DNA of 63,899 nucleotides, counting the filler. It is 4 parts of 4 records of this genome, joined end to end, with 100 filler letters (N's around TTAATTAATTAA, not from the genome) between each part and the next. Parts side by side here need not be neighbours in the genome. Positions count along the whole stretch, not along the records: positions 1 to 17,367 come from SRR22947727_1893; 3 more parts are not named here. One strand, written 5' to 3'. Made by a program: the position numbers and the translations under genes. Shown here in pieces: positions 1-63,899 of this stretch. The notes under the pieces are model-generated. The model was given only the letters and a program-made list of their open reading frames with translations, made no database searches and had not been told where the DNA came from. Positions within the stretch are counted from its first letter, which is position 1. Each line of letters begins with the position of its first letter.

Positions 1-1
1 G

Positions 2-1555
2 ATCTTCCACGTCAACGGCGACGATCCCGAGGCCGTTGCTCGCGTGGCCAGCCTCGCCTTCGCCTTCCGGCAGGCGTTCCACAAAGACGTGGTCGTCGAC
101 ATGGTGTGCTATCGCAAGCGCGGCCACAACGAGGCGGACGATCCGTCGCTGACTCAACCTCGGATGTACAAGATCATCGACGCCAAGCGTTCGGTGCGAA
201 AGCACTACACGGAATCGCTCATCGGTCGCGGCGACATCACAGTCGACGAAGCCGAGCAAGCTCTCAAGCACTTCCAGGAGCAACTCGAACGGGTCTTCCA
301 AGAAACCAGAGACACCCCGGAGGACGACGCCGAGGATTTCGCCGACCGCGCGAAGGACATCATCGAGACCGGTCAACTCAACTTGACCCCACAGACACCC
401 TTCACCGAAGTAGACACGGCCATCAGCCACGAGCAGATCGAAACAGTTATCGATTCACAGATCACACTGCCGGACAATTTCCACGTGCATCCTCGCTTGG
501 CGCCTCAACTGCAGCGTCGCGAGCAGATGGTCTCCGACGACACGATCGACTGGGGAATGGCCGAGGCTCTGGCCGTGGGTTCCCTGCTCATGGAAGGTCG
601 CACCGTTCGCCTCGCCGGCCAGGACTCTCGACGCGGAACATTCGGGCATCGCCACATGGTCATCGTGGATAGCGAAACAGGGTGGCAATACAAGCCGCTG
701 AAGTCGTGTTATCGCGACGGAGCGAGGCTGTACGTCTACGACTCACTCCTCAGCGAGTTCGCTGCCCTGGGCTTCGAGTACGGATACTCCGTCGCCCGCC
801 CTGATGCTCTGGTGATGTGGGAGGCGCAGTTCGGTGACTTCGTCAATGGTGCCCAGACGATCACCGATGAGTTCATCTCCTCTGGTGAGCAGAAGTGGGC
901 GCAGCGGTCAGCCGTGACTCTCCTGCTGCCGCACGGGCAAGAAGGGCAAGGGCCGGACCACTCGAGTGCGCGCGTCGAGCGTTTCTTGCAGATGTGCGCT
1001 CAAGACAACATGACGGTGGCGATGCCGAGCACCCCGGCGTCGTACTTCCACCTTCTGCGTTGGCAGGTGTTCAGCCGTCTGACCCGACCGCTCATCATCT
1101 TCACTCCGAAGTCACTCCTGCGCGCCAAGCAGGCGGTCTCCACCAAGGACGAGTTCACGTCCCGGACCTTCCAGCCGATCCTGCTCGACCCGGAGCACGA
1201 GGGTGCGGAGGTCACTCGGGTTCTTCTGTGTAGCGGGAAGATCTACTACGACCTCGCGGCGCACCGCGACGAACATGGATTGCACAACACCGCGATTCTG
1301 CGCTTCGAACGGCTCTACCCGCTCCCCTTCCGTCTCGCGGAAGTTCTCAACCGGTACCCCAATGCCGAGATCCGGTGGGTTCAAGAGGAGCCCGCCAACC
1401 AGGGGGCGTGGAGTTTCGTGGCGATGAACGCTCCACCCATGGTGAATCGCCCGATAGAAGGCGTCACGAGGCCTTCGTCATCGTCCCCGGCCGTTGGCAC
1501 ACACCAACGTCACGTGGCCGAGCAGCAGGCCGTGGTCGAGCAGGCATTCGCTTAG
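2..1555 (+). CDS. kgd: Multifunctional 2-oxoglutarate decarboxylase/dehydrogenase E1 (Kgd/SucA), 5' truncated
   Basis: Frame open from base 2 (IFHVNGDDPEAV); motifs CYRKRGHNEADDP, RLAGQDSRRGTF, WEAQFGDFVNGAQ, GQGPDHSSAR, WVQEEPANQGAW. Confidence 0.96.
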   Translation: MFHVNGDDPEAVARVASLAFAFRQAFHKDVVVDMVCYRKRGHNEADDPSLTQPRMYKIIDAKRSVRKHYTESLIGRGDITVDEAEQALKHFQEQLERVFQETRDTPEDDAEDFADRAKDIIETGQLNLTPQTPFTEVDTAISHEQIETVIDSQITLPDNFHVHPRLAPQLQRREQMVSDDTIDWGMAEALAVGSLLMEGRTVRLAGQDSRRGTFGHRHMVIVDSETGWQYKPLKSCYRDGARLYVYDSLLSEFAALGFEYGYSVARPDALVMWEAQFGDFVNGAQTITDEFISSGEQKWAQRSAVTLLLPHGQEGQGPDHSSARVERFLQMCAQDNMTVAMPSTPASYFHLLRWQVFSRLTRPLIIFTPKSLLRAKQAVSTKDEFTSRTFQPILLDPEHEGAEVTRVLLCSGKIYYDLAAHRDEHGLHNTAILRFERLYPLPFRLAEVLNRYPNAEIRWVQEEPANQGAWSFVAMNAPPMVNRPIEGVTRPSSSSPAVGTHQRHVAEQQAVVEQAFA

Positions 1556-1564
1556 GACACGGAC

Positions 1565-1738
1565 ATGTACTTCACCGACCGAGGGATCGAGGAACTGCAA
1601 CGCCGACGAGGCGACGAAGAAGTCACCTTCGACTGGCTCGGAGATCGCATGCAGGAGTTCGTCAACCTGCACCCCGATTTCGAGGTTCCGGTCGAACGAC
1701 TCGCCACCTGGCTCGCGCGCTTAGGCGACGACGACTAA
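1565..1738 (+). CDS. Small conserved actinobacterial protein (DUF6104-like), 57 aa, below ORF-track cutoff
   Basis: Manual translation MYFTDRGIEELQRRRGDEEVTFDWLGDRMQEFVNLHPDFEVPVERLATWLARLGDDD; AGGAC/GGAC RBS-like sequence upstream; resembles the family I recall following kgd. Confidence 0.85.
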   Translation: MYFTDRGIEELQRRRGDEEVTFDWLGDRMQEFVNLHPDFEVPVERLATWLARLGDDD

Positions 1739-1772
1739 GAGCGGCTTCCCGTCCTACCCACCACACGAGCGT

Positions 1773-2060
1773 TCATCGATATCGGAAGACTAATCGCCCG
1801 ATGATCAAGTTGTCCGGAACCACCCCAAACTGGCGACTGTCATCACTCACGTGTGGGTTATCACCGAGCACCCACCACCCATTGCCTTCTCGATGACTCA
1901 AGCGCTTCACCACGCTGAGGTCCCGTCGCTGCGGGTGCTGGACGAGAACAACGTCCCCGTTCCGAAGTTTCGCGCTCCTGCGCACGACCCACCATTGCCC
2001 GTTTCGCACCGCTGGCTCCATAGACGGGCCGACAACACGGACAGTGGTGAATGAGCGCAC
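1773..2060 (-). CDS. sodX: Nickel-SOD maturation protease (peptidase S26 family)
   Basis: VVGPSMEP (catalytic Ser), VVKRL (Lys), GDNPHVSDDSRQFG; divergent from sodN; GTG start at 2060 inferred. Confidence 0.9.
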   Translation of the reverse strand: MRSFTTVRVVGPSMEPAVRNGQWWVVRRSAKLRNGDVVLVQHPQRRDLSVVKRLSHREGNGWWVLGDNPHVSDDSRQFGVVPDNLIIGRLVFRYR

Positions 2061-2142
2061 CTTGCCATCCTGCCGCGTGCCGAGTCCGTTCTCGGGCGCT
2101 AGGGTCAGAGCAGGCATTCATTCATCACCTCGAAGGAGTCTC

Positions 2143-2556
2143 ATGCTCAACAGCATCTTTCGGGCCCTCCAGCCCCGCACCACCGCCTATGCGCACTGCG
2201 ATCTGCCGTGCGGCGTCTACGACCCCTCCCAGGCTCGCCTGGAGGCCGAATCCGTGAAGGCCTGCATGGAGAAGTACCACGCCTCCGATGACGCTGAGTT
2301 CCGTGCGCGCTCTGTGTCCATCAAGGAAGAGCGCTCACACATGGTCAAGGAGCACCTGTGGGTGCTGTGGACCGACTACTTCAAGCCCCCGCACTTCGAA
2401 AAGTACCCGCAGTTGAACGAACTGTTCAACCAAGCGACCAAGCTCGCCGGGGCCGGAGGCACCAAGGGCTCCCTGGATCCGGCTGTCGCTGATGATCTTC
2501 TTGGAAAGATCGACGAGATCGCAGGAATTTTTTGGGAGACGAAGCAAGCCGCCTAA
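2143..2556 (+). CDS. sodN: Nickel superoxide dismutase precursor
   Basis: Ni-hook HCDLPCGVYDP after a short propeptide; KEHLWVLWTDYFKPPH; AAGGAG RBS. Confidence 0.97.
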   Translation: MLNSIFRALQPRTTAYAHCDLPCGVYDPSQARLEAESVKACMEKYHASDDAEFRARSVSIKEERSHMVKEHLWVLWTDYFKPPHFEKYPQLNELFNQATKLAGAGGTKGSLDPAVADDLLGKIDEIAGIFWETKQAA

Positions 2557-2572
2557 CGCCAAACTCAGCAGC

Positions 2573-2608
2573 ACAGACCCCCGTTCCCTCCTGGGAACGG
2601 GGGTCTGT
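2573..2608 (+). terminator. Hairpin terminator after sodN
   Basis: 16-bp perfect stem ACAGACCCCCGTTCCC/GGGAACGGGGGTCTGT, 4-nt loop. Confidence 0.8.
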
Positions 2609-2743
2609 CAATGCGTCAGACAATGACTGTGAGACCCATTGAGCGAATCTGTCTCATCTCCTTGACACCCCTCCTTGCCGTGAATAGGACGGTAGAGGTG
2701 CCCGATGCGGGTACCTACATGACCAAAACGAAAAGAGGGGGTC

Positions 2744-3193
2744 ATGATGCATGTGAAGAGAGGAATCGCGGCAGTTGGAGCGGTCGCGCTCATGTCGATT
2801 GGAGTTCTCTCGGGCTGCTCATCCGACGACGCAGCGCCCGTCGAGGAGCCCGCGGTCGAAGAACCTGCAGTTGAGGAGCCCGTGGTCGAGGAGCCCGCGC
2901 CGGTAGCCCAGGCTGTACCTCTGGCCCCGGGTAACTCTGTGGCGTGGGCACCGGGGCAGGACGACGTCACCATATTGGTGGGCCAATTCATCGACATCAC
3001 TGTCGGAGACCCGCTCGCCACCACGGTCAGCAGCAGCGACCCCCGCACCCTCAAGCCATTCCCTGGAAAGCAAGACTACGAAGAAGTATTTTATCCAGCA
3101 GCAAAGGGAATCAACCCAGGTGCCGCGACACTGACGGTGACACTGTCCGATGGAACCAGTTCTGACATCGCCGTCACAGTGAACGGCAGATAA
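2744..3193 (+). CDS. Hypothetical lipoprotein with EEPAV repeats and a beta-rich C-terminal domain
   Basis: Signal peptide with lipobox LSGC; four EEP(A/V)(V/P) repeats; GAGGGGG RBS. Confidence 0.8.
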   Translation: MMHVKRGIAAVGAVALMSIGVLSGCSSDDAAPVEEPAVEEPAVEEPVVEEPAPVAQAVPLAPGNSVAWAPGQDDVTILVGQFIDITVGDPLATTVSSSDPRTLKPFPGKQDYEEVFYPAAKGINPGAATLTVTLSDGTSSDIAVTVNGR

Positions 3194-3307
3194 GTCGCAA
3201 AAGTCCCCCATGAGTCGTAGTCAAGCGGCGGAGCTGACATAAGCACTTTGCTGTAACGACTCCTGGGAGACCAACAAGGCCTGAGTTCGCTTTCCAAACC
3301 ACCAGAC

Positions 3308-3338
3308 AACCCCCATTCCTTCCGGAAAGGGGGTTTTT
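3308..3338 (+). terminator. Hairpin terminator after second sodN-tail copy
   Basis: AACCCCCATTCC-TTCC-GGAAAGGGGGTT followed by T-run. Confidence 0.65.
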
Positions 3339-3381
3339 GGTTTCCATCGTTGGTGCGCGTGGGCACCTGCGGGTCCCAGCG

Positions 3382-3437
3382 TTGACATTCCTTCCCTTTA
3401 GTTCTATCTTCAACTAACTGATTGAATATTGAACTAA
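3382..3437 (+). promoter_or_regulatory. Housekeeping-sigma promoter with overlapping inverted repeat (candidate operator) upstream of CDGSH gene
   Basis: TTGACA (3382-3387), 17-bp spacer, TATCTT (3405-3410); inverted repeat TTAGTTC-TATC-TTCAA...TTGAA-TATT-GAACTAA (3398-3437). Confidence 0.65.
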
Positions 3438-3449
3438 AGGAGCGCTTTC

Positions 3450-3659
3450 ATGTCCGATGCAACAACTCAGGTGACAACCCTTACCGACGGGCCCAACGTG
3501 GTCAGTGGCGATTCTGTCGTGGTTCGGGATCAAGATGGCAACGTCGTTGCCGAAGGCGAGACGGTATATCTGTGCAGATGCGGCCTGAGCGACAGCAAGC
3601 CGATGTGCGACGGCTCTCACCGCAAGCACCCCGGACTGGGAGCACCTTCCCCTGAGTAG
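3450..3659 (+). CDS. CDGSH iron-sulfur domain protein
   Basis: LCRCGLSDSKPMCDGSH motif; AAGGAG RBS. Confidence 0.92.
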   Translation: MSDATTQVTTLTDGPNVVSGDSVVVRDQDGNVVAEGETVYLCRCGLSDSKPMCDGSHRKHPGLGAPSPE

Positions 3660-3755
3660 CCGCATGATCGGCGCGTGCTCTCTTGGGTAGCATGATGACG
3701 TGACCTGAGAAGCCACACCAGTAGGAGGACATCACCACTCTACGGTGAAGTCTCC

Positions 3756-3992
3756 TGGGAGACCAAGAAAGCGGCCTAGCGTCAAACTCAGCAGCACAGA
3801 CCCCCGTTCCCGCCTGGGAGCGGGGGTCTGTCAGTGCATCAGACAATAAATGTGAAGTGACACTGCTCGATGGGACCAGGTTTGACGTCGCCGTCACCGT
3901 GAACGGCAGATACGTCAGAAAAGTCCCCCATCAGTCGTAGCCAAGCGCCGGCGCTGACATGAGCACTTTGCTGACGCGACTCCAAGGAGACC
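3756..3992 (+). repeat. Diverged, internally deleted duplicate of 2533-3272 (sodN tail + terminator + last codons of lipoprotein gene + its downstream sequence)
   Basis: 3756-3855 aligns to 2533-2632 and 3857-3992 aligns to 3137-3272 with scattered substitutions; about 500 bp missing. Confidence 0.9.
3796..3831 (+). terminator. Copy of the sodN terminator hairpin
   Basis: ACAGACCCCCGTTCCC-GCCT-GGGAGCGGGGGTCTGT. Confidence 0.75.
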
Positions 3993-4246
3993 AAAAACGC
4001 AGGATGACGTTGCGCGCTGCTCCAAAAGCCCCGGATTCACTCCGAAGATCGGTGGTTTTTACTCTTGCGATCAGACATGGCGTGCGACAAGTCGCCGGCG
4101 CCTAATTCGCGCCGCATATCTCAACGGTGAGCCAGACCCTGCGCGCCGACAAGGGCCTATCAGGTTCCTTCAGACGCGAAGATGGCCCGATCCGATCACT
4201 CGGTACGGTGAAGCGATTCGCCACGGCGCAGAGACGCCGCCGAGCG

Positions 4247-4528
4247 CTATTCGCCTCGTCGGATGAGGTTATGTGTTTCGGCGACCTCAGGCTCGCCCGG
4301 GTCGATGCGCATGTCCTCGAGAATGGGAGTCAGTCCATTGGCGTGACGCTCCATGGCTTCCATGGACTCGTAGACCACGGTGACCTTCATTTGATCCCCA
4401 GACCCGAAGCACACTTCGAGCTCGAGACCGTCAACGGGGTGAACACCCAACTCCCGCTCTCGAGCCAAGATGGCGTCGTACTGCTCAGCACTGAGCGAGG
4501 GGGGTGAAAAATGTACGACAACAGCCAT
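4247..4528 (-). CDS. Small hypothetical protein (93 aa), possibly ferredoxin-like/dimeric alpha-beta barrel fold
   Basis: MAVVVHFSPPSLSAEQYDAI... with GGAGGAG RBS; true start is internal to the 238-aa track ORF; fold is a guess. Confidence 0.75.
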   Translation of the reverse strand: MAVVVHFSPPSLSAEQYDAILARERELGVHPVDGLELEVCFGSGDQMKVTVVYESMEAMERHANGLTPILEDMRIDPGEPEVAETHNLIRRGE

Positions 4529-4702
4529 GGGGTCTCCTCCAACGGTCGAGGGCGGCTTACGCCCGCTAGCAACGTCTCTTCCGTGCGAATAGCTCAAGCC
4601 TAGGAGACTGCTCACTGATCGCATCTTGACACTTGCTCTGCTCGCATCCGGTGTTTCTCGGCGCGCCAAGCCGACAGTAGGTACTGCTGCTAGCGTCAAC
4701 AA

Positions 4703-5752
4703 GTGACGAACCTGCTCTCCGTAGCCCCGCTGCTCCCGGCCTACCGCTATTCCCAGGGCGAGATCACGCAACCCCTCGTTGACAGTTTGAGCCGCAACGA
4801 GCAAACCTCGGCTGTTATTCGTCGGATTCACGGTGCCACAGGAGTCGAATACCGCTCCTTGGTTATGCACCTTGACGCGTACCGGCAAATCAACGACTTC
4901 ACTCACGCGAATCAACTTTTCCGCGAGCACGGACTGCCGCTTGCGCTCGCTGCCACTCGGCAAGCACTAGACGATGCTGGCGTGGAGCCCACAGACATCG
5001 ATTACCTTTTCTTCACGACGGTGACCGGAGTCGGCGCGCCATCACTGGATGTCGAACTCGCGCAGGCATTGGGATTTCGATCGGATGTGAAACGAATTCC
5101 CAGCTTCGGTTTGGGATGTGCAGCAGGTGCCGCTGGGATTGCGCGAGTCAACGATCTACTTCGCGGTGATCCTGGCGCATTGGCCGCCCTGGTCTCCTTG
5201 GAACTGTGCTCCCTGACGATCCAATGGGACAACGCTTCCATGGCGAACATCGTGGGTACCGGACTGTTCGGAGACGGTGCGTCGGCACTCATTTTTGCCG
5301 GAGCGGACAGGGCGGAGCAACCGATCGCCAGCGTCTTGGGGTCGCGTAGTGCGCTCTACCCCGAATCACTGGAAACGATCGGCTGGAACATCGGCACGTT
5401 CGGTCTCCGGCTGATGCTGACCCCAGCGGTGCCGGAACTGATCCACCGCCACCTCGCCGATGACATTGACGCCCTCTTGTCGGAGCATGGACTCGCACGG
5501 AGCGATGTGAACGAGTGGATTGCTCATCCGGGAGGTCCACGGGTGTTACAGGCCTTTACGGACTCCTTAGAACTCGCCCCCGGCGACCTAGCCACGAGCT
5601 GGGATGTGCTCGCAGATTCTGGGAACCTGTCTTCCAGTGCCGTGCTACACGTGCTGGCGCGTCACTCGACGAAGCCGGCTGGCCATCTCGGAGTGCTCTT
5701 CGCCCTCGGACCTGGAGTAAGTGTCGAAATGGTGTTATTGGAGTGGCGGTGA
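4703..5752 (+). CDS. Type III polyketide synthase (SrsA/BpsA/AgqA-like)
   Basis: Catalytic Cys-His-Asn contexts GLGCAAG, WIAHPGG, GNLSS; ELCSL, LFGDGA, ALGPG motifs. Confidence 0.95.
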   Translation: MTNLLSVAPLLPAYRYSQGEITQPLVDSLSRNEQTSAVIRRIHGATGVEYRSLVMHLDAYRQINDFTHANQLFREHGLPLALAATRQALDDAGVEPTDIDYLFFTTVTGVGAPSLDVELAQALGFRSDVKRIPSFGLGCAAGAAGIARVNDLLRGDPGALAALVSLELCSLTIQWDNASMANIVGTGLFGDGASALIFAGADRAEQPIASVLGSRSALYPESLETIGWNIGTFGLRLMLTPAVPELIHRHLADDIDALLSEHGLARSDVNEWIAHPGGPRVLQAFTDSLELAPGDLATSWDVLADSGNLSSSAVLHVLARHSTKPAGHLGVLFALGPGVSVEMVLLEWR

Positions 5753-6267
5753 TTCTGTACACACTGTTCGTTTTAGCCACCGGTCTCGAACGGCTCTACG
5801 AACTCCGTATCTCAAGGACCAACGCACGAATCGCCACTGAGCAAGGCGGTAAGGAAGTCGGTCGCGATCACTTCCCGTGGATGGTCGCGCTGCATACCGG
5901 CCTTTTGGTGGGGGCGATCGCGGAAGTGTGGATTTTTGACAGGCCCTTCATCGTTTGGCTAGGCGTCCCGATGCTCATCATCACGCTCGCCTGTCAGTTC
6001 GGACGTTACTGGATCATCTCAACATTGGGCTGGCAGTGGAATACCCGCGTCATCGTGGTGCCCGGAGCGCCGCGCAACCGGAGAGGTCCTTATCGATTCC
6101 AGTGGCTTCGTCATCCCAATTACTGGATCGTCGTGATCGAGGGCATTGCCCTTCCGATGATTCACACCGCCTGGATCACTGCACTGGCTTTCACGGTTCT
6201 CAATGCCGTCCTGCTCCTGGGCTTTCGAATCCCGACCGAGAACGAAGCACTCCGGGAATTGGCGTGA
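5749..6267 (+). CDS. Isoprenylcysteine carboxyl methyltransferase family protein (SrsB/BpsB/AgqB-like)
   Basis: GTGA overlap with PKS; ERLYEL..S..N, GPYRF.WLRHPNY, RIPTENEAL. Confidence 0.92.
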   Translation: MILYTLFVLATGLERLYELRISRTNARIATEQGGKEVGRDHFPWMVALHTGLLVGAIAEVWIFDRPFIVWLGVPMLIITLACQFGRYWIISTLGWQWNTRVIVVPGAPRNRRGPYRFQWLRHPNYWIVVIEGIALPMIHTAWITALAFTVLNAVLLLGFRIPTENEALRELA

Positions 6268-7304
6268 CGGGCACCCGGGTGGCCATCGTCGGCGGAGGCC
6301 CGGTGGGGCTGGCGGCTGCTCTGTTTGCCAAGCGCGCAGGCATGACTCCGATCGTCATCGAGGCCAGGGACTACGACGGAGACAAAGCCTGCGGCGAAGG
6401 ACTCATGCCCGGGGTGATGCCCCTCTTGAAGGAACTTGACCTTGACCCGCCGGGACGTGATTTGCTCGGGGTGTCCTACCGCCAAGGGGCAAGACAAGTC
6501 GATCATCTCTTCCCAGGCGCCCCTGGGCGGGGCGTCCGACGAACAGTTCTCGTCGACGCGATGCGCGCGGAAACTGAACGGCAGGGCATCGAACGAATGC
6601 ACGCCCGAGTCACCGGACTGACCCAAGATTCGTCGCGCGTGCTCTTGCGGTGCGCTAACGGCGATGACGTGGAATCAGATTACGTGCTCGGCTGCGACGG
6701 GCTGCACTCCACCGTTGCTCGCCAATTGGGCCTCGTCGCGCGACCTTCACGACGCGCACGTCGATACGGACTACGGCAGCACTTCCAGCGCACCCCCTGG
6801 AATTCGATGATTGAGGTCTACTACGCCGGCGATGCAGAGCTCTACATCACACCGGTAGATGAGGAGACCGTGGGCGTCGCGGTGCTAGGTCCGAAAGGAA
6901 TAAACCTGAGCACAACGATCGCCCGGGTGCCGGGGATCAGCGCAAAACTCGACGGAGTCCCAGCTGCATCCAGCCTGCGTGGCGCCGGTCCGTTTCCCTA
7001 CCGGGTGCACCATGCCCAGTCCGGCCGAGTGCTGCTGGCCGGCGACGCCGCTGGCTACGTCGATGCAATCACGGGTGAGGGCTTACGGGTTGGATTCGCC
7101 CAAGGGCGAGAGGCCATCGCCGCCCTGCAGGCCGGACAACCCGCTTCGTATCCACAGCGTTGGCGAAAGGTCACACGCGAGTTTCGACTTCTTACTCGCG
7201 GGATGGTGGCGCTGGCCTCTTCCCCACTGCGCGACTCGATTGTCCCACTAGCCAGTGCAGCGCCTCGGGTGTTCGGAGCCGTCGTCAATCGATTGGCCCA
7301 ATAG
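6264..7304 (+). CDS. FAD-dependent monooxygenase (SrsC/AgqC-like)
   Basis: GTGA overlap; GGGPVG, DKACGEGLMP, GCDGLHS, LAGDAAGYVDAITGEG. Confidence 0.9.
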   Translation: MTGTRVAIVGGGPVGLAAALFAKRAGMTPIVIEARDYDGDKACGEGLMPGVMPLLKELDLDPPGRDLLGVSYRQGARQVDHLFPGAPGRGVRRTVLVDAMRAETERQGIERMHARVTGLTQDSSRVLLRCANGDDVESDYVLGCDGLHSTVARQLGLVARPSRRARRYGLRQHFQRTPWNSMIEVYYAGDAELYITPVDEETVGVAVLGPKGINLSTTIARVPGISAKLDGVPAASSLRGAGPFPYRVHHAQSGRVLLAGDAAGYVDAITGEGLRVGFAQGREAIAALQAGQPASYPQRWRKVTREFRLLTRGMVALASSPLRDSIVPLASAAPRVFGAVVNRLAQ

Positions 7305-7309
7305 TCGTG

Positions 7310-8125
7310 ATGGGCGCCGTTCTGCGGTCGAGCCACCCAGTCCCTACCTTTGCGGTGACGCTGCTGTCATTGCTGCTGGCAATCGCGTTCGGCGTGGCAC
7401 CCGCACAAGCGGTCGTGGTGGTGGTCGCAGTCTTCCTGAATCAGATTGCTATCGGCTTGAGCAACGACATCGTCGACGTCGAGCGCGACCGGCGGGCCGG
7501 CCGGACCGACAAGCCGCTCGTTGCCGGGGCGATACCTCGAACAACTGCATGGGCGGTTGTGATCACGGCTACGACGCTGTCGATTGCGTTATCTGTGAGC
7601 ATCAACCCGCGGGTGGGACTCTGGCAGGGGGTGTTCTTGATCTCAGGATTCGCGTACAACGCTGGACTCAAGGCAACCGTCTTCTCGGCCGTCCCGTACG
7701 CCACCGGCTTTGCAGCCCTTCCCGCTCTGGTGAGCTTGAGCGCGAAGCCGCCCGAGTTGCCCGCCTGGTGGGTGATGCTGGTCGGTGCAATCTTGGGGGT
7801 CTCCGCTCACTTCGCCAACGTTCTTCCGGATGGAGAAAGCGATAAAGCCGAGGGCATCCGCGGGCTTCCACAGCGCCTTCCCCGAGTGGTTACTGCCGCT
7901 GCTTTGGTCGGATTGACCGGTGTCGCCTCAGCCCTGTTGATCTGGCAGGGCGGTTTTGCTTCCATTTGGGTGACAATCCCCGTTGGCGTTGCCGCCGTGT
8001 TCGTTTCCATCGTTGCCGCTGTGCTCACGCTTCGAACGCCCCTGACTTTGTGGCCGTTTCGATTGTCGATAGTGGCCGCCGGCTTGATTGCTGTGGGCTT
8101 GTTGGGCGTCCTGCGGCTTACCTAA
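7310..8125 (+). CDS. UbiA-family prenyltransferase (AgqD-like)
   Basis: SNDIVDVERDRRAGRTDKPL Asp-rich motif, second motif NVLPDGESD, multiple TM helices. Confidence 0.9.
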   Translation: MGAVLRSSHPVPTFAVTLLSLLLAIAFGVAPAQAVVVVVAVFLNQIAIGLSNDIVDVERDRRAGRTDKPLVAGAIPRTTAWAVVITATTLSIALSVSINPRVGLWQGVFLISGFAYNAGLKATVFSAVPYATGFAALPALVSLSAKPPELPAWWVMLVGAILGVSAHFANVLPDGESDKAEGIRGLPQRLPRVVTAAALVGLTGVASALLIWQGGFASIWVTIPVGVAAVFVSIVAAVLTLRTPLTLWPFRLSIVAAGLIAVGLLGVLRLT

Positions 8126-8297
8126 CGGCCGGTCCCGGCAAGACCCAAGGGGGCGCGCTCCGGTCTGCTGGGAGCGTGTCTCTCATGCATCGTCGCGTTC
8201 CGCAAGACTCTCCGATGGCTTCCCGTGGACGAGAAGACACACCTAGAGTCAATAGGCGATTGGTACGGTTATGGCCTACTCGCAGGTAAGGAACATC

Positions 8298-8717
8298 ATG
8301 GCAAGAGTGCAGGTGGCTTTGAACGTCTCCGACATCGATGCCGCAGTGGACTTCTACTCCCGAGCCTTCCGGGCCACCGTGCATAAGCGGCGCCCCGGTT
8401 ATGCGAACTTCGAGATTGCTGATCCACCCATGAAGTTGGTGCTTTTCGAAGTCAACGATCGCGGCGAGGGCTCGGGAAATGCTCTGAACCACATCGGCAT
8501 CGAAGTGCCTACGACCGAGGATGTTGGTGAGCAGGACGTCGCCTTAAGTGACGCTGGTCTCGAGGTGAGGCGAGAGGACGGCATGGTGTGCTGCCATGCG
8601 CAGCAGGACAAGCTCTACGTCGTCGACCCCGATGGTTTGGAGTGGGAGACCTACGCAGTAACCGATGAATCCCCCGACGGTCTGGCTTTGTTGGGCACCG
8701 ACAATTGCTGCGCCTAG
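8298..8717 (+). CDS. ArsI/CadI family VOC metalloenzyme
   Basis: ARVQVALNVSD, RPGYANF..ADPPMKLVL, vicinal CCHAQQDK, DPDGLEWE, C-terminal CCA. Confidence 0.9.
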   Translation: MARVQVALNVSDIDAAVDFYSRAFRATVHKRRPGYANFEIADPPMKLVLFEVNDRGEGSGNALNHIGIEVPTTEDVGEQDVALSDAGLEVRREDGMVCCHAQQDKLYVVDPDGLEWETYAVTDESPDGLALLGTDNCCA

Positions 8718-8772
8718 GCAAGCCGGTCGCCATCGCATAATCGCGGGGCTTTACCTCGGATAGCGTGGCCTC

Positions 8773-9267
8773 GTGATCCGAGAAGCAACGCCGGACGACG
8801 TGGCTGCTATCCACAACATGATCGTCGGCCTAGCGGAGTTCGAGATGGAGCCCGATGCGGTTACGGCGACCCCAGCTGATCTGCACGAGGCGCTCTTCGG
8901 GCAGCGGCCAGCGCTGTTCGCGCACGTCGCTGATGATGCCGAGCACGGCGTGGTCGGTTTCAGCCTATGGTTCTTGAACTATTCAACGTGGCTCGGCACT
9001 CACGGCATCTACCTCGAGGATTTGTTCGTTCAACCCGAGCATCGGGGATCCGGGTACGGCAAGGCACTGCTGGCGAACCTCGCACGTATCTGCGTCGAGC
9101 GCGGGTACGGACGCCTGGAATGGTGGGTGCTGGACGAACCGAATATGCAGTCCTCATGGCGCTTCTACGAATCGCAGGGAGCCCGGGCGCTCCGAGAATG
9201 GGTACCCCACCGCGTAACGGGTGACGCCCTGATCGACCTGGGCGGTGGAACTACGTCCCAAAAATGA
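8773..9267 (+). CDS. GNAT N-acetyltransferase (SSAT-like)
   Basis: FLNYSTWLGTHGIYLEDLFVQPEHRGSGYGKALL, RLEWWVLD. Confidence 0.92.
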   Translation: MIREATPDDVAAIHNMIVGLAEFEMEPDAVTATPADLHEALFGQRPALFAHVADDAEHGVVGFSLWFLNYSTWLGTHGIYLEDLFVQPEHRGSGYGKALLANLARICVERGYGRLEWWVLDEPNMQSSWRFYESQGARALREWVPHRVTGDALIDLGGGTTSQK

Positions 9268-9449
9268 TCTGAGAAAGACCCCAGATCACAAGCCCGACAC
9301 CCAACGCCATTCCGATCCAGCCTCGCGTGGTCATGTCGCAAGTGTTGCAAAGCGCTGTGCGTGATCACCCAACCGCGTACCTAGCGTTGCCGAAGGCGGG
9401 CGAGGTTGCTGATTCCGCTTGCGTCCAACGACCCGCAACCGCGATCACA

Positions 9450-9971
9450 TCAGGGGTAGCGCACCTCGCCGGGAACCTCTCGGTAGCCGACGGAGATCAC
9501 CGTCTCGACCACACGCTTGGACCTGGCGGACACGTTGACCCGGTACTCCCCCGGTATCGCGTCGGATTCCACACGTGAGAGATACAAGTAGTCGGTACCG
9601 CCGTACGGCTCGTAGAACTCCGTACGTTCGTTAATGATCATCCGCGTCTTTCGGCCCTGGGGGTCGGTGATCGTCACCCGAGGAAGACGGGCGTTGCGGA
9701 TCTCGTTGCTCGGCGGCCTATCCAAAATCAGTAGCTGCACAGCCATCCGGTCGCCTTCTTCCAAACGAAAGCGGAAGCCCCGGCGATCGCCCCGCTTGAT
9801 ATCGGCAAAGAGTGCAAAAGAGATAGTGCCGTCCACCAGGAGTGGGCCCTTCGCCGGAGACGACTCTGCTGGGCCGAGCCCAACCGGCTGGTGAGCCGCC
9901 ACTGGTGGCGCAACCACCAGCGCCGCCGCAGCGATAGCGGCTGCAACGACGACCCGAGAAATGAACGTCAT
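9450..9971 (-). CDS. Secreted hypothetical protein
   Basis: MTFISRVVVAAAIAAAALVVAPPVAA|HQPV signal peptide; soluble beta-rich mature part. Confidence 0.75.
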   Translation of the reverse strand: MTFISRVVVAAAIAAAALVVAPPVAAHQPVGLGPAESSPAKGPLLVDGTISFALFADIKRGDRRGFRFRLEEGDRMAVQLLILDRPPSNEIRNARLPRVTITDPQGRKTRMIINERTEFYEPYGGTDYLYLSRVESDAIPGEYRVNVSARSKRVVETVISVGYREVPGEVRYP

Positions 9972-10059
9972 GAGCCCTACTGTGCCAAAATTTCGCCACG
10001 CGAGCATCTTGGATGCGCGCCTATCGCCTTTGATCGGCCGAGGGTGCAACACTTCGGCC

Positions 10060-10851
10060 ATGGATGGAACAGACCTGAAAGCCAAGTCAGAGACCGGCAT
10101 TTCGTTCGCGGGCCTTCGCAAACTCAACCTGGTTGCTGGATTCGCCCATCTGGCGCAGATGCTGCTGGTTCTCGTGCTGGCGAGCGACTTTTCCCTACCC
10201 ATCACGGCGGCCTACGTATTTGGCCCGCCTGGAACTCCGCCGAACGACCCGGTCACCATCTTCGAATCCCGCATCGCATGGGGCGTGGCTCTGTTCTTCG
10301 CGCTGTCGGCCTTCTTCCACTTTGTCGTTGCAAGCCGATGGTTCTACCCGCGCTATGTCGGCGGGCTGCAGTCCGGACACAACTACTTCCGTTGGGTGGA
10401 GTACTCGCTGTCGTCATCCATCATGATCGTGCTGATCGCGCAGATCACAGGAATTTCCGACGTTGCCGCGCTCATGGCGATCTTCGGCGTGAATGCATCG
10501 ATGATTTTGTTCGGTTGGCTGCAAGAGAAATACGAGCAGCCCGGTGGCGGAATGCTGCCCTTCATTTTCGGCTGCATGACCGGAATCGTCCCGTGGCTCA
10601 TCATCGTGGTCTGGGTGCTCGCCCCCGGCTCGTCGAGCAAGCCGGAGATTCCAGGCTTCGTCATCGGGATCATCATCACCCTGTTCGTGTTCTTCAACAC
10701 CTTTGCTCTGGTCCAGTGGCTGCAATACAAGCAAGTCGGCAAGTGGCGGGACTACCTGCGCGGTGAGCGCAGTTACATCCTGTTGAGCTTGATTGCCAAG
10801 ACGGCTCTCGCGTGGCAGATCTTCTCGGGAACCCTCGTGCCTCCGGCCTAG
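10060..10851 (+). CDS. Heliorhodopsin (HeR)
   Basis: 7 TM helices; TM1 HLAQ, TM2 SAFFH, TM3 NYFRWVEYSLSSSIM, TM7 YILLSLIAK (retinal Lys). Confidence 0.95.
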   Translation: MDGTDLKAKSETGISFAGLRKLNLVAGFAHLAQMLLVLVLASDFSLPITAAYVFGPPGTPPNDPVTIFESRIAWGVALFFALSAFFHFVVASRWFYPRYVGGLQSGHNYFRWVEYSLSSSIMIVLIAQITGISDVAALMAIFGVNASMILFGWLQEKYEQPGGGMLPFIFGCMTGIVPWLIIVVWVLAPGSSSKPEIPGFVIGIIITLFVFFNTFALVQWLQYKQVGKWRDYLRGERSYILLSLIAKTALAWQIFSGTLVPPA

Positions 10852-10949
10852 GTCGTCGGCAGGATCGAATCACCGGTGGGAGCCATGACCGGCCCTTCGG
10901 ACTGAAAGATTCACGCAAACCCGCCGTCATTCAGTGATTGAATGAAGAG

Positions 10950-11339
10950 GTGAGCACCGTTCCGGACTGCATTCGGGTAGAGATCCCCGCAGCGACGATC
11001 AATATGGCCATTGCTCGTACGGTGGCCGCGGCCATGGCCGCACGGGCCGACTTGACGCTGGACCAAATCGAAGACGTTCGTCTCGCCATGGACGAAGGCC
11101 TCGCGTACATCATCGAAGTGGCCTCGGACGGAGCGATGGTCACCTGCGAGCTGTGCGTCAACGATGGTGTTGTGTCCGCGACACTCGCCAGCACCGTCGC
11201 CTCATCGACTGTTGCCGAGCCCAATCCCTTCGCCTGGACGGTGCTCACCGCACTAGTCGGCGACGTGGACCTGCGAGTGGACGATGGCTCCATTCGGCTT
11301 CAGTGGAACGTCGCTCGCGACGCCTCCGTCCAGGCCTAA
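10950..11339 (+). CDS. Anti-sigma factor (RsbW/UsfX-like)
   Basis: ARTVAAAMAARADLTLDQIEDVRLAMDE, FAWTVLTAL; directly upstream of sigma factor; GTG start inferred. Confidence 0.85.
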   Translation: MSTVPDCIRVEIPAATINMAIARTVAAAMAARADLTLDQIEDVRLAMDEGLAYIIEVASDGAMVTCELCVNDGVVSATLASTVASSTVAEPNPFAWTVLTALVGDVDLRVDDGSIRLQWNVARDASVQA

Positions 11340-11345
11340 CGACCC

Positions 11346-12119
11346 ATGTCGCAGACACGACAGTCCGCCGACGATCAGCGGTTGGCGGCTGAACGGGAAC
11401 TCTTCGAACGACTTCACGACGCGGACGCCTCCGATGCCGAGCAGGCCGGAGTGCGCGATGAGCTCATCGAGACACACATGCCGCTCGTCCACCACCTCGC
11501 GCGTCGATACGCCGATCGCGGAGAGCCCATCGAGGACGTCACGCAGGTCGCGACCATTGGACTGATCCAAGCCATCGACAAGTTCGACCCCGATCGTGGT
11601 TCTGCATTCTCCACATATGCCGTTCCCACGATCTTGGGTGCAATACGCCGCCACTTCCGCGACGCCACGTGGTCGGTGAAGGTTCCGCGACGTGTGCAGG
11701 AACTTCGAGGAAAGATCGACGCTGCTCACGACGCACTGGCTCAAGAGTTGGGGCGTTCCCCCACCGTCGCGGAGATCGCCACTCGCGCCGATGTCGATCC
11801 GGCCGATGTGCTCGATTCCCTGGAGCTCAGTCGTGCCCGAAGCACAGCACCGATCGATGCGGCCTCCGACGGCGAGGTTCCCCTCGCCGACACTCTCGGA
11901 GATCTGGATGCCTCGTTGACCGACATCGAGAACGCCGAAACCATCAAGCGACTCCTCACGACACTCAGCGAGGATGAGCGCACCGTCGTGACGTTGAGAT
12001 TCTTCGACGGCCTGACCCAAACCCAGATTGCCGAACGCGTCGGCGTCTCTCAGATGCAGGTCTCGCGGATTCTCACTCGATCGTTGGAGAAGTTGCGGGC
12101 TGGCCTGTCCGCCGGCTAA
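11346..12119 (+). CDS. SigB/SigF/SigG-family RNA polymerase sigma factor
   Basis: QVATIGLIQAIDKFDPDRG, FSTYAVPTILGAIRRHFRD..WSVKVPRR, TQTQIAERVGVSQMQVSR. Confidence 0.95.
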   Translation: MSQTRQSADDQRLAAERELFERLHDADASDAEQAGVRDELIETHMPLVHHLARRYADRGEPIEDVTQVATIGLIQAIDKFDPDRGSAFSTYAVPTILGAIRRHFRDATWSVKVPRRVQELRGKIDAAHDALAQELGRSPTVAEIATRADVDPADVLDSLELSRARSTAPIDAASDGEVPLADTLGDLDASLTDIENAETIKRLLTTLSEDERTVVTLRFFDGLTQTQIAERVGVSQMQVSRILTRSLEKLRAGLSAG

Positions 12120-12132
12120 CTACGCTTTCCCC

Positions 12133-12834
12133 GTGACCAACGACGACCCCCACGCGGTGACCGGCGACCTCGCCCGACTGCGCGACTGGTGGGCTGAGCG
12201 CCGCGGCGACCGAGAGCGATCCATCGCCTGGATTCACGACCTCGAGAACGAAGATGAGGCGCGCAACGCCGTGAACCGCGCGATCGACAGCGGCGCCACG
12301 CTGATCGCCTTGCACATTGACGGCGACGATTCCGCGTCGCGGGCCACGATCGCCTTCGTGGCGAACGTGCCGACGACCGACGTCGTCGAACAGCAGCCAG
12401 GGACCAGTGATCACGCATGGATGGAGGCCGTGGCCGAGATTCGCGACCTCCTTGAGCCCTACCGGGTCGTGCCACCCGACGACAGCAGCGTCGATTCAGC
12501 AGCACACGCTTTCCCCGCCCCCGGAGTCCCTGCTCCCAACCTCCCCGCTCCCCGAGTTCACTCCGCTCAGGCGGCGATCACGTCCGCTGCCCAGCGCGAG
12601 ACCGCGATCATCTTCGATGGTCTTACCGCCCACGCGGGCGCCGCGCTGGTGAGCACAAATGATTCACGCGCCCGAGAGTGGATGTTGCCGGCCACGTCCT
12701 CCACCGACCCGGCTATCCGCGCAGCCCAAAGTTTTCTTGATATCGAGCCGGCGACCCATTTCGGCACCAACGGTGGCGACGCGACGTCGCTACGCGCCGT
12801 TCTGTCGCTGCTCGACGTCGTCGATCCTGCGTGA
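12133..12834 (+). CDS. Highly diverged, shortened CobT-like (nicotinate-nucleotide:DMB phosphoribosyltransferase) protein
   Basis: Residual blocks GDLARLRDWWA, AIDSGATLI, GTSDHAWMEAVAEIRD, AAQRETAIIFDG, STDPA..AAQSFLDIEP; position next to gcvT-pepA. Confidence 0.6.
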   Translation: MTNDDPHAVTGDLARLRDWWAERRGDRERSIAWIHDLENEDEARNAVNRAIDSGATLIALHIDGDDSASRATIAFVANVPTTDVVEQQPGTSDHAWMEAVAEIRDLLEPYRVVPPDDSSVDSAAHAFPAPGVPAPNLPAPRVHSAQAAITSAAQRETAIIFDGLTAHAGAALVSTNDSRAREWMLPATSSTDPAIRAAQSFLDIEPATHFGTNGGDATSLRAVLSLLDVVDPA

Positions 12835-12876
12835 TCCCCGCTGATCGACGATTCCTCGCTGATCAACCAGGCTTCG

Positions 12877-13974
12877 TCAGCCGTCCGCTCGCACGTTGCT
12901 CGCGACGAACGGCACCTTCACCACAGCGAACGGCACGTGTCGGCCACGAACATCGACCACTACCTCGTCATCGATGCTCACCGACGCGTCCACCAGGGCT
13001 AACGCGATCCCCTCCTTCAAGGTCGGAGAGAAGGTGCCGCTGGTGACCTCCCCCACCGTCGCGCCGTCGGAACTCAGAACATCCATGTGTGACCGGGGGA
13101 CGGCCCTTTGCGTGGCACGCAACGCTCGTAGTCGGCGCTCAGGACCACTCTCCCGTTGACGCACCAGAGCCTCGCGGCCACCGAACGCGGGCTTGTCCCA
13201 GCCGACAGCCCAGGCCATACCGGCCTCCACCGGAGTGATCAACGGTGAAATGTCCTGCCCGTGCAGCGGGAATCCCATCTCGGTTCGCAAGGTGTCGCGA
13301 GCGCCGAGGCCCGCCAATCCTCCGCCGACACCCTCGGCCGCTCCCGCAACCTCATCCCATAGCTGCCCCAGCACGCTGTTCGGAGCGATCAACTCAAAGC
13401 CAAGTTCTCCGGTGTAGCCGGAGCGGCACACCGTGATTGGCTCGTCACGCCACGACGCAACCGCAAACGCCATGTAGTCCATATCCATTGGCAGGTCCAC
13501 GGCTGAAAGCACGTCCGCAGATTTCGGTCCCTGGACCGCGATGATGCCGTGCGTCAACTGCTGATCATCGACCGTGATCGTTTCCACAGCCGCAGCCTCG
13601 AAGATCCCCGTAATGGTTGCCGCGTTCGCAGCGTTCGGGACGATGTAGACGCCATCGTCGCCCCACTTGTAGACAATCAAGTCGTCGACGACGCCTCCGG
13701 TGTCGTTGCACACCATCGAGTACTGCGCCTGACCGGCGCCGATGCGATCAAGATCATTAGCCACGATGGAGTTCACGAAGTCGGAGGCCCCGGTGCCGAA
13801 GATCGCCACCTTGCCCATGTGGGAGACGTCGAATATCCCGACCGCCTCGCGCACGCTCGCGTGCTCCGCGACTGTTCCGTTGTATTCGATGGGCATATCC
13901 CAGCCACCGAAATCGGCCATCTTCGCGCCGGCATCGACGTGTCGGCTGTGCAAGGGAGTCCGAGAGAGCACCAT
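12877..13974 (-). CDS. gcvT: Glycine cleavage system aminomethyltransferase T
   Basis: RTPLH, FGGWDMP, FDVSHMG, RSGYTGELGFE, GLGARDTLRTEMG, VTSGTFSPTL. Confidence 0.96.
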   Translation of the reverse strand: MVLSRTPLHSRHVDAGAKMADFGGWDMPIEYNGTVAEHASVREAVGIFDVSHMGKVAIFGTGASDFVNSIVANDLDRIGAGQAQYSMVCNDTGGVVDDLIVYKWGDDGVYIVPNAANAATITGIFEAAAVETITVDDQQLTHGIIAVQGPKSADVLSAVDLPMDMDYMAFAVASWRDEPITVCRSGYTGELGFELIAPNSVLGQLWDEVAGAAEGVGGGLAGLGARDTLRTEMGFPLHGQDISPLITPVEAGMAWAVGWDKPAFGGREALVRQRESGPERRLRALRATQRAVPRSHMDVLSSDGATVGEVTSGTFSPTLKEGIALALVDASVSIDDEVVVDVRGRHVPFAVVKVPFVASNVRADG

Positions 13975-14025
13975 CCGACCGTAGTCCTCGGCCACCGACC
14001 GGCGCCGCAGATTAGGGTTCCTCGC

Positions 14026-15513
14026 ATGTCTCTTCTCAGTCTGGCCAGCACCAAACCGGCCACTACCTCTGCCGACTCCCTCCTCGTCACCATCACCCCC
14101 GGTCGCGGGAAAAAGGTGGTGGTTCACGGCGCGGGCATCACCGCGAGCCAGGGCACGAAGATCGCCGAGGCCCTGCAGGCCGTGTCGGCCACGGGCAAGG
14201 CCGGCGAGATCACCCGCGTGCCGTCGCCCGTTGCGAGCAAGGCATCGACCATCATCGCCGTCGGACTCGGTGATCGAGACGCGGACACCGACGGCGAAAA
14301 ACTCCGCCGCGCGATCGGCTCGGCCGTTCGCGGGTCAACGGGACAGCGCAAGATCGCGATCGTTCCTCCCGACACCGACGACTCCACGATCACCGATGTT
14401 GCGATGGCCGCCCGACTCGGTGCCTATGCGTTCACCGCCTTTAAGTCCAGCGACCCAGCGACCGCCCGTCCCGTGCGCAGCGTCACGATCCTCGTCCCGG
14501 CTCCCGCCGGGGCCGCGCGAGAGATCATCGACAAAACCGAGACGGTCGGCGAGGCCGTGTGCTTCACCCGCGATCTCGTCAATACCCCGCCAAACGCCCT
14601 CGCGCCGGCCGACCTCGCGCAGGCGGCGAAGGACTCCGTGGCAGGTCTACCGGTCACGGTGAAGATCTGGGACGAGAAGGCCCTGGAGAAAGACAATTGC
14701 GGCGGAATCCTAGGAGTCGGTAAGGGCTCGTCACGGCCCCCGCGCCTGGTGCGCATGACGTACGCGCCCCGCGGTGCCACATCGCACGTGGCCCTCGTCG
14801 GCAAAGGCATCACTTTCGACACCGGCGGCATCTCCATCAAGCCGGCGGCCAACATGGACGAAATGAAGGCCGACATGTCCGGTGCAGCTGCCGTGATCGG
14901 CGCCATGCGTGCCATCGCGTCGCTCGGGCTCAGCGTGAAGGTCACCGGTTGGGTGCCGGCCGCGGAGAACATGCCGAGCGGCACCGCGCAACGCCCCGGT
15001 GACGTGCTCACGACCTACAGCGGTACCACCGTCGAGGTTCTCAACACCGACGCCGAAGGTCGACTTGTTCTCGCCGACGCACTCGGGATGGCCGTCGAGG
15101 ACGCCCCCGATCTCATCGTGGACGTCGCCACCTTGACCGGTGCGCAACGCATCGCACTCGGCTCGCGAACCGCGGGAGTGATGGCCAACAACGACGATGC
15201 GCGCACGCAGGTGATCGACGCGGCGAACGCGGCCGGTGAGGCCATGTGGCCAATGCCGCTGCCTGAGGATCTACGTCCATCGCTGGATTCTGCGACCGCG
15301 GACATCGCGAACATCGGCGACCGTCTCGGCGGCATGCTCTCGGCGGGCATCTTCCTGTCAGAGTTCATCCCCGCCGACCAGCCCTGGGTCCATATCGACA
15401 TCGCCGGACCAGCCTTCAACGAGAAGTCCGCCTACGGCTACACCCCCAAGGGCGGTACCGGTGCAGCCGTTCGAACCTTCGTCGAACTCGTCGAGGACTT
15501 CACCCGGGTCTGA
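14026..15513 (+). CDS. pepA: Leucyl aminopeptidase (M17)
   Basis: VGKGITFDTGG, MKADMSGAA, NTDAEGRLVLAD, ATLTGA, HIDIAG. Confidence 0.96.
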   Translation: MSLLSLASTKPATTSADSLLVTITPGRGKKVVVHGAGITASQGTKIAEALQAVSATGKAGEITRVPSPVASKASTIIAVGLGDRDADTDGEKLRRAIGSAVRGSTGQRKIAIVPPDTDDSTITDVAMAARLGAYAFTAFKSSDPATARPVRSVTILVPAPAGAAREIIDKTETVGEAVCFTRDLVNTPPNALAPADLAQAAKDSVAGLPVTVKIWDEKALEKDNCGGILGVGKGSSRPPRLVRMTYAPRGATSHVALVGKGITFDTGGISIKPAANMDEMKADMSGAAAVIGAMRAIASLGLSVKVTGWVPAAENMPSGTAQRPGDVLTTYSGTTVEVLNTDAEGRLVLADALGMAVEDAPDLIVDVATLTGAQRIALGSRTAGVMANNDDARTQVIDAANAAGEAMWPMPLPEDLRPSLDSATADIANIGDRLGGMLSAGIFLSEFIPADQPWVHIDIAGPAFNEKSAYGYTPKGGTGAAVRTFVELVEDFTRV

Positions 15514-15577
15514 TGTTCACCCCCGGGAGACTCGGTGGAAGAATGGGGACACCAAAACCCGAACAGGAGTGAGCCCT

Positions 15578-16948
15578 GTGCCCCAGGCAGACATCGTTAT
15601 TCTCGGCGGAGGCAGCGGCGGATACGCCTGCGCTCTCCGAGCAGCAGAACTCGGCAAGTCCGTCATTCTCATTGACGCCGACAAACTCGGAGGCACATGC
15701 CTGCACCGGGGGTGCATACCGACCAAGGCGCTCCTGCACGCCGCAGAGGTGGCCGACTCCGCACGAGAATCCGACGAGTTCGGCGTCAAGGCGACGTTCG
15801 AAGGCATCGATATGCCACAGGTCAACAAGTACCGCGACGGCGTTGTTGGTCGCCTGTACAAGGGACTGCAAGGACTTATCAAGTCCCGAGGGGTCACCCT
15901 CGTCGAGGGCTACGGGAAAATGGTGGGGTCGACGACGGTTGAGGTGAACGGCGAGCAGTACACCGGCGAGAACCTCGTGCTAGCGACCGGCTCCTACGCC
16001 AAGTCCCTACCCGGCCTCGAGATCAGCGGCCGGATCATGACCTCCGATCAAGCACTCACGCTGGATTACGTGCCCGAGCGGGTCGTCGTCCTCGGCGGCG
16101 GCGTGATCGGCGTGGAATTCGCCAGCGTCTGGAAGTCCTTCGGCTCCGACGTGACCATCGTCGAGGCACTACCGCACCTCGTTCCCAACGAGGACGAAGC
16201 CTGCTCCAAAGCCCTCGAACGGGCATACAAGAAGCGAGGCATCAACCTCTCCCTCGGTGTCCGCTTCGCCGGGGCAACCCAGGACGAATCCAGCGTGCAG
16301 GTGTCGTTGGAAAACGGCACGACCATCGACGCCGACCTCCTGCTTGTTGCCGTGGGTCGAGGCCCCAGCACCGAAGGGATGGGCTACGACGAGCAGGGCG
16401 TGGCAATGGACCGGGGGTGGGTGCTCGTCGATGAGCGCCTACGCACGAATCTTCCGGGAGTCTTCGCCGTCGGCGACATCACCCCCGGCCTGCAACTCGC
16501 GCACCGCGGCTTCCAGCACGGCATCTTCGTCGCCGAGGAGATCGCCGGCGAGGCACCGATGCCCATCCCGGACATCAACATTCCCCGCGTCACCTACTGC
16601 GAGCCGGAAGTTGCCAGCGTCGGACTCACCGAAGTCGAAGCGATCGAAGCGCACGGCGCAGACAACATCACCACCTACGAGTACAACCTCGGCGGCAACG
16701 GCAAGAGCCAGATCCTCGCAACGGCCGGATTCATCAAGCTCGTCCAACTCACCGACGGTCCGGTGATCGGCATTCACATGGTTGGGTCACGTCTCGGCGA
16801 GCAGGTCGGTGAAGCACAACTGATCGTCAACTGGGAAGCCCACCCCACCGATGTCGCGTCCCTCATCCACGCGCACCCCACGCAAAACGAAGCAATGGGC
16901 GAGGCGCACCTCGCTCTCGCAGGAAAACCTCTGCACGCACACGCCTGA
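15578..16948 (+). CDS. lpdA: Dihydrolipoyl dehydrogenase
   Basis: GGGSGG, GGTCLHRGCIPTKAL, HAHPTQNE; AGGAG RBS before GTG 15578. Confidence 0.96.
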   Translation: MPQADIVILGGGSGGYACALRAAELGKSVILIDADKLGGTCLHRGCIPTKALLHAAEVADSARESDEFGVKATFEGIDMPQVNKYRDGVVGRLYKGLQGLIKSRGVTLVEGYGKMVGSTTVEVNGEQYTGENLVLATGSYAKSLPGLEISGRIMTSDQALTLDYVPERVVVLGGGVIGVEFASVWKSFGSDVTIVEALPHLVPNEDEACSKALERAYKKRGINLSLGVRFAGATQDESSVQVSLENGTTIDADLLLVAVGRGPSTEGMGYDEQGVAMDRGWVLVDERLRTNLPGVFAVGDITPGLQLAHRGFQHGIFVAEEIAGEAPMPIPDINIPRVTYCEPEVASVGLTEVEAIEAHGADNITTYEYNLGGNGKSQILATAGFIKLVQLTDGPVIGIHMVGSRLGEQVGEAQLIVNWEAHPTDVASLIHAHPTQNEAMGEAHLALAGKPLHAHA

Positions 16949-16978
16949 TCGCACTTCACGCACCCACAAGGAGCTCGC

Positions 16979-17367
16979 ATGCCGGTCACCGTGACCATGC
17001 CGCAACTCGGCGAAAGCGTCACCGAAGGAACGATTACCCGGTGGTTGAAGGCCGTCGGCGACACCGTCGCCGCAGACGAACCGCTCCTGGAGGTTTCCAC
17101 GGACAAAGTGGACACGGAAATTCCCGCGCCGGCGTCCGGTGTGCTGCTGAGCATCGACGCCACTGAAGACGACACCGTCGAGGTGGGTGGAGTGCTGGCC
17201 GTCATCGGCGAACCCGACGACGCTGCCGCCGTTCCCTCGAGTGAACCGTCCGAGCCGTCCGAGCCCGTCGTCGCGGACACACCTGCAGAGCCCGCCGCAC
17301 CGGCAGAAGCTGCACCTTCCGAGCCGGCCACACCTGAGCCGGCCACACCTGGGCCGGCCACACCTGG
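16979..17367 (+). CDS. sucB: Dihydrolipoamide acyltransferase E2 (SucB/DlaT), N-terminal lipoyl domain, 3' truncated at contig end
   Basis: [28 protein letters not shown], Pro/Ala/Glu linker. Confidence 0.9.
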
Positions 17368-17467
17368 NNNNNNNNNNNNNNNNNNNNNNNNNNNNNNNNN
17401 NNNNNNNNNNNTTAATTAATTAANNNNNNNNNNNNNNNNNNNNNNNNNNNNNNNNNNNNNNNNNNNN
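17368..17467. other. Artificial contig linker
   Basis: 44 N + TTAATTAATTAA (stops in all six frames) + 44 N; abrupt GC change. Confidence 0.99.
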
Positions 17468-17731
17468 TAATTGGCTTGGTTGATTGGTTATAGATAAATG
17501 GTTGTGGTTATAATTGATTGCTTGTGCTTGGTTGAAATTATTTGCTTGTAGTTGCGCTTGTGTTTGGATGGTTCAATTAACTCATTTAGTTGACTCATTA
17601 GTCATTTCAATTTAAGCATTTTATCTATTAATTTAATTGAATCTTTCGCTTCAATATTTCATCCTAAAAAACGAGCTATGAAAGAGATCTCAAATGTCCA
17701 TAGGTTAACCCATCAAAAAGCACACAAAATA

Positions 17732-18823
17732 TTATAGGTCATGTACTTTATAAGCTAAACCCAAAGTATCTTTTCTACGAAGCTTAAATGTATGGGTATA
17801 TAAAAATTCAGCTACTGTCAATATACCTTTAGGCTTATAGAATTTAGTGCCAAACTGAATTTTTGCTAAGATTTCTTGTGATTCCTTTAAATACTCTTGT
17901 GCTACGACTATTACCAATTGTTCCCCCAGTAAATCATGGGGAATTCCGGAATAAAAGAAAGGAAAGGAAAAATATTTTTCATGGGCTTTTTCCAATGATT
18001 CTGGATGAATCTTAACACCACCTGAATTAATCACAAAATCCAAGCGTCCCAACCATTCAAAATGCGATGCATCTAAAATTCGCACTATATCTGTTGTGTG
18101 AATGGTATCAGAACTAATATATGGGGCTATTACACTTAAGCAGCCACGATCATTCTCCTTAATATGGATATGGGGCAATAATGAAAATATAACTTGATCC
18201 TCTAGCGTTAATTTTGCTATAGCTATGTGACTTAAGGTCTCTGTCATTCCATAACTTAAAAACAATTCTGTGGGCTCCGTTTGAACGGCTAAAACTGCTT
18301 TTCTTTTGAGGCTACCAATTAAAGGCGCACCACCTATTAAAACTTTTCGACAACAGTTTAGAAGCGGAATACTTGCCTCTAATTGACTTGGAACCATCGC
18401 CACAAAATCAAAAGTAGTTTTAAAAAAATCAAGTGGATGATTAGATGGAGGGCTTACCCATAAATCCAAACCCAATGAAAGCGCACGTACAACCATCATT
18501 TTTCCTGCAATAAATTGGGTAGGAAGACATAGAAGTATTTTATGCCCTGGAATTAAATTAAAAAATTGACCAGTAAGTTGCGCATGTGCTTGCATGGTGC
18601 TTTTTGTAAAACTTAAAGGTTTGGGTGTTCCCGTTGAACCAGACGTTTGCACACTAATTTCATTTCCTTCTGCCAACCATTCTAACAAAAAAGTCCCTAG
18701 ATGAACTAAATAAGACTTTTCACTTAGCAAGAGCGATGTTGCATAAATTCCTAGTTCTTTCTCATTAAATGACTTGCCTTGAATGGAAAAATTTGGGTGC
18801 ACGCTAAAAAAAGTAATATCCAT
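17732..18823 (-). CDS. menE: O-succinylbenzoate-CoA ligase
   Basis: TSGSTGTPK, YGMTETLSH, GRLDFVINSGGVKI; men cluster context. Confidence 0.88.
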   Translation of the reverse strand: MDITFFSVHPNFSIQGKSFNEKELGIYATSLLLSEKSYLVHLGTFLLEWLAEGNEISVQTSGSTGTPKPLSFTKSTMQAHAQLTGQFFNLIPGHKILLCLPTQFIAGKMMVVRALSLGLDLWVSPPSNHPLDFFKTTFDFVAMVPSQLEASIPLLNCCRKVLIGGAPLIGSLKRKAVLAVQTEPTELFLSYGMTETLSHIAIAKLTLEDQVIFSLLPHIHIKENDRGCLSVIAPYISSDTIHTTDIVRILDASHFEWLGRLDFVINSGGVKIHPESLEKAHEKYFSFPFFYSGIPHDLLGEQLVIVVAQEYLKESQEILAKIQFGTKFYKPKGILTVAEFLYTHTFKLRRKDTLGLAYKVHDL

Positions 18824-18830
18824 AGACTGA

Positions 18831-19727
18831 TTAGGGCTTTTTAACAGGTCCAAATAATTTATTGATCCAACCATTCCATTGGTATTTCTTAGCAAAAAAC
18901 AATAAAAATAACGGGTAACATACCCCTAAAACAAGGTATAAATCATTTCCAATAGTAGGTGTAGCCACATCTATATATATAGAATCTGTTTGGAATGCAG
19001 TCCAATTAGAAGTCATTAATAGCGCCGCTACAAGGTTATTTGCTGCATGAAATCCAAGGGCTAGCTCTAAACCTTCATCCATTAAGGTAACAATCCCTAG
19101 AAAAAAACCTGTACCCACATAATAGGCTAAAATACCATAACCCAAGGTTTCCACCTCCGGGTTACCAATATGCATGAGTCCAAAAGTAAGCGAAGTGAAA
19201 ATGAATGGCAACGCTCTAGATTTAAAAAAAGCCCCTAGACCTTGCATCATATAACCCCTAAAAAGATATTCTTCAAAACTAGTTTGTAGTGGAATGAGTA
19301 AAATAGCTACCGCAGCTAACTTTAAAAATGGCCCTAAATTAAAATTATACACATAATCTTCAGGGCTAAAATACACCCCAACTAGTGTAGTGGCAACCAC
19401 AACAAATCCCCAAATAGAAAATGAGGTAAATACCCTAGACCAATCTATTGAACTCCTAGAGGTTGTAAGACTCGTTATAGACTGTCTATGCACCCATTTC
19501 ACCCATCCTAAAAGCATGAGTAAACCAAGGGCAAATTGAAGTAAATTTTCCATTAAAAAGGGCGTAGATCCCTTCTCTGCAACTGCGGCTTGCATTAATG
19601 CGGTCACATCTATATTCATAGAAGTAATCACAGCATAACTCAGTCCCATCATGGCAAAAAATGAGAGTGGAATTGGAAGGTATTTCCAAAAACCCAATTG
19701 TCCCTTAAAAGCTTGTGCTATATACAT
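18831..19727 (-). CDS. CPBP (Abi/CAAX) intramembrane metalloprotease
   Basis: FEEYLFRGY, FGLMH, HAANN motifs; multi-TM. Confidence 0.9.
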   Translation of the reverse strand: MYIAQAFKGQLGFWKYLPIPLSFFAMMGLSYAVITSMNIDVTALMQAAVAEKGSTPFLMENLLQFALGLLMLLGWVKWVHRQSITSLTTSRSSIDWSRVFTSFSIWGFVVVATTLVGVYFSPEDYVYNFNLGPFLKLAAVAILLIPLQTSFEEYLFRGYMMQGLGAFFKSRALPFIFTSLTFGLMHIGNPEVETLGYGILAYYVGTGFFLGIVTLMDEGLELALGFHAANNLVAALLMTSNWTAFQTDSIYIDVATPTIGNDLYLVLGVCYPLFLLFFAKKYQWNGWINKLFGPVKKP

Positions 19728-20776
19728 AAATCATCTATTATTTTAGTGTCCCAAATCACCTTTGAGTCATAGGCTAAAGTACCCTTTTGGACCCTCAAAG
19801 GAGCGGGAATATTGTTGGTGTATAAACTCCCAGTGCCAAGACCTTGTGGCAATATAGTGTTTTTTAAAAACACCCATTGTGCAATAGCATTTAAGCCTAT
19901 ATTACTCTCTAAAGCAGAGGTAGCCCACCACCCTATTCCTTTGGAATCTGCTAGTTGAATCCATTGGTCACTCCCTTTAAATCCCCCAATAAAACTTGGT
20001 TTCAATATGACATATTGAGGCTTTACTGTATCTAAAAGACTTTCTTTTTGTGCAAGAGTAAAGCAACCAATAAGGGATTCATCTAGTGCTACTGGAATAG
20101 GAGCGTCTGCACACAAAGTAGCCAAATCATTGACCGATTGGACTGGAAGTGGTTGCTCTATAGAATGTACACCTAATTCCTGAAGAGACTCCATTACTTT
20201 ATAGGCCGTTTTAAGATCAAAAGCCCCATTGGCGTCTACGCGAAGCTCAATGACTTCCTCTGGGTATTGTTGTCTTATAGACCTGAGTAAGGCCAATTCA
20301 TGATCCACATCTATGGCCCCTATTTTCATTTTTACACAACTAAAACCATTATTCAAAATAGCCCCAATCTGTTGAGACATAAACTCTTGGTCTCCCATCC
20401 AAATAAGTCCGTTAATAGGAATAGGTGCTTGTTCCGATATAAAGGTGGAAGGGAATAAGACAAAAGGATGGCTTGAATCCAGGGATAAAAATGCCTGCTC
20501 TAGTCCAAATTGAATGCTAGGGAACGACAAAAGAGCCGTCCAAAGTGATTCCAAACCTAAATGAATGTGGTTACAAGCCCAGGAAAGTTTGGCTTCATAA
20601 TCTGGAACGTCGTCATAGCTCAAACCTTTTAAAAGCCCACATTCACCGTAGCCAACCCGATTATTAACTGTGATTTTTATAAAATAGGATGATTTGGTCT
20701 TTAAAACCCCTCTAGATGTTCCACTAGCTTGTTTAAAAATTAAGTCATGTTTACAATAAGTAGCAATCATTTTCAT
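19718..20776 (-). CDS. menC: o-succinylbenzoate synthase
   Basis: KMKIG, RVDANG, IEQP, ALDESL, ILKP, SALES enolase-superfamily motifs. Confidence 0.92.
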   Translation of the reverse strand: MKMIATYCKHDLIFKQASGTSRGVLKTKSSYFIKITVNNRVGYGECGLLKGLSYDDVPDYEAKLSWACNHIHLGLESLWTALLSFPSIQFGLEQAFLSLDSSHPFVLFPSTFISEQAPIPINGLIWMGDQEFMSQQIGAILNNGFSCVKMKIGAIDVDHELALLRSIRQQYPEEVIELRVDANGAFDLKTAYKVMESLQELGVHSIEQPLPVQSVNDLATLCADAPIPVALDESLIGCFTLAQKESLLDTVKPQYVILKPSFIGGFKGSDQWIQLADSKGIGWWATSALESNIGLNAIAQWVFLKNTILPQGLGTGSLYTNNIPAPLRVQKGTLAYDSKVIWDTKIIDDLCI

Positions 20777-20814
20777 AGTCTTAAAAATAATCAAAATCCA
20801 CGTAAAATATGGGC

Positions 20815-21570
20815 TTAACTATTCATTGTCTTCATTAAAAAATCTTTAAAATCTTTAGTGATGGGAATTCTCTTTTGGCCAATAAGGACATCTTTGGCAT
20901 TGATAGAACTAATATGTTCAATATTTACAATATAAGATTTGTGTGCCTTGTAAAAATACTTGGGGGGTAATTTTGTGTGATAGTCTTTTAGAGAAGAACG
21001 AACCACGAAAGTTTTATCTATGGTATAAACCTCTAAGTACACATTATCTGACTTGATGTAAAGGATTTCAGAAAAGGAAATTCTATGGTAAATATGCTGC
21101 TTTTTTATAAAAATACTGTCCGTAAGGATGGTTGCTGGAACAAGATCTAAGTTTGCTGCATTAGAATCTTCCAATACGGAAGACTGTTCTCTAAAATTAA
21201 ACAATGCTATTTCTATAGCTGTAAAAAGATCTTCTTTTTCAAAGGGTTTTACTAGGTATCCGTTTGGAGTTACTTCCTTAGCTTTTGCAACAGTAGCCCT
21301 ATCTGAATTAGCCGTAATAAAAATGAATGGAATATTCCTATTTTTCCTAATATACCCCCCTAATTCTATGCCTGTTTCAGTACCGGATAAAAAGATGTCT
21401 ATCAATAATAGATGTATCTTTTTTTGACTTAAGATTTGCACAGCAGCATTGTAATCAGTGACAGATTCTACCTTATTATACCCTAATTTAGAAAGTAATC
21501 TAAGTACGCTGTCAACAACAACTAAATTGTCTTCTACTAGTAAAATTCTAAGATCATTGGACAAGAGCAT
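20815..21570 (-). CDS. LytTR-family response regulator
   Basis: Receiver (VEDN, IDI, ITA, KP) plus LytTR (ILYIKSD, HKSYIVN). Confidence 0.92.
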   Translation of the reverse strand: MLLSNDLRILLVEDNLVVVDSVLRLLSKLGYNKVESVTDYNAAVQILSQKKIHLLLIDIFLSGTETGIELGGYIRKNRNIPFIFITANSDRATVAKAKEVTPNGYLVKPFEKEDLFTAIEIALFNFREQSSVLEDSNAANLDLVPATILTDSIFIKKQHIYHRISFSEILYIKSDNVYLEVYTIDKTFVVRSSLKDYHTKLPPKYFYKAHKSYIVNIEHISSINAKDVLIGQKRIPITKDFKDFLMKTMNS

Positions 21571-21591
21571 AGCATCAGTTACGCTTCTAAA

Positions 21592-22512
21592 TTACAACAA
21601 ATAATTAGAACCTATTAGAAAACATATGGACCACAAAAAAGTAAGCAAGGCTACTTTTTTAAGCTCTGGGTCTAATAATGAAGGTAAAGTAGTTTTAGAA
21701 ACTTTAATCAGATGAAAAAGCAATGGTATAAAAACCAGTAGTGGCAATAGATTTAAACTACTTTCAAAAGAAAAATAGGCCGTTCCAAGACTGGCTAAAA
21801 AAGCCAAAAAAAAGAGCAACATATGGTATCTTTTCCCCCATTTATACCCAAGTTTAACCACCAAGGTATTCTTATCACTCAGGCGGTCGTTTTCATGATC
21901 CCTCAAATTATTGAGATTAAGAACAGAAACACTTAAAGAACCTATGACCAGAGCAGGGAATATATCTGATAAGGAAATATGAAGGGTGTATAAAAATTTA
22001 CTTCCTAAAACAGAGAGTAATCCGAAAAATAAAAAAACAAATAAGTCTCCTAAACCTTTATAGCCGTATGCACTAGCCCCAACCGTATACCTAATTGCAG
22101 ACCAAATACTAGCTATTCCCAAAACAAAAAACAACAAAAAATAAGGCCAGTTAGAAATACCGAATGAGACTGTTAGTAATAATAAAACTGAAAATACAGC
22201 CACTACTGATAAGAAAACTATGCCTCGTTTTAATTGAGATGCCGCTAAAAGTCCTGATTGTAAAACCCTTTTTGGGCCAATCCTTTGGTCATTATCTGTT
22301 CCTTTTAAACCATCACCGTAGTCATTAGCGAAGTTAGAAATCACTTGAAATAAAAGGGTGCACCAGAGGGAAAGAACGCCTATGTAAATATTGAATACCC
22401 CTTCGCTTAGGGCTAAAGCGGCACCTGCTATGATTCCAGAAAAGGATAAGGGGAGCGTTCTCAGTCTAGCTGCTTGCAACCATATTTTTAATGAATTAGC
22501 TTCAAAAGACAT
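21592..22512 (-). CDS. menA: 1,4-dihydroxy-2-naphthoate polyprenyltransferase
   Basis: AARLRTLPLS, NFANDYGDG.KGTD, LNNLRD..ND..K.TL. Confidence 0.95.
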   Translation of the reverse strand: MSFEANSLKIWLQAARLRTLPLSFSGIIAGAALALSEGVFNIYIGVLSLWCTLLFQVISNFANDYGDGLKGTDNDQRIGPKRVLQSGLLAASQLKRGIVFLSVVAVFSVLLLLTVSFGISNWPYFLLFFVLGIASIWSAIRYTVGASAYGYKGLGDLFVFLFFGLLSVLGSKFLYTLHISLSDIFPALVIGSLSVSVLNLNNLRDHENDRLSDKNTLVVKLGYKWGKRYHMLLFFLAFLASLGTAYFSFESSLNLLPLLVFIPLLFHLIKVSKTTLPSLLDPELKKVALLTFLWSICFLIGSNYLL

Positions 22513-22529
22513 GCGTAATATTTAAGGCT

Positions 22530-23366
22530 TTAAGCTTCTAGAAGGTATATTCCTTCTGAGGTTATTTTAATGGTTCTGTTTTTATAAAGGGTCCCTATGG
22601 CTTTCTTAAAGACTTTTTTACTCATTTCTAAATAGGCTTTTATCTCTTCAGGAGCAGATTTATCGTGAAGGGGTAAAAATCCTTTGTGAGCAGACAACAA
22701 ATCCAATACTTGTTTTGCAGCCGGTTCTAATACTGCTACACCAAGGGGTTGTAAACTAATGTCTAGTTTAAAATCTTCTCTCTGTAACTTAACATAGGCA
22801 GTCATAGTGTCTCCAACTGAGATGGGTTTAAAGACTTCATTTTGGTATACCATGCCTTTGTGCTGATTTTCCACAATAACATCCCAGCCTATATCTGATT
22901 GCCTTGTAACCAATACAGAAACTGCGTCTCCTTGCTCATATTTGGCCGTACTATTATCTAGAAACTTATCTAATTTATTGGATCCTACTAATCTGAAAGT
23001 AACTGGATCTAAATAACAATAAACCACATAAGATTGACCCGCTACCATTTTTGACCTTTGCTCCTTGAAAGGCACCAATAAGTGCTTCTCCAAACCCCAT
23101 TGAAGAAATGCTCCAATAGCATTTACCTCCTCTACCCTCAAAAGCGCAAAGGAATTTCTTTCAATGTATGGAACCAGGTTTGTAGCTACAGGTCTTTCAT
23201 CGTAATCTAAATAACAAAAAACAGACAATTTATCCCCTATTTCCCAATCCTGAGGAACATACTTATTGGGTAGTAAAATATCTGTGCCTTCATCATCTCC
23301 AAGAAACAAACCTACAGAAGTATCTCTTAGAATTTCTAATTCGTTGAATTTACCGAGTACAATCAT
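22530..23366 (-). CDS. S1-domain RNA-binding protein (CvfB family)
   Basis: Multiple S1 repeats; C-terminal winged helix DKSAPEEI...MSKKVFKKAIGTLYK. Confidence 0.9.
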   Translation of the reverse strand: MIVLGKFNELEILRDTSVGLFLGDDEGTDILLPNKYVPQDWEIGDKLSVFCYLDYDERPVATNLVPYIERNSFALLRVEEVNAIGAFLQWGLEKHLLVPFKEQRSKMVAGQSYVVYCYLDPVTFRLVGSNKLDKFLDNSTAKYEQGDAVSVLVTRQSDIGWDVIVENQHKGMVYQNEVFKPISVGDTMTAYVKLQREDFKLDISLQPLGVAVLEPAAKQVLDLLSAHKGFLPLHDKSAPEEIKAYLEMSKKVFKKAIGTLYKNRTIKITSEGIYLLEA

Positions 23367-23446
23367 AATGATATAAAACGCAAAAATACAGTTTAAAAAG
23401 CGGAAAGAAGTTTTTAGCGCACTTTTATTTTAGGACCTTATTAAGA

Positions 23447-25237
23447 TTAATAATACGCTTTAAGGGTCTTAAAAAAGTTCATTAACACCCCTTCATTCTC
23501 TGTTCTAGGTGTTTTGATTTCCAATAGACTAGGCCCATTATTTCGCTGAAAAAATGCAGACAATTCACTAGAGAGACTTTCTTTGTTATGAGCGCTGTAA
23601 TATTCCAATCCGTGCAAAGTACAAAGTGACTTTGCACTTAGGTCGTGAACAGTCTCAAAATAAGTCCTAAAATGCTCACTATCCGTCTTTCCTGGCAATA
23701 CCCTAAAGATACCTCCCCCTTGATTATTAATCAAAATAATCTTAAAGTCTTTAGGGATGTATTTATTCCACAAACCATTGCTGTCATAGAAGAAACCCAA
23801 ATCACCTGTTATCAAAGTAGTTTGCACTTGGGAAGTTACACCGGAACCTATAGCTGTAGCAGTGCTCCCATCAATTCCAGAAGTCCCTCTATTGCAATAA
23901 ACGGCTACAGAAGGTTTCACAGAAAACAATTGTGCATATCTAATGGTCGCACTATTGGCTAAATGCAATACCGACTTATTAGGTATGGCTTTGAGCAAAT
24001 GATAGAACGCATAAAAATCGGAAAAAGGACAAGAGGCGGTATAGGTCTCAATATGCCCCTTATAAATATTTTTGTAGTGAAGTGCACGTTTTTTTGGCGT
24101 GTCAATGGTCGGTATTTCGAGAGAAATAGGCTTTTGAAGGGCTGGACCAAAAAAGGCATCGGCCGTAGGCCTAAAACAAGTGAAATGGGTAAAAAATGGA
24201 TTCACAACAATCTCATTTTGTATCTGCCAATGCAATTTTGGGGTGTATTGATTCAAGAAATTCTTTATTTTTTTGGAAACTACTGCCCCTCCTATAGTCA
24301 CCAAAAGATCTGGTGATAAGGCGGCCCCAATAGCTTGCGCGTCCAAGTGTGTTTCCATGGGAGCAATAATATTATCAATACTGTCAATAAATTCTGGATG
24401 GTGCACATTAGAGGTAGTCTCCGTAAAAACCAATACCCTAGGATCTTTAGAGAGCCATTGCACCAATTCATTGGACAAATAATCCAGTGCATTTGGGTAC
24501 AACACACCTACAATAACCATAATTCGTTTTACTCCCTCCCATTCCGCCTTTAATTTGGGGTCTGAGAGGGTTTTATTAACGGTTTTACTGTCTGTAATAG
24601 CCGCATTTTCCACAGTAGATTTAGGCACTAAAGCACCTTCTAATAAAGGCGCTTCTTGGTATAAGGGCTCTTCAAAAGGGGTGTTTAAATGAATGGGTTT
24701 ATTTGTGGCTTTTAATTGATTAAACGCTGTGGCTAATAAAGCATGGTTTTTTTTGCTTACCGCTTCTTGAGACCACTGCAAAGCCTTGGGCATAAAGCGA
24801 TTATAGCGTTCTGAAGCATGAGAGGCATCCTGAATTAATGGGGCAGAAAACACCACGTGCCTGCCATAAACACCTTCTTGTCTAATGGTTTGTCCATACC
24901 CCTTATCTATGAGATATGAGGGCCTATCAGCAGAAATTACGACCAGTGGAATCCCTGAATAATAGGCCTCAGAAACAGCGGGGTAATAATTTAATAAAGC
25001 ACTCCCTGAGGTGCACACAAGCAGGGTAGGTTCCTGAGCTCTCTGTGCCATTCCCAAGGCAAAAAATCCAGCAGCACGCTCATCTACAATACTAAAACAG
25101 TTAAAAAAGGGATCGGCTAAAAAACTGATGGTCAAAGGTGCATTTCTAGATCCAGGAGAAATAACAACTCTAGAAATGCCCTGTGCTTTACAATGTAAAA
25201 CAAGGCTTTGGGCTAAAGGAATACTAGAGTATTGCAT
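23447..25237 (-). CDS. menD: SEPHCHC synthase
   Basis: SPGSRNAPL, DERAAGFFALG, CTSGSA, NRGTSGIDGS, GDLGFFYDSN, NNQGGGIF. Confidence 0.96.
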   Translation of the reverse strand: MQYSSIPLAQSLVLHCKAQGISRVVISPGSRNAPLTISFLADPFFNCFSIVDERAAGFFALGMAQRAQEPTLLVCTSGSALLNYYPAVSEAYYSGIPLVVISADRPSYLIDKGYGQTIRQEGVYGRHVVFSAPLIQDASHASERYNRFMPKALQWSQEAVSKKNHALLATAFNQLKATNKPIHLNTPFEEPLYQEAPLLEGALVPKSTVENAAITDSKTVNKTLSDPKLKAEWEGVKRIMVIVGVLYPNALDYLSNELVQWLSKDPRVLVFTETTSNVHHPEFIDSIDNIIAPMETHLDAQAIGAALSPDLLVTIGGAVVSKKIKNFLNQYTPKLHWQIQNEIVVNPFFTHFTCFRPTADAFFGPALQKPISLEIPTIDTPKKRALHYKNIYKGHIETYTASCPFSDFYAFYHLLKAIPNKSVLHLANSATIRYAQLFSVKPSVAVYCNRGTSGIDGSTATAIGSGVTSQVQTTLITGDLGFFYDSNGLWNKYIPKDFKIILINNQGGGIFRVLPGKTDSEHFRTYFETVHDLSAKSLCTLHGLEYYSAHNKESLSSELSAFFQRNNGPSLLEIKTPRTENEGVLMNFFKTLKAYY

Positions 25238-25287
25238 AGGAACAAAAGTAAGCGCTAATCATTAGATTTAAAAAAATAGAGGTGGTA

Positions 25288-26424
25288 TTAAATGACTTTT
25301 TTTATGGTTTGGGCTTTTAAAATGGTTTCCTCCCATTCTTTCTCTGGTTGGGAGCCTGAAGTAATGCCTGAACCTACATATACAATAGCAGTACCTGATT
25401 GATATTCCATACACCTTAAATTGACATATAAATCTGCTTCAATAGAATGTAAACCTTCAAAACCTATTGAAGCTTGGGCCAAATGGGCATGTACAAGCCC
25501 CAAGTAGCCCGCATAAAATTTGCGGTCTAAAGCTTCATTTTGCTGAATAAAATCTTGAGCTTGATCTCTAGGAAGGCCACAAATAGCTGGTGAAGGGTGT
25601 AAAGTTTCTATTAATTCTACCAGTGTTTTGTGGCCAATTTGAGCCACACTAATATCTGTTTTTAAATGAGATACTTGAGCGGCATTTACCTGGTAAGTAT
25701 TATTTTTATTCACCTTAAGACCTGCAGCAGCGAGTCTATTCTCAATATCTTGGACAACCATTACCTGCTCCTCTTGCTCTTTTAAAGTCCAATTTTCAGA
25801 GAATAAGGAAGTACTCGTGTCATCTCTTTTAATGGTTCCTGCTAAAGCAGCTGTTTGTAAGGTTTTGTTTTCTATTCGTAACAAACGCTCTGGAGTGGCC
25901 CCTATCCAAGTACCCAAAGCTGGGTGATGCCATAAATAACAAAAAGCACTGTCATAGCAAGCCAATAAATTCTCAAATATGGCTAAAGGGGTTTTGGCTG
26001 TTTCAAAAGAAGTGGCACGGGCTAATACCACTTTTTTAAACTGATTGCGCCCAATCTCATCCAATGCGCTTTGCACCAAATTCATATGGGACACTTTTAA
26101 AGCGTTGGAATGGTCAAGCACATTAGAACTCCCTCTTTTATCCGTCTCTAAAGGTGCTTTTTCTGGATTTATAGAAGAAATTATTGGGTCAAAAGTGGCG
26201 TTCATATAGCCCTCAGGCTTTAATAAATGCGGTGTTTTTTCATGAGAATATGTAGCCATAACAAAGCCAAACCTGGCTTCAGGCGTTACATAATGTAGTG
26301 CATCCGTGTTTTGCCAGAGCAAGTGGACCTTATTTTCATCTGGGGACTTAAAAGCTACAAAAGGCAATCCTTTATTAAAAAAACCCGTTATATTTTCTAA
26401 AAGATCCTCTATTGCGTAGGTCAT
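25288..26424 (-). CDS. menF: Isochorismate synthase
   Basis: KKVVLAR, GATPERL, ALAGT, LHPSPAICG, YVNLRC, YVGSGIT. Confidence 0.9.
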   Translation of the reverse strand: MTYAIEDLLENITGFFNKGLPFVAFKSPDENKVHLLWQNTDALHYVTPEARFGFVMATYSHEKTPHLLKPEGYMNATFDPIISSINPEKAPLETDKRGSSNVLDHSNALKVSHMNLVQSALDEIGRNQFKKVVLARATSFETAKTPLAIFENLLACYDSAFCYLWHHPALGTWIGATPERLLRIENKTLQTAALAGTIKRDDTSTSLFSENWTLKEQEEQVMVVQDIENRLAAAGLKVNKNNTYQVNAAQVSHLKTDISVAQIGHKTLVELIETLHPSPAICGLPRDQAQDFIQQNEALDRKFYAGYLGLVHAHLAQASIGFEGLHSIEADLYVNLRCMEYQSGTAIVYVGSGITSGSQPEKEWEETILKAQTIKKVI

Positions 26425-26429
26425 ACTAT

Positions 26430-26846
26430 CTAGTTTCGAGGCAGGGCAATAGTGGTTAGCTTGTTCACAGATATTAATTGGCCTGCGGCATCTGTAATTT
26501 TAATATCCCATAATTGCGTTGTTCTGCCTTTATGAAGCACTGTGGCCTTTGCATATACAAAACCAGAAGCAATGCTTTTAACGTGGTTTGCAGCAATTTC
26601 TATGCCCCTAACTTTATAGTTTTTAGCATCTAAAAATAAAAATGATGCCGCACTGCCTACACTCTCTGCTAATGCAACCATAGCCCCACCATGAAGCACC
26701 CCGTCTGGTTGGTGCACTTTTGGTCCCACTGGCATTTTAGCAGTTAAAAAATCTTCTCCAACGTCTACATAAGAAATCTCTAAGGTTTCCATTAAAGTAT
26801 TGGGGCACCTGTCATTACAAGCTTTAAGAATGGCTTCTTTGTCCAT
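26430..26846 (-). CDS. menI: PaaI/hotdog thioesterase (DHNA-CoA hydrolase, MenI-like)
   Basis: HQPDGVLHGGA..ALAESVGS; first gene of men cluster. Confidence 0.8.
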   Translation of the reverse strand: MDKEAILKACNDRCPNTLMETLEISYVDVGEDFLTAKMPVGPKVHQPDGVLHGGAMVALAESVGSAASFLFLDAKNYKVRGIEIAANHVKSIASGFVYAKATVLHKGRTTQLWDIKITDAAGQLISVNKLTTIALPRN

Positions 26847-26923
26847 GTTTTTTTTAGTAAAATTAAACAATAATAAAGGACTGACACAATTGTATATCTT
26901 TGATTTAAATAATATTTAAGTCC

Positions 26924-27467
26924 ATGTTACTTTTAGAAAACAATTGGGTTCGATTAGATCCATTAAGTACTTCGCATACTGACGCCCTTTGGGAGGTTGT
27001 TAAACACTTAAACATCTATAAATACGGTCCAAACGACCTGAGTACAAAAGATAAATTAGCCGCTTATATTGCCCAGGCCGTAGAGAATGAAAAGATAGCT
27101 AAAGACATACCGTTTGCTGTGTTTAATAAGTTGTCTCAAAAATATGTTGGTTGTACCCGATTTGGATTAATAGATCCATACAATAAAACACTTCATATAG
27201 GTTGGACATGGTTGGCGACAGAGGTGCACGGAACTGGACTCAATACCGCACTAAAACACCTCATGCTTTCACATGCCTTTGGGCCCATGAAAATGCGAAA
27301 AGTAATTTTCAGGATAGACGCACTCAATATAAGATCCAGAAAAGCAGTGGAGAAACTTGGAGCTACATTAGAAGGTATACTTAAAGAAGACGTATTTGTA
27401 GCCCACAAAAGAATTAGAGATACTTGCTGTTATGCCATATTTTCAAGAGACTATTCTTCAAAATAAA
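26924..27467 (+). CDS. GNAT (RimJ/RimL-like) acetyltransferase; stop codon ends at 27466
   Basis: HIGWTWL....GTGLN..LK.LML..AF, NIRSRKAVEKLGA. Confidence 0.88.
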
Positions 27468-28365
27468 CAATCTTTCTAGTGGTATAAGTATTGTCTGGCG
27501 TGGTAATTTTTTTGATCCAATTTTTAAATGGGCTCCCATCTAGCTGATACAGATTTTTCTTGGTTTGGCGCACTACTCCTCTTTCGAAAATTTGCTCAAT
27601 GGGATGGTTATTACTATCGTACTTTGTCCTTACGGACGATGCCTTTTTTGGGACTAACAAAGCATCTTTTTCTATATAAATTGTGCTGTGAAGTTCAATC
27701 TCTAAACCTTTTTTATTAAACACACGCAGCTCCAAAGCGTTGGGTATTCCGTTGTCGAACTCTTTTGTTTTCAGCTGACTCAAAGTACCACCTGCTTTTA
27801 AAAATATAGAATCTATTTGCTTTAAAGGCACACTATCTAGCCAATACGCGGTAGATTTTTTGGTGCGTAAAGAGTCCCACTGATGGCTAATTAGAGTAAT
27901 AAAACGTCCCTGTGTATTTGTTCTCACCACTCTGGTCAACTGTCCTATACTGTCATAACGATAATTAAATTGCGCTACAAAAGTCCTATCATAACCAATG
28001 ATTTTCTCTTTGATTTTAAGTTGTGGTATGCTGTCATAACTATAAAAATTAGCCATTGAAGTGGTTTTGTCTAACACCCCATTGACATAGTTTTCTACCC
28101 TCCGTTCTACTAGCTTGGCTTTTTCATATTTGTAGTAGGTGGTCTCACTGTCATTTTCCCCAAAAACAGTAGCCGCTTCTACCAGCTGACCAGTTTTGTT
28201 AAACTGATATTGCTCTTGACCGTATTTAGTGAATACAAAACAAGATTTCACAGGACCTTTTAAATCAAAATCTGATCGATCATAAGTGATTATTTCTTGA
28301 GACCATCCCATTAAATGGGTGAAAAGAAACCCTGTAAATAGGGACATTCTAAAATGACATTGCAT
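27451..28365 (-). CDS. Hypothetical exported Bacteroidota protein with YD/RHS-like short beta repeats
   Basis: Signal-like N-terminus, DFDLKGPVKS, repeated YD/YKY units, C-terminal NWIKK...RKIVYF. Confidence 0.75.
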   Translation of the reverse strand: MQCHFRMSLFTGFLFTHLMGWSQEIITYDRSDFDLKGPVKSCFVFTKYGQEQYQFNKTGQLVEAATVFGENDSETTYYKYEKAKLVERRVENYVNGVLDKTTSMANFYSYDSIPQLKIKEKIIGYDRTFVAQFNYRYDSIGQLTRVVRTNTQGRFITLISHQWDSLRTKKSTAYWLDSVPLKQIDSIFLKAGGTLSQLKTKEFDNGIPNALELRVFNKKGLEIELHSTIYIEKDALLVPKKASSVRTKYDSNNHPIEQIFERGVVRQTKKNLYQLDGSPFKNWIKKITTPDNTYTTRKIVYFEE

Positions 28366-28388
28366 GCAGTAAAGGTAGCATATTCAAC

Positions 28389-28419
28389 AAAAAAAAAGCA
28401 GCCTTTGGGCTGCCTTTTT
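28389..28419 (-). terminator. Intrinsic terminator after dnaK
   Basis: GCAGCC-TTTG-GGCTGC stem flanked by A- and T-runs. Confidence 0.75.
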
Positions 28420-28439
28420 ATAGTGTATATTAAAAGTAA

Positions 28440-30347
28440 TTATTTTACTTCTTCAAAATCTACATCTTCTACATTGTCTGTATCTGCAGCTGCATTAGAT
28501 TGAGATCCAGCTGCTCCAGCGTCTCCACCAGCTGCTCCAGCATCTGCCTGAGCTTTGTACATTTCTTCAGAAGCAGCTTTCCAAGCTTCGTTTATTTTAT
28601 CTAAAGCTGGCGTAATTTGTGCCAAGTCTTTAGCTTCAAAAGCTTTTTTAAGTTCCTCTAAAGCGCCTTCAATAGGGGCTTTTTTATCTGCAGAAAGTTT
28701 CTCCCCAAATTCTTTGAGTTGTTTCTCCGTTTGGAAGATCATTCCGTCTGCCTCGTTGAGTTTGTCTACCGTTTCTTTGGCTTTCTTGTCAGACTCTGCA
28801 TTGGCTTCTGCCTCAGCTTTCATTTTTTTGATTTCCTCTTCTGTTAAACCTGAAGAAGCTTCAATTCTAATGTCTTGCGTCTTATTGGTTGCTTTATCTG
28901 TCGCAGATACTTTAATAATACCATTGGCGTCAATATCAAAAGTTACCTCGATCTGAGGTGTTCCACGCTGTGATGGTGGAATACCGTCTAAATGGAACCT
29001 ACCAATGGTCTTATTGTCTGTAGCCATAGGTCTTTCTCCCTGTAATACATGTATTTCAACCGAAGGCTGATTGTCTGCAGCAGTAGAGAAAACTTGAGAT
29101 TTCTTGGTAGGAATGGTCGTATTAGATTCTATAAGTTTGGTTAAAACACCTCCCATAGTTTCTATTCCTAATGAGAGCGGTGTTACATCTAATAACAATA
29201 CATCTTTCACATCTCCAGTTAACACCCCTCCTTGAATGGCTGCACCAACGGCAACTACTTCATCAGGGTTTACTCCTTTAGAGGGCTTCTTACCAAAGAA
29301 TGCCTCTACAGCCTCTTGAACTGCAGGAATTCTTGTAGATCCACCTACTAAGATAATTTCATCTATATCACTCTTAGATAAACCAGCTGCTTTAAGCGCA
29401 GATTCACAAGGTGCAATAGTTCTCTTTACCAAGTCTTCAATTAATTGGTCAAACTTAGCTTTAGTAAGTGTTCTTACCAAATGCTTAGGTCCTGAAGCAG
29501 TCGCAGTAACATAAGGAAGGTTAATTTCTGTTTGAGCAGATGAAGACAATTCAATCTTCGCTTTCTCAGCAGCCTCTCTCAATCTCTGAAGTGCCATAGC
29601 GTCTTTTCTTAGATCTATGTCTTCTTCAGATTTAAACTCATCTGCCATCCAATCAATGATCTTCTGGTCCACGTCATCTCCTCCTAAATGGGTGTCTCCA
29701 TCAGTCGCTAAAACTTCAAATACACCATCTCCTAGTTCTAGTATAGAGACGTCATGTGTTCCTCCACCAAAATCAAAAACAACAATTTTTTGCTCAATAT
29801 CTTTTTTATCCAAACCGTAAGCCAAAGAGGCTGCGGTTGGCTCGTTTATAATACGCTCCACAGTTAAACCAGCAATTTCACCAGCTTCCTTAGTCGCTTG
29901 TCTTTGGGCGTCATTAAAATATGCTGGAACTGTAATTACAGCTCTAGACACAGGCTGACCTAGGTAATCCTCAGCAGTCTTTTTCATTTTTTGGAGGATC
30001 ATAGCAGACAATTCTTGTGGCGTGTATAAACGGCCGTCAATGTCTACTCTAGGCGTGTCGTTGTCTCCTTTTAATACTTTATAAGGGACACGTCCAGCTT
30101 CTTTACTAGATTCTGAGAATTTATTTCCCATAAATCTCTTGATAGAATAGATGGTTTTATGAGGGTTGGTCACTGCTTGTCTTTTAGCAGGATCTCCTAC
30201 TTTAATTTCACCACCTTCTACAAAGGCTATTACAGAAGGAGTTGTTCTTTTCCCCTCAGCGTTTGGAATTACAACAGGCTCATTACCCTCCATTACGGAA
30301 ACACAAGAGTTTGTTGTTCCTAAATCTATTCCGATAATTTTACTCAT
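28440..30347 (-). CDS. dnaK: Chaperone DnaK
   Basis: [39 protein letters not shown]. Confidence 0.99.
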
Positions 30348-30615
30348 GTCAATATATTTATTTTGTTTGCAATACTTTTATTGTTCTCCAACCCTATTTC
30401 AAGTATTATGCCATGATATACAATCTGACAAGCTGGCAGTTTTGAAACAAACGACTCAAAGAAAATACGGCTAATTGACATAAAAAGCCCTCGAAATCTG
30501 TCAAAAAAGGAAAAATTGGTTGGGAATTATTGGCTTAAAAGTGTTGTGGTTATGTGGTTTTGGTTATAGCTGATTCGTTATGATTATAAGATTGCAAATT
30601 TCATGAAACATACAT

Positions 30616-30623
30616 TACATTTG
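30616..30623 (+). promoter_or_regulatory. Bacteroidota -7 promoter element TAnnTTTG (also 26895-26902 +, 37909-37916 +, 42184-42191 +, 23381-23388 -, 25243-25250 -, 42045-42052 -)
   Basis: TACATTTG just upstream of sdaA; same consensus precedes several other gene starts in this contig. Confidence 0.7.
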
Positions 30624-30669
30624 TAAGGCTGGTGTATAGAAATCACCTTTAACAAGAAAGCATTTGCTT

Positions 30670-32094
30670 ATGGAGTGTATCAGTATTTTTGATATGTTAA
30701 AAATTGGGGTTGGGCCCTCAAGTTCCCACACTCTGGGCCCTTGGCGTGCTGCAGAAAGGTGGCTTGCTGAATTGTCAGAAAAAACCACACTTTCTCAAAT
30801 AGTTCATATCAAGGTATCTGTTTACGGATCACTCTCGCTTACGGGAAAGGGTCATGCTACGGATTACGCTTTAATGTTAGGCTTATCTGGTTATGATCCT
30901 GTGCATATTCCCACAGATGAAATTCCGGCTGCTATTGCAGCCATAAAGGCAAATAAGTCCTTACTTCTCAACGGAATGTTTCCCATCACTTTTAATCCAG
31001 AAACGGATTTGATTTTCGAGAAGAATTTTTTGCCTTTTCATGCCAACGGCATGGAATTTCATGCCACTACAACAAATGGTGTTGTTCATTCTGAAACCTA
31101 TTACTCCATTGGCGGGGGATTTGTGGTTAAAGAAGCCTTAGAAAATGCCAAAGAAAATGAAGTTCAATTCAATAGCTTTCCCTTCCCTGTTGAGAAAGGA
31201 AAAGAGCTGTTGGCGTATTGTAAAGACACCAATCAATCTATTTCTGCATTGGTCCTAGAAAACGAAAGGTCATTAAGGACTGACGGTGAGATTGACCAAG
31301 GGATCCATGATATTTGGAACACCATGCTGGCTTGTATGTACGAGGGATGCCATACAGAAGGCACACTACCAGGTGGCTTAGACGTAAGAAGAAGGGCCTA
31401 TGACCTTCATTTAAGCCTAATAGGACAGAGCACCTATAAAACTAAGGAAAGCTGGCTCAATGAAATAAGAAAAACAGACGTAAAGTTTAGACAAATTTTA
31501 AAATGGGTGAGCTGTTTTGCACTAGCCGTCAACGAAGTGAATGCGGCTTTAGGCAGGGTGGTAACTGCCCCTACAAATGGTAGTGCAGGTGTAATACCAT
31601 CTGTACTTATGTACTATTTGGCTATTGAAAACCACCAAGGATCCTTTGAGGAAATTAAACGTTTCTTATTGGTTGCAGGAGAAATTGGCAGTATTTTCAA
31701 AAAAGGTGCTACCATATCTGCCGCCATGGGGGGCTGCCAAGCAGAAATTGGTGTTTCCTCTGCCATGGCTGCTGGAGCACTGACTGAATTATTAGGTGGA
31801 ACCCCGGAACAAGTTCTTGTGGCTGCTGAAATAGCCATGGAACATCATTTAGGAATGACCTGTGATCCTATTGGAGGACTGGTGCAAATTCCTTGCATTG
31901 AAAGAAATTCTATGGGAGCCATTAAAGCGATTAATGCTGCAGAACTCGCTTTAAATTCCAATCCTGAAAACGCTAAAATACCTTTGGATAAAGTGGTAGA
32001 AACTATGTGGGAGACTGCTAAAGACATGAGCAGTAAATACAAAGAAACCTCAACTGGAGGCTTAGCTGTTGGGGTATATTTAAGCGATTGTTAA
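30670..32094 (+). CDS. sdaA: L-serine ammonia-lyase (Fe-S)
   Basis: [54 protein letters not shown]. Confidence 0.96.
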
Positions 32095-32245
32095 AAAATA
32101 GTTTTAACATGTTAAAGGCCACCCATCAAACAAATTATAGCCCGAGATTACAACTGTTTAATCTATAGTCTAGAAACCTTAAATTCCCTTATTTGTAGTA
32201 TATTTTACAGAAAACACCTTACTTTTATATCCTAAAACTTTAGAG

Positions 32246-33064
32246 ATGTCTGTAGCTAAAAAAGACTATAAAAAAATAACGGTTCAATCCCTTACTGAGA
32301 TGAAAGCCAACGGAGAAAAAATATCTATGCTCACCGCATACGATTTCACTATGGCAAGAATTGTGGACCAATCCAAAGTAGACGTCATATTGGTGGGTGA
32401 TTCTGCCAGTAATGTCATGGCAGGCCATGAAACCACACTTCCCATTACTTTAGATCAGATGATTTATCACGCCTCCTCCGTTGTAAGAGCTGTTTCTAGG
32501 GCCTTGGTTGTGGTAGACATCCCTTTTGGAAGCTATCAGAGTGACCCTAAAGAAGCCTTGAGATCTGCGATTCGAATCATGAAAGAAAGTGGCGGTCATG
32601 CAGTTAAATTAGAAGGGGGTGATGAAATAAAAGAGTCTGTAAAAAGAATATTAAACGCCGGTATTCCAGTAATGGGCCACTTGGGTTTAACGCCACAGTC
32701 CATTTATAAATTTGGTACGTACACGGTAAGAGCAAAAGAAGAAGAAGAAGCAGCCAAATTAATTGAGGACGCCTTACTGTTAGAAAGACTCGGATGTTTT
32801 GCCATTGTACTAGAAAAAATACCTGCCACTCTAGCATCAAAGGTAGCTGCTCAATTAACTATTCCAATTATTGGTATTGGTGCTGGAAGTGGCGTAGATG
32901 GACAAGTATTGGTTATCCACGATTTACTAGGTATGACTAAAGAATTTTCTCCTAGATTTTTAAGGAGATATATGGACTTGTATCATGGAATGACTGAAGC
33001 CATTGGATCTTATGTAAATGACGTAAAGCAGGGTGATTTCCCTAACGAACAAGAACAATATTAA
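32246..33064 (+). CDS. panB: 3-methyl-2-oxobutanoate hydroxymethyltransferase
   Basis: [33 protein letters not shown]. Confidence 0.97.
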
Positions 33065-33161
33065 GGCTCCATCTATTATTTCAGACCAGTTATAGCCCAA
33101 CATATGTGATCTCCTATTTTGATTTTATTTTACTATTTCAACCCTTTCAAACCTTATTTTT

Positions 33162-33839
33162 TTGACTCCTTTAGATATTTTATACGAAGACAACCACCTT
33201 ATCGCTATTAATAAAAAAGCCGGTGAATTGGTGCAAGGAGATAAAACAGGAGACATACCTTTGAGTGAAACGGTGAAAGCTTTTATTAAACAACGAGATC
33301 AAAAGCCTGGAAATGTTTATTTAGGGGTGCCCCACAGATTAGATAGACCTACTTCTGGGGTGGTTATTTTTGCAAAAACATCAAAAATACTCCCCCGAAT
33401 GAATGCCCTTTTTGCGAGTCAAGATGCACACAAAACATATTGGGCATTGGTTCAACCTAGCCCTAAAAAAAAATCAGAAACATTGACGCATTGGATGGTT
33501 CGCAATACAAAACAAAATAAGTCCTATGCCCACAATAATGAAGTTCCAAATGCAAAATTGGCCAAGCTTAAGTACAGCCTCATTAAGGAACTGGACAGAT
33601 ATTCACTTTTAGAAATACAGCTATACACAGGAAGACACCACCAAATTAGGGCGCAATTGTCTGCTGTGGGTTGTTGTATAAAAGGAGATTTGAAATACGG
33701 TGCTACAAGGTCTAACCCAGATGGAAGCATTCATTTACATGCTAGGCATTTATTTTTTGAACATCCTGTAAAAAAAACAGCCATTTCCATCACTGCACCA
33801 ACCCCTCAGGAAGCCCTTTGGAGGGCATGTGAAATATAG
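33162..33839 (+). CDS. RluA-family pseudouridine synthase
   Basis: HRLDRPTSG, TGRHHQIR, GDLKYG. Confidence 0.94.
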   Translation: MTPLDILYEDNHLIAINKKAGELVQGDKTGDIPLSETVKAFIKQRDQKPGNVYLGVPHRLDRPTSGVVIFAKTSKILPRMNALFASQDAHKTYWALVQPSPKKKSETLTHWMVRNTKQNKSYAHNNEVPNAKLAKLKYSLIKELDRYSLLEIQLYTGRHHQIRAQLSAVGCCIKGDLKYGATRSNPDGSIHLHARHLFFEHPVKKTAISITAPTPQEALWRACEI

Positions 33840-33840
33840 C

Positions 33841-35385
33841 TTAACGTATTTTTAATAGGGCTTTTTCTCTCATAATGTCGGCCACAGGCCTACCGCTCAA
33901 ATGACTTTCTAGCCAAGAGAGTATGTCTAAATATAAAAAGGCACGTTTCTCATAGGGATGGTCTTCATAGACCTTGAGTTTAGTGTGTAATTTCCTAAAA
34001 GCATCTTGTAAATCAGATGGGTATATCTGACCCAAATTTCTAAGGAAAACAATCATTTCTTTTTGTACGGCATGGAGGTCATTCATCTTTAGTAGAAACT
34101 TAAATGTGCTCTTGAGTTGAATCTCCAAATGATAATCCATTCCAGATTCATAATGAGCTACAAGGCTCAACACCCTGGCGAAACACATGAGGTCTTCCCT
34201 CATTTTCAAGTGTTTGTTTAGAATTATTTTTTTTAAGTATACGATACAATTCTTATGATCCCCTACCCCAAAATACAAACAGGCTATTTTGTAATACAAT
34301 AGCATAATATGGTGCTGGTCCAACCTATCTTGGTGCTTTTCTATCCCATAATTAATGGCTTTAACTATATACAGGCCTTGCTTAAAAGTACCTTCTAGAA
34401 AGTGAAGGTTCAATTTATTAGAATTTAAATACAAAAAAGACAGCGAACTTATGTTGTCATTTTTAGGGAAAAAGTCACTTTGCAATACCGCTTCCATGTG
34501 ATATAGCGTCTCTTTAAACTGAGAGCTATACTTTACGTAAAATAGGGATTCTAACAAATAGTTATTCCCTTTGAGGTAAAAGACAGGATGCAATTGTACC
34601 ATGTCTTTTTGCTCTGTAAATAACTGCACCCATTTACTGGCATATTTGTAGCTAGAGAGAAAATCTTGGGTAAGGAAGCTATACCAAAGATGTGCTTTAT
34701 ACAACCATAGTTTTTCTCTAAAACCCAATTGCTCAATATGATAATCTGGCAAATTATTGTTAAAGTAAGAAGTTATTTTATTCAGGTCTTCATCGGACCT
34801 TGCATATCCCACCTTGAGCATCATTGCATACAATTCCAGCGACAAATTAGACAATTTACTGGCCATATTGTTTTCAAAAGAAAGCTGGCTAGACTGTGTC
34901 ACTAATTCTTGTGCCCTGTCTGGGATACTTCTGGTAATATATTGGGTTTCAATAACTTTCTCTAACTCAACTATCTCGTAAGCAATGTTTTTTTCTTGTT
35001 GCTCAATAGCTGTAAACTTAGCTTTCTCTAAAATTTTTAGACTCTGCTTGTACAAGCCTTTTTGGTACAAAATAGTGGCAAAATCTAATTGTTCCCTAAG
35101 CTGAACCCTAATATTTTGATTGACTGGGTTGAGTCTAAGTGACACTAATATTTGCTTGTACAAATGTGCTTTTAAATTGGATAATTGGGTCTTTTTAACA
35201 ATACCACTATCTAAAATTGCTGTTTCTTCATATTGCTTGGCACGATCCAAAAGATTGAACAAAGCCAAAAATTTTGCATCTGTATTCACGCCCAACCGCC
35301 CAACATAGAGTTTGAATTGCCTTTTTTCAGATTTTGAGAGCGATTTCACTAAAACAAATAAAGGGTCTTTATGTGGATTTGTCAT
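33841..35385 (-). CDS. Conserved hypothetical all-helical Bacteroidota protein
   Basis: 514-aa ORF, TPR-like helices; N-terminal LFVLVKSLSKSEKRQFK. Confidence 0.85.
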   Translation of the reverse strand: MTNPHKDPLFVLVKSLSKSEKRQFKLYVGRLGVNTDAKFLALFNLLDRAKQYEETAILDSGIVKKTQLSNLKAHLYKQILVSLRLNPVNQNIRVQLREQLDFATILYQKGLYKQSLKILEKAKFTAIEQQEKNIAYEIVELEKVIETQYITRSIPDRAQELVTQSSQLSFENNMASKLSNLSLELYAMMLKVGYARSDEDLNKITSYFNNNLPDYHIEQLGFREKLWLYKAHLWYSFLTQDFLSSYKYASKWVQLFTEQKDMVQLHPVFYLKGNNYLLESLFYVKYSSQFKETLYHMEAVLQSDFFPKNDNISSLSFLYLNSNKLNLHFLEGTFKQGLYIVKAINYGIEKHQDRLDQHHIMLLYYKIACLYFGVGDHKNCIVYLKKIILNKHLKMREDLMCFARVLSLVAHYESGMDYHLEIQLKSTFKFLLKMNDLHAVQKEMIVFLRNLGQIYPSDLQDAFRKLHTKLKVYEDHPYEKRAFLYLDILSWLESHLSGRPVADIMREKALLKIR

Positions 35386-35529
35386 CGTATTATTAGAGTG
35401 CTAATCAATTGAAACAAAGTGATTTAACAAAGGTCTATCTATGCTGTGTATTGTAAAAGAAATACTAAAATTCGATTTACTGCCTAGCAATTATTATCTT
35501 CGTTTGTAACACCAAATTACGGAAATATA

Positions 35530-36690
35530 ATGAGTAAAGACAAGGTATTTATTTTTGACACTACTTTAAGAGACGGAGAACAAGTTCCTGGTTGTAAATT
35601 AGACACGCCTCAAAAACTAGAAATAGCTGCGAGACTAGATGAATTGGGTGTAGACATTATTGAAGCTGGCTTTCCTGTATCTTCACCTGGGGATTTTAAT
35701 TCGGTGAATTTAATTTCAAAACTGGTTAAAAACGCTTCTGTTTGCGGACTTACCAGAGCGGTTAGAAAAGATATTGAAGTAGCAGCAGAAGCGCTTAAAT
35801 ATGCTAAAAGACCTAGAATCCATACGGGTATTGGAACGTCTGATTCTCATATTAAATTTAAATTTAACTCAAATAGAGACGCTATTATTGAAAGGGCTGT
35901 AGCTGCTGTGACCTATGCAAAAACCTTTGTTGAGGATGTAGAATTTTATGCTGAAGACGCCGGTAGAACAGACAATGAGTTTTTGGCTAGGGTTTGTGAA
36001 GCTGTTGTTAAAGCTGGAGCTACAGTACTTAATATTCCTGACACTACCGGATATTGTTTGCCAGAAGAATACGGCGCAAAAATTAAATATTTAAAAGAGC
36101 ACGTCACTGGTATTCACAAAGCGATATTGTCTTGTCATTGTCATAATGACCTTGGATTAGCTACTGCCAATGCAATAGCTGGAATACAAAATGGGGCGAG
36201 ACAAATTGAGTGTACTATTAATGGCATTGGCGAAAGGGCTGGAAATACTGCTTTAGAAGAAGTTGTCATGATCATGAGACAACACCCAAGTTTAATGCTA
36301 GACACCAATATAAAAAGCCAACTTCTAAATGACACTAGCTTAATGGTTTCAAGAAATATGGGTATGATGGTTCAGCCCAATAAGGCTATTGTTGGCGCCA
36401 ATGCTTTTGCCCACAGTTCTGGAATTCACCAAGATGGAGTGATTAAAAATAGAGAGACTTATGAAATCATTGATCCAGCAGAAGTTGGGGTCACTGAATC
36501 TTCCATTGTTTTAACTGCCAGAAGTGGAAGGGCTGCTTTGGCTTACAGGTCAAAAAATGTAGGCTATGAACTTACCAAGACACAATTAGATAAAATTTAT
36601 GAGCTGTTTCTAGATTATGCAGATTCACATAAAGAAGTCACAGATGAAGGCATCCATGAAATCATGGTGCAATCTGGATTTGAATTTTAA
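35530..36690 (+). CDS. leuA: 2-isopropylmalate synthase, short form without C-terminal regulatory domain
   Basis: [39 protein letters not shown]; only 386 aa. Confidence 0.92.
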
Positions 36691-36714
36691 CCATTTGTTA
36701 ATCACTAAGGATTT

Positions 36715-37785
36715 ATGAATTTAAAGGTGGCACTTTTAGCACATCACAGAGAAGAAAACACCGCAATACAACAGGTGATTAAGTGTATTCGTGCTATTGA
36801 GGAAAACTACAACCATTTTTTTACGATCAACTCCTTGACCACCGAACTCAGAAATGGTGGGGTTTTATTGGACGAAGCCACTGTGAATGCTTGCAAAAAT
36901 TCAGATGCTATACTGAGTTCCTTTCCTGTGTCAAGAAATGGGTATCATATATCTAAAGAAGGTATTAAATCAACTATTTTTGAGACTTTTGATTTCTATG
37001 CAAGCGTAGTGCCCACACTGCCCTTCCCTAATCAGGTCAATTTTGAAGAATATGCCTCTAATAAAAATGTAGATATAGTGGTGTTTTCTGCACTCAAAGC
37101 CGGAAAGTATGCCTCCATAGAAATGGCTACTAAATCAGGAGTAGACAGCTTTCACTCTAATTTACAAAGTGTTCATCAATTGTTTCATTTGGCTTTTAAA
37201 ACAGCTAAAAATAGAAAACAAAAACTGTACATAGCAATACCAGAAGGTCCTTACAAAAAGTCTATTTGGGAAAAAACTGTAGCCGAAATTTCCCCCAGCT
37301 ACCCTATGGTTAAAACGTTTATGTGCGACATTTCTATAATCATTCAAACTATTTTAAAAACCCCTGAAAGCTTGGATTGTATTTTTACTGATCGGGCTCA
37401 TGGAGAGATCATAAACAGTTTGAACAATAATTTATTTGGGCTTTCTAATCTATTACCCTGTGGTCATATGGGTATTGGCATAAACCTCTTTGAGCCCTTA
37501 GAGGATAGTCAAAGCACACTAAAAGAAAAAGTTAATCCCATACCCTTAATATATTCTTTGGCATTATTGCTCTCTAGATTTGGACTTCAAGAAGAAGCTG
37601 GTGCCATACAAATGGCAGTAAATACTGCTGGTGAGAGAGTTATGTATACAACTTTAGACACTTTACCAAAAGACATTAACTGCGACCAATTAGGTGATTA
37701 TTTGGCCGCTGCCATAATTGACTCTGAAGACATTGGGGTGGTGAATGATGAGAATATAGATTTAGGAAAATCTACCATTATTTAG
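36715..37785 (+). CDS. Degenerate 3-isopropylmalate dehydrogenase-like protein (probable pseudoenzyme)
   Basis: Full-length LeuB-like outline (MNLKVALLA, ACKNSDAIL, AFKTAKNRKQKL, PESLDCI, LFEP, VNP, FGLQEEA) but catalytic motifs replaced. Confidence 0.75.
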   Translation: MNLKVALLAHHREENTAIQQVIKCIRAIEENYNHFFTINSLTTELRNGGVLLDEATVNACKNSDAILSSFPVSRNGYHISKEGIKSTIFETFDFYASVVPTLPFPNQVNFEEYASNKNVDIVVFSALKAGKYASIEMATKSGVDSFHSNLQSVHQLFHLAFKTAKNRKQKLYIAIPEGPYKKSIWEKTVAEISPSYPMVKTFMCDISIIIQTILKTPESLDCIFTDRAHGEIINSLNNNLFGLSNLLPCGHMGIGINLFEPLEDSQSTLKEKVNPIPLIYSLALLLSRFGLQEEAGAIQMAVNTAGERVMYTTLDTLPKDINCDQLGDYLAAAIIDSEDIGVVNDENIDLGKSTII

Positions 37786-37934
37786 AAAAGTAGTTTTTCA
37801 AAAAAAATGATTCTCCAATTAGCTAGAGGATTAAAATATTAGGCCAGCAGATTCAATAAATTCTCATATTTTATAGACTTACATAGGACCCCTATTCGTT
37901 ACAATGTTTATATTTGTGGCTTTATTACACTACT

Positions 37935-40361
37935 ATGAAAATATCATACAACTGGCTTAAAGAATTTATTGCAACTGATTGGAATGTTGAAAAAACATCA
38001 CAATTATTGACAGATTTAGGCCTCGAAGTAGAGGGCGTAGCACCTTTTGAATCTATTAAAGGAGGCTTACAAGGTGTTGTGGTGGGACATGTATTAAGTT
38101 GTGAAAAACACCCAAATGCAGATAAATTACAATTGACCAAAGTATCTATTGGAAACAACACCACTTTACAGATTGTGTGTGGCGCTCCCAATGTAACTAA
38201 AGGCATTAAAGTAGCTGTGGCCACTATTGGAACAACATTATACACCCCAGAGGGAGAAGCATGGGTTATTAAGAAAGGAAAAATTCGGGGAGAAGAAAGC
38301 CACGGAATGCTGTGTTCTGAAAATGAATTAGGATTGGGCCAAGGCCATGACGGAATTATGATTTTGGAAGACCACCTCAAAGAAGGTGCCGCATGTAGTA
38401 GTGTGTTTAATGTAGTGAGAGATGAAGTTATTGAAATAGGCTTAACACCTAACAGGGCAGACGCCATGAGTCATTTTGGTGTAGCTCGAGACTTAAAAGC
38501 TGGCTTAAAACAACAAGGGGTATCTAAAGAGCTCATCACACCCTCAGTAATGCAATTTTCTGTAGGCAATAGGATTTCTACGATTCAAGTAAAAGTAGAC
38601 ACGCCTGACTTAGCCCCGCGATATTCTGGTATCACTATAAGTGATTTAACGGTAAAAGAAAGTCCTGATTGGATAAAAAACAGGCTTAAAGCTATTGGAC
38701 TTAGCCCTATCAATAATGTTGTAGATGCAACCAATTATGTATTACATGAATTAGGTCAACCACTCCATGCTTTTGATTTAGCGAAAATTGAAGGTAAAAA
38801 AGTAATCGTTAAAACCCTTGAGCAAGGCACTAAATTCACTACATTAGATGGTATTGAACGGGTCTTGTCCTCAGAGGATTTAATGATTTGTGATGCAAAA
38901 AAACCCATGTGTTTGGCTGGTATTTTTGGCGGTCAGGATTCAGGAGTTACAGCCCAAACTACTGCTATTTTTTTAGAATCTGCCTATTTTAATCCTGTAT
39001 CTATAAGAAAATCAGCCAAGCGGCACGGATTGAGTACAGATGCTTCTTTTAGGTTTGAACGCGGTATAGATATAAACCTTGTAGAAGAGGCTTTAAAAAG
39101 AGCGGCACTACTGATAAAAGAATTGGCTGGCGGACAAATTAGTTCAGACATTATAGACCTTTACCCGAAAAAAGAGGAGAATTACCAAGTGTTTTTAACT
39201 TTTAAGCGAATCTATTCTCTCATAGGGGAAGAAATCCCTACTGATACTATAAAGAGTATACTGAGTTCATTAGAAATTCGTGTGAATAATGTAACGGAAT
39301 CAGGATTGGGACTGACCATTCCATTTTATAGGGTGGACGTTCAAAGAGAAGTAGACGTTATTGAAGAAATTCTGAGGGTATATGGCTATAATAACATTCA
39401 TTTTTCAAAAAAAATAAATGCCTCCATTGCCTATACTGATCCAAAAGCAGATCATATTATTCAAAACAAAATAGGCGATTCGTTAGCGGCTCAAGGGTTT
39501 AATGAAATCCTGACTAATTCCCTCACCTCTCCTCAGCCATTACAACATACACAGGACACTGAGCTACAACAAGCTGTTACTATATTGAATCCTTTGAGCA
39601 ATGATTTGAGCATTTTAAAAACTTCTATGTTATTTACAGGGCTTGAAACTGTTTCTTATAATATTAATAGAAAAACAAATCGCTTAAAACTCTTTGAATT
39701 TGGTAAGACATACCACCAAATTGATGGGAATAGAAGAGAAAATAAGCATTTGAGTATTTTAATGACCGGTAAGAGACATACTGAAAATTGGCTGAGTTCA
39801 GATGAAAAGCTAAGTTTCTTTGACCTTAAAACAGTGGTAGAAAACATATTGGAAAGGCTTGGTATTCAAAAATGGAAGATCTCAGAAGCTACCGCTGACT
39901 TATTTTCAGAAGGAATAAGCTACAGCAGCAGAAAAGATACCATAGTAACTTTTGGTGTACTCTCCAATAAGCTTCTTAAAAAGTTAGACATAAAACAAGA
40001 AGTGCTTTTTGCAGATTTTAATTGGGATGCAATCCTTAAATTACTGACAAAAGAAACCATTAAGTTCCAAGATATCCCAAAGTATCCAGAAGTATCGAGA
40101 GATTTTGCCCTACTAATCAAAAACAGTGTGACTTTTGAGCAGCTGGCTCAAACAGCTAAAAATACTGAAAAAAAATACCTCAAAGAGGTGGGTTTATTCG
40201 ATGTATATACTGGAAAGAATTTACCTGAAGGGACTAAGTCTTATGGTGTTAATTTTGTGCTCCAAGACCAAAATGCCACACTAGAAGAAAAACAGATAGA
40301 CAAAATTATGCAAAAACTTCAAGCGGCTTTTGAAAGAGACTTCGAAGCAAGCCTTAGATAA
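37935..40361 (+). CDS. pheT: Phenylalanine-tRNA ligase beta subunit
   Basis: MKISYNWLKE, HPNADKL, TPNRADAMSH, FERG, FDVYTGK FDX-ACB domain. Confidence 0.98.
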   Translation: MKISYNWLKEFIATDWNVEKTSQLLTDLGLEVEGVAPFESIKGGLQGVVVGHVLSCEKHPNADKLQLTKVSIGNNTTLQIVCGAPNVTKGIKVAVATIGTTLYTPEGEAWVIKKGKIRGEESHGMLCSENELGLGQGHDGIMILEDHLKEGAACSSVFNVVRDEVIEIGLTPNRADAMSHFGVARDLKAGLKQQGVSKELITPSVMQFSVGNRISTIQVKVDTPDLAPRYSGITISDLTVKESPDWIKNRLKAIGLSPINNVVDATNYVLHELGQPLHAFDLAKIEGKKVIVKTLEQGTKFTTLDGIERVLSSEDLMICDAKKPMCLAGIFGGQDSGVTAQTTAIFLESAYFNPVSIRKSAKRHGLSTDASFRFERGIDINLVEEALKRAALLIKELAGGQISSDIIDLYPKKEENYQVFLTFKRIYSLIGEEIPTDTIKSILSSLEIRVNNVTESGLGLTIPFYRVDVQREVDVIEEILRVYGYNNIHFSKKINASIAYTDPKADHIIQNKIGDSLAAQGFNEILTNSLTSPQPLQHTQDTELQQAVTILNPLSNDLSILKTSMLFTGLETVSYNINRKTNRLKLFEFGKTYHQIDGNRRENKHLSILMTGKRHTENWLSSDEKLSFFDLKTVVENILERLGIQKWKISEATADLFSEGISYSSRKDTIVTFGVLSNKLLKKLDIKQEVLFADFNWDAILKLLTKETIKFQDIPKYPEVSRDFALLIKNSVTFEQLAQTAKNTEKKYLKEVGLFDVYTGKNLPEGTKSYGVNFVLQDQNATLEEKQIDKIMQKLQAAFERDFEASLR

Positions 40362-40392
40362 AAAAACGCCTTCTTAAAGAAGGCGCTTTTTT
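40360..40392. terminator. Bidirectional terminator between pheT and ABC-F
   Basis: A-run CGCCTTCT-TAA-AGAAGGCG T-run between convergent genes. Confidence 0.8.
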
Positions 40393-40401
40393 ATACTATA
40401 A

Positions 40402-42057
<1,656 letters not shown>

Positions 42058-42207
42058 TTAAATTTTGCTAGGCTTTGTTTATGGCTATTAATAAATGAGA
42101 ATAGTCATAAAGCTGGGTCAGTATATCAAGAAGACATATGGTATTTTAACTTGACCTTAACAATATTGGCTCTGGTCCATTTGTACCTTTGTGACCAAGG
42201 ATTAATT

Positions 42208-43587
42208 ATGAAAAAAGTACTTCTATTATTATTGTGCGTTTTTGTATATGGCTGCGGTGTTATTGACAAGCGACCTTCTCCCGTTTATTTTGGGGGTGAA
42301 ATTGTTAATCCTACCAGTCCTTACTTGGTGTTATTTAAAGACGATCAGGTTATTGATTCTGCTAAATTAGACAGAAGCAATCGCTTTAAAATAAATTTTA
42401 TGGCGGAATCTGAAGGGCTTTATCACTTTGACCACAGCCCTCAGTTCCATTATGTTTATTTAGAAAAAGGAGATAGCCTCAACTTGAGACTAAATACTCT
42501 AGAGTTTGATGAATCTATTGTGTTTTCCGGCAAAGGGGAAGAAATAAACAATTTCATTGTAGAATTGTTTCTGGCTAATGAAGAAGACGAACGGATTGTG
42601 GACCAATATTTCCAATTAGAACCTGATATTTTTGATGAGAAAATTGAATCTATTAGACAAGAAAAATTAGCACAACTTTCTACGCTTCTCAAAGAAGTAT
42701 CCTTATCCCCTAGGGCTACAGCATTAATTAATGCGACCATTGATTACAATGCATTCATTTATAAAGAAAAATACCCTTTTTATCACAAGAGAGCTACCCA
42801 TGAGGAGAACCTACATAATATTCCTTCTAAGTTTTATTCTTACAGAAATAAGCTAAGTCTCAACAACAAGGACCTTATTTATTTTAGACCTTACTACAAT
42901 TTCATGAAATACCATTTGGGGAATTTAGCCTATATGGAATGTAAAGAATTGTGTCAAACTACTATAGATGCTAAAGGAGCCATTCATTTTAACGAGCATA
43001 AGTTAAAGCTGATTGACAGTTTAATTCAAGAAAAAAAATTAAAAGACAATTTGTACAGAAATGTAGTGATGTACTATTTACTAAAAGTAAGGGATACTCC
43101 AGAAAATACTTTGAGTTTTATGGAAACATTTAAAAAATATAGCCCTGGAAACACACATATGGTTGAGATTGACCAATTGTTTAAGGATATTAATAACTTA
43201 CAACCTAACAATAGCATTCCAAACCTGATGGTGCAAAATTCAGATGGCAGATCTATAGGCTTAAATGATATTACAAAAGATAAAAAAGTAATTTTTTACT
43301 TCTGGAGTGCCAAACACGAAAATCATTTTAAGAATATTCAAGCCAGATTAAACAGTATATCACCTCAATATCCTAACCACACTTTTATAGGAATCAACAG
43401 AAGTACCGATTATAACCTGTGGCAAAACATGATGGAACGTTACGATCTAAACAAAGAAAACCAATACAGGTCAGAAAATTATGAAATACTCAAAACCAGT
43501 TTAGTCATTGACCACATGAACAAAAGCATTATCATTGAAAACGGACGTATCGTAAATGGTTTTGCAGATATTTTAAACTTACAATAT
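42208..43587 (+). CDS. Lipoprotein with C-terminal thioredoxin-like domain lacking CxxC; runs to contig end
   Basis: MKKVLLLLLCVFVYGC lipobox; KKVIFYFWS..; no stop before linker. Confidence 0.75.
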
Positions 43588-43687
43588 NNNNNNNNNNNNN
43601 NNNNNNNNNNNNNNNNNNNNNNNNNNNNNNNTTAATTAATTAANNNNNNNNNNNNNNNNNNNNNNNNNNNNNNNNNNNNNNNNNNNN
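43588..43687. other. Artificial contig linker
   Basis: N44-TTAATTAATTAA-N44. Confidence 0.99.
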
Positions 43688-43713
43688 ACAGAGCGCCGTT
43701 AGACAGAGCGCCG

Positions 43714-44085
43714 TTAGCTAACCCCCACCCGAACAACCCGGGTGTGCGCGAGTCGGTCGTGCACCCCCCGTCCATCGTCGTCGTAGACCACGGCCGGGAT
43801 GACCAGGCAGATCAACAGGGTCCGCACGAGCACCCGCCACATCGGCACCCGCCCACCGTCGATGGACACCACCCGCAGCCTCACTAGCCGCTGCCCGAAG
43901 GACGCCCCCGTCAGCCAGGTGAGGACCGTTATCTCCACGACAAACACCGCCAGTGTGGCGAGCATGGAGCCGTTCGAGCCGTACGGGAATTGGGGGAAGG
44001 CCAGGAGAGCCACCAGAACGCTGGCGAACCAGTCGACGAGGAAGGCGACGACACGTCGCCCGAACCACGCCCGCTGCTCCTCCAC
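43714..44085 (-). CDS. RDD family membrane protein
   Basis: RRVVAFLVDW, SFGQRLVRLRVV, GVHDRLAHTRVV; typical divergent neighbour of actinobacterial glnA. Confidence 0.9.
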   Translation of the reverse strand: MEEQRAWFGRRVVAFLVDWFASVLVALLAFPQFPYGSNGSMLATLAVFVVEITVLTWLTGASFGQRLVRLRVVSIDGGRVPMWRVLVRTLLICLVIPAVVYDDDGRGVHDRLAHTRVVRVGVS

Positions 44086-44109
44086 GGCCCCAGCGTAGGA
44101 GGCCGGACG

Positions 44110-44148
44110 GTTAACACTCCCGAAACAGTTGAGACACCGTCCGGACAC
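44110..44148 (+). promoter_or_regulatory. GlnR-box array upstream of glnA
   Basis: TTAAC-n6-GAAAC-n6-GACAC-n6-GACAC (11-bp phased), matching gTnAc-n6-GaAAc consensus. Confidence 0.75.
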
Positions 44149-44228
44149 GCCCTGTCCCTAACTTTTGACTTAATCCGGCGGTGCAGGGCCGCCAAGCGAG
44201 GCGATGCACGCGAGTGCAGGAGGTAAAA

Positions 44229-45653
44229 ATGTTCAGCAACGCTGACGAGGTTCTGAAGTTCGTCCAGGACAACGGGGTGGAATTCATCGACGTGCGATTC
44301 GTCGATCTGCCCGGAGTCATGCAGCACTTCAACGTCCCGGCGAGTTCGTTCGGAACCGCTGCTTTCGAGGACGGCTTGATGTTCGACGGCTCGTCGATCC
44401 GCGGCTTCCAGTCGATTCACGAATCCGACATGAAATTGATGCCGGACCCGGCCACGGCGTATCTCGATCCCTTCCGTTCGGCCAAGACGCTGGTCATGAA
44501 CTTCACGATCCGCGATCCCTTCACCAACGAGCCGTACAGTCGCGATCCACGCAACGTCGCAGCGAAGGCTGAGGCTTACATCGCCTCCACCGGCATCGCA
44601 GACACGGCGTACTTTGGCCCAGAGGCCGAGTTCTACGTCTTCGACGATGTTCGCTTCGAGACCAATCAGCATTCCGGTTACTACTTCATTGACTCCATCG
44701 AGGGCGCCTGGAACACCGGTCGCGTCGAAGAGGGCGGAAACCGCGGGTACAAGACTCGCTACAAGGGTGGCTACTTCCCCGTTCCCCCGGTCGATCACTA
44801 CGCCGACCTTCGCGACCAGATGGTTTCGACGCTGCTACAGGTGGGACTGCAGGTCGAGCGCTCTCACCACGAGGTCGGCACCGCCGGCCAGGGCGAGATC
44901 AACTACCAGTTCAACTCGCTACTGCACGCAGCCGACGACGTCATGCTCTTCAAGTACATCGTCAAGAATGTCGCCTGGGCGAACGGCAAGACCGCCACAT
45001 TCATGCCGAAGCCACTGTTCAACGACAACGGCTCCGGTATGCACTGCCACCAATCACTGTGGAAGGGCGGCGAGCCGCTGTTCTACGACGAGATGGGCTA
45101 CGGCGGCTTGTCCGATACCGCCCGCTGGTACATCGGCGGTCTCCTGGCCCATGCACCCTCGGTACTCGCGTTCACCAACCCAACGGTCAACAGCTACCAC
45201 CGACTCGTGCCGGGCTTCGAAGCTCCCGTCAACCTCGTCTACTCCGCACGCAACCGCTCCGCGGCGGTACGTATTCCGGTCACGGGTAACTCGCCGAAGG
45301 CCAAGCGCGTGGAGTTCCGTGTGCCGGACCCCTCCAGCAACCCCTACCTCGCCTTCTCCGCCCTGGTTATGGCCGGTCTCGATGGCATTAAGAACAAGAT
45401 CGAGCCGATCGCTCCGGTGGACAAGGACCTGTACGAGTTGCCGCCGGACGAGTTGGCCAACATCCCGACCGTTCCGGACTCCCTTACGGGATCTCTCGAT
45501 GCTCTCGAGGAGGACAACGAGTTCCTGCAGGCCGGTGGAGTGTTCCCCGCAGATCTCATCGAGACATGGATCGACTACAAGCGGACCAACGAGGTGGACC
45601 CGATCCGTCTGCGTCCGCACCCGCACGAGTTCGAGATGTACTACGACATCTGA
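44229..45653 (+). CDS. glnA: Glutamine synthetase type I-beta
   Basis: [38 protein letters not shown], adenylylation site DKDLYEL. Confidence 0.98.
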
Positions 45654-45701
45654 TCTCAATCGACTCCCTCCGCGTCGATTCGCCTCGCGCGCCTGGGAAA
45701 C

Positions 45702-45733
45702 GCAGAAGCCCTGGATTCGTCCGGGGCTTCTGT
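45702..45733. terminator. Hairpin between convergent glnA and glnE
   Basis: GCAGAAGCCCTGGA-TTCG-TCCGGGGCTTCTGT. Confidence 0.8.
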
Positions 45734-45742
45734 CGTGTTCGC

Positions 45743-48700
45743 CTACTGCTCGCCGTAGAAGACTCGCTCGGTGACCGAGCGTGCCCGTCGCGTCGTTCGT
45801 AGGTACTCGTCCTTGAGTTGACTTCCATCGCTTCCGTGGTGACGAAGAACAGCCGCGAGGGCCGAGAGTTCAGTCATGTCACTCGGCAATGAGTCACTCG
45901 GTCGCGCCTTCACCAGCATGATCGCGTTTCGGATCGCTGTCGCAAGTAGCCACGCTTCCCGAAGCGTTCGGGCATCCGCGCCGTTCAGCAGCCCTGCGTC
46001 TACGCAAGCCTGCAGCCCATCGAGGGTGCCCGTTGTCCGCAACGTGGGATGTTGCCCTGAGTTCTCCATCTGCAGTAACTGCACCGTCCATTCGACATCG
46101 GACAGGCCACCGCGACCGAGCTTGGTGTGAACGGTCGGGTCGGCGCCCCGCGGCAATCGCTCCGCCTCCATGCGGGCCTTGAGCCGTCGGGCCTCGCGCA
46201 CGGCCCCGAGATCGAGTCCGTCCGCCGGCCAACGCAGTGGATCGATGAGTTCAGTGAATGCCTGCCTGAGTTCCTGCGGTCCGGCGATGGGCAACGCGCG
46301 CAGCAGCGCTTGCGCCTCCCACGGAGACGACCACCGCTCGTAGTAGGCCGCATAGGACGCCAGTGAGCGCACGAGCGGTCCCGCTTTACCTTCCGGCCGT
46401 AGGTCCGCATCGAGGTCTAGGGGAGGGTCGCTCGAGGCGGACATCAGAAGGGATCGCAGTTCTTCCGCGATCAAGGTGGCTTGCCGTCCTGCGTCGGTTT
46501 CGTCCGCTTCTTGCCGGGGTTTGTGGACGAACATCACATCTAGGTCGCTGCTGAAGCCGAGTTCGCAACCACCGAAGCGCCCCATGGCGATCACGCAGAC
46601 ATCGGTGAGTTGCTGCCCATCACCCACAACGGATCGTGTCGCCACGGTCAGCGCGCTGTCCACGGTGACGCGGGCGATGGCCGACAGTGCATCCCCGACC
46701 TCCCGGACATCGACGCTGTCTGTCAAGTCGGCAACGGCGATGCGGAAAAGCTCTCGACGACGCAGGCTGCGAATGGCGGCCACCGCGGTGATCGGCGCCT
46801 CTTGCCGTTGTACGAGCGCCGCCGCCTCGGTGGCGAGCGAGGCTTCGCTTCGCGGCCGAAGTTCCTCATCGTCGGCGAGCATCCGCACCGACTCCGGTGC
46901 CTGCAAGAGCAGGTCGGTTGCGTATCGACTCGCCGACATCATGAACGCGAGACGTTCGGCCGCAGCGGACTCGTCGCGTAGCAGCCGCAGGTACCACGGT
47001 GTGGCGCCGAGTGCGTCGCTTACTTGCCTAAAGCCCAGCAGCCCCGCATCGGGGTCGGGGCCGTCCGCAAACCAGCCCAGCATGACCGGTAGCAGTGTTC
47101 GTTGAATGGCTGCCCGTCGCGACACCCCGCTAGTCAGCGCCTGCAGGTGGCGAATCGCCCCGGCCGGGTCGGAGTATCCGAGGGCCTCAAGACGCTCCTG
47201 AGCTGCCTGGAGGGACAGTCGTGCTTCCCCGGCTTCCAGGCGCGCAACGGAGGCCAGCAACGGCCGGTAGAAGAGTTTCTCGTGTAGGCGACGAACTTGA
47301 CGCTGGTGTGATTTCCATTGGTCGATGAGTTCGCGGACCGGTTCGCTTCGCAACCCGATGGAGCGCGCGAGAACCCGTAGCTCCACGTCGTCTTCGGGCA
47401 GCGTATGTGTTCGCCGCAATCGACGCAGTTGCAAGCGGTGCTCGAGTGTGCGCAGGAATCGATAGGCATCAGCGAGTGCTGATGCATCCCCCCTGCCGAC
47501 GTACCCCCACGTGGCGAGAGCCTCTAAAGCGACGAGGGTCGTGGCGCTGCGCAGCATCACGTCACTGCGTCCGTGCACGAGTTGCAGCAACTGGACCGAG
47601 AATTCGACGTCGCGAAGACCGCCGGGGCCTAGCTTGATCTCTCGTTCGGCGATGTTGGCTGGGATGTGATCCTCCACCCTCTTACGCATGGATTGCACAT
47701 CCGCAACGAAATCGGGGCGATCGGCCGCTTTCCACACCAGCGGAGATATCGCGTCCATGTATCGGGTGCCGAGGTCCACGTCACCCGCGCAGAATCGCGC
47801 CTTCAACAGAGCTTGGAATTCCCAGGTGCTGGCCCAGCGTTCGTAGTAGCCAAGGTGCGACGGGAGGGTGCGGACCAGCGCACCTTGCTTTCCTTCCGGA
47901 CGCAAGGCGGCATCGACTTCCCAGATCGATCCCTCCGCGGTCACCTCTGAGCAGGCCCGCATCAACCCTGCCGCGAGGAGCGATGCTGCGCGAAGGGCAT
48001 CGGATTCGTCACAGCCGTCTGCTGCTTCGGCGACGAAGATGACATCGACATCGCTGATGTAGTTCAGTTCCCGCCCGCCGCACTTACCCATACCGATGAC
48101 GGCGAGCCTGCACGTAAAAGCCGATTTACCGACCTCGTGGCGGGCGATGGCCAGAGCCGCTTCCAACGTCGCATCGGCGAGATCACTCAGCCACGCCGCC
48201 ACGGACTCCATTCCGGCCAAGCCGCTTAGGTCCCGAACAGCAATGCCCAATAGCCACCGCCGGTACGCGACCCGCAGCGCATCGGCCACCGATCCGCCCT
48301 CAGCGGGCGCCTCGGCGACGGGTTCTTGCGACTGCGGTATCGCACCGACGGCTCTCAGCAACGAGGCTCGAGCTTCCACTGGGGATGGGGGTTGCGTCAA
48401 TCGGTCTGCATCCGCGAGCAAGTCCAGGCTCGCGTGATCGCGCACCAGGAAGTCACCCAACGCCTCCGAGGCACCCAACACGTCGATCACGCGACCGCGA
48501 AAAGCCTCATCAGCGCCAAGACCAGCCCGGAGGCGGCCTTCGCATCCTTCGACGACGCGCAGGAACTGACGAAGGGCCATATCGGGGTCGGCCGCGGAGC
48601 CGAATTGGTCGGCGACTCCTGCGAGTACCTCATCGTCGTCGAACGGTTGGAGTGTCCGCAACGAGTCCAGCAGTGCTCGAGCCTTTTCCGGCTCGACGAA

Positions 48701-48748
48701 ACCCACACGTGCGAGACCGCCTGCAGCCGATGAGTGACGATCGCTCAT
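45743..48748 (-). CDS. glnE: Bifunctional GS adenylyltransferase/adenylyl-removing enzyme
   Basis: Two NT domains MGKCGGRELNYISDVD and MGRFGGCELGFSSDLD; DAALRPEG, KLGPGGLRDVEF. Confidence 0.97.
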   Translation of the reverse strand: MSDRHSSAAGGLARVGFVEPEKARALLDSLRTLQPFDDDEVLAGVADQFGSAADPDMALRQFLRVVEGCEGRLRAGLGADEAFRGRVIDVLGASEALGDFLVRDHASLDLLADADRLTQPPSPVEARASLLRAVGAIPQSQEPVAEAPAEGGSVADALRVAYRRWLLGIAVRDLSGLAGMESVAAWLSDLADATLEAALAIARHEVGKSAFTCRLAVIGMGKCGGRELNYISDVDVIFVAEAADGCDESDALRAASLLAAGLMRACSEVTAEGSIWEVDAALRPEGKQGALVRTLPSHLGYYERWASTWEFQALLKARFCAGDVDLGTRYMDAISPLVWKAADRPDFVADVQSMRKRVEDHIPANIAEREIKLGPGGLRDVEFSVQLLQLVHGRSDVMLRSATTLVALEALATWGYVGRGDASALADAYRFLRTLEHRLQLRRLRRTHTLPEDDVELRVLARSIGLRSEPVRELIDQWKSHQRQVRRLHEKLFYRPLLASVARLEAGEARLSLQAAQERLEALGYSDPAGAIRHLQALTSGVSRRAAIQRTLLPVMLGWFADGPDPDAGLLGFRQVSDALGATPWYLRLLRDESAAAERLAFMMSASRYATDLLLQAPESVRMLADDEELRPRSEASLATEAAALVQRQEAPITAVAAIRSLRRRELFRIAVADLTDSVDVREVGDALSAIARVTVDSALTVATRSVVGDGQQLTDVCVIAMGRFGGCELGFSSDLDVMFVHKPRQEADETDAGRQATLIAEELRSLLMSASSDPPLDLDADLRPEGKAGPLVRSLASYAAYYERWSSPWEAQALLRALPIAGPQELRQAFTELIDPLRWPADGLDLGAVREARRLKARMEAERLPRGADPTVHTKLGRGGLSDVEWTVQLLQMENSGQHPTLRTTGTLDGLQACVDAGLLNGADARTLREAWLLATAIRNAIMLVKARPSDSLPSDMTELSALAAVLRHHGSDGSQLKDEYLRTTRRARSVTERVFYGEQ

Positions 48749-48777
48749 GAAGCCCGACCCTAAGTGTCCAAGTTGCC

Positions 48778-50115
48778 CTAGAGCTTCGGCAGGTAGCGGT
48801 CCAATTCCCAGGACGTCACTTGCTTGCGGTACTCCTCCCACTCCGCGCGCTTGTTACGCAGGAAGAAGTCGAAGACGTGCTCACCGAGGGTTTCGGCGAT
48901 CAATTCGGATTTCTCCATCGCCGTGATGGCCTGATTCAGCGATCCCGGGAGCGGATCCATGCCCAGTGCGCGCCTTTCCGCGGAAGTCAGGCCCCACACG
49001 TCGTCCTCGGAGCCGGGCGGCAGCTCGTAACCCTCGTCGATTCCCTTGAGCCCGGCGGCCAGCAGGACCGAGTACGCCAGATACGGATTCACTCCGCTGT
49101 CCATCGCTCGGTATTCGACTCGCGTGCTGTTGCCCTTCGATGGCTTGTACATCGGCACCCGAATCAGCGCGGAGCGGTTGTTGTGACCCCAGCAGATCCA
49201 CGCGGGTGCTTCTCCCCCACCGGCGAGCCGCTTGTAGGAGTTCACCCACTGGTTGGTGACCGCGGTGATCTCCGGAGCGTGCGTGAGCAGTCCGGCGATG
49301 AAGGAACGCGCGACTTTCGAGAGTTGGAAATCAGCTCCGGCCTCGTGGAACGCGTTGCGATCACCTTCGAACAAAGACAGGTGCGTGTGCATGCCGCTGC
49401 CGGGTTCATCGCGGAAGGGCTTCGGCATGAACGTGGCGAACAGCCCCTGCTCCATCGCGACTTCTTGAACCACGAGCCGGAAAGTCATGAGGTTGTCGGC
49501 GGTGGTCAGGGCGTCCGCGTACCGAAGGTCGATCTCTTGTTGCCCAGGTCCGCCTTCGTGATGACTGAACTCGACCGAGATCCCCATCGCTTCCAAGGTG
49601 GTGATCGCCTGTCGACGGAAGTCGTGGGCAACGCCGTGAGGAGCGTTGTCGAAGTAGCCGTATTGGTCGATCGGTTCGGGGACAGTTCCCGGGCTCGGGC
49701 GTTCCTTGAACAGGTAGAACTCGACCTCGGGATGGGTGTAGAAGCTGAAACCTTGATCTGCAGCTTTCGTCAACGTCCGCTTGAGAACGTAACGAGGATC
49801 GGCGTACGAGGGTGAGCCGTCCGGCATCAAGATGTCGCAGAACAGTCGAGCCACTCCCGGCCCCTCACTGCGCCACGGCAGGATCGCGAACGTGCTCGGG
49901 TCGGGTTTGGCGAGCATGTCGGACTCGTGCACCCGGGCGAAGCCTTGGATCGCGGATCCGTCGAAGCCGATGCCCTCTTCGAATGCGCCCTCGAGTTCCG
50001 CGGGTGCGATCGACACTGACTTCAAGGTTCCGAGAACATCGGTGAACCACAGTCGAACAAATCGGATGTCGCGCTCTTCGATCGTGCGCAGCACGAACTC
50101 TGCTTGCTTTTCCAC
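48778..50115 (-). CDS. glnA2: Glutamine synthetase-like GlnA2 (type I-alpha)
   Basis: FVRLWFTDVLG, FDGSAIQGF, HHEGGPGQQE, GSGMHTH; upstream of glnE. Confidence 0.93.
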   Translation of the reverse strand: MEKQAEFVLRTIEERDIRFVRLWFTDVLGTLKSVSIAPAELEGAFEEGIGFDGSAIQGFARVHESDMLAKPDPSTFAILPWRSEGPGVARLFCDILMPDGSPSYADPRYVLKRTLTKAADQGFSFYTHPEVEFYLFKERPSPGTVPEPIDQYGYFDNAPHGVAHDFRRQAITTLEAMGISVEFSHHEGGPGQQEIDLRYADALTTADNLMTFRLVVQEVAMEQGLFATFMPKPFRDEPGSGMHTHLSLFEGDRNAFHEAGADFQLSKVARSFIAGLLTHAPEITAVTNQWVNSYKRLAGGGEAPAWICWGHNNRSALIRVPMYKPSKGNSTRVEYRAMDSGVNPYLAYSVLLAAGLKGIDEGYELPPGSEDDVWGLTSAERRALGMDPLPGSLNQAITAMEKSELIAETLGEHVFDFFLRNKRAEWEEYRKQVTSWELDRYLPKL

Positions 50116-50137
50116 GAGCCCATAGTGCGCCGTGTCG

Positions 50138-50155
50138 TGTTACAGCCGCGTAACA
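50138..50155. promoter_or_regulatory. Palindromic operator candidate in glnA2/nadE divergent promoter
   Basis: TGTTAC-AGCCGC-GTAACA perfect inverted repeat. Confidence 0.55.
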
Positions 50156-50183
50156 GACTCCCCGGGGTAGGTACTCTCCACGG

Positions 50184-51935
50184 GTGAACGTCCTGCGCAT
50201 CGCCCTAGGCCAGGTGAATCCGACCGTGGGCGACTTGGAAGGCAATGCCCGCCTGATTCGCCAGGCGGCCGCCGACGCTGCCGCCGGACAGGCGGATCTG
50301 CTGATTTTTCCTGAGATGGTGCTCACCGGATATCCCGTCGAGGATCTGTCACTACGCCCGTCCTTCCAGCAGGCATCCCGGCTCGCGATGAGCGCCCTGG
50401 CCCGCGACATTGCCGACGATGGGTTCGGGGACCTCACCTGCCTGATCGGCTACCTCGACCACAGCGATGACGACGACGACGCCGATACGGTCGGGCGACC
50501 CCGTGGGGGTCCGGTGAACAGTGCCGCACTCGTTCATCGTGGCGCCGTTCTGGCCCGGTACGACAAACACTTCCTGCCCAATTACGGCGTCTTCGACGAG
50601 GCTCGGTATTTCGTGCCCGGCGAGGAACCCTTGGTGTTCGAGATGAACGGCCACCGTGTGTGCGTCGGCATCTGCGAGGACTTGTGGAGGCAGGGAGGCC
50701 CGGTCCAATGGGCCCGGGAGTTCGATGCAGACTTGTTGGCGGTGTTGAACGCATCCCCCTACGAGCGGATGAAAGACGATCGACGGCTAGAACTGTGCGT
50801 CGAACAGGCCCAAGCCAGTGGATCGGCTGTCGCTTACGCCAACATGACCGGAGGGCAGGACGAACTCGTCTTCGACGGTGACTCGCTCGTCGTAGATGCT
50901 GCGGGGCAGCTTCTGCAGCGAGCGTGTCAGTTCGATTCCCAGATCGTCTTTACTGACCTCACGGCAACGCGCGTCACACCGTCGTCGCGTGATGACGTGC
51001 ACGTGTCGATTCCTGCGTCGAGCACGTCGGCACGCGAGCATGCACCACTGACTCCCGCCCACACCTCGCGTTTCGATGATTCCGCTGAGTTGTACGCCGC
51101 GCTGCGCCTGGGACTGGCCGACTATGTGAACAAGAACAATTTCACAAGCGTCCTACTCGGACTCAGTGGTGGGATCGACTCGGCGTTCGTCGCCGCACTC
51201 GCGGTTGATGCTCTGGGTGCTGATCGAGTGTTCGGGGTGGCTATGCCGAGTCGCTATTCCTCGTCCCACTCGGTGCAGGACGCGCACGACCTGGCGGAAC
51301 GAACCGGTCTGACCCTGCGCGACGTACCTATCGGCCCGATGTTCGACGCCTTCCAGTCGAGCTTGCACCTCACCGGGCTCGCCGAGGAAAACCTGCAGGC
51401 CCGCATTCGGGGCATGGTGTTAATGAGCCTGTCCAACGCCGAGGGGCACATGGTGTTGGCGACCGGTAACAAGAGCGAGCTGTCCGTCGGCTACTCCACC
51501 ATCTACGGCGACGCGGTCGGTGGCTTCGCACCCATCAAGGACGTTCCGAAGACGCTGGTGTGGGAGTTGGCGCGGTGGCGCAACGAGCAGGCCGAGTCCG
51601 CTGGGTCCACCGGGCCGATTCCGCCACGATCGATCACCAAGGAACCATCCGCGGAGCTCAGCCCGGACCAGAAGGACTCCGACTCGCTTCCCGACTACCA
51701 GGATCTCGACAGCGTGCTCGAGGCGTACGTCGACGACGACACAGGCGCGTCGGAACTCGTGGCCGCCGGCTTCGACGCTGCGCTGGTCGAGCGCATCGTG
51801 CGCCTGACGGATGGCGCTGAGTACAAAAGGCGCCAATACCCCCCGGGAACCAAGATCGGGGTTCGTGCCTTCGGGCGCGACCGTCGACTACCGATCACCA
51901 ATCGGTGGCGCGAACGCCCCGAGTTGGACTCTTAG
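50184..51935 (+). CDS. nadE: Glutamine-dependent NAD+ synthetase
   Basis: Nitrilase domain (FPEM, K, ICED) plus SGGIDS, ENLQARIRG, TGNKSE, EYKRRQ. Confidence 0.96.
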   Translation: MNVLRIALGQVNPTVGDLEGNARLIRQAAADAAAGQADLLIFPEMVLTGYPVEDLSLRPSFQQASRLAMSALARDIADDGFGDLTCLIGYLDHSDDDDDADTVGRPRGGPVNSAALVHRGAVLARYDKHFLPNYGVFDEARYFVPGEEPLVFEMNGHRVCVGICEDLWRQGGPVQWAREFDADLLAVLNASPYERMKDDRRLELCVEQAQASGSAVAYANMTGGQDELVFDGDSLVVDAAGQLLQRACQFDSQIVFTDLTATRVTPSSRDDVHVSIPASSTSAREHAPLTPAHTSRFDDSAELYAALRLGLADYVNKNNFTSVLLGLSGGIDSAFVAALAVDALGADRVFGVAMPSRYSSSHSVQDAHDLAERTGLTLRDVPIGPMFDAFQSSLHLTGLAEENLQARIRGMVLMSLSNAEGHMVLATGNKSELSVGYSTIYGDAVGGFAPIKDVPKTLVWELARWRNEQAESAGSTGPIPPRSITKEPSAELSPDQKDSDSLPDYQDLDSVLEAYVDDDTGASELVAAGFDAALVERIVRLTDGAEYKRRQYPPGTKIGVRAFGRDRRLPITNRWRERPELDS

Positions 51936-53584
51936 GCCTCCGACTCGCGCGGCTTGCCTGCTGGGGGTTCGCTCTTAGTCGGGACAGGTATGTGGGGTAG
52001 GCCGAAGCCGACGATGAGTGCGGCGATGACGACGACGGATGCCGAGATGATCGAGGTCACGTGGCTAGCAGCGAGGAAGTCGGCATAGGCAATGGCTGTT
52101 AACGAGTCGATGACCGCCTCGGGGACACCGGACTCGGCCGCCGAGGTCAGCACCTGCTGGGTCGCCACGATGGACTCGCTCGCTGCGGCGAACGCTCCCT
52201 CAGGCAGCGCCTGAGAGGCGTCGTCGGGTAGTTCGGTACTGCTCGCCGCCAGGTTCGCCGCGTACTGGGTAGCGAGCACGGTGCCCACGATCGCTACCCC
52301 CAGAGCGCCACCGACTTGCCGCACCGTGTTCTGCACAGCCGAGCCCGCCCCGGCCCGGGCCAATGGCAGAACGTTTTGCATCACCGTGGAGGCCGGAGCG
52401 ATGACCAGGCCGATGCCAAGCCCGAAGAGGAAGAAGCCCCCCAGGAGCAGCCACAAGGGCGTGTCGATCTGAACGAAGACCAGTGCGGTCAGAGCGAAAG
52501 CAACGATCACGAGGCCGCTGGTCATCACCGCTCGGTAGCCGAATCGTGCGACCGTCGTCGCACTTCGGGGTGCGGTCAGGAGTTGTCCGACGGCGAAGGG
52601 GATGAAGCACAGTCCCGCTGTCAGGGTGTCGAATCCGCGCAGAATCTGCAGGTAGAACGGGAGCGTGAAGGTGATGCCCGTGAGGGCGAAGAAGGACAGC
52701 GACACGGCCGCGATACTGATGGCGTACCCGCGGTTGCGGAACAAGCTCACATCGAAACTCGGATGGTCGCTTCGGTACTCCATAAACAGGAACAGCGCGA
52801 TGACGGCGATGCCCGCGACTATCGGACCGAGAACCATCGCATCGATCCACGTGCGGGTTTCGGATGCGTGGATGATTCCGTACACCAACAGGACCAGCCC
52901 CACGATCGACAGCACGAGCCCGAGCACGTCCAACTTTCGCCCGTCGGGGTTTCGCGTTTCCGGAACAACCCTCCAGATAGCGAACAGTCCGACGGTCACG
53001 ATCGGCACGTTGATCAAGAAGACCGATCCCCAGGCGTTTCCGGTCAGTGGTGCGAACCATTGGGGGTTCTGCAGCAATGCTCCACCCAGAACAGGCCCGA
53101 GGGCCACGGCCGCTCCCACGGCGCCCGCCCAGGTGCCGATCGCTCGTCCTCGCTCGTGAGGGGGAAAGACGACCGTGATGATCGCCAGCGTTGTCGGCAG
53201 CACAGCAGCGCCGCCGATGCCCATCACCGCTCGGAACCCGATCAACATCTGCGGCGTCGAGGCGAAGGCGCAGGCTGCGGAGGACAGACCGAACACGATC
53301 AAACCCACGACGAGGATGCGCTTGCGTCCATACCGATCGCCGAGCACTCCCCAGGTGAACAGCAGAGCTGCAAACACCAGGATGTAGGAATCCACCGCCC
53401 ACACCAGCTCGCCCTGGGTCGCTTCCAGTTCGCTCTGGATGGTTGGCAGCGCGATATTCAGAATCGTGTTGTCGAGAACGACGACGATCAGGCTGACGAT
53501 GAGAACGCTGAGGATCGCCCAACGCCGTGGGTGTCCCTCGCCCGAGACCATCCAGCGATCGGCGTCTTCGGACGCGGGCTGCAT
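51932..53584 (-). CDS. DHA2-family MFS efflux transporter
   Basis: LDNTILNIALP, GDRYGRKR, ERGRAIG, about 14 TM helices. Confidence 0.92.
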   Translation of the reverse strand: MQPASEDADRWMVSGEGHPRRWAILSVLIVSLIVVVLDNTILNIALPTIQSELEATQGELVWAVDSYILVFAALLFTWGVLGDRYGRKRILVVGLIVFGLSSAACAFASTPQMLIGFRAVMGIGGAAVLPTTLAIITVVFPPHERGRAIGTWAGAVGAAVALGPVLGGALLQNPQWFAPLTGNAWGSVFLINVPIVTVGLFAIWRVVPETRNPDGRKLDVLGLVLSIVGLVLLVYGIIHASETRTWIDAMVLGPIVAGIAVIALFLFMEYRSDHPSFDVSLFRNRGYAISIAAVSLSFFALTGITFTLPFYLQILRGFDTLTAGLCFIPFAVGQLLTAPRSATTVARFGYRAVMTSGLVIVAFALTALVFVQIDTPLWLLLGGFFLFGLGIGLVIAPASTVMQNVLPLARAGAGSAVQNTVRQVGGALGVAIVGTVLATQYAANLAASSTELPDDASQALPEGAFAAASESIVATQQVLTSAAESGVPEAVIDSLTAIAYADFLAASHVTSIISASVVVIAALIVGFGLPHIPVPTKSEPPAGKPRESEA

Positions 53585-53695
53585 GCAGCCTCCGCTCGGG
53601 CCCGGTGGGCTCCGCCGGAGGGGGTCCACGAATGAAAGCCACATGTTACTTGCGGGTCGTTTGGGTCCAGTTGTCGGTACGTGGCATGATTTTGT

Positions 53696-53728
53696 CATCC
53701 GGGGACTCCACACGGGAGCCTCGAGATG
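53696..53728 (+). promoter_or_regulatory. Candidate cis-regulatory RNA hairpin with two bulged adenosines in the panB leader (pan-motif-like)
   Basis: CATC-CGGGG-A-CTCC-ACACG-GGAG-CCTCG-A-GATG abutting the SD GGGAG. Confidence 0.55.
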
Positions 53729-53739
53729 GGAGTTTCACC

Positions 53740-54555
53740 ATGTCTCGTCATTCTTCTGTTCGGCGCGTGACGATGCGCGACCTCCAGGTGCGCACCGATA
53801 AGGGCCAGCCTTGGACCATGGTCACCGCGTACGACGCGCTCACCGCAGGTGTCATCGAGCAGGCTGGTGTCCCTACGTTGTTGGTCGGCGACTCAGCCGC
53901 GATGGTGGTTCACGGCCACGACTCGACCATTCCGATCACGGTCGACGAGATGCTCCCGTTGGTGTCCGCTGTGGTTCGCGGCACCGAGCAGGCTCTCGTC
54001 GTCGCCGATCTACCGTTCGGCTCCTACCAAGAGGGCCCCGCGCAAGCCCTGGCAACCTCGGCTCGCTTCATGAAGGAGGCTGGCGCGCACGCGGTGAAGT
54101 TGGAGGGTGGCCACAGCGTTCTGCCCCAGATCGAAGCACTCGCAGGTGCCGGGGTTCCGGTCATCGGTCACCTCGGACTCACCCCCCAGTCGGTGAACCT
54201 GCTCGGGGGTTACCGGGTGCAAGGTCGCGGAGAGAGCGGCCAACGATTGCTCCAGGACGCGAAGGCATTGGAGTCAGCCGGTGCGGCGGCGGTTGTTCTC
54301 GAAGTGGTCCCGGCGGACCTCGCGGCCTCAGTGACCGAGGTCTTGAGTATTCCCACCATCGGCATCGGCGCCGGGGCGGCCACGGATGCGCAGGTGATCG
54401 TGTGGCAGGACCTCCTCGGTCTCACCCCGGATCCTGCGCCGCGTTTTGTTCGCCGCTACGCGAACCTCAGAGAGGTCATGGCAGGAGCTGTGTCGTCATG
54501 GGTGCACGACGTCGAGACGCGCAGCTACCCGGCTGAGGAACACACATACGCCTGA
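53740..54555 (+). CDS. panB: 3-methyl-2-oxobutanoate hydroxymethyltransferase
   Basis: [27 protein letters not shown]. Confidence 0.96.
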   Translation: MSRHSSVRRVTMRDLQVRTDKGQPWTMVTAYDALTAGVIEQAGVPTLLVGDSAAMVVHGHDSTIPITVDEMLPLVSAVVRGTEQALVVADLPFGSYQEGPAQALATSARFMKEAGAHAVKLEGGHSVLPQIEALAGAGVPVIGHLGLTPQSVNLLGGYRVQGRGESGQRLLQDAKALESAGAAAVVLEVVPADLAASVTEVLSIPTIGIGAGAATDAQVIVWQDLLGLTPDPAPRFVRRYANLREVMAGAVSSWVHDVETRSYPAEEHTYA

Positions 54556-54600
54556 CCATCGGGCTAGCTGTCCGCTGGGATTCGACTAACTACCAACCGT

Positions 54601-55290
54601 CTAGACGTCGGTGACTCGTACTCCGGCGTGCACTTTGTAGCGGCGATTCATCGAGATTAGGTTCGCGGTGAACGCCTCGACCTGACCGGCGTTGCGCAGA
54701 CGCCCGCCGTAGACGCCGCGTATTCCATCGATACGACCTGCAAGGGCCTGCACAGCGTCCGTTGCGTCGCGGTCGTCACCGAGAACAAGAACGTCCGTTT
54801 CGATCGAGCTCACACTGTCGTCAAGCAACAGGACTGCGGAGATGTGATGGAAGGCGGCAACAACGGAGGAGTCCGGCAGAACCGACGCCGCCTGTTGCGC
54901 GGCGGATCCTTCTTCGACGGATAGCGAGAACGCCCCCTGCTTGTCGAATCCCAGCGGGTTAACGCAATCCACAACGATCTTGCCTGCGAGATCGGCGGCA
55001 AGGGATTCGAGGAGTTCTCGGTGGCCATCCCACGGCACCGCCACGATGACGATGTCGCCAAACCGTGCCGCGTCTTCGTTGCTGCCACCAGCAACCCCTG
55101 AGCCGATCTCCGCTGCGATCGACTGTGCACGATCTGCTGATCGAGAACCGATCATCACCGACTGCCCGGCCCGCGCGAGACGTTGCGCAAGGCCGCGTCC
55201 TTGTTCACCTGTGCCACCGAGAACGCTGACGTTCATGGCGTCGATGTTCGGTAGTTCTCGTGGATCACGTGTTCCTGAGGTCGTCGTCAT
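54601..55290 (-). CDS. npdG: NADPH-dependent F420 reductase
   Basis: LGGTGEQGRGLA, IGSR, VDCVNPL, EEGSAAQ, AAFH, ANLISMNRRY. Confidence 0.92.
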   Translation of the reverse strand: MTTTSGTRDPRELPNIDAMNVSVLGGTGEQGRGLAQRLARAGQSVMIGSRSADRAQSIAAEIGSGVAGGSNEDAARFGDIVIVAVPWDGHRELLESLAADLAGKIVVDCVNPLGFDKQGAFSLSVEEGSAAQQAASVLPDSSVVAAFHHISAVLLLDDSVSSIETDVLVLGDDRDATDAVQALAGRIDGIRGVYGGRLRNAGQVEAFTANLISMNRRYKVHAGVRVTDV

Positions 55291-55502
55291 GAGGATGAAT
55301 AGTGCCAGAACAACGTCACATGCACACCATCAGTAACGCGTCAGCCCACAAAGACACGTTCGCGCATAAAGAATTGTGTGCTTGACAACGCGACACGACG
55401 ACACGAAACAACCCGTAAGTCTTTGCGTTTGCCCCCCACCTCTGTCAATGTTTCACTAGTGGACTCTGCAATGAGTGCAGAGCCAACGACACGGGAGGCA
55501 AC

Positions 55503-55595
55503 GTGGCGGTCGCAAAGAAGACTGCGCGCAAGGCGTCAAAGAAGAAAGCGGCGCCTCGCAAAGCAGCCAAGAAGGCAACCAAGCGCACGGCCAAG
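55503..55595 (+). CDS. Lys/Ala-rich histone H1-like protein, N-terminal fragment
   Basis: GGGAGG RBS then GTG; MAVAKKTARKASKKKAAPRKAAKKATKRTAK to contig end (frame differs from track ORF 55378). Confidence 0.7.
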
Positions 55596-55695
55596 NNNNN
55601 NNNNNNNNNNNNNNNNNNNNNNNNNNNNNNNNNNNNNNNTTAATTAATTAANNNNNNNNNNNNNNNNNNNNNNNNNNNNNNNNNNNNNNNNNNNN
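55596..55695. other. Artificial contig linker
   Basis: N44-TTAATTAATTAA-N44. Confidence 0.99.
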
Positions 55696-55722
55696 TCGTG
55701 GGTTCAAATCCCGCCGCTCCGA
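55696..55722 (+). tRNA. 3' end of a tRNA, probably tRNA-Pro (truncated by contig start)
   Basis: T-arm GTGGG-TTCAAAT-CCCGC plus acceptor 3' strand CGCTCCG-A; anticodon not in window. Confidence 0.75.
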
Positions 55723-55749
55723 TTTCAAACAAAAACAAAATCCCTACTC

Positions 55750-55779
55750 AAAAGCTGGCTTTTTAAAGCCGGCTTTTTT
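55750..55779. terminator. Hairpin terminator downstream of tRNA
   Basis: AAAAGCTGGCTTT-TT-AAAGCCGGCTTTTTT. Confidence 0.75.
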
Positions 55780-55842
55780 ATGGGCAGCACTCTCACTCTT
55801 AAAGCCTTGAATCTGCGCTGAAAAGCACAGGTTGCTGTGCCT

Positions 55843-56067
55843 TCACTCCCAGGTCGCTGTGCAGCGATAGGAGGTCTCGCCACCCATACCGATCTCGATG
55901 GAGATGCATGACGTACCAGTCACTTTTTGACCTTGGGGCACTTTGGACAACGCCCTGTTGGTCGCGACCTCTTCATCCATCGCCTCTTGAGTTGCTGATC
56001 CGGCAAAAGCAACCCCGCAGGTACCAAGCACCATGGCGGCCGTTGCAAGCGAAAGGATGACTTTCAT
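55843..56067 (-). CDS. Small secreted hypothetical protein
   Basis: Signal peptide ending AFA; mature part with two Cys, ends YRCTATWE. Confidence 0.75.
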   Translation of the reverse strand: MKVILSLATAAMVLGTCGVAFAGSATQEAMDEEVATNRALSKVPQGQKVTGTSCISIEIGMGGETSYRCTATWE

Positions 56068-56314
56068 CGAAAAGAGAATAGTGATGACACTCTCTCTAGC
56101 AACACATCAACCAGATAACTGGAGGAGCACCTGTATGACATTCAACCGACGGCAGAGGAGGGAGCTTATCCAAAAACAAAATATCATCAAGCAAGACCCA
56201 TATCGAAGCAAAAACTTTTGTCAGAACGAATCCAGTCATTGCCTCACAAGCACTTGCAAAACAATTTTCGGACTGCTCTTTAGAAGAAGACAATTTAATG
56301 AAAACTTCTAAGAA

Positions 56315-56776
56315 TTATTTGGTAACGAATAGCTCTCCTGCCATCGTTTTATAGCGTTTCAACGATGCACCAGGGCGACGCTTACGACTTGGCACACCTT
56401 GACCAGGCAAAAGTATTTCTGGCGCAAAATTTACCGGGGGAGCGGTGTCAACTAATTTTTGCGATTCGGCTAGTTCTCGAGCAATGGATTCGGCTGTAGT
56501 CAGAGCCTGCTCAGACGCAGCTACAGGAGACTCCGATCCTGTGGCGACAGATTCACTCAGAACCGACGATGGGGATGGCTTGGGAAGTGATATTGATGTA
56601 CGAGCCAGGGGGCGTAGAAGCACGACCCCAAGCATCAACACAACAAGAGAGGCCACTGTGCTGGGAAGACCAAGGGAACGACCTAGGAAATTCCAAACAA
56701 TCCCTGATCCAGCGAGGCCAAACACACCAATTGCCGCAAACAACGGACCGATCAGTTTGAGAAGCAATTTTTTCAT
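56315..56776 (-). CDS. Conserved picocyanobacterial membrane hypothetical protein
   Basis: Two N-terminal TM helices; LTTAESIARELA, FAPE..LPG, RRPGASL..YKTMAGELF. Confidence 0.75.
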   Translation of the reverse strand: MKKLLLKLIGPLFAAIGVFGLAGSGIVWNFLGRSLGLPSTVASLVVLMLGVVLLRPLARTSISLPKPSPSSVLSESVATGSESPVAASEQALTTAESIARELAESQKLVDTAPPVNFAPEILLPGQGVPSRKRRPGASLKRYKTMAGELFVTK

Positions 56777-57040
56777 GGGAATACCTTGGCAAATTTCGAC
56801 CCTGCGCCGCGAGTCAGCTCACCAGTCACTGCAATCTCCACAGACAAAGTATCCATACGTCACACAAAAACTTGATCACCAACGCTAAAAAGTTGGTGCA
56901 GGTCGACCAGCCGACAGAGAAGCGAAGGCTCCGCCCCCCAGCCTGCAATGCACGCAATAGCAAGTGAGTCATACATCGCGTTGCCTTCAAACGTTCATTT
57001 GATACGGGACTCTTTTTCTTTTGAATGAAAAGAATCAAAT

Positions 57041-57322
57041 ATGTCTCCATATCCTGAGTTATCCGTCACGGATGCATTCATGCACTTGCAGATCGGCAGG
57101 CTCAACAGACTCGATCAAATTTCATTCGCCCATCCATGGATTCCCAAGCGCGATTTAATTTTAATACTGCATCACACATTTCACAGATTTGCAGATAAAT
57201 ACTCTGGCCAAGAACTACAGATGCATTTGGATCGATGGACAGACTTAGCGTGCAGCATCTCAGAGCATGAAATGAAGGATTTCATGTCACGGGTCAAAGA
57301 ATTTGCGGTTTTTAACGATTAA
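57041..57322 (+). CDS. Hypothetical protein
   Basis: 93-aa ORF (alternative ATG 57080) with helical composition. Confidence 0.6.
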   Translation: MSPYPELSVTDAFMHLQIGRLNRLDQISFAHPWIPKRDLILILHHTFHRFADKYSGQELQMHLDRWTDLACSISEHEMKDFMSRVKEFAVFND

Positions 57323-57464
57323 TGCTTTTTGCTGGAACCAAAAAGCTACCAATCAATAATTAACTCGTTGAACTCAAAAGACGTCTTCTCAAGCGATTAA
57401 AAGCTTGCTCAGCAAGAATGATTTTGCTGGTCTGATTTAAGAAGAACTCCAATCTTGCAAAGAC

Positions 57465-58727
57465 TCACCGCTGATCAAGTGCTTGTTTCCATCGATCAGC
57501 CAATGATTCGATGGCAGATTTTGGTCCACAGAGACTGAGAAGTGGATTGGCCAGATGGCGGGATGCAGCCAAACGCAATGCCTTGCCATCAAGGGTCTCC
57601 AAAACCTCCATACAGCGATGGTCGTGATTGTCGGGTAGGCCGAGACCTCTGAGCTGAGCACGACGTTCGGCTCTCTGACCTGTTGTTTGTGAGGCATGAG
57701 CCAACTGACCACGAAATTTGGCACGCGCCAGGTTGAGGTCTGCTGCCTCCAGCGTGTGTTCCATCAATTCCTGCCAACTCATGATCAGCAGGTCCAAGGT
57801 GGTTAAGGCCTTATCAACTGCAGTGGATGCATGCAAAACAAAAGGTGAGGCCTTCGCTCTTGCTGGATGGTGCACGCCGACGTCGTAGGCCACGCCATGG
57901 TCTTCGCGAAGGCGGCGGAATAGCAAGCTGGACATCCCTGTACCCAAATGGGTTTGCAACAAACGAAGGGCAAGGTCATCTGGGTGTCCGTGAGGAAGCG
58001 TTGGCTGACCGAGCATCAGCACGACCTGCTCGGTGGACTGCGGGTGGAGATAAACCGTTTGTTCCGCACTCAGAGATGCTTGCTCACTCAAATCTTTGGC
58101 GTCCGGATCAAGATCAGCAGAATTGGATTGAGGGGAAATACCGTCTGCTTGGAGCTGGTCCAATAATCCCGCTGGAATCGAACCCGACAACGCCAAAATC
58201 GCTCCTTCGGCGCTGAGGGATTGTGCAATCGGCCGAAGAGATGCTGCGGTGAGTTGCTCCAACTCACCAGCAACTCCCAAGGGGTCATGGCCATAAGGGC
58301 CCAGCCCGTAGGCCAGATGGCGCCAACCATCAAAGGCCAGATGGAAGGGATCTTCTCGCTGACGTTGCAGTGCCTGAAGACTCAACTCCCGCTCGAGGTT
58401 CACCTGATCGGCTTGCAGATGGGGTTCATGCACCATCGAGCTCAACAAGGGAAGCAATTGAGGGCTATCGAGATCCCTGCATTTCAGGCTGATCAGCAAG
58501 CCATCTTCGTTGGTATCACATCGAAGTCCAGCGCCACAACCCTCAACGAGATCGGCCATTTGCATGGCATCGAGGGAGCCACACCCGCGAGTCAACACTG
58601 ATGCAAGCAGTTGATGTGCGCCCCTCTGGCCGATCGGATCAGCAGCGCTTCCGCGACCGATCCACAATTTGGCGGCCAACACCCCTGGTGTCTGAACCGG
58701 ATCTAAAACCAAATCAGTCGGGCTCAT
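57465..58727 (-). CDS. M16 peptidase, non-catalytic subunit
   Basis: M16 fold, HxxEH replaced by HQLLA; SSLLFRRLREDHGVAY. Confidence 0.9.
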   Translation of the reverse strand: MSPTDLVLDPVQTPGVLAAKLWIGRGSAADPIGQRGAHQLLASVLTRGCGSLDAMQMADLVEGCGAGLRCDTNEDGLLISLKCRDLDSPQLLPLLSSMVHEPHLQADQVNLERELSLQALQRQREDPFHLAFDGWRHLAYGLGPYGHDPLGVAGELEQLTAASLRPIAQSLSAEGAILALSGSIPAGLLDQLQADGISPQSNSADLDPDAKDLSEQASLSAEQTVYLHPQSTEQVVLMLGQPTLPHGHPDDLALRLLQTHLGTGMSSLLFRRLREDHGVAYDVGVHHPARAKASPFVLHASTAVDKALTTLDLLIMSWQELMEHTLEAADLNLARAKFRGQLAHASQTTGQRAERRAQLRGLGLPDNHDHRCMEVLETLDGKALRLAASRHLANPLLSLCGPKSAIESLADRWKQALDQR

Positions 58728-59953
58728 TCAGAGTCCTCCGGTAAGGCCAGAAGCGTGAACGCTTGTTCAGGTTGCAAACGAGGCAAAAGGGACTGTTGCA
58801 AACGCTCAACCGTCCAGGTCTGCAGATGACTGAGCGGAGACAACAACGTTTGGTTGCGCCCCCATAAGGATTGGGATCCAGCAATTGCAGCAACGGATCC
58901 TGGTGCTTCCAAGCTGAATCGAAGCCCATTCCCCACCAATTGCTTTGCTCGATGCAGTTCGTCATCACCGATGGCATCCACCGTTGCCCGGTTCAATTCC
59001 TCCGCGATCACGGTTTCCACCTGCTCGATCTGGTCTTCAGGGCAGCAGGCCTCCAACATCACCACACTTCCCTGTTCCATCACCGTGACATCCATATCAA
59101 TGGATTCCACAATTTGTAGGTCTTCCCTCAAGCGTTGCACCAAACGACTGCGCCTCCCCTCCGCCAGAAGGGTGGTCGCCAGATCGGCACCCATCACGCT
59201 GTCTTGATCATTGGCTGCAGCCATCGGCCACGCCATCAACAAACGAGCTGCTTCCAGGCGAGGAAATCGGATGCTTTGACGTCCGCTGTGAAATGCAAGC
59301 GAACACGAAGCGGATGCGGTTTCGTCCCCCTGATCAAGATTGGCTTCGAGCTCGGCGAGGCGGCTCGAGTGAATCTGCTCCAACAGATTCGATGTCACAG
59401 CGCCACTGATGGCCAAACAACAGTTGGGTCCGCGATACCTCCTGTTGTGAAATTGGCGCATCGCCTCTGGAGTGCTGTCGAGCAAACTCTGTTCCCAGCC
59501 AAGAATTGGACGGCCATAGGGGTGCTTTCCAAACCCCTGAGAGAGAAGGGTTTGGAACACTTGTTCGTCGGGTTGATCTCGGTACTGGGCAATTTCTTCC
59601 AGCACCACATCCCTCTCCATGCCGTAGGCGTCCTCTCTCAGCGCAGGATTGAGCACGAGGTCCAGCAACAGGTCGAGGGCGTTCTGTGCGCAGCTGGACG
59701 GCACCAACACGTGAAAGTGCACATCATCGAAACCTGTTGCCGCATTACTGCTGCCACCAAGAGCCTCAATCCGACGATCGAATTCTCCAGCCTGCAAGGT
59801 TGCACTGCCCTTAAACACCATGTGCTCTAAAAAGTGGGCAAGACCCTCTTCCCCATGGTCTTCAAAGGTGCTTCCTCCTCGACACCAAAAGTCGAGGCAA
59901 GTGAGGTCTGCATCTGGCATCAGTGCACTCACGGTTCGGCAACCGTTTTTCAA
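58724..59953 (-). CDS. M16 zinc peptidase, catalytic subunit
   Basis: [33 protein letters not shown] overlap with partner; start uncertain. Confidence 0.93.
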
Positions 59954-60040
59954 GAGCTGATGCTGCAGCTCAGGGCCGGAGGCGATCTCGTTCAGGGTCC
60001 CGTGTCAAAGTCCCATTCTGTGTTGTCCCTTGCTGGACTG

Positions 60041-60778
60041 ATGTCCGAATCCACCAACGGTCTTGAATTGCATCCGCTGGTGACCTCATTAGCGGAGCAA
60101 ATTCGTACGTGTCGGACAGCCCTACCTGACCTGTCTCCTCTGGCTGTAGACCCGGCACTAGAGGCGATCAGCGGAATGTTGGATGGTGAAACGCTCTTCA
60201 TTCGCAACGAGCTGCACCAATGCCTTGGTCTACGCAAACTGCATCTCGAGATTGCTCGGCTGGGCATGGGATTGCAGATCCTTCACTGCGTTTTTTTTCC
60301 AGATCCCAGATTCGACTTACCCGTCTTTGGAGCCGATATTGTTGCCAGCAAAGCTGGAATTTCAGCGGCCATTGTTGATCTCTCTCCCGTATGCGATGCC
60401 TTACCTGATGCGGTGAGTCAACCACTCAGTGCGCTGAAATTGCCACCGTTTCAGCAAGTCAGAGACCTACCTGCATGGGGGACCATTTTTTCCCCTTATG
60501 TGAAATTCATACGCCCCGTGGATGAGCAAGAGGAGACATGGTTCGTTGGCCTTGTCGCTGACTACCTCAACATTCTTCGCCAGGCAATTCTGGCAACAGC
60601 TCCCGATGCTGTTAATGAACTCCCTACGATCAATCGTCAGCAAGGACAACTCTCCTATTGCCGGCAGCAGAAACGCAACGACAAAACTCGACGCGTCTTA
60701 GAGAAGGCCTTCGGGAGCGCTTGGGCCGATCGCTACATCGAAGAGATGCTGTTCGACGATCCTCCACCTCTCCCATGA
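60041..60778 (+). CDS. pcyA: Phycocyanobilin:ferredoxin oxidoreductase
   Basis: [45 protein letters not shown]. Confidence 0.96.
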
Positions 60779-61680
60779 AACAAATCCGTCTCTGGGTGAT
60801 GGTCGGGGTGCTCGGTGCTGCTGTTGTCGGTGCCGGAGTCTGGGTCACCCGCCGGCCGGCACCAGAAGCCCTACCAGCGGCTGCAGTCCCAAAAGTTCGA
60901 GCTCCGGAAGCAGTTGCTGCCCTTGGCCAACTCAAGCCAGCTGGTGAAGTCCGTCGCTTGGCGGCCCCGGCCAGTGGAGTCGGCGGGACGCCGCGCATTG
61001 CTGCGCTGCTCGTGAAGGAAGGAGACCAAATTCGCAAGGGTCAGCCCCTGGCCATTTTTGACAACCGACCCCAACTAGAAGCTGAAATCGCTGAGATTGA
61101 CGCCCAAATCGAATCGACTGCGATCGAAGTGCAACTTCAACAGCGAGAGGTGTCCCGCTATGCAGCCGCGGCCAAGGTAGGAGCCGCTGCGATGGTGGCT
61201 CTTGAGGAAAAACAAGATGAACTCAGACGCTTCCAACGCAAAGGCGTCGAGCTGATCGCGAAGCGACGGAGCCTCGAAACGGATCTTGCTGACAGCGAGT
61301 TGCTGTCTCCGATTAATGGTGTGGTGCTCAAAATTCACAGTCGCGTCGGAGAACGTCCTGGCAGTGACGGTGTGATGGAGGTCGGAGCGAGCCAAAGCAT
61401 GGAGGCCTTGGTTGAGGTGTATGAGTCGGATATCAATCGCATTTCAATTGGCCAATCCGTCAGCTTGATTAGCGAAAACGGCGGATTCAAAGGAACACTC
61501 GAGGGACGCGTCGAACGCATCACCCCCCAGGTGCGACAGCGAAAAGTGCTTTCAACCGATCCCACCGGTGATGCCGATGCCAGGGTCATCGAAGTGGATG
61601 TTGTTCTTACGCCAGAGTCGGCAAAAAGAGTGACGCAACTCTCCGGTTTGAAAGTGATTGCCCGCTTCAAGACCCCATGA
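60775..61680 (+). CDS. devB: HlyD-family membrane fusion protein (DevB-like)
   Basis: N-terminal [42 protein letters not shown]. Confidence 0.88.
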
Positions 61681-62849
61681 TCCGAGCCTTTTGGCGGAAG
61701 CGCAGAATTCCGTTGGCATCCTTGATGCTGATCCGTCAGCCCGTTCGTCTAGCTGTTGCTCTGGCCGGTATCAGCTTCGCCGGAATTCTGATGTTTATGC
61801 AGCTGGGCTTCCGCGACGGCTTGTTTGACGCCAGCGTCACCGTGCATCGCCTATTTGATGCAGACATCGTCCTAATCAGCCCACGCTCTACCAGTTCCGT
61901 GAGCATGGCCGGCTTCCCTCGTAGACGACTGATTCAAGCCATGGCCTCTCCTGAGGTTGAAGGGATTACTCCCGTCCACTGGAATCTGCTGCTTTGGAGG
62001 AATCCAGAAACCCTTGGGACACGATCCATTCTTGCGTTGGGATTTGAACCAGGCCATCCTCTTTTCACCGATCCAACGCTGGCAGAAAAAGCCAAGCTGC
62101 TCACACAGAAAGGCCGGGTCTTATTTGACGAAAAATCGCGAGCAGAATTTGGTCCCGTAGCCGAATGGTTTCGTGAGGGACGCACTGTTGAAAGTGAAAT
62201 CAATGGCAAAAGAGTTCGCGTAGCAGGCCTGATTGGCCTTGGGGCGTCGTTTGGTGCTGATGGCAACTTATTAACGAGCAGCGAAACATTTTTGGATTTA
62301 ATTCCAAACACCCCCTCGGGAAGCATCGAAGTGGGCTTGGTTCGCCTTAAGCCTGGAAGTGATGCAGAGCAGGTGGCTCAACGCCTTCAATCTCAATTAC
62401 CAGATGATGTGACCGTGCTGACAAAGCAAGGATTCATCGATTTCGAGCAAAATTACTGGCGTACAAGCACATCCATTGGCTTCATTTTTACCCTTGGTGC
62501 CGCCATGGGTTTCGTGGTGGGCTGCGTCATTGTCTATCAAGTTCTGTATTCAGATGTCAGCGATCATTTGCCCGAATACGCCACCCTGATGGCGATGGGT
62601 TACAAGCTCAATAGTTTGCTGGGAGTTGTGGTCAGAGAAGGCCTGTTGCTTGCTCTGTTTGGTTACTTACCGGCCTACGCCGCCGGACAGGGCCTATACC
62701 TCTTGGTGCGAAACGCCACCCAGTTGCCAGTGGCGATGAACACGGTTCGAGCCGTGAGCGTGTTCAGCATGATCTTGATCATGTGCATGCTCTCAGCAGG
62801 TCTTGCCATGCGCCGACTCGTTGATGCCGATCCCGCGGAGATCTTTTAA
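61677..62849 (+). CDS. devC: ABC transporter permease DevC
   Basis: VALAGISFAGILMFMQLGFRDGLF, IVYQVLYSDVSDHLPEYATL, DADPAEIF. Confidence 0.93.
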   Translation: MIRAFWRKRRIPLASLMLIRQPVRLAVALAGISFAGILMFMQLGFRDGLFDASVTVHRLFDADIVLISPRSTSSVSMAGFPRRRLIQAMASPEVEGITPVHWNLLLWRNPETLGTRSILALGFEPGHPLFTDPTLAEKAKLLTQKGRVLFDEKSRAEFGPVAEWFREGRTVESEINGKRVRVAGLIGLGASFGADGNLLTSSETFLDLIPNTPSGSIEVGLVRLKPGSDAEQVAQRLQSQLPDDVTVLTKQGFIDFEQNYWRTSTSIGFIFTLGAAMGFVVGCVIVYQVLYSDVSDHLPEYATLMAMGYKLNSLLGVVVREGLLLALFGYLPAYAAGQGLYLLVRNATQLPVAMNTVRAVSVFSMILIMCMLSAGLAMRRLVDADPAEIF

Positions 62850-62853
62850 AGCA

Positions 62854-63546
62854 ATGGCAACGAGCTCACTCACCATTGATATCCAGGCACTGAGCCATTG
62901 GTATGGCAAAGGCTCAACCCGCAGGCAGGTTCTGCAAGATGTGGACCTGCAAATTTCTGCAGGTGAGGTGGTCTTACTCACGGGTCCGTCCGGCTGTGGC
63001 AAAACAACCTTGCTCACCTTGATCGGAGCGTTACGAAAGGTTCAGGAGGGTGATGTTGAAGTGTTTGGACAGCAGTTACGCGGAGCGGCTCGAGGCCAAC
63101 GTCAGCGCTTGCGCCGTCGCATCGGCATGATTTTCCAGGGCCACAATCTTTTGCGCTGTCTCACCGCTGAACAAAATGTTCAGATGGGAGCTGATTTGTT
63201 GCCGAATCTTGGCTACAGGGCTCGTCGCGATCAAGCACGGGAGTGGTTGCGCTCTGTGGGACTAGAGGACGAATTGGGAAAACTTCCCCATGACCTGTCT
63301 GGGGGACAAAAGCAGCGCGTAGCGATCGCCAGAGCTCTTGCAGCCAAACCTCAGCTCCTCTTAGCCGATGAACCAACCGCTGCTCTCGACAGCGGCACAG
63401 GCCGAGAAGTTGTTGAGTTGTTGAAGCGCCTCGCGCGAGAACAGTCGTGTTCTGTCCTGATGGTGACGCACGATCCGCGCATCCTTGATGTGGCAGATCG
63501 TCTTGTTCGAATGGAAGATGGGCGTCTTTACCAGACGATTAGTTAA
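62854..63546 (+). CDS. devA: ABC transporter ATP-binding protein DevA
   Basis: GPSGCGKT, LSGGQKQRVAIARAL, ADEPTAALD, VTHD. Confidence 0.92.
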   Translation: MATSSLTIDIQALSHWYGKGSTRRQVLQDVDLQISAGEVVLLTGPSGCGKTTLLTLIGALRKVQEGDVEVFGQQLRGAARGQRQRLRRRIGMIFQGHNLLRCLTAEQNVQMGADLLPNLGYRARRDQAREWLRSVGLEDELGKLPHDLSGGQKQRVAIARALAAKPQLLLADEPTAALDSGTGREVVELLKRLAREQSCSVLMVTHDPRILDVADRLVRMEDGRLYQTIS

Positions 63547-63584
63547 GTTGGTCTGAGTTTAAGAATTGGAATTTTCCAAAACGC

Positions 63585-63740
63585 ATGGCTAAGCGCAGAA
63601 ACCTCAAGAAGGAAAAGCAGGAGCGCAATCGCGCTTACGCCCGCAAATTTAAAAAGCGCAAGCTTCGCAACGATGGCCGTGGTGAAGGTGCTGGTAACGG
63701 AGTGACCGGTACGGCAAATAATGGTGGTGCTGCGGATTGA
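63585..63740 (+). CDS. Small basic cyanobacterial protein (51 aa), below track cutoff
   Basis: MAKRRNLKKEKQERNRAYARKFKKRKLRNDGRGEGAGNGVTGTANNGGAAD; followed by terminator. Confidence 0.75.
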   Translation: MAKRRNLKKEKQERNRAYARKFKKRKLRNDGRGEGAGNGVTGTANNGGAAD

Positions 63741-63772
63741 ACGCTTTGGCGTGACCCTGCATCGTTTGTATT

Positions 63773-63799
63773 AAGAGAGGGGGAGACCCCTCTCTTTTT
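63773..63799 (+). terminator. Intrinsic terminator
   Basis: AAGAGAGGGG-GAGA-CCCCTCTCTT-TTT. Confidence 0.8.
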
Positions 63800-63841
63800 A
63801 ATGGCTTTAGGCTGAACCCTTAATGCCTCTGTTTCGCGCGG

Positions 63842-63899
63842 ATGTTCATCAGCGTCGTCATCCCCACTTACAACCGGCGCTCCATTCTTGAGAAGTGTC
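63842..63899 (+). CDS. Glycosyltransferase family 2, N-terminus only
   Basis: MFISVVIPTYNRRSILEKC. Confidence 0.85.
   Translation, partial: MFISVVIPTYNRRSILEKC

Follow-up and report, generated by a model that had tools for sequence, protein, structure and literature searches.

The 3′ end of sodN, the gene encoding nickel superoxide dismutase, or more precisely its last six codons, is a genuine attachment site for tyrosine-integrase elements in relatives of the strain examined here, a marine actinobacterium, and the array of sodN-tail copies that follows the gene in this strain is probably a late, integrase-less island of units stacked at an attB of phage-type integrating elements. The window, which is the whole stretch of DNA analysed (63,899 nucleotides), consists of at least four contigs joined end to end and differing in G+C, and the sodN contig occupies positions 1 to about 17467 (17.4 kb). 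Genome G001 matches the window only from 17468 onward, in another, low-GC contig, so its relatives, in which sodN was found in 0 of 41 and 0 of 61 genomes (DNA and protein searches), are uninformative on the sodN array.

The sodN gene is located at 2143–2556 on the plus strand (Pfam Sod_Ni, E = 5e-42) and ends with TGGGAGACGAAGCAAGCCGCCTAA (2533–2556). This tail was conserved at the DNA level among the sodN loci searched, and the last 19–24 nt of the gene are the attachment core. Three further copies of the tail, as described in the initial annotation, are present at 3264 (WETNKA*), 3756 (WETKKAA*), and 3984 (KETKNAG*). An 18-mer tail pattern with up to three mismatches gave three matches versus 0.02 expected, and three matches were reached in none of 100 shuffles. 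The junction had been placed at CTCC|TG, but the CTCC that precedes the copies lies within the region of sodN homology: it aligns with the consensus CTTC in a profile of 65 sodN 3′ ends and is thus derived from sodN, so that the duplicated core begins at GGAGACC. The blastn matches begin at 3260. The perfect dyad GTCTCC-TG-GGAGAC that had been described at the junction does occur at copy 3, but only there; sodN itself contains the near-dyad ATCTTC-TG-GGAGAC. Upstream of CT.C, the sodN profile had no match at any of the tail copies, in agreement with the reported absence of similarity to sodN, but the stretches of approximately 36 nt upstream of the three copies (family D3, hereafter arms) are similar to one another. 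For arms c2 and c3, this similarity was significant (p < 0.001, local alignment against 2000 random 40-mers). A derivation of the arms from sodN was considered and found to be unsupported, given that the profile matches nothing upstream of CT.C.

The tail copies delimit three units on the plus strand, with the sizes and contents originally described. Unit 1 (2533–3263, 731 bp) is composed of tail 1 (2533–2556), a terminator hairpin (2573–2608; −39.2 kcal/mol, z = −7.7), a lipoprotein gene, and arm c2 (approximately 3226–3263). The lipoprotein ORF (2744–3193) has a signal peptide and an LSGC motif by inspection, and had no Pfam match. Tail 1 and its terminator (2533–2632, plus strand) make up the left-hand member of a direct repeat of 100 nt (D2) and are 89% identical to 3756–3855. 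Unit 2 (3264–3755, 492 bp) is composed of tail 2 (3264–3284), a terminator (3301–3341; z = −3.8), a promoter-like site with a palindrome (3382–3440), a CDGSH gene (3450–3659; PF09360, zf-CDGSH, E = 2.7e-15), the upstream region and first 22 nt of a GNAT gene (3682–3721), and arm c3 (3722–3755). Unit 3 (3756–3983, 228 bp), which contains repeats D1 and D2, is composed of tail 3 (3756–3779), a terminator (3796–3831; z = −6.4), a relic of the 3′ end of the lipoprotein gene (3857 to about 3945), and arm c4 (3946–3983). It is followed on the same strand by tail 4 (3984–4007), with the mutated core AAGGAGAC, and a decayed hairpin, extending to 4060. Among the hairpins annotated after the copies, those at 3301–3341 and 3796–3831 held up, whereas that at about 4024–4060 was no better than shuffled sequences (z = −0.5; 63 of 200 shuffles folded equally well). 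The relic region 3857–4000 is 85% identical to 3137–3280, and 2533–3280 matches 3756–4000 apart from a 504-bp deletion. Unit 3 is thus an old, deleted paralogue of unit 1 and not an independent cassette. Because copy 4 and the sequence upstream of it belong to this paralogue, there are two independent junction types and not three.

The array is part of a variable region that extends from sodN to a GNAT acetyltransferase gene (8773–9267, plus strand; Pfam Acetyltransf_1), which is the conserved right flank of the hotspot. The rest of this region (4061–8772) contains, on the basis of Pfam, a small ORF and genes for a type III polyketide synthase, an ICMT-family methyltransferase, an FAD-binding enzyme, a UbiA prenyltransferase, and a glyoxalase-family protein. 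This segment is missing where the GNAT gene lies <400 nt past sodN, which was the case in 40 of the 111 loci with at least 1500 nt of downstream sequence (sodN–GNAT distances from tblastn).

When sodN loci were compared (160 loci in the comparison set), the downstream gene content was found to change by discrete units whose boundaries are the tail copies, a pattern that the initial annotation had proposed to look for. One locus from an independent assembly (L082) has the same array structure as the window and is collinear with it over 1792–8999, with 97.9% identity. In loci L002 and L083–85, which are 98–99% identical, exactly 2533–3755 is missing, and the tail belongs to the tail-3 type starting with the first diagnostic base. 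In a lineage with 91% identity, loci L086–L090 contain units 1 and 3, and L091, L093, and L004 contain unit 3 only. Unit 1 is approximately 91% identical in L086–L090 and is missing in L083–85, L002, L091, L093, and L004; unit 3 is the only unit common to all the close relatives. A tblastn search located the lipoprotein nowhere but at the sodN site of this lineage (L082 and L086–L090). In the 98–99% lineage, the point at which long and short forms part falls within TGGGAGAC, at the left edge of the 100-nt homology and not in its central 30-nt identical stretch, suggesting that it may be site-specific. The short forms of the 91% lineage are A/B hybrids with two crossover points within the 100-nt repeat (L091 and L093), although many metagenome contigs contain N or are possibly population consensus sequences, which could blur tail typing at this fine scale. 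Part of the presence/absence variation is thus due to ordinary homologous recombination, with crossovers in the 100-nt repeat of tail plus terminator.

Unit 2 is foreign in origin. The segment 3260–3721 is collinear with the sodN–CDGSH–GNAT region of L094–96 (91% identity), in which the same tail, terminator, and CDGSH gene separate sodN from the GNAT gene and no arm is present. Furthermore, 3260–3410 is 98% identical to L098, although the sodN of L098 is only 87% identical to that of the window. The homology to L094 stops at 3721, and unit 2 is a slice of a relative's chromosome that runs from the sodN tail into GNAT, of which it includes the first 22 nt, with a 34-nt arm joined to it. The end of the L094 GNAT homology at 3721 also leaves unsupported the idea that the arms were derived from the 5′ coding region of GNAT.

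Long and short forms of the locus were found together in single metagenomes. The contig covering 2560–3785 had about one-third of the flank depth both in X1 (10.9 versus 29–32) and in X3 (73.9 versus approximately 200–218), and X3 also contained the short-form junction as a loose end, GCAGGAATTTTT, before 3756. By contig depth, the ratio of long to short forms was therefore approximately 1:2 in these two marine metagenomes, which come from different studies. A circle junction or back-joint of excised units was not seen among the contigs of four runs, an assembly level at which rare forms are dropped. The array might be thought to be a strain-chimeric join of alternative sodN alleles, the kind of misassembly of which the initial annotation had warned, considering that the stretch joins contigs of different organisms and that several related contigs contain N. 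However, apart from the collinear L082, one X2 contig spans 2358–3804 and two overlapping X8 contigs cover 2379–3866; at least half of the sampled words of the stretch were found in 16 database rows, and the matching rows, 19 in all, come from 11 studies. Because independent assemblies and contigs of several studies span the region, a chimeric artefact is refuted for practical purposes.

The use of sodN as an attachment site, already proposed from the window, was borne out in other lineages. Full Phage_integrase genes (368 aa in L026 and 355 aa in L122) lie convergent to sodN, 37–43 nt past its stop codon, and are recombinases of the kind that the initial annotation had suggested seeking next to sodN in relatives. 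Truncated integrase copies by the sodN tail were detected with tblastn in L020, L134, L147, L114, L069, and L013, and nhmmer, run with a profile built on the 3′ end region of the integrase, added L031, L008, and L021, as well as a second copy in the L020 genome. Integrase genes, fragments, or 3′ relics thus adjoin the sodN core in 11 loci (two full and nine partial). An integrase 3′ relic discerned by eye after sodN in L143 had no nhmmer match at E ≤ 0.01. The L026 genome (G066) has a further tail copy on a different contig, and the sequence after this copy matches the native sodN downstream sequence of L027, with one mismatch in approximately 95 nt; attL is present, and attR is joined to the native downstream sequence, equal to that of the empty L027 site. 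Genes for a tyrosine recombinase, an HK97-type capsid, and an SPP1-type portal occur within 6.6 kb of this attR. In G062, which has a tandem array with integrases, a second tail occurs 5.7 kb downstream of the sodN tail and is followed by another integrase 3′ end, and in a contig variant the same arm is joined to other downstream sequence with a terminator-like hairpin. Tail duplicates with GGAGACC as the left edge of the duplicated segment were found in at least seven other lineages (L114, L118, L124, L132, L143, G062, and G066). The duplicates in L050/L143, L114, L118, L124, and L130/L132 lie 1.5–2.4 kb past sodN with unrelated cargo, mostly single secreted-protein genes; by our estimate, approximately 0.02 matches to this 15-mer would be expected by chance (≤1 mismatch, approximately 0.5 Mb). 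The single-gene units between tail copies in L118, L124, L132, and L143 are integrase-less.

No integrase or relic was detected in the 17.4-kb sodN contig with Pfam (20 ORFs), tblastn, or nhmmer, in line with the original observation that it lacks a recombinase gene, and no integrase was found in the loci of the close relatives (L082–L098 and L002–L005). The integrase-linked arms match each other (G062–G066 and G062–L143, p ≤ 0.002). The window arms were not significantly similar to those of L114, G062, G066, and L143 (p = 0.05–0.9, local alignment, 2000 random 40-mers), so the array is linked to the integrase family by the shared core only. A likeness of arm c3 to the arms of L114, G062, and L143, seen by eye, was likewise not significant. 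When viral contigs were searched with the L026 integrase, only relatives at 29–43% were recovered, with no sodN tail after their integrase genes, and a scan of viral contigs for the arm-plus-core junction gave no matches. A core-only scan gave six loci, of which L182 and L187 have a sodN-tail-like end near a provirus border; these records contain no sodN and are thus only a lead.

These observations suggest a model in which the attB core would be the last ~19 nt of sodN (GGAGACCAAGAAGGCCTGA and variants), encoding E-T-K-K-A-stop, and it would be used by tyrosine-integrase elements of one family that occur in marine and freshwater Actinobacteria and include at least one prophage-like member. 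With every integration, sodN would receive a new tail, in most cases together with a terminator, and the old tail would be pushed downstream, so that the sodN–GNAT gap would become an additive island. The tail copies in the window itself would then have been made by an integrase. Unit 3 would be the oldest, a former lipoprotein unit that is now deleted and has a mutated core, and unit 1 would be an intact lipoprotein unit dating from the split of the 98% and 91% lineages. Unit 2, with the CDGSH gene, would be a recent import that was inserted core-to-core where units 1 and 3 meet. Recombination at the repeated cores, and at the 100-nt repeats of tail plus terminator, would then lead to the loss and gain of blocks among near-identical strains.

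A more dynamic reading, put forward in the initial annotation, is that the units, each with a replacement tail, a terminator, one cargo gene, and a 34–38-nt arm, are active mobile satellites that excise as circles and re-integrate at the sodN core, with an integrase supplied in trans from a phage or other element elsewhere. The position of the 98–99% joint at the left edge of the homology is consistent with this, as are the similar arms and unrelated cargo of units 1 and 2, the recent movement of unit 2 between lineages to an exact core-to-core position, the co-occurrence of both forms in single samples, and the recurrence of integrase-less single-gene units in four other loci. Nevertheless, we consider it rather unlikely: neither a circle junction (contigs of four runs) nor a helper was found, the short arms do not have the repeated motifs of the integrase 3′ end region of full elements, and the crossovers of the 91% lineage are plainly homologous and not site-specific. 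Moreover, only one such joint was seen, which could equally reflect one rare event with later spread. Conversely, the array might have arisen with no site-specific recombination in this lineage, from one ancient illegitimate join of arm and tail, followed by tandem duplication and unequal crossing-over and by exchange with diverged relatives through homologous recombination. The paralogy of units 1 and 3, a single origin of the three arms, the different crossover points of L091 and L093 in the 100-nt repeat, and a contig without an integrase would all fit this history, but it leaves unexplained why the tail duplicates of at least seven other lineages, whose cargo is unrelated, start at GGAGACC, and why integrase genes abut the core in 11 loci. 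The interior of unit 2, which differs between the same kinds of ends, also means that duplication alone is insufficient, and this history is very improbable.

The stacking of units by phage-type integrating elements at sodN, which we favour, might be extended to a rather unlikely proposition, namely that a cassette system docks at the sodN tail. Its integrase-less units, 0.5–2.4 kb long, would each combine a single gene, frequently for a secreted or surface protein, with a replacement tail, a terminator, and a short arm, and would be passed around among actinobacterial strains that co-occur in marine and freshwater habitats. Integrases of temperate phages, acting in trans, would insert and excise the units at the core, and the units could also capture neighbouring chromosomal DNA, as in unit 2. 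If true, the end of a housekeeping gene would function as a site of gene shuffling comparable to an integron.

In Escherichia coli, phage 21 and e14 integrate in the 3′ end of icd and supply a substitute gene end. The sodN case resembles them in the use of a housekeeping gene end as attB, in the replacement 3′ end, and in the displaced partial copy downstream; however, each of those, in another gene and host, is a single element with its integrase, whereas the sodN array is a stack of integrase-less units. Actinobacterial integrative elements and prophages similarly have the integrase by attL with its 3′ end facing the target, as in L026, L122, G062, and G066, and are flanked by short direct repeats of the target end, but no description of sodN as an integration target was found in our literature searches. 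As in integrons, the units are small, promoter-poor or limited to a single gene, and are stacked beside a fixed gene, each unit boundary being a recombination site. Unlike integrons, the sodN array has no intI or attI, its boundaries consist of a gene tail and a 34–38-nt arm and not a folded attC, and its units bring their own terminators and, in the CDGSH unit, a promoter-like site. The array also differs from transposons, ISs, and MITEs, because a repeat search found no inverted-repeat pair at the unit ends, where the repeats are direct (21–100 nt).

A close likeness in general organisation is to the tycheposons and tRNA-linked additive islands of Prochlorococcus, where tyrosine-recombinase elements integrate repeatedly at one site, newcomers displace older elements inward, partial target copies lie between the elements, old events can be recognised by integrase fragments and additional partial targets, and cultures are mixed for presence and absence (bioRxiv 10.1101/2020.12.28.424599). 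Repeated integration at one site, partial target copies, integrase fragments, and presence/absence heterogeneity all recur at sodN. In Prochlorococcus, the targets are tRNA genes used by specific tyrosine-recombinase clades, whereas here the target is the end of a protein gene in an actinobacterial host, and the window units are 0.2–0.7 kb long, with at most one gene and without an integrase or replication module. The sodN array is a known kind of island accretion at a new target gene.

As an integration target, sodN is new to the literature searched, and it serves as such in many uncultured Actinobacteria, both marine and freshwater. The locus provides a base-resolution view of how a flexible island between the conserved sodN and GNAT genes is built and trimmed in streamlined planktonic bacteria, and it is suitable for testing whether phage integrases move integrase-less units. 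Because its long and short forms coexist at approximately 1:2 in two metagenomes, it is a convenient natural marker for the gain and loss of small blocks. In genome annotation, the additional sodN tails should be treated as att scars and not be called as genes.

The sodN gene (2143–2556; Pfam Sod_Ni, E 5e-42), which is divergent from an S26-type peptidase gene (1776–2117), ended in the tail TGGGAGACGAAGCAAGCCGCCTAA (2533–2556), and this tail recurred at 3264, 3756, and 3984. All copies keep an open frame up to the stop codon. A junction-spanning 18-mer searched with up to three mismatches gave three matches against 0.02 expected, and none of 100 shuffles gave three, confirming the array that the initial annotation had described after sodN. 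The copies delimit units of 731, 492, and 228 bp (units 1–3; 2533–3263, 3264–3755, and 3756–3983). A hairpin had been proposed behind each of the three downstream copies; strong hairpins followed the first three tails (z = -7.7, -3.8, and -6.4), but the one after the fourth was not above shuffled sequence (z = -0.5). The ORF of unit 1 had no Pfam match, but its translation, read by inspection, showed a signal peptide and a lipobox (LSGC); unit 2 contained a CDGSH gene (PF09360). Just upstream of the latter lay a promoter-like site (3382–3440; TTGACA, 17 nt, TATCTT), overlapped by a 19-nt inverted repeat (3395–3413/3422–3440; 89% complementary) that may be an operator. The 9-mer TGGGAGACC was also present at 8643–8651, within a glyoxalase-family gene (codons W-E-T), where it is probably a chance match.

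The repeat search identified two longer pairs: 2533–2632 and 3756–3855 (89% identical), corresponding to the tail and terminator, and 3137–3280 and 3857–4000 (85% identical), corresponding to the 3' end of the lipoprotein gene, the upstream arm, and the tail. These pairs indicate that unit 3 is a copy of unit 1 that has lost 504 bp from its interior and that tail copies 2 and 4 represent one common junction, so the units are not three independent ones, as had been proposed. The stretches of approximately 36 nt that precede copies 2, 3, and 4 (arms c2, c3, and c4) were mutually similar (repeat family D3; p < 0.001 for c2 versus c3). A profile built from 65 sodN 3' ends aligned the copies from CT.CTGGGAGACC, with no sodN similarity upstream of that point, and blastn matches with other sodN genes likewise began at 3260. 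The CTCC originally taken as a foreign boundary therefore lies inside the sodN homology and is the counterpart of the sodN consensus CTTC.

The stretch was present in 19 metagenome rows from 11 studies, 16 of which contained half or more of the words sampled from it and were labelled marine, seawater, marine plankton, estuary, sponge, or viral. Junctions were examined in four runs from four studies, all as contigs. In X2 a single contig ran from 2358 to 3804, and in X8 a pair of overlapping contigs ran from 2379 to 3866. In X1, the flank depth was 29–32 versus 10.9 for the contig covering 2560–3785, and in X3 it was approximately 200–218 versus 73.9 for the insert contig; X3 also contained the short-form junction, in which the last bases of the sodN body, GCAGGAATTTTT, stood ahead of a contig start at 3756. 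These contigs show that the array is real and that long and short forms coexist. No circle back-joint was found among the contigs of the four runs, although contigs cannot show rare forms. X1, the run that best matched the stretch (flank depth approximately 30), is labelled a viral metagenome, which could reflect very small cells passing through filters or packaged host DNA.

The G+C content along the window was approximately 61% to around 17467, then approximately 37%, 63%, and 50–55%, with breaks at 17468, ~43700, and ~55000 (at least four contigs) and ORF GC3 values of 0.7, 0.3, 0.8, and 0.5 in the four parts. The window joins contigs end to end and looks like a mixed bin. From 17468 onward it was 100% identical to a contig of genome G001; sodN is absent from the relatives of G001 because G001 matches this different contig. 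The sodN contig also carried a heliorhodopsin gene (9961–10848; PF18761, E 3e-95).

We compared 80 sodN loci from genome contigs and 80 from metagenome contigs. L082, 97.9% identical over 7.2 kb, had the array as in the window. Four loci with 98–99% identity (L002 and L083–L085) lacked exactly 2533–3755, so that the sodN body led into a tail of the tail-3 type and then the lipoprotein gene relic of unit 3. Among loci with approximately 91% identity, unit 1 was followed directly by unit 3, without unit 2, in L086–L090, and only unit 3 was present in L091, L093, and L004. The expectation that content after sodN varies in discrete units was thus borne out. Where at least 1500 nt of sequence followed sodN (111 loci), the distance to the GNAT gene that forms the right flank of the island (8773–9267) was up to 400 nt in 40 and 400–6220 nt in 41, and the gene was not found in the available sequence in 30; the sodN–GNAT gap is hypervariable. 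In L094–L096, the sodN body ran into tail 2, terminator 2, the CDGSH gene, and the GNAT gene (window 8755 onward). L098 began in the same way, its contig stopping at window 3410, short of the CDGSH gene, and in all four loci the tail that sodN itself uses is tail 2. Window 3260–3410 was 98% identical to L098, whereas the two sodN genes were only 87% identical. Furthermore, window 3682–3721 matched the L094-type region upstream of the GNAT gene and the gene's initial 22 nt, and the homology ended at 3721, followed by the 34-nt arm c3. The identity contrast and this endpoint indicate that unit 2 is a recent import, a piece of chromosome from another lineage that is joined to an arm and lies core-to-core between units 1 and 3. 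A second variable spot lay between a DUF6104 gene and the sodX-like peptidase gene (1737–1792), where L082 (718–4680) and L094–L096 (L094, 3615–7650) had approximately 3.9–4.0 kb extra; in L082 this encoded a 762-aa protein without a Pfam match and an MFS transporter.

The short form of the 98–99% lineage matched tail 3 at each of the five diagnostic positions in the first 27 nt, which places the long/short joint in or to the left of TGGGAGAC. The joint is outside the central 30 nt of the 100-nt repeat, which are identical and would favour homologous recombination, and its position is consistent with site-specific recombination acting at the core in either direction. Among short forms of the 91% lineage, L091 and L093 were hybrids of the two tail types that switch at two different points, and L088–L090 had patches of the other type, a product of homologous recombination or gene conversion. 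Both processes therefore appear to act, although tail typing is limited by N letters in several of the typed contigs, which may be consensus sequences.

A recombinase beside sodN, sought in relatives following the initial annotation, was found with tblastn and Pfam. Full tyrosine integrase genes, with Phage_integrase and central-domain matches, were convergent to sodN and ended 37–43 nt past its stop in L026 (368 aa) and L122 (355 aa). Truncated copies occupied the equivalent place in L020, L134, L147, L069, and L013, and another lay beside the second tail copy of L114. A DNA profile of the post-stop region, built from six integrase-bearing loci, also matched L031, L008, L021, L069, the second L114 copy, and a second copy in the genome of L020, with no match in the window. 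In that genome (G062), a second same-strand tail 5.7 kb downstream was followed by another integrase 3' end, and on another contig the same arm and tail preceded different sequence bearing a terminator-like hairpin. In the genome of L026 (G066), a tail copy on another contig was followed by the empty-site sequence of L027, with one mismatch over approximately 95 nt. The element side encoded, within 6.6 kb, a tyrosine recombinase, an HK97-type capsid, and an SPP1-type portal, a gene content that marks at least this element as prophage-like. Identity between proximal and distal copies spanned GGAGACC to the stop codon (15–19 nt). The proposal that the sodN 3' end is an attachment site was right in kind.

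Tail duplicates starting from GGAGACC also occurred 1.5–2.4 kb past sodN in five further lineages, with no integrase detected inside the units; in L114, the integrase fragment followed the tail copy. The cargo was one secreted protein in L050/L143 and in L130/L132, a 750-aa secreted protein in L118, a BNR-repeat protein in L124, and a TetR regulator, a monooxygenase, and a GNAT fragment in L114. The L143 arm resembled that of G062 (p ~0.002); those of the window showed no resemblance to integrase-linked arms (p 0.05–0.9). Mini-cassettes mobilised in trans, as first suggested, are possible, but it is doubtful that the units are still moved in this way. The array is best read as the accretion of an island where an integrase attaches. 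Elements would recombine with the sodN core, each providing a substitute tail and pushing the older one downstream, and decay, deletion, and recombination between repeated cores and terminators would then leave small integrase-less units. For the arm of unit 2, one possibility is aberrant excision that took adjacent donor chromosomal DNA.

The classical protein-gene analogue is icd, into the end of which phage 21 and e14 integrate, bringing a substitute gene end. The closest described system appears to be the tycheposon/tRNA-island model, in which elements integrate again and again at a single site, partial copies of the target lie between them, integrases are degraded, and cultures are heterogeneous (10.1101/2020.12.28.424599). 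A full-text search, covering few subscription journals, found no paper tying sodN to an attB, integrase, integrative element, or genomic island in this sense. We regard sodN as a new target and the array as a tidy example, on a small scale, of a known process.

The 3' ends of sodN-linked integrase genes contained direct repeats, AGTCCGCA-N4-AGTCCGCA (L026, ~5480–5500; matching place in L020, L147, and L013), and the integrase-region profile had weak matches (E 0.004–0.007) in the arm, approximately 100–140 nt upstream of the distal tail copies of L172, L176, and L177. Both could be arm-type integrase binding sites, on the two arms. Two virus or provirus records of IMG/VR (L182 and L187) had a longer sodN-tail-like end (GACAAGATCTTCTGGGAGACCAAGAAGGC.TGA) near the record border, without a sodN body, and in L182 a distant integrase lay approximately 0.9 kb from it; other actinomycetes may also have prophages that target sodN.
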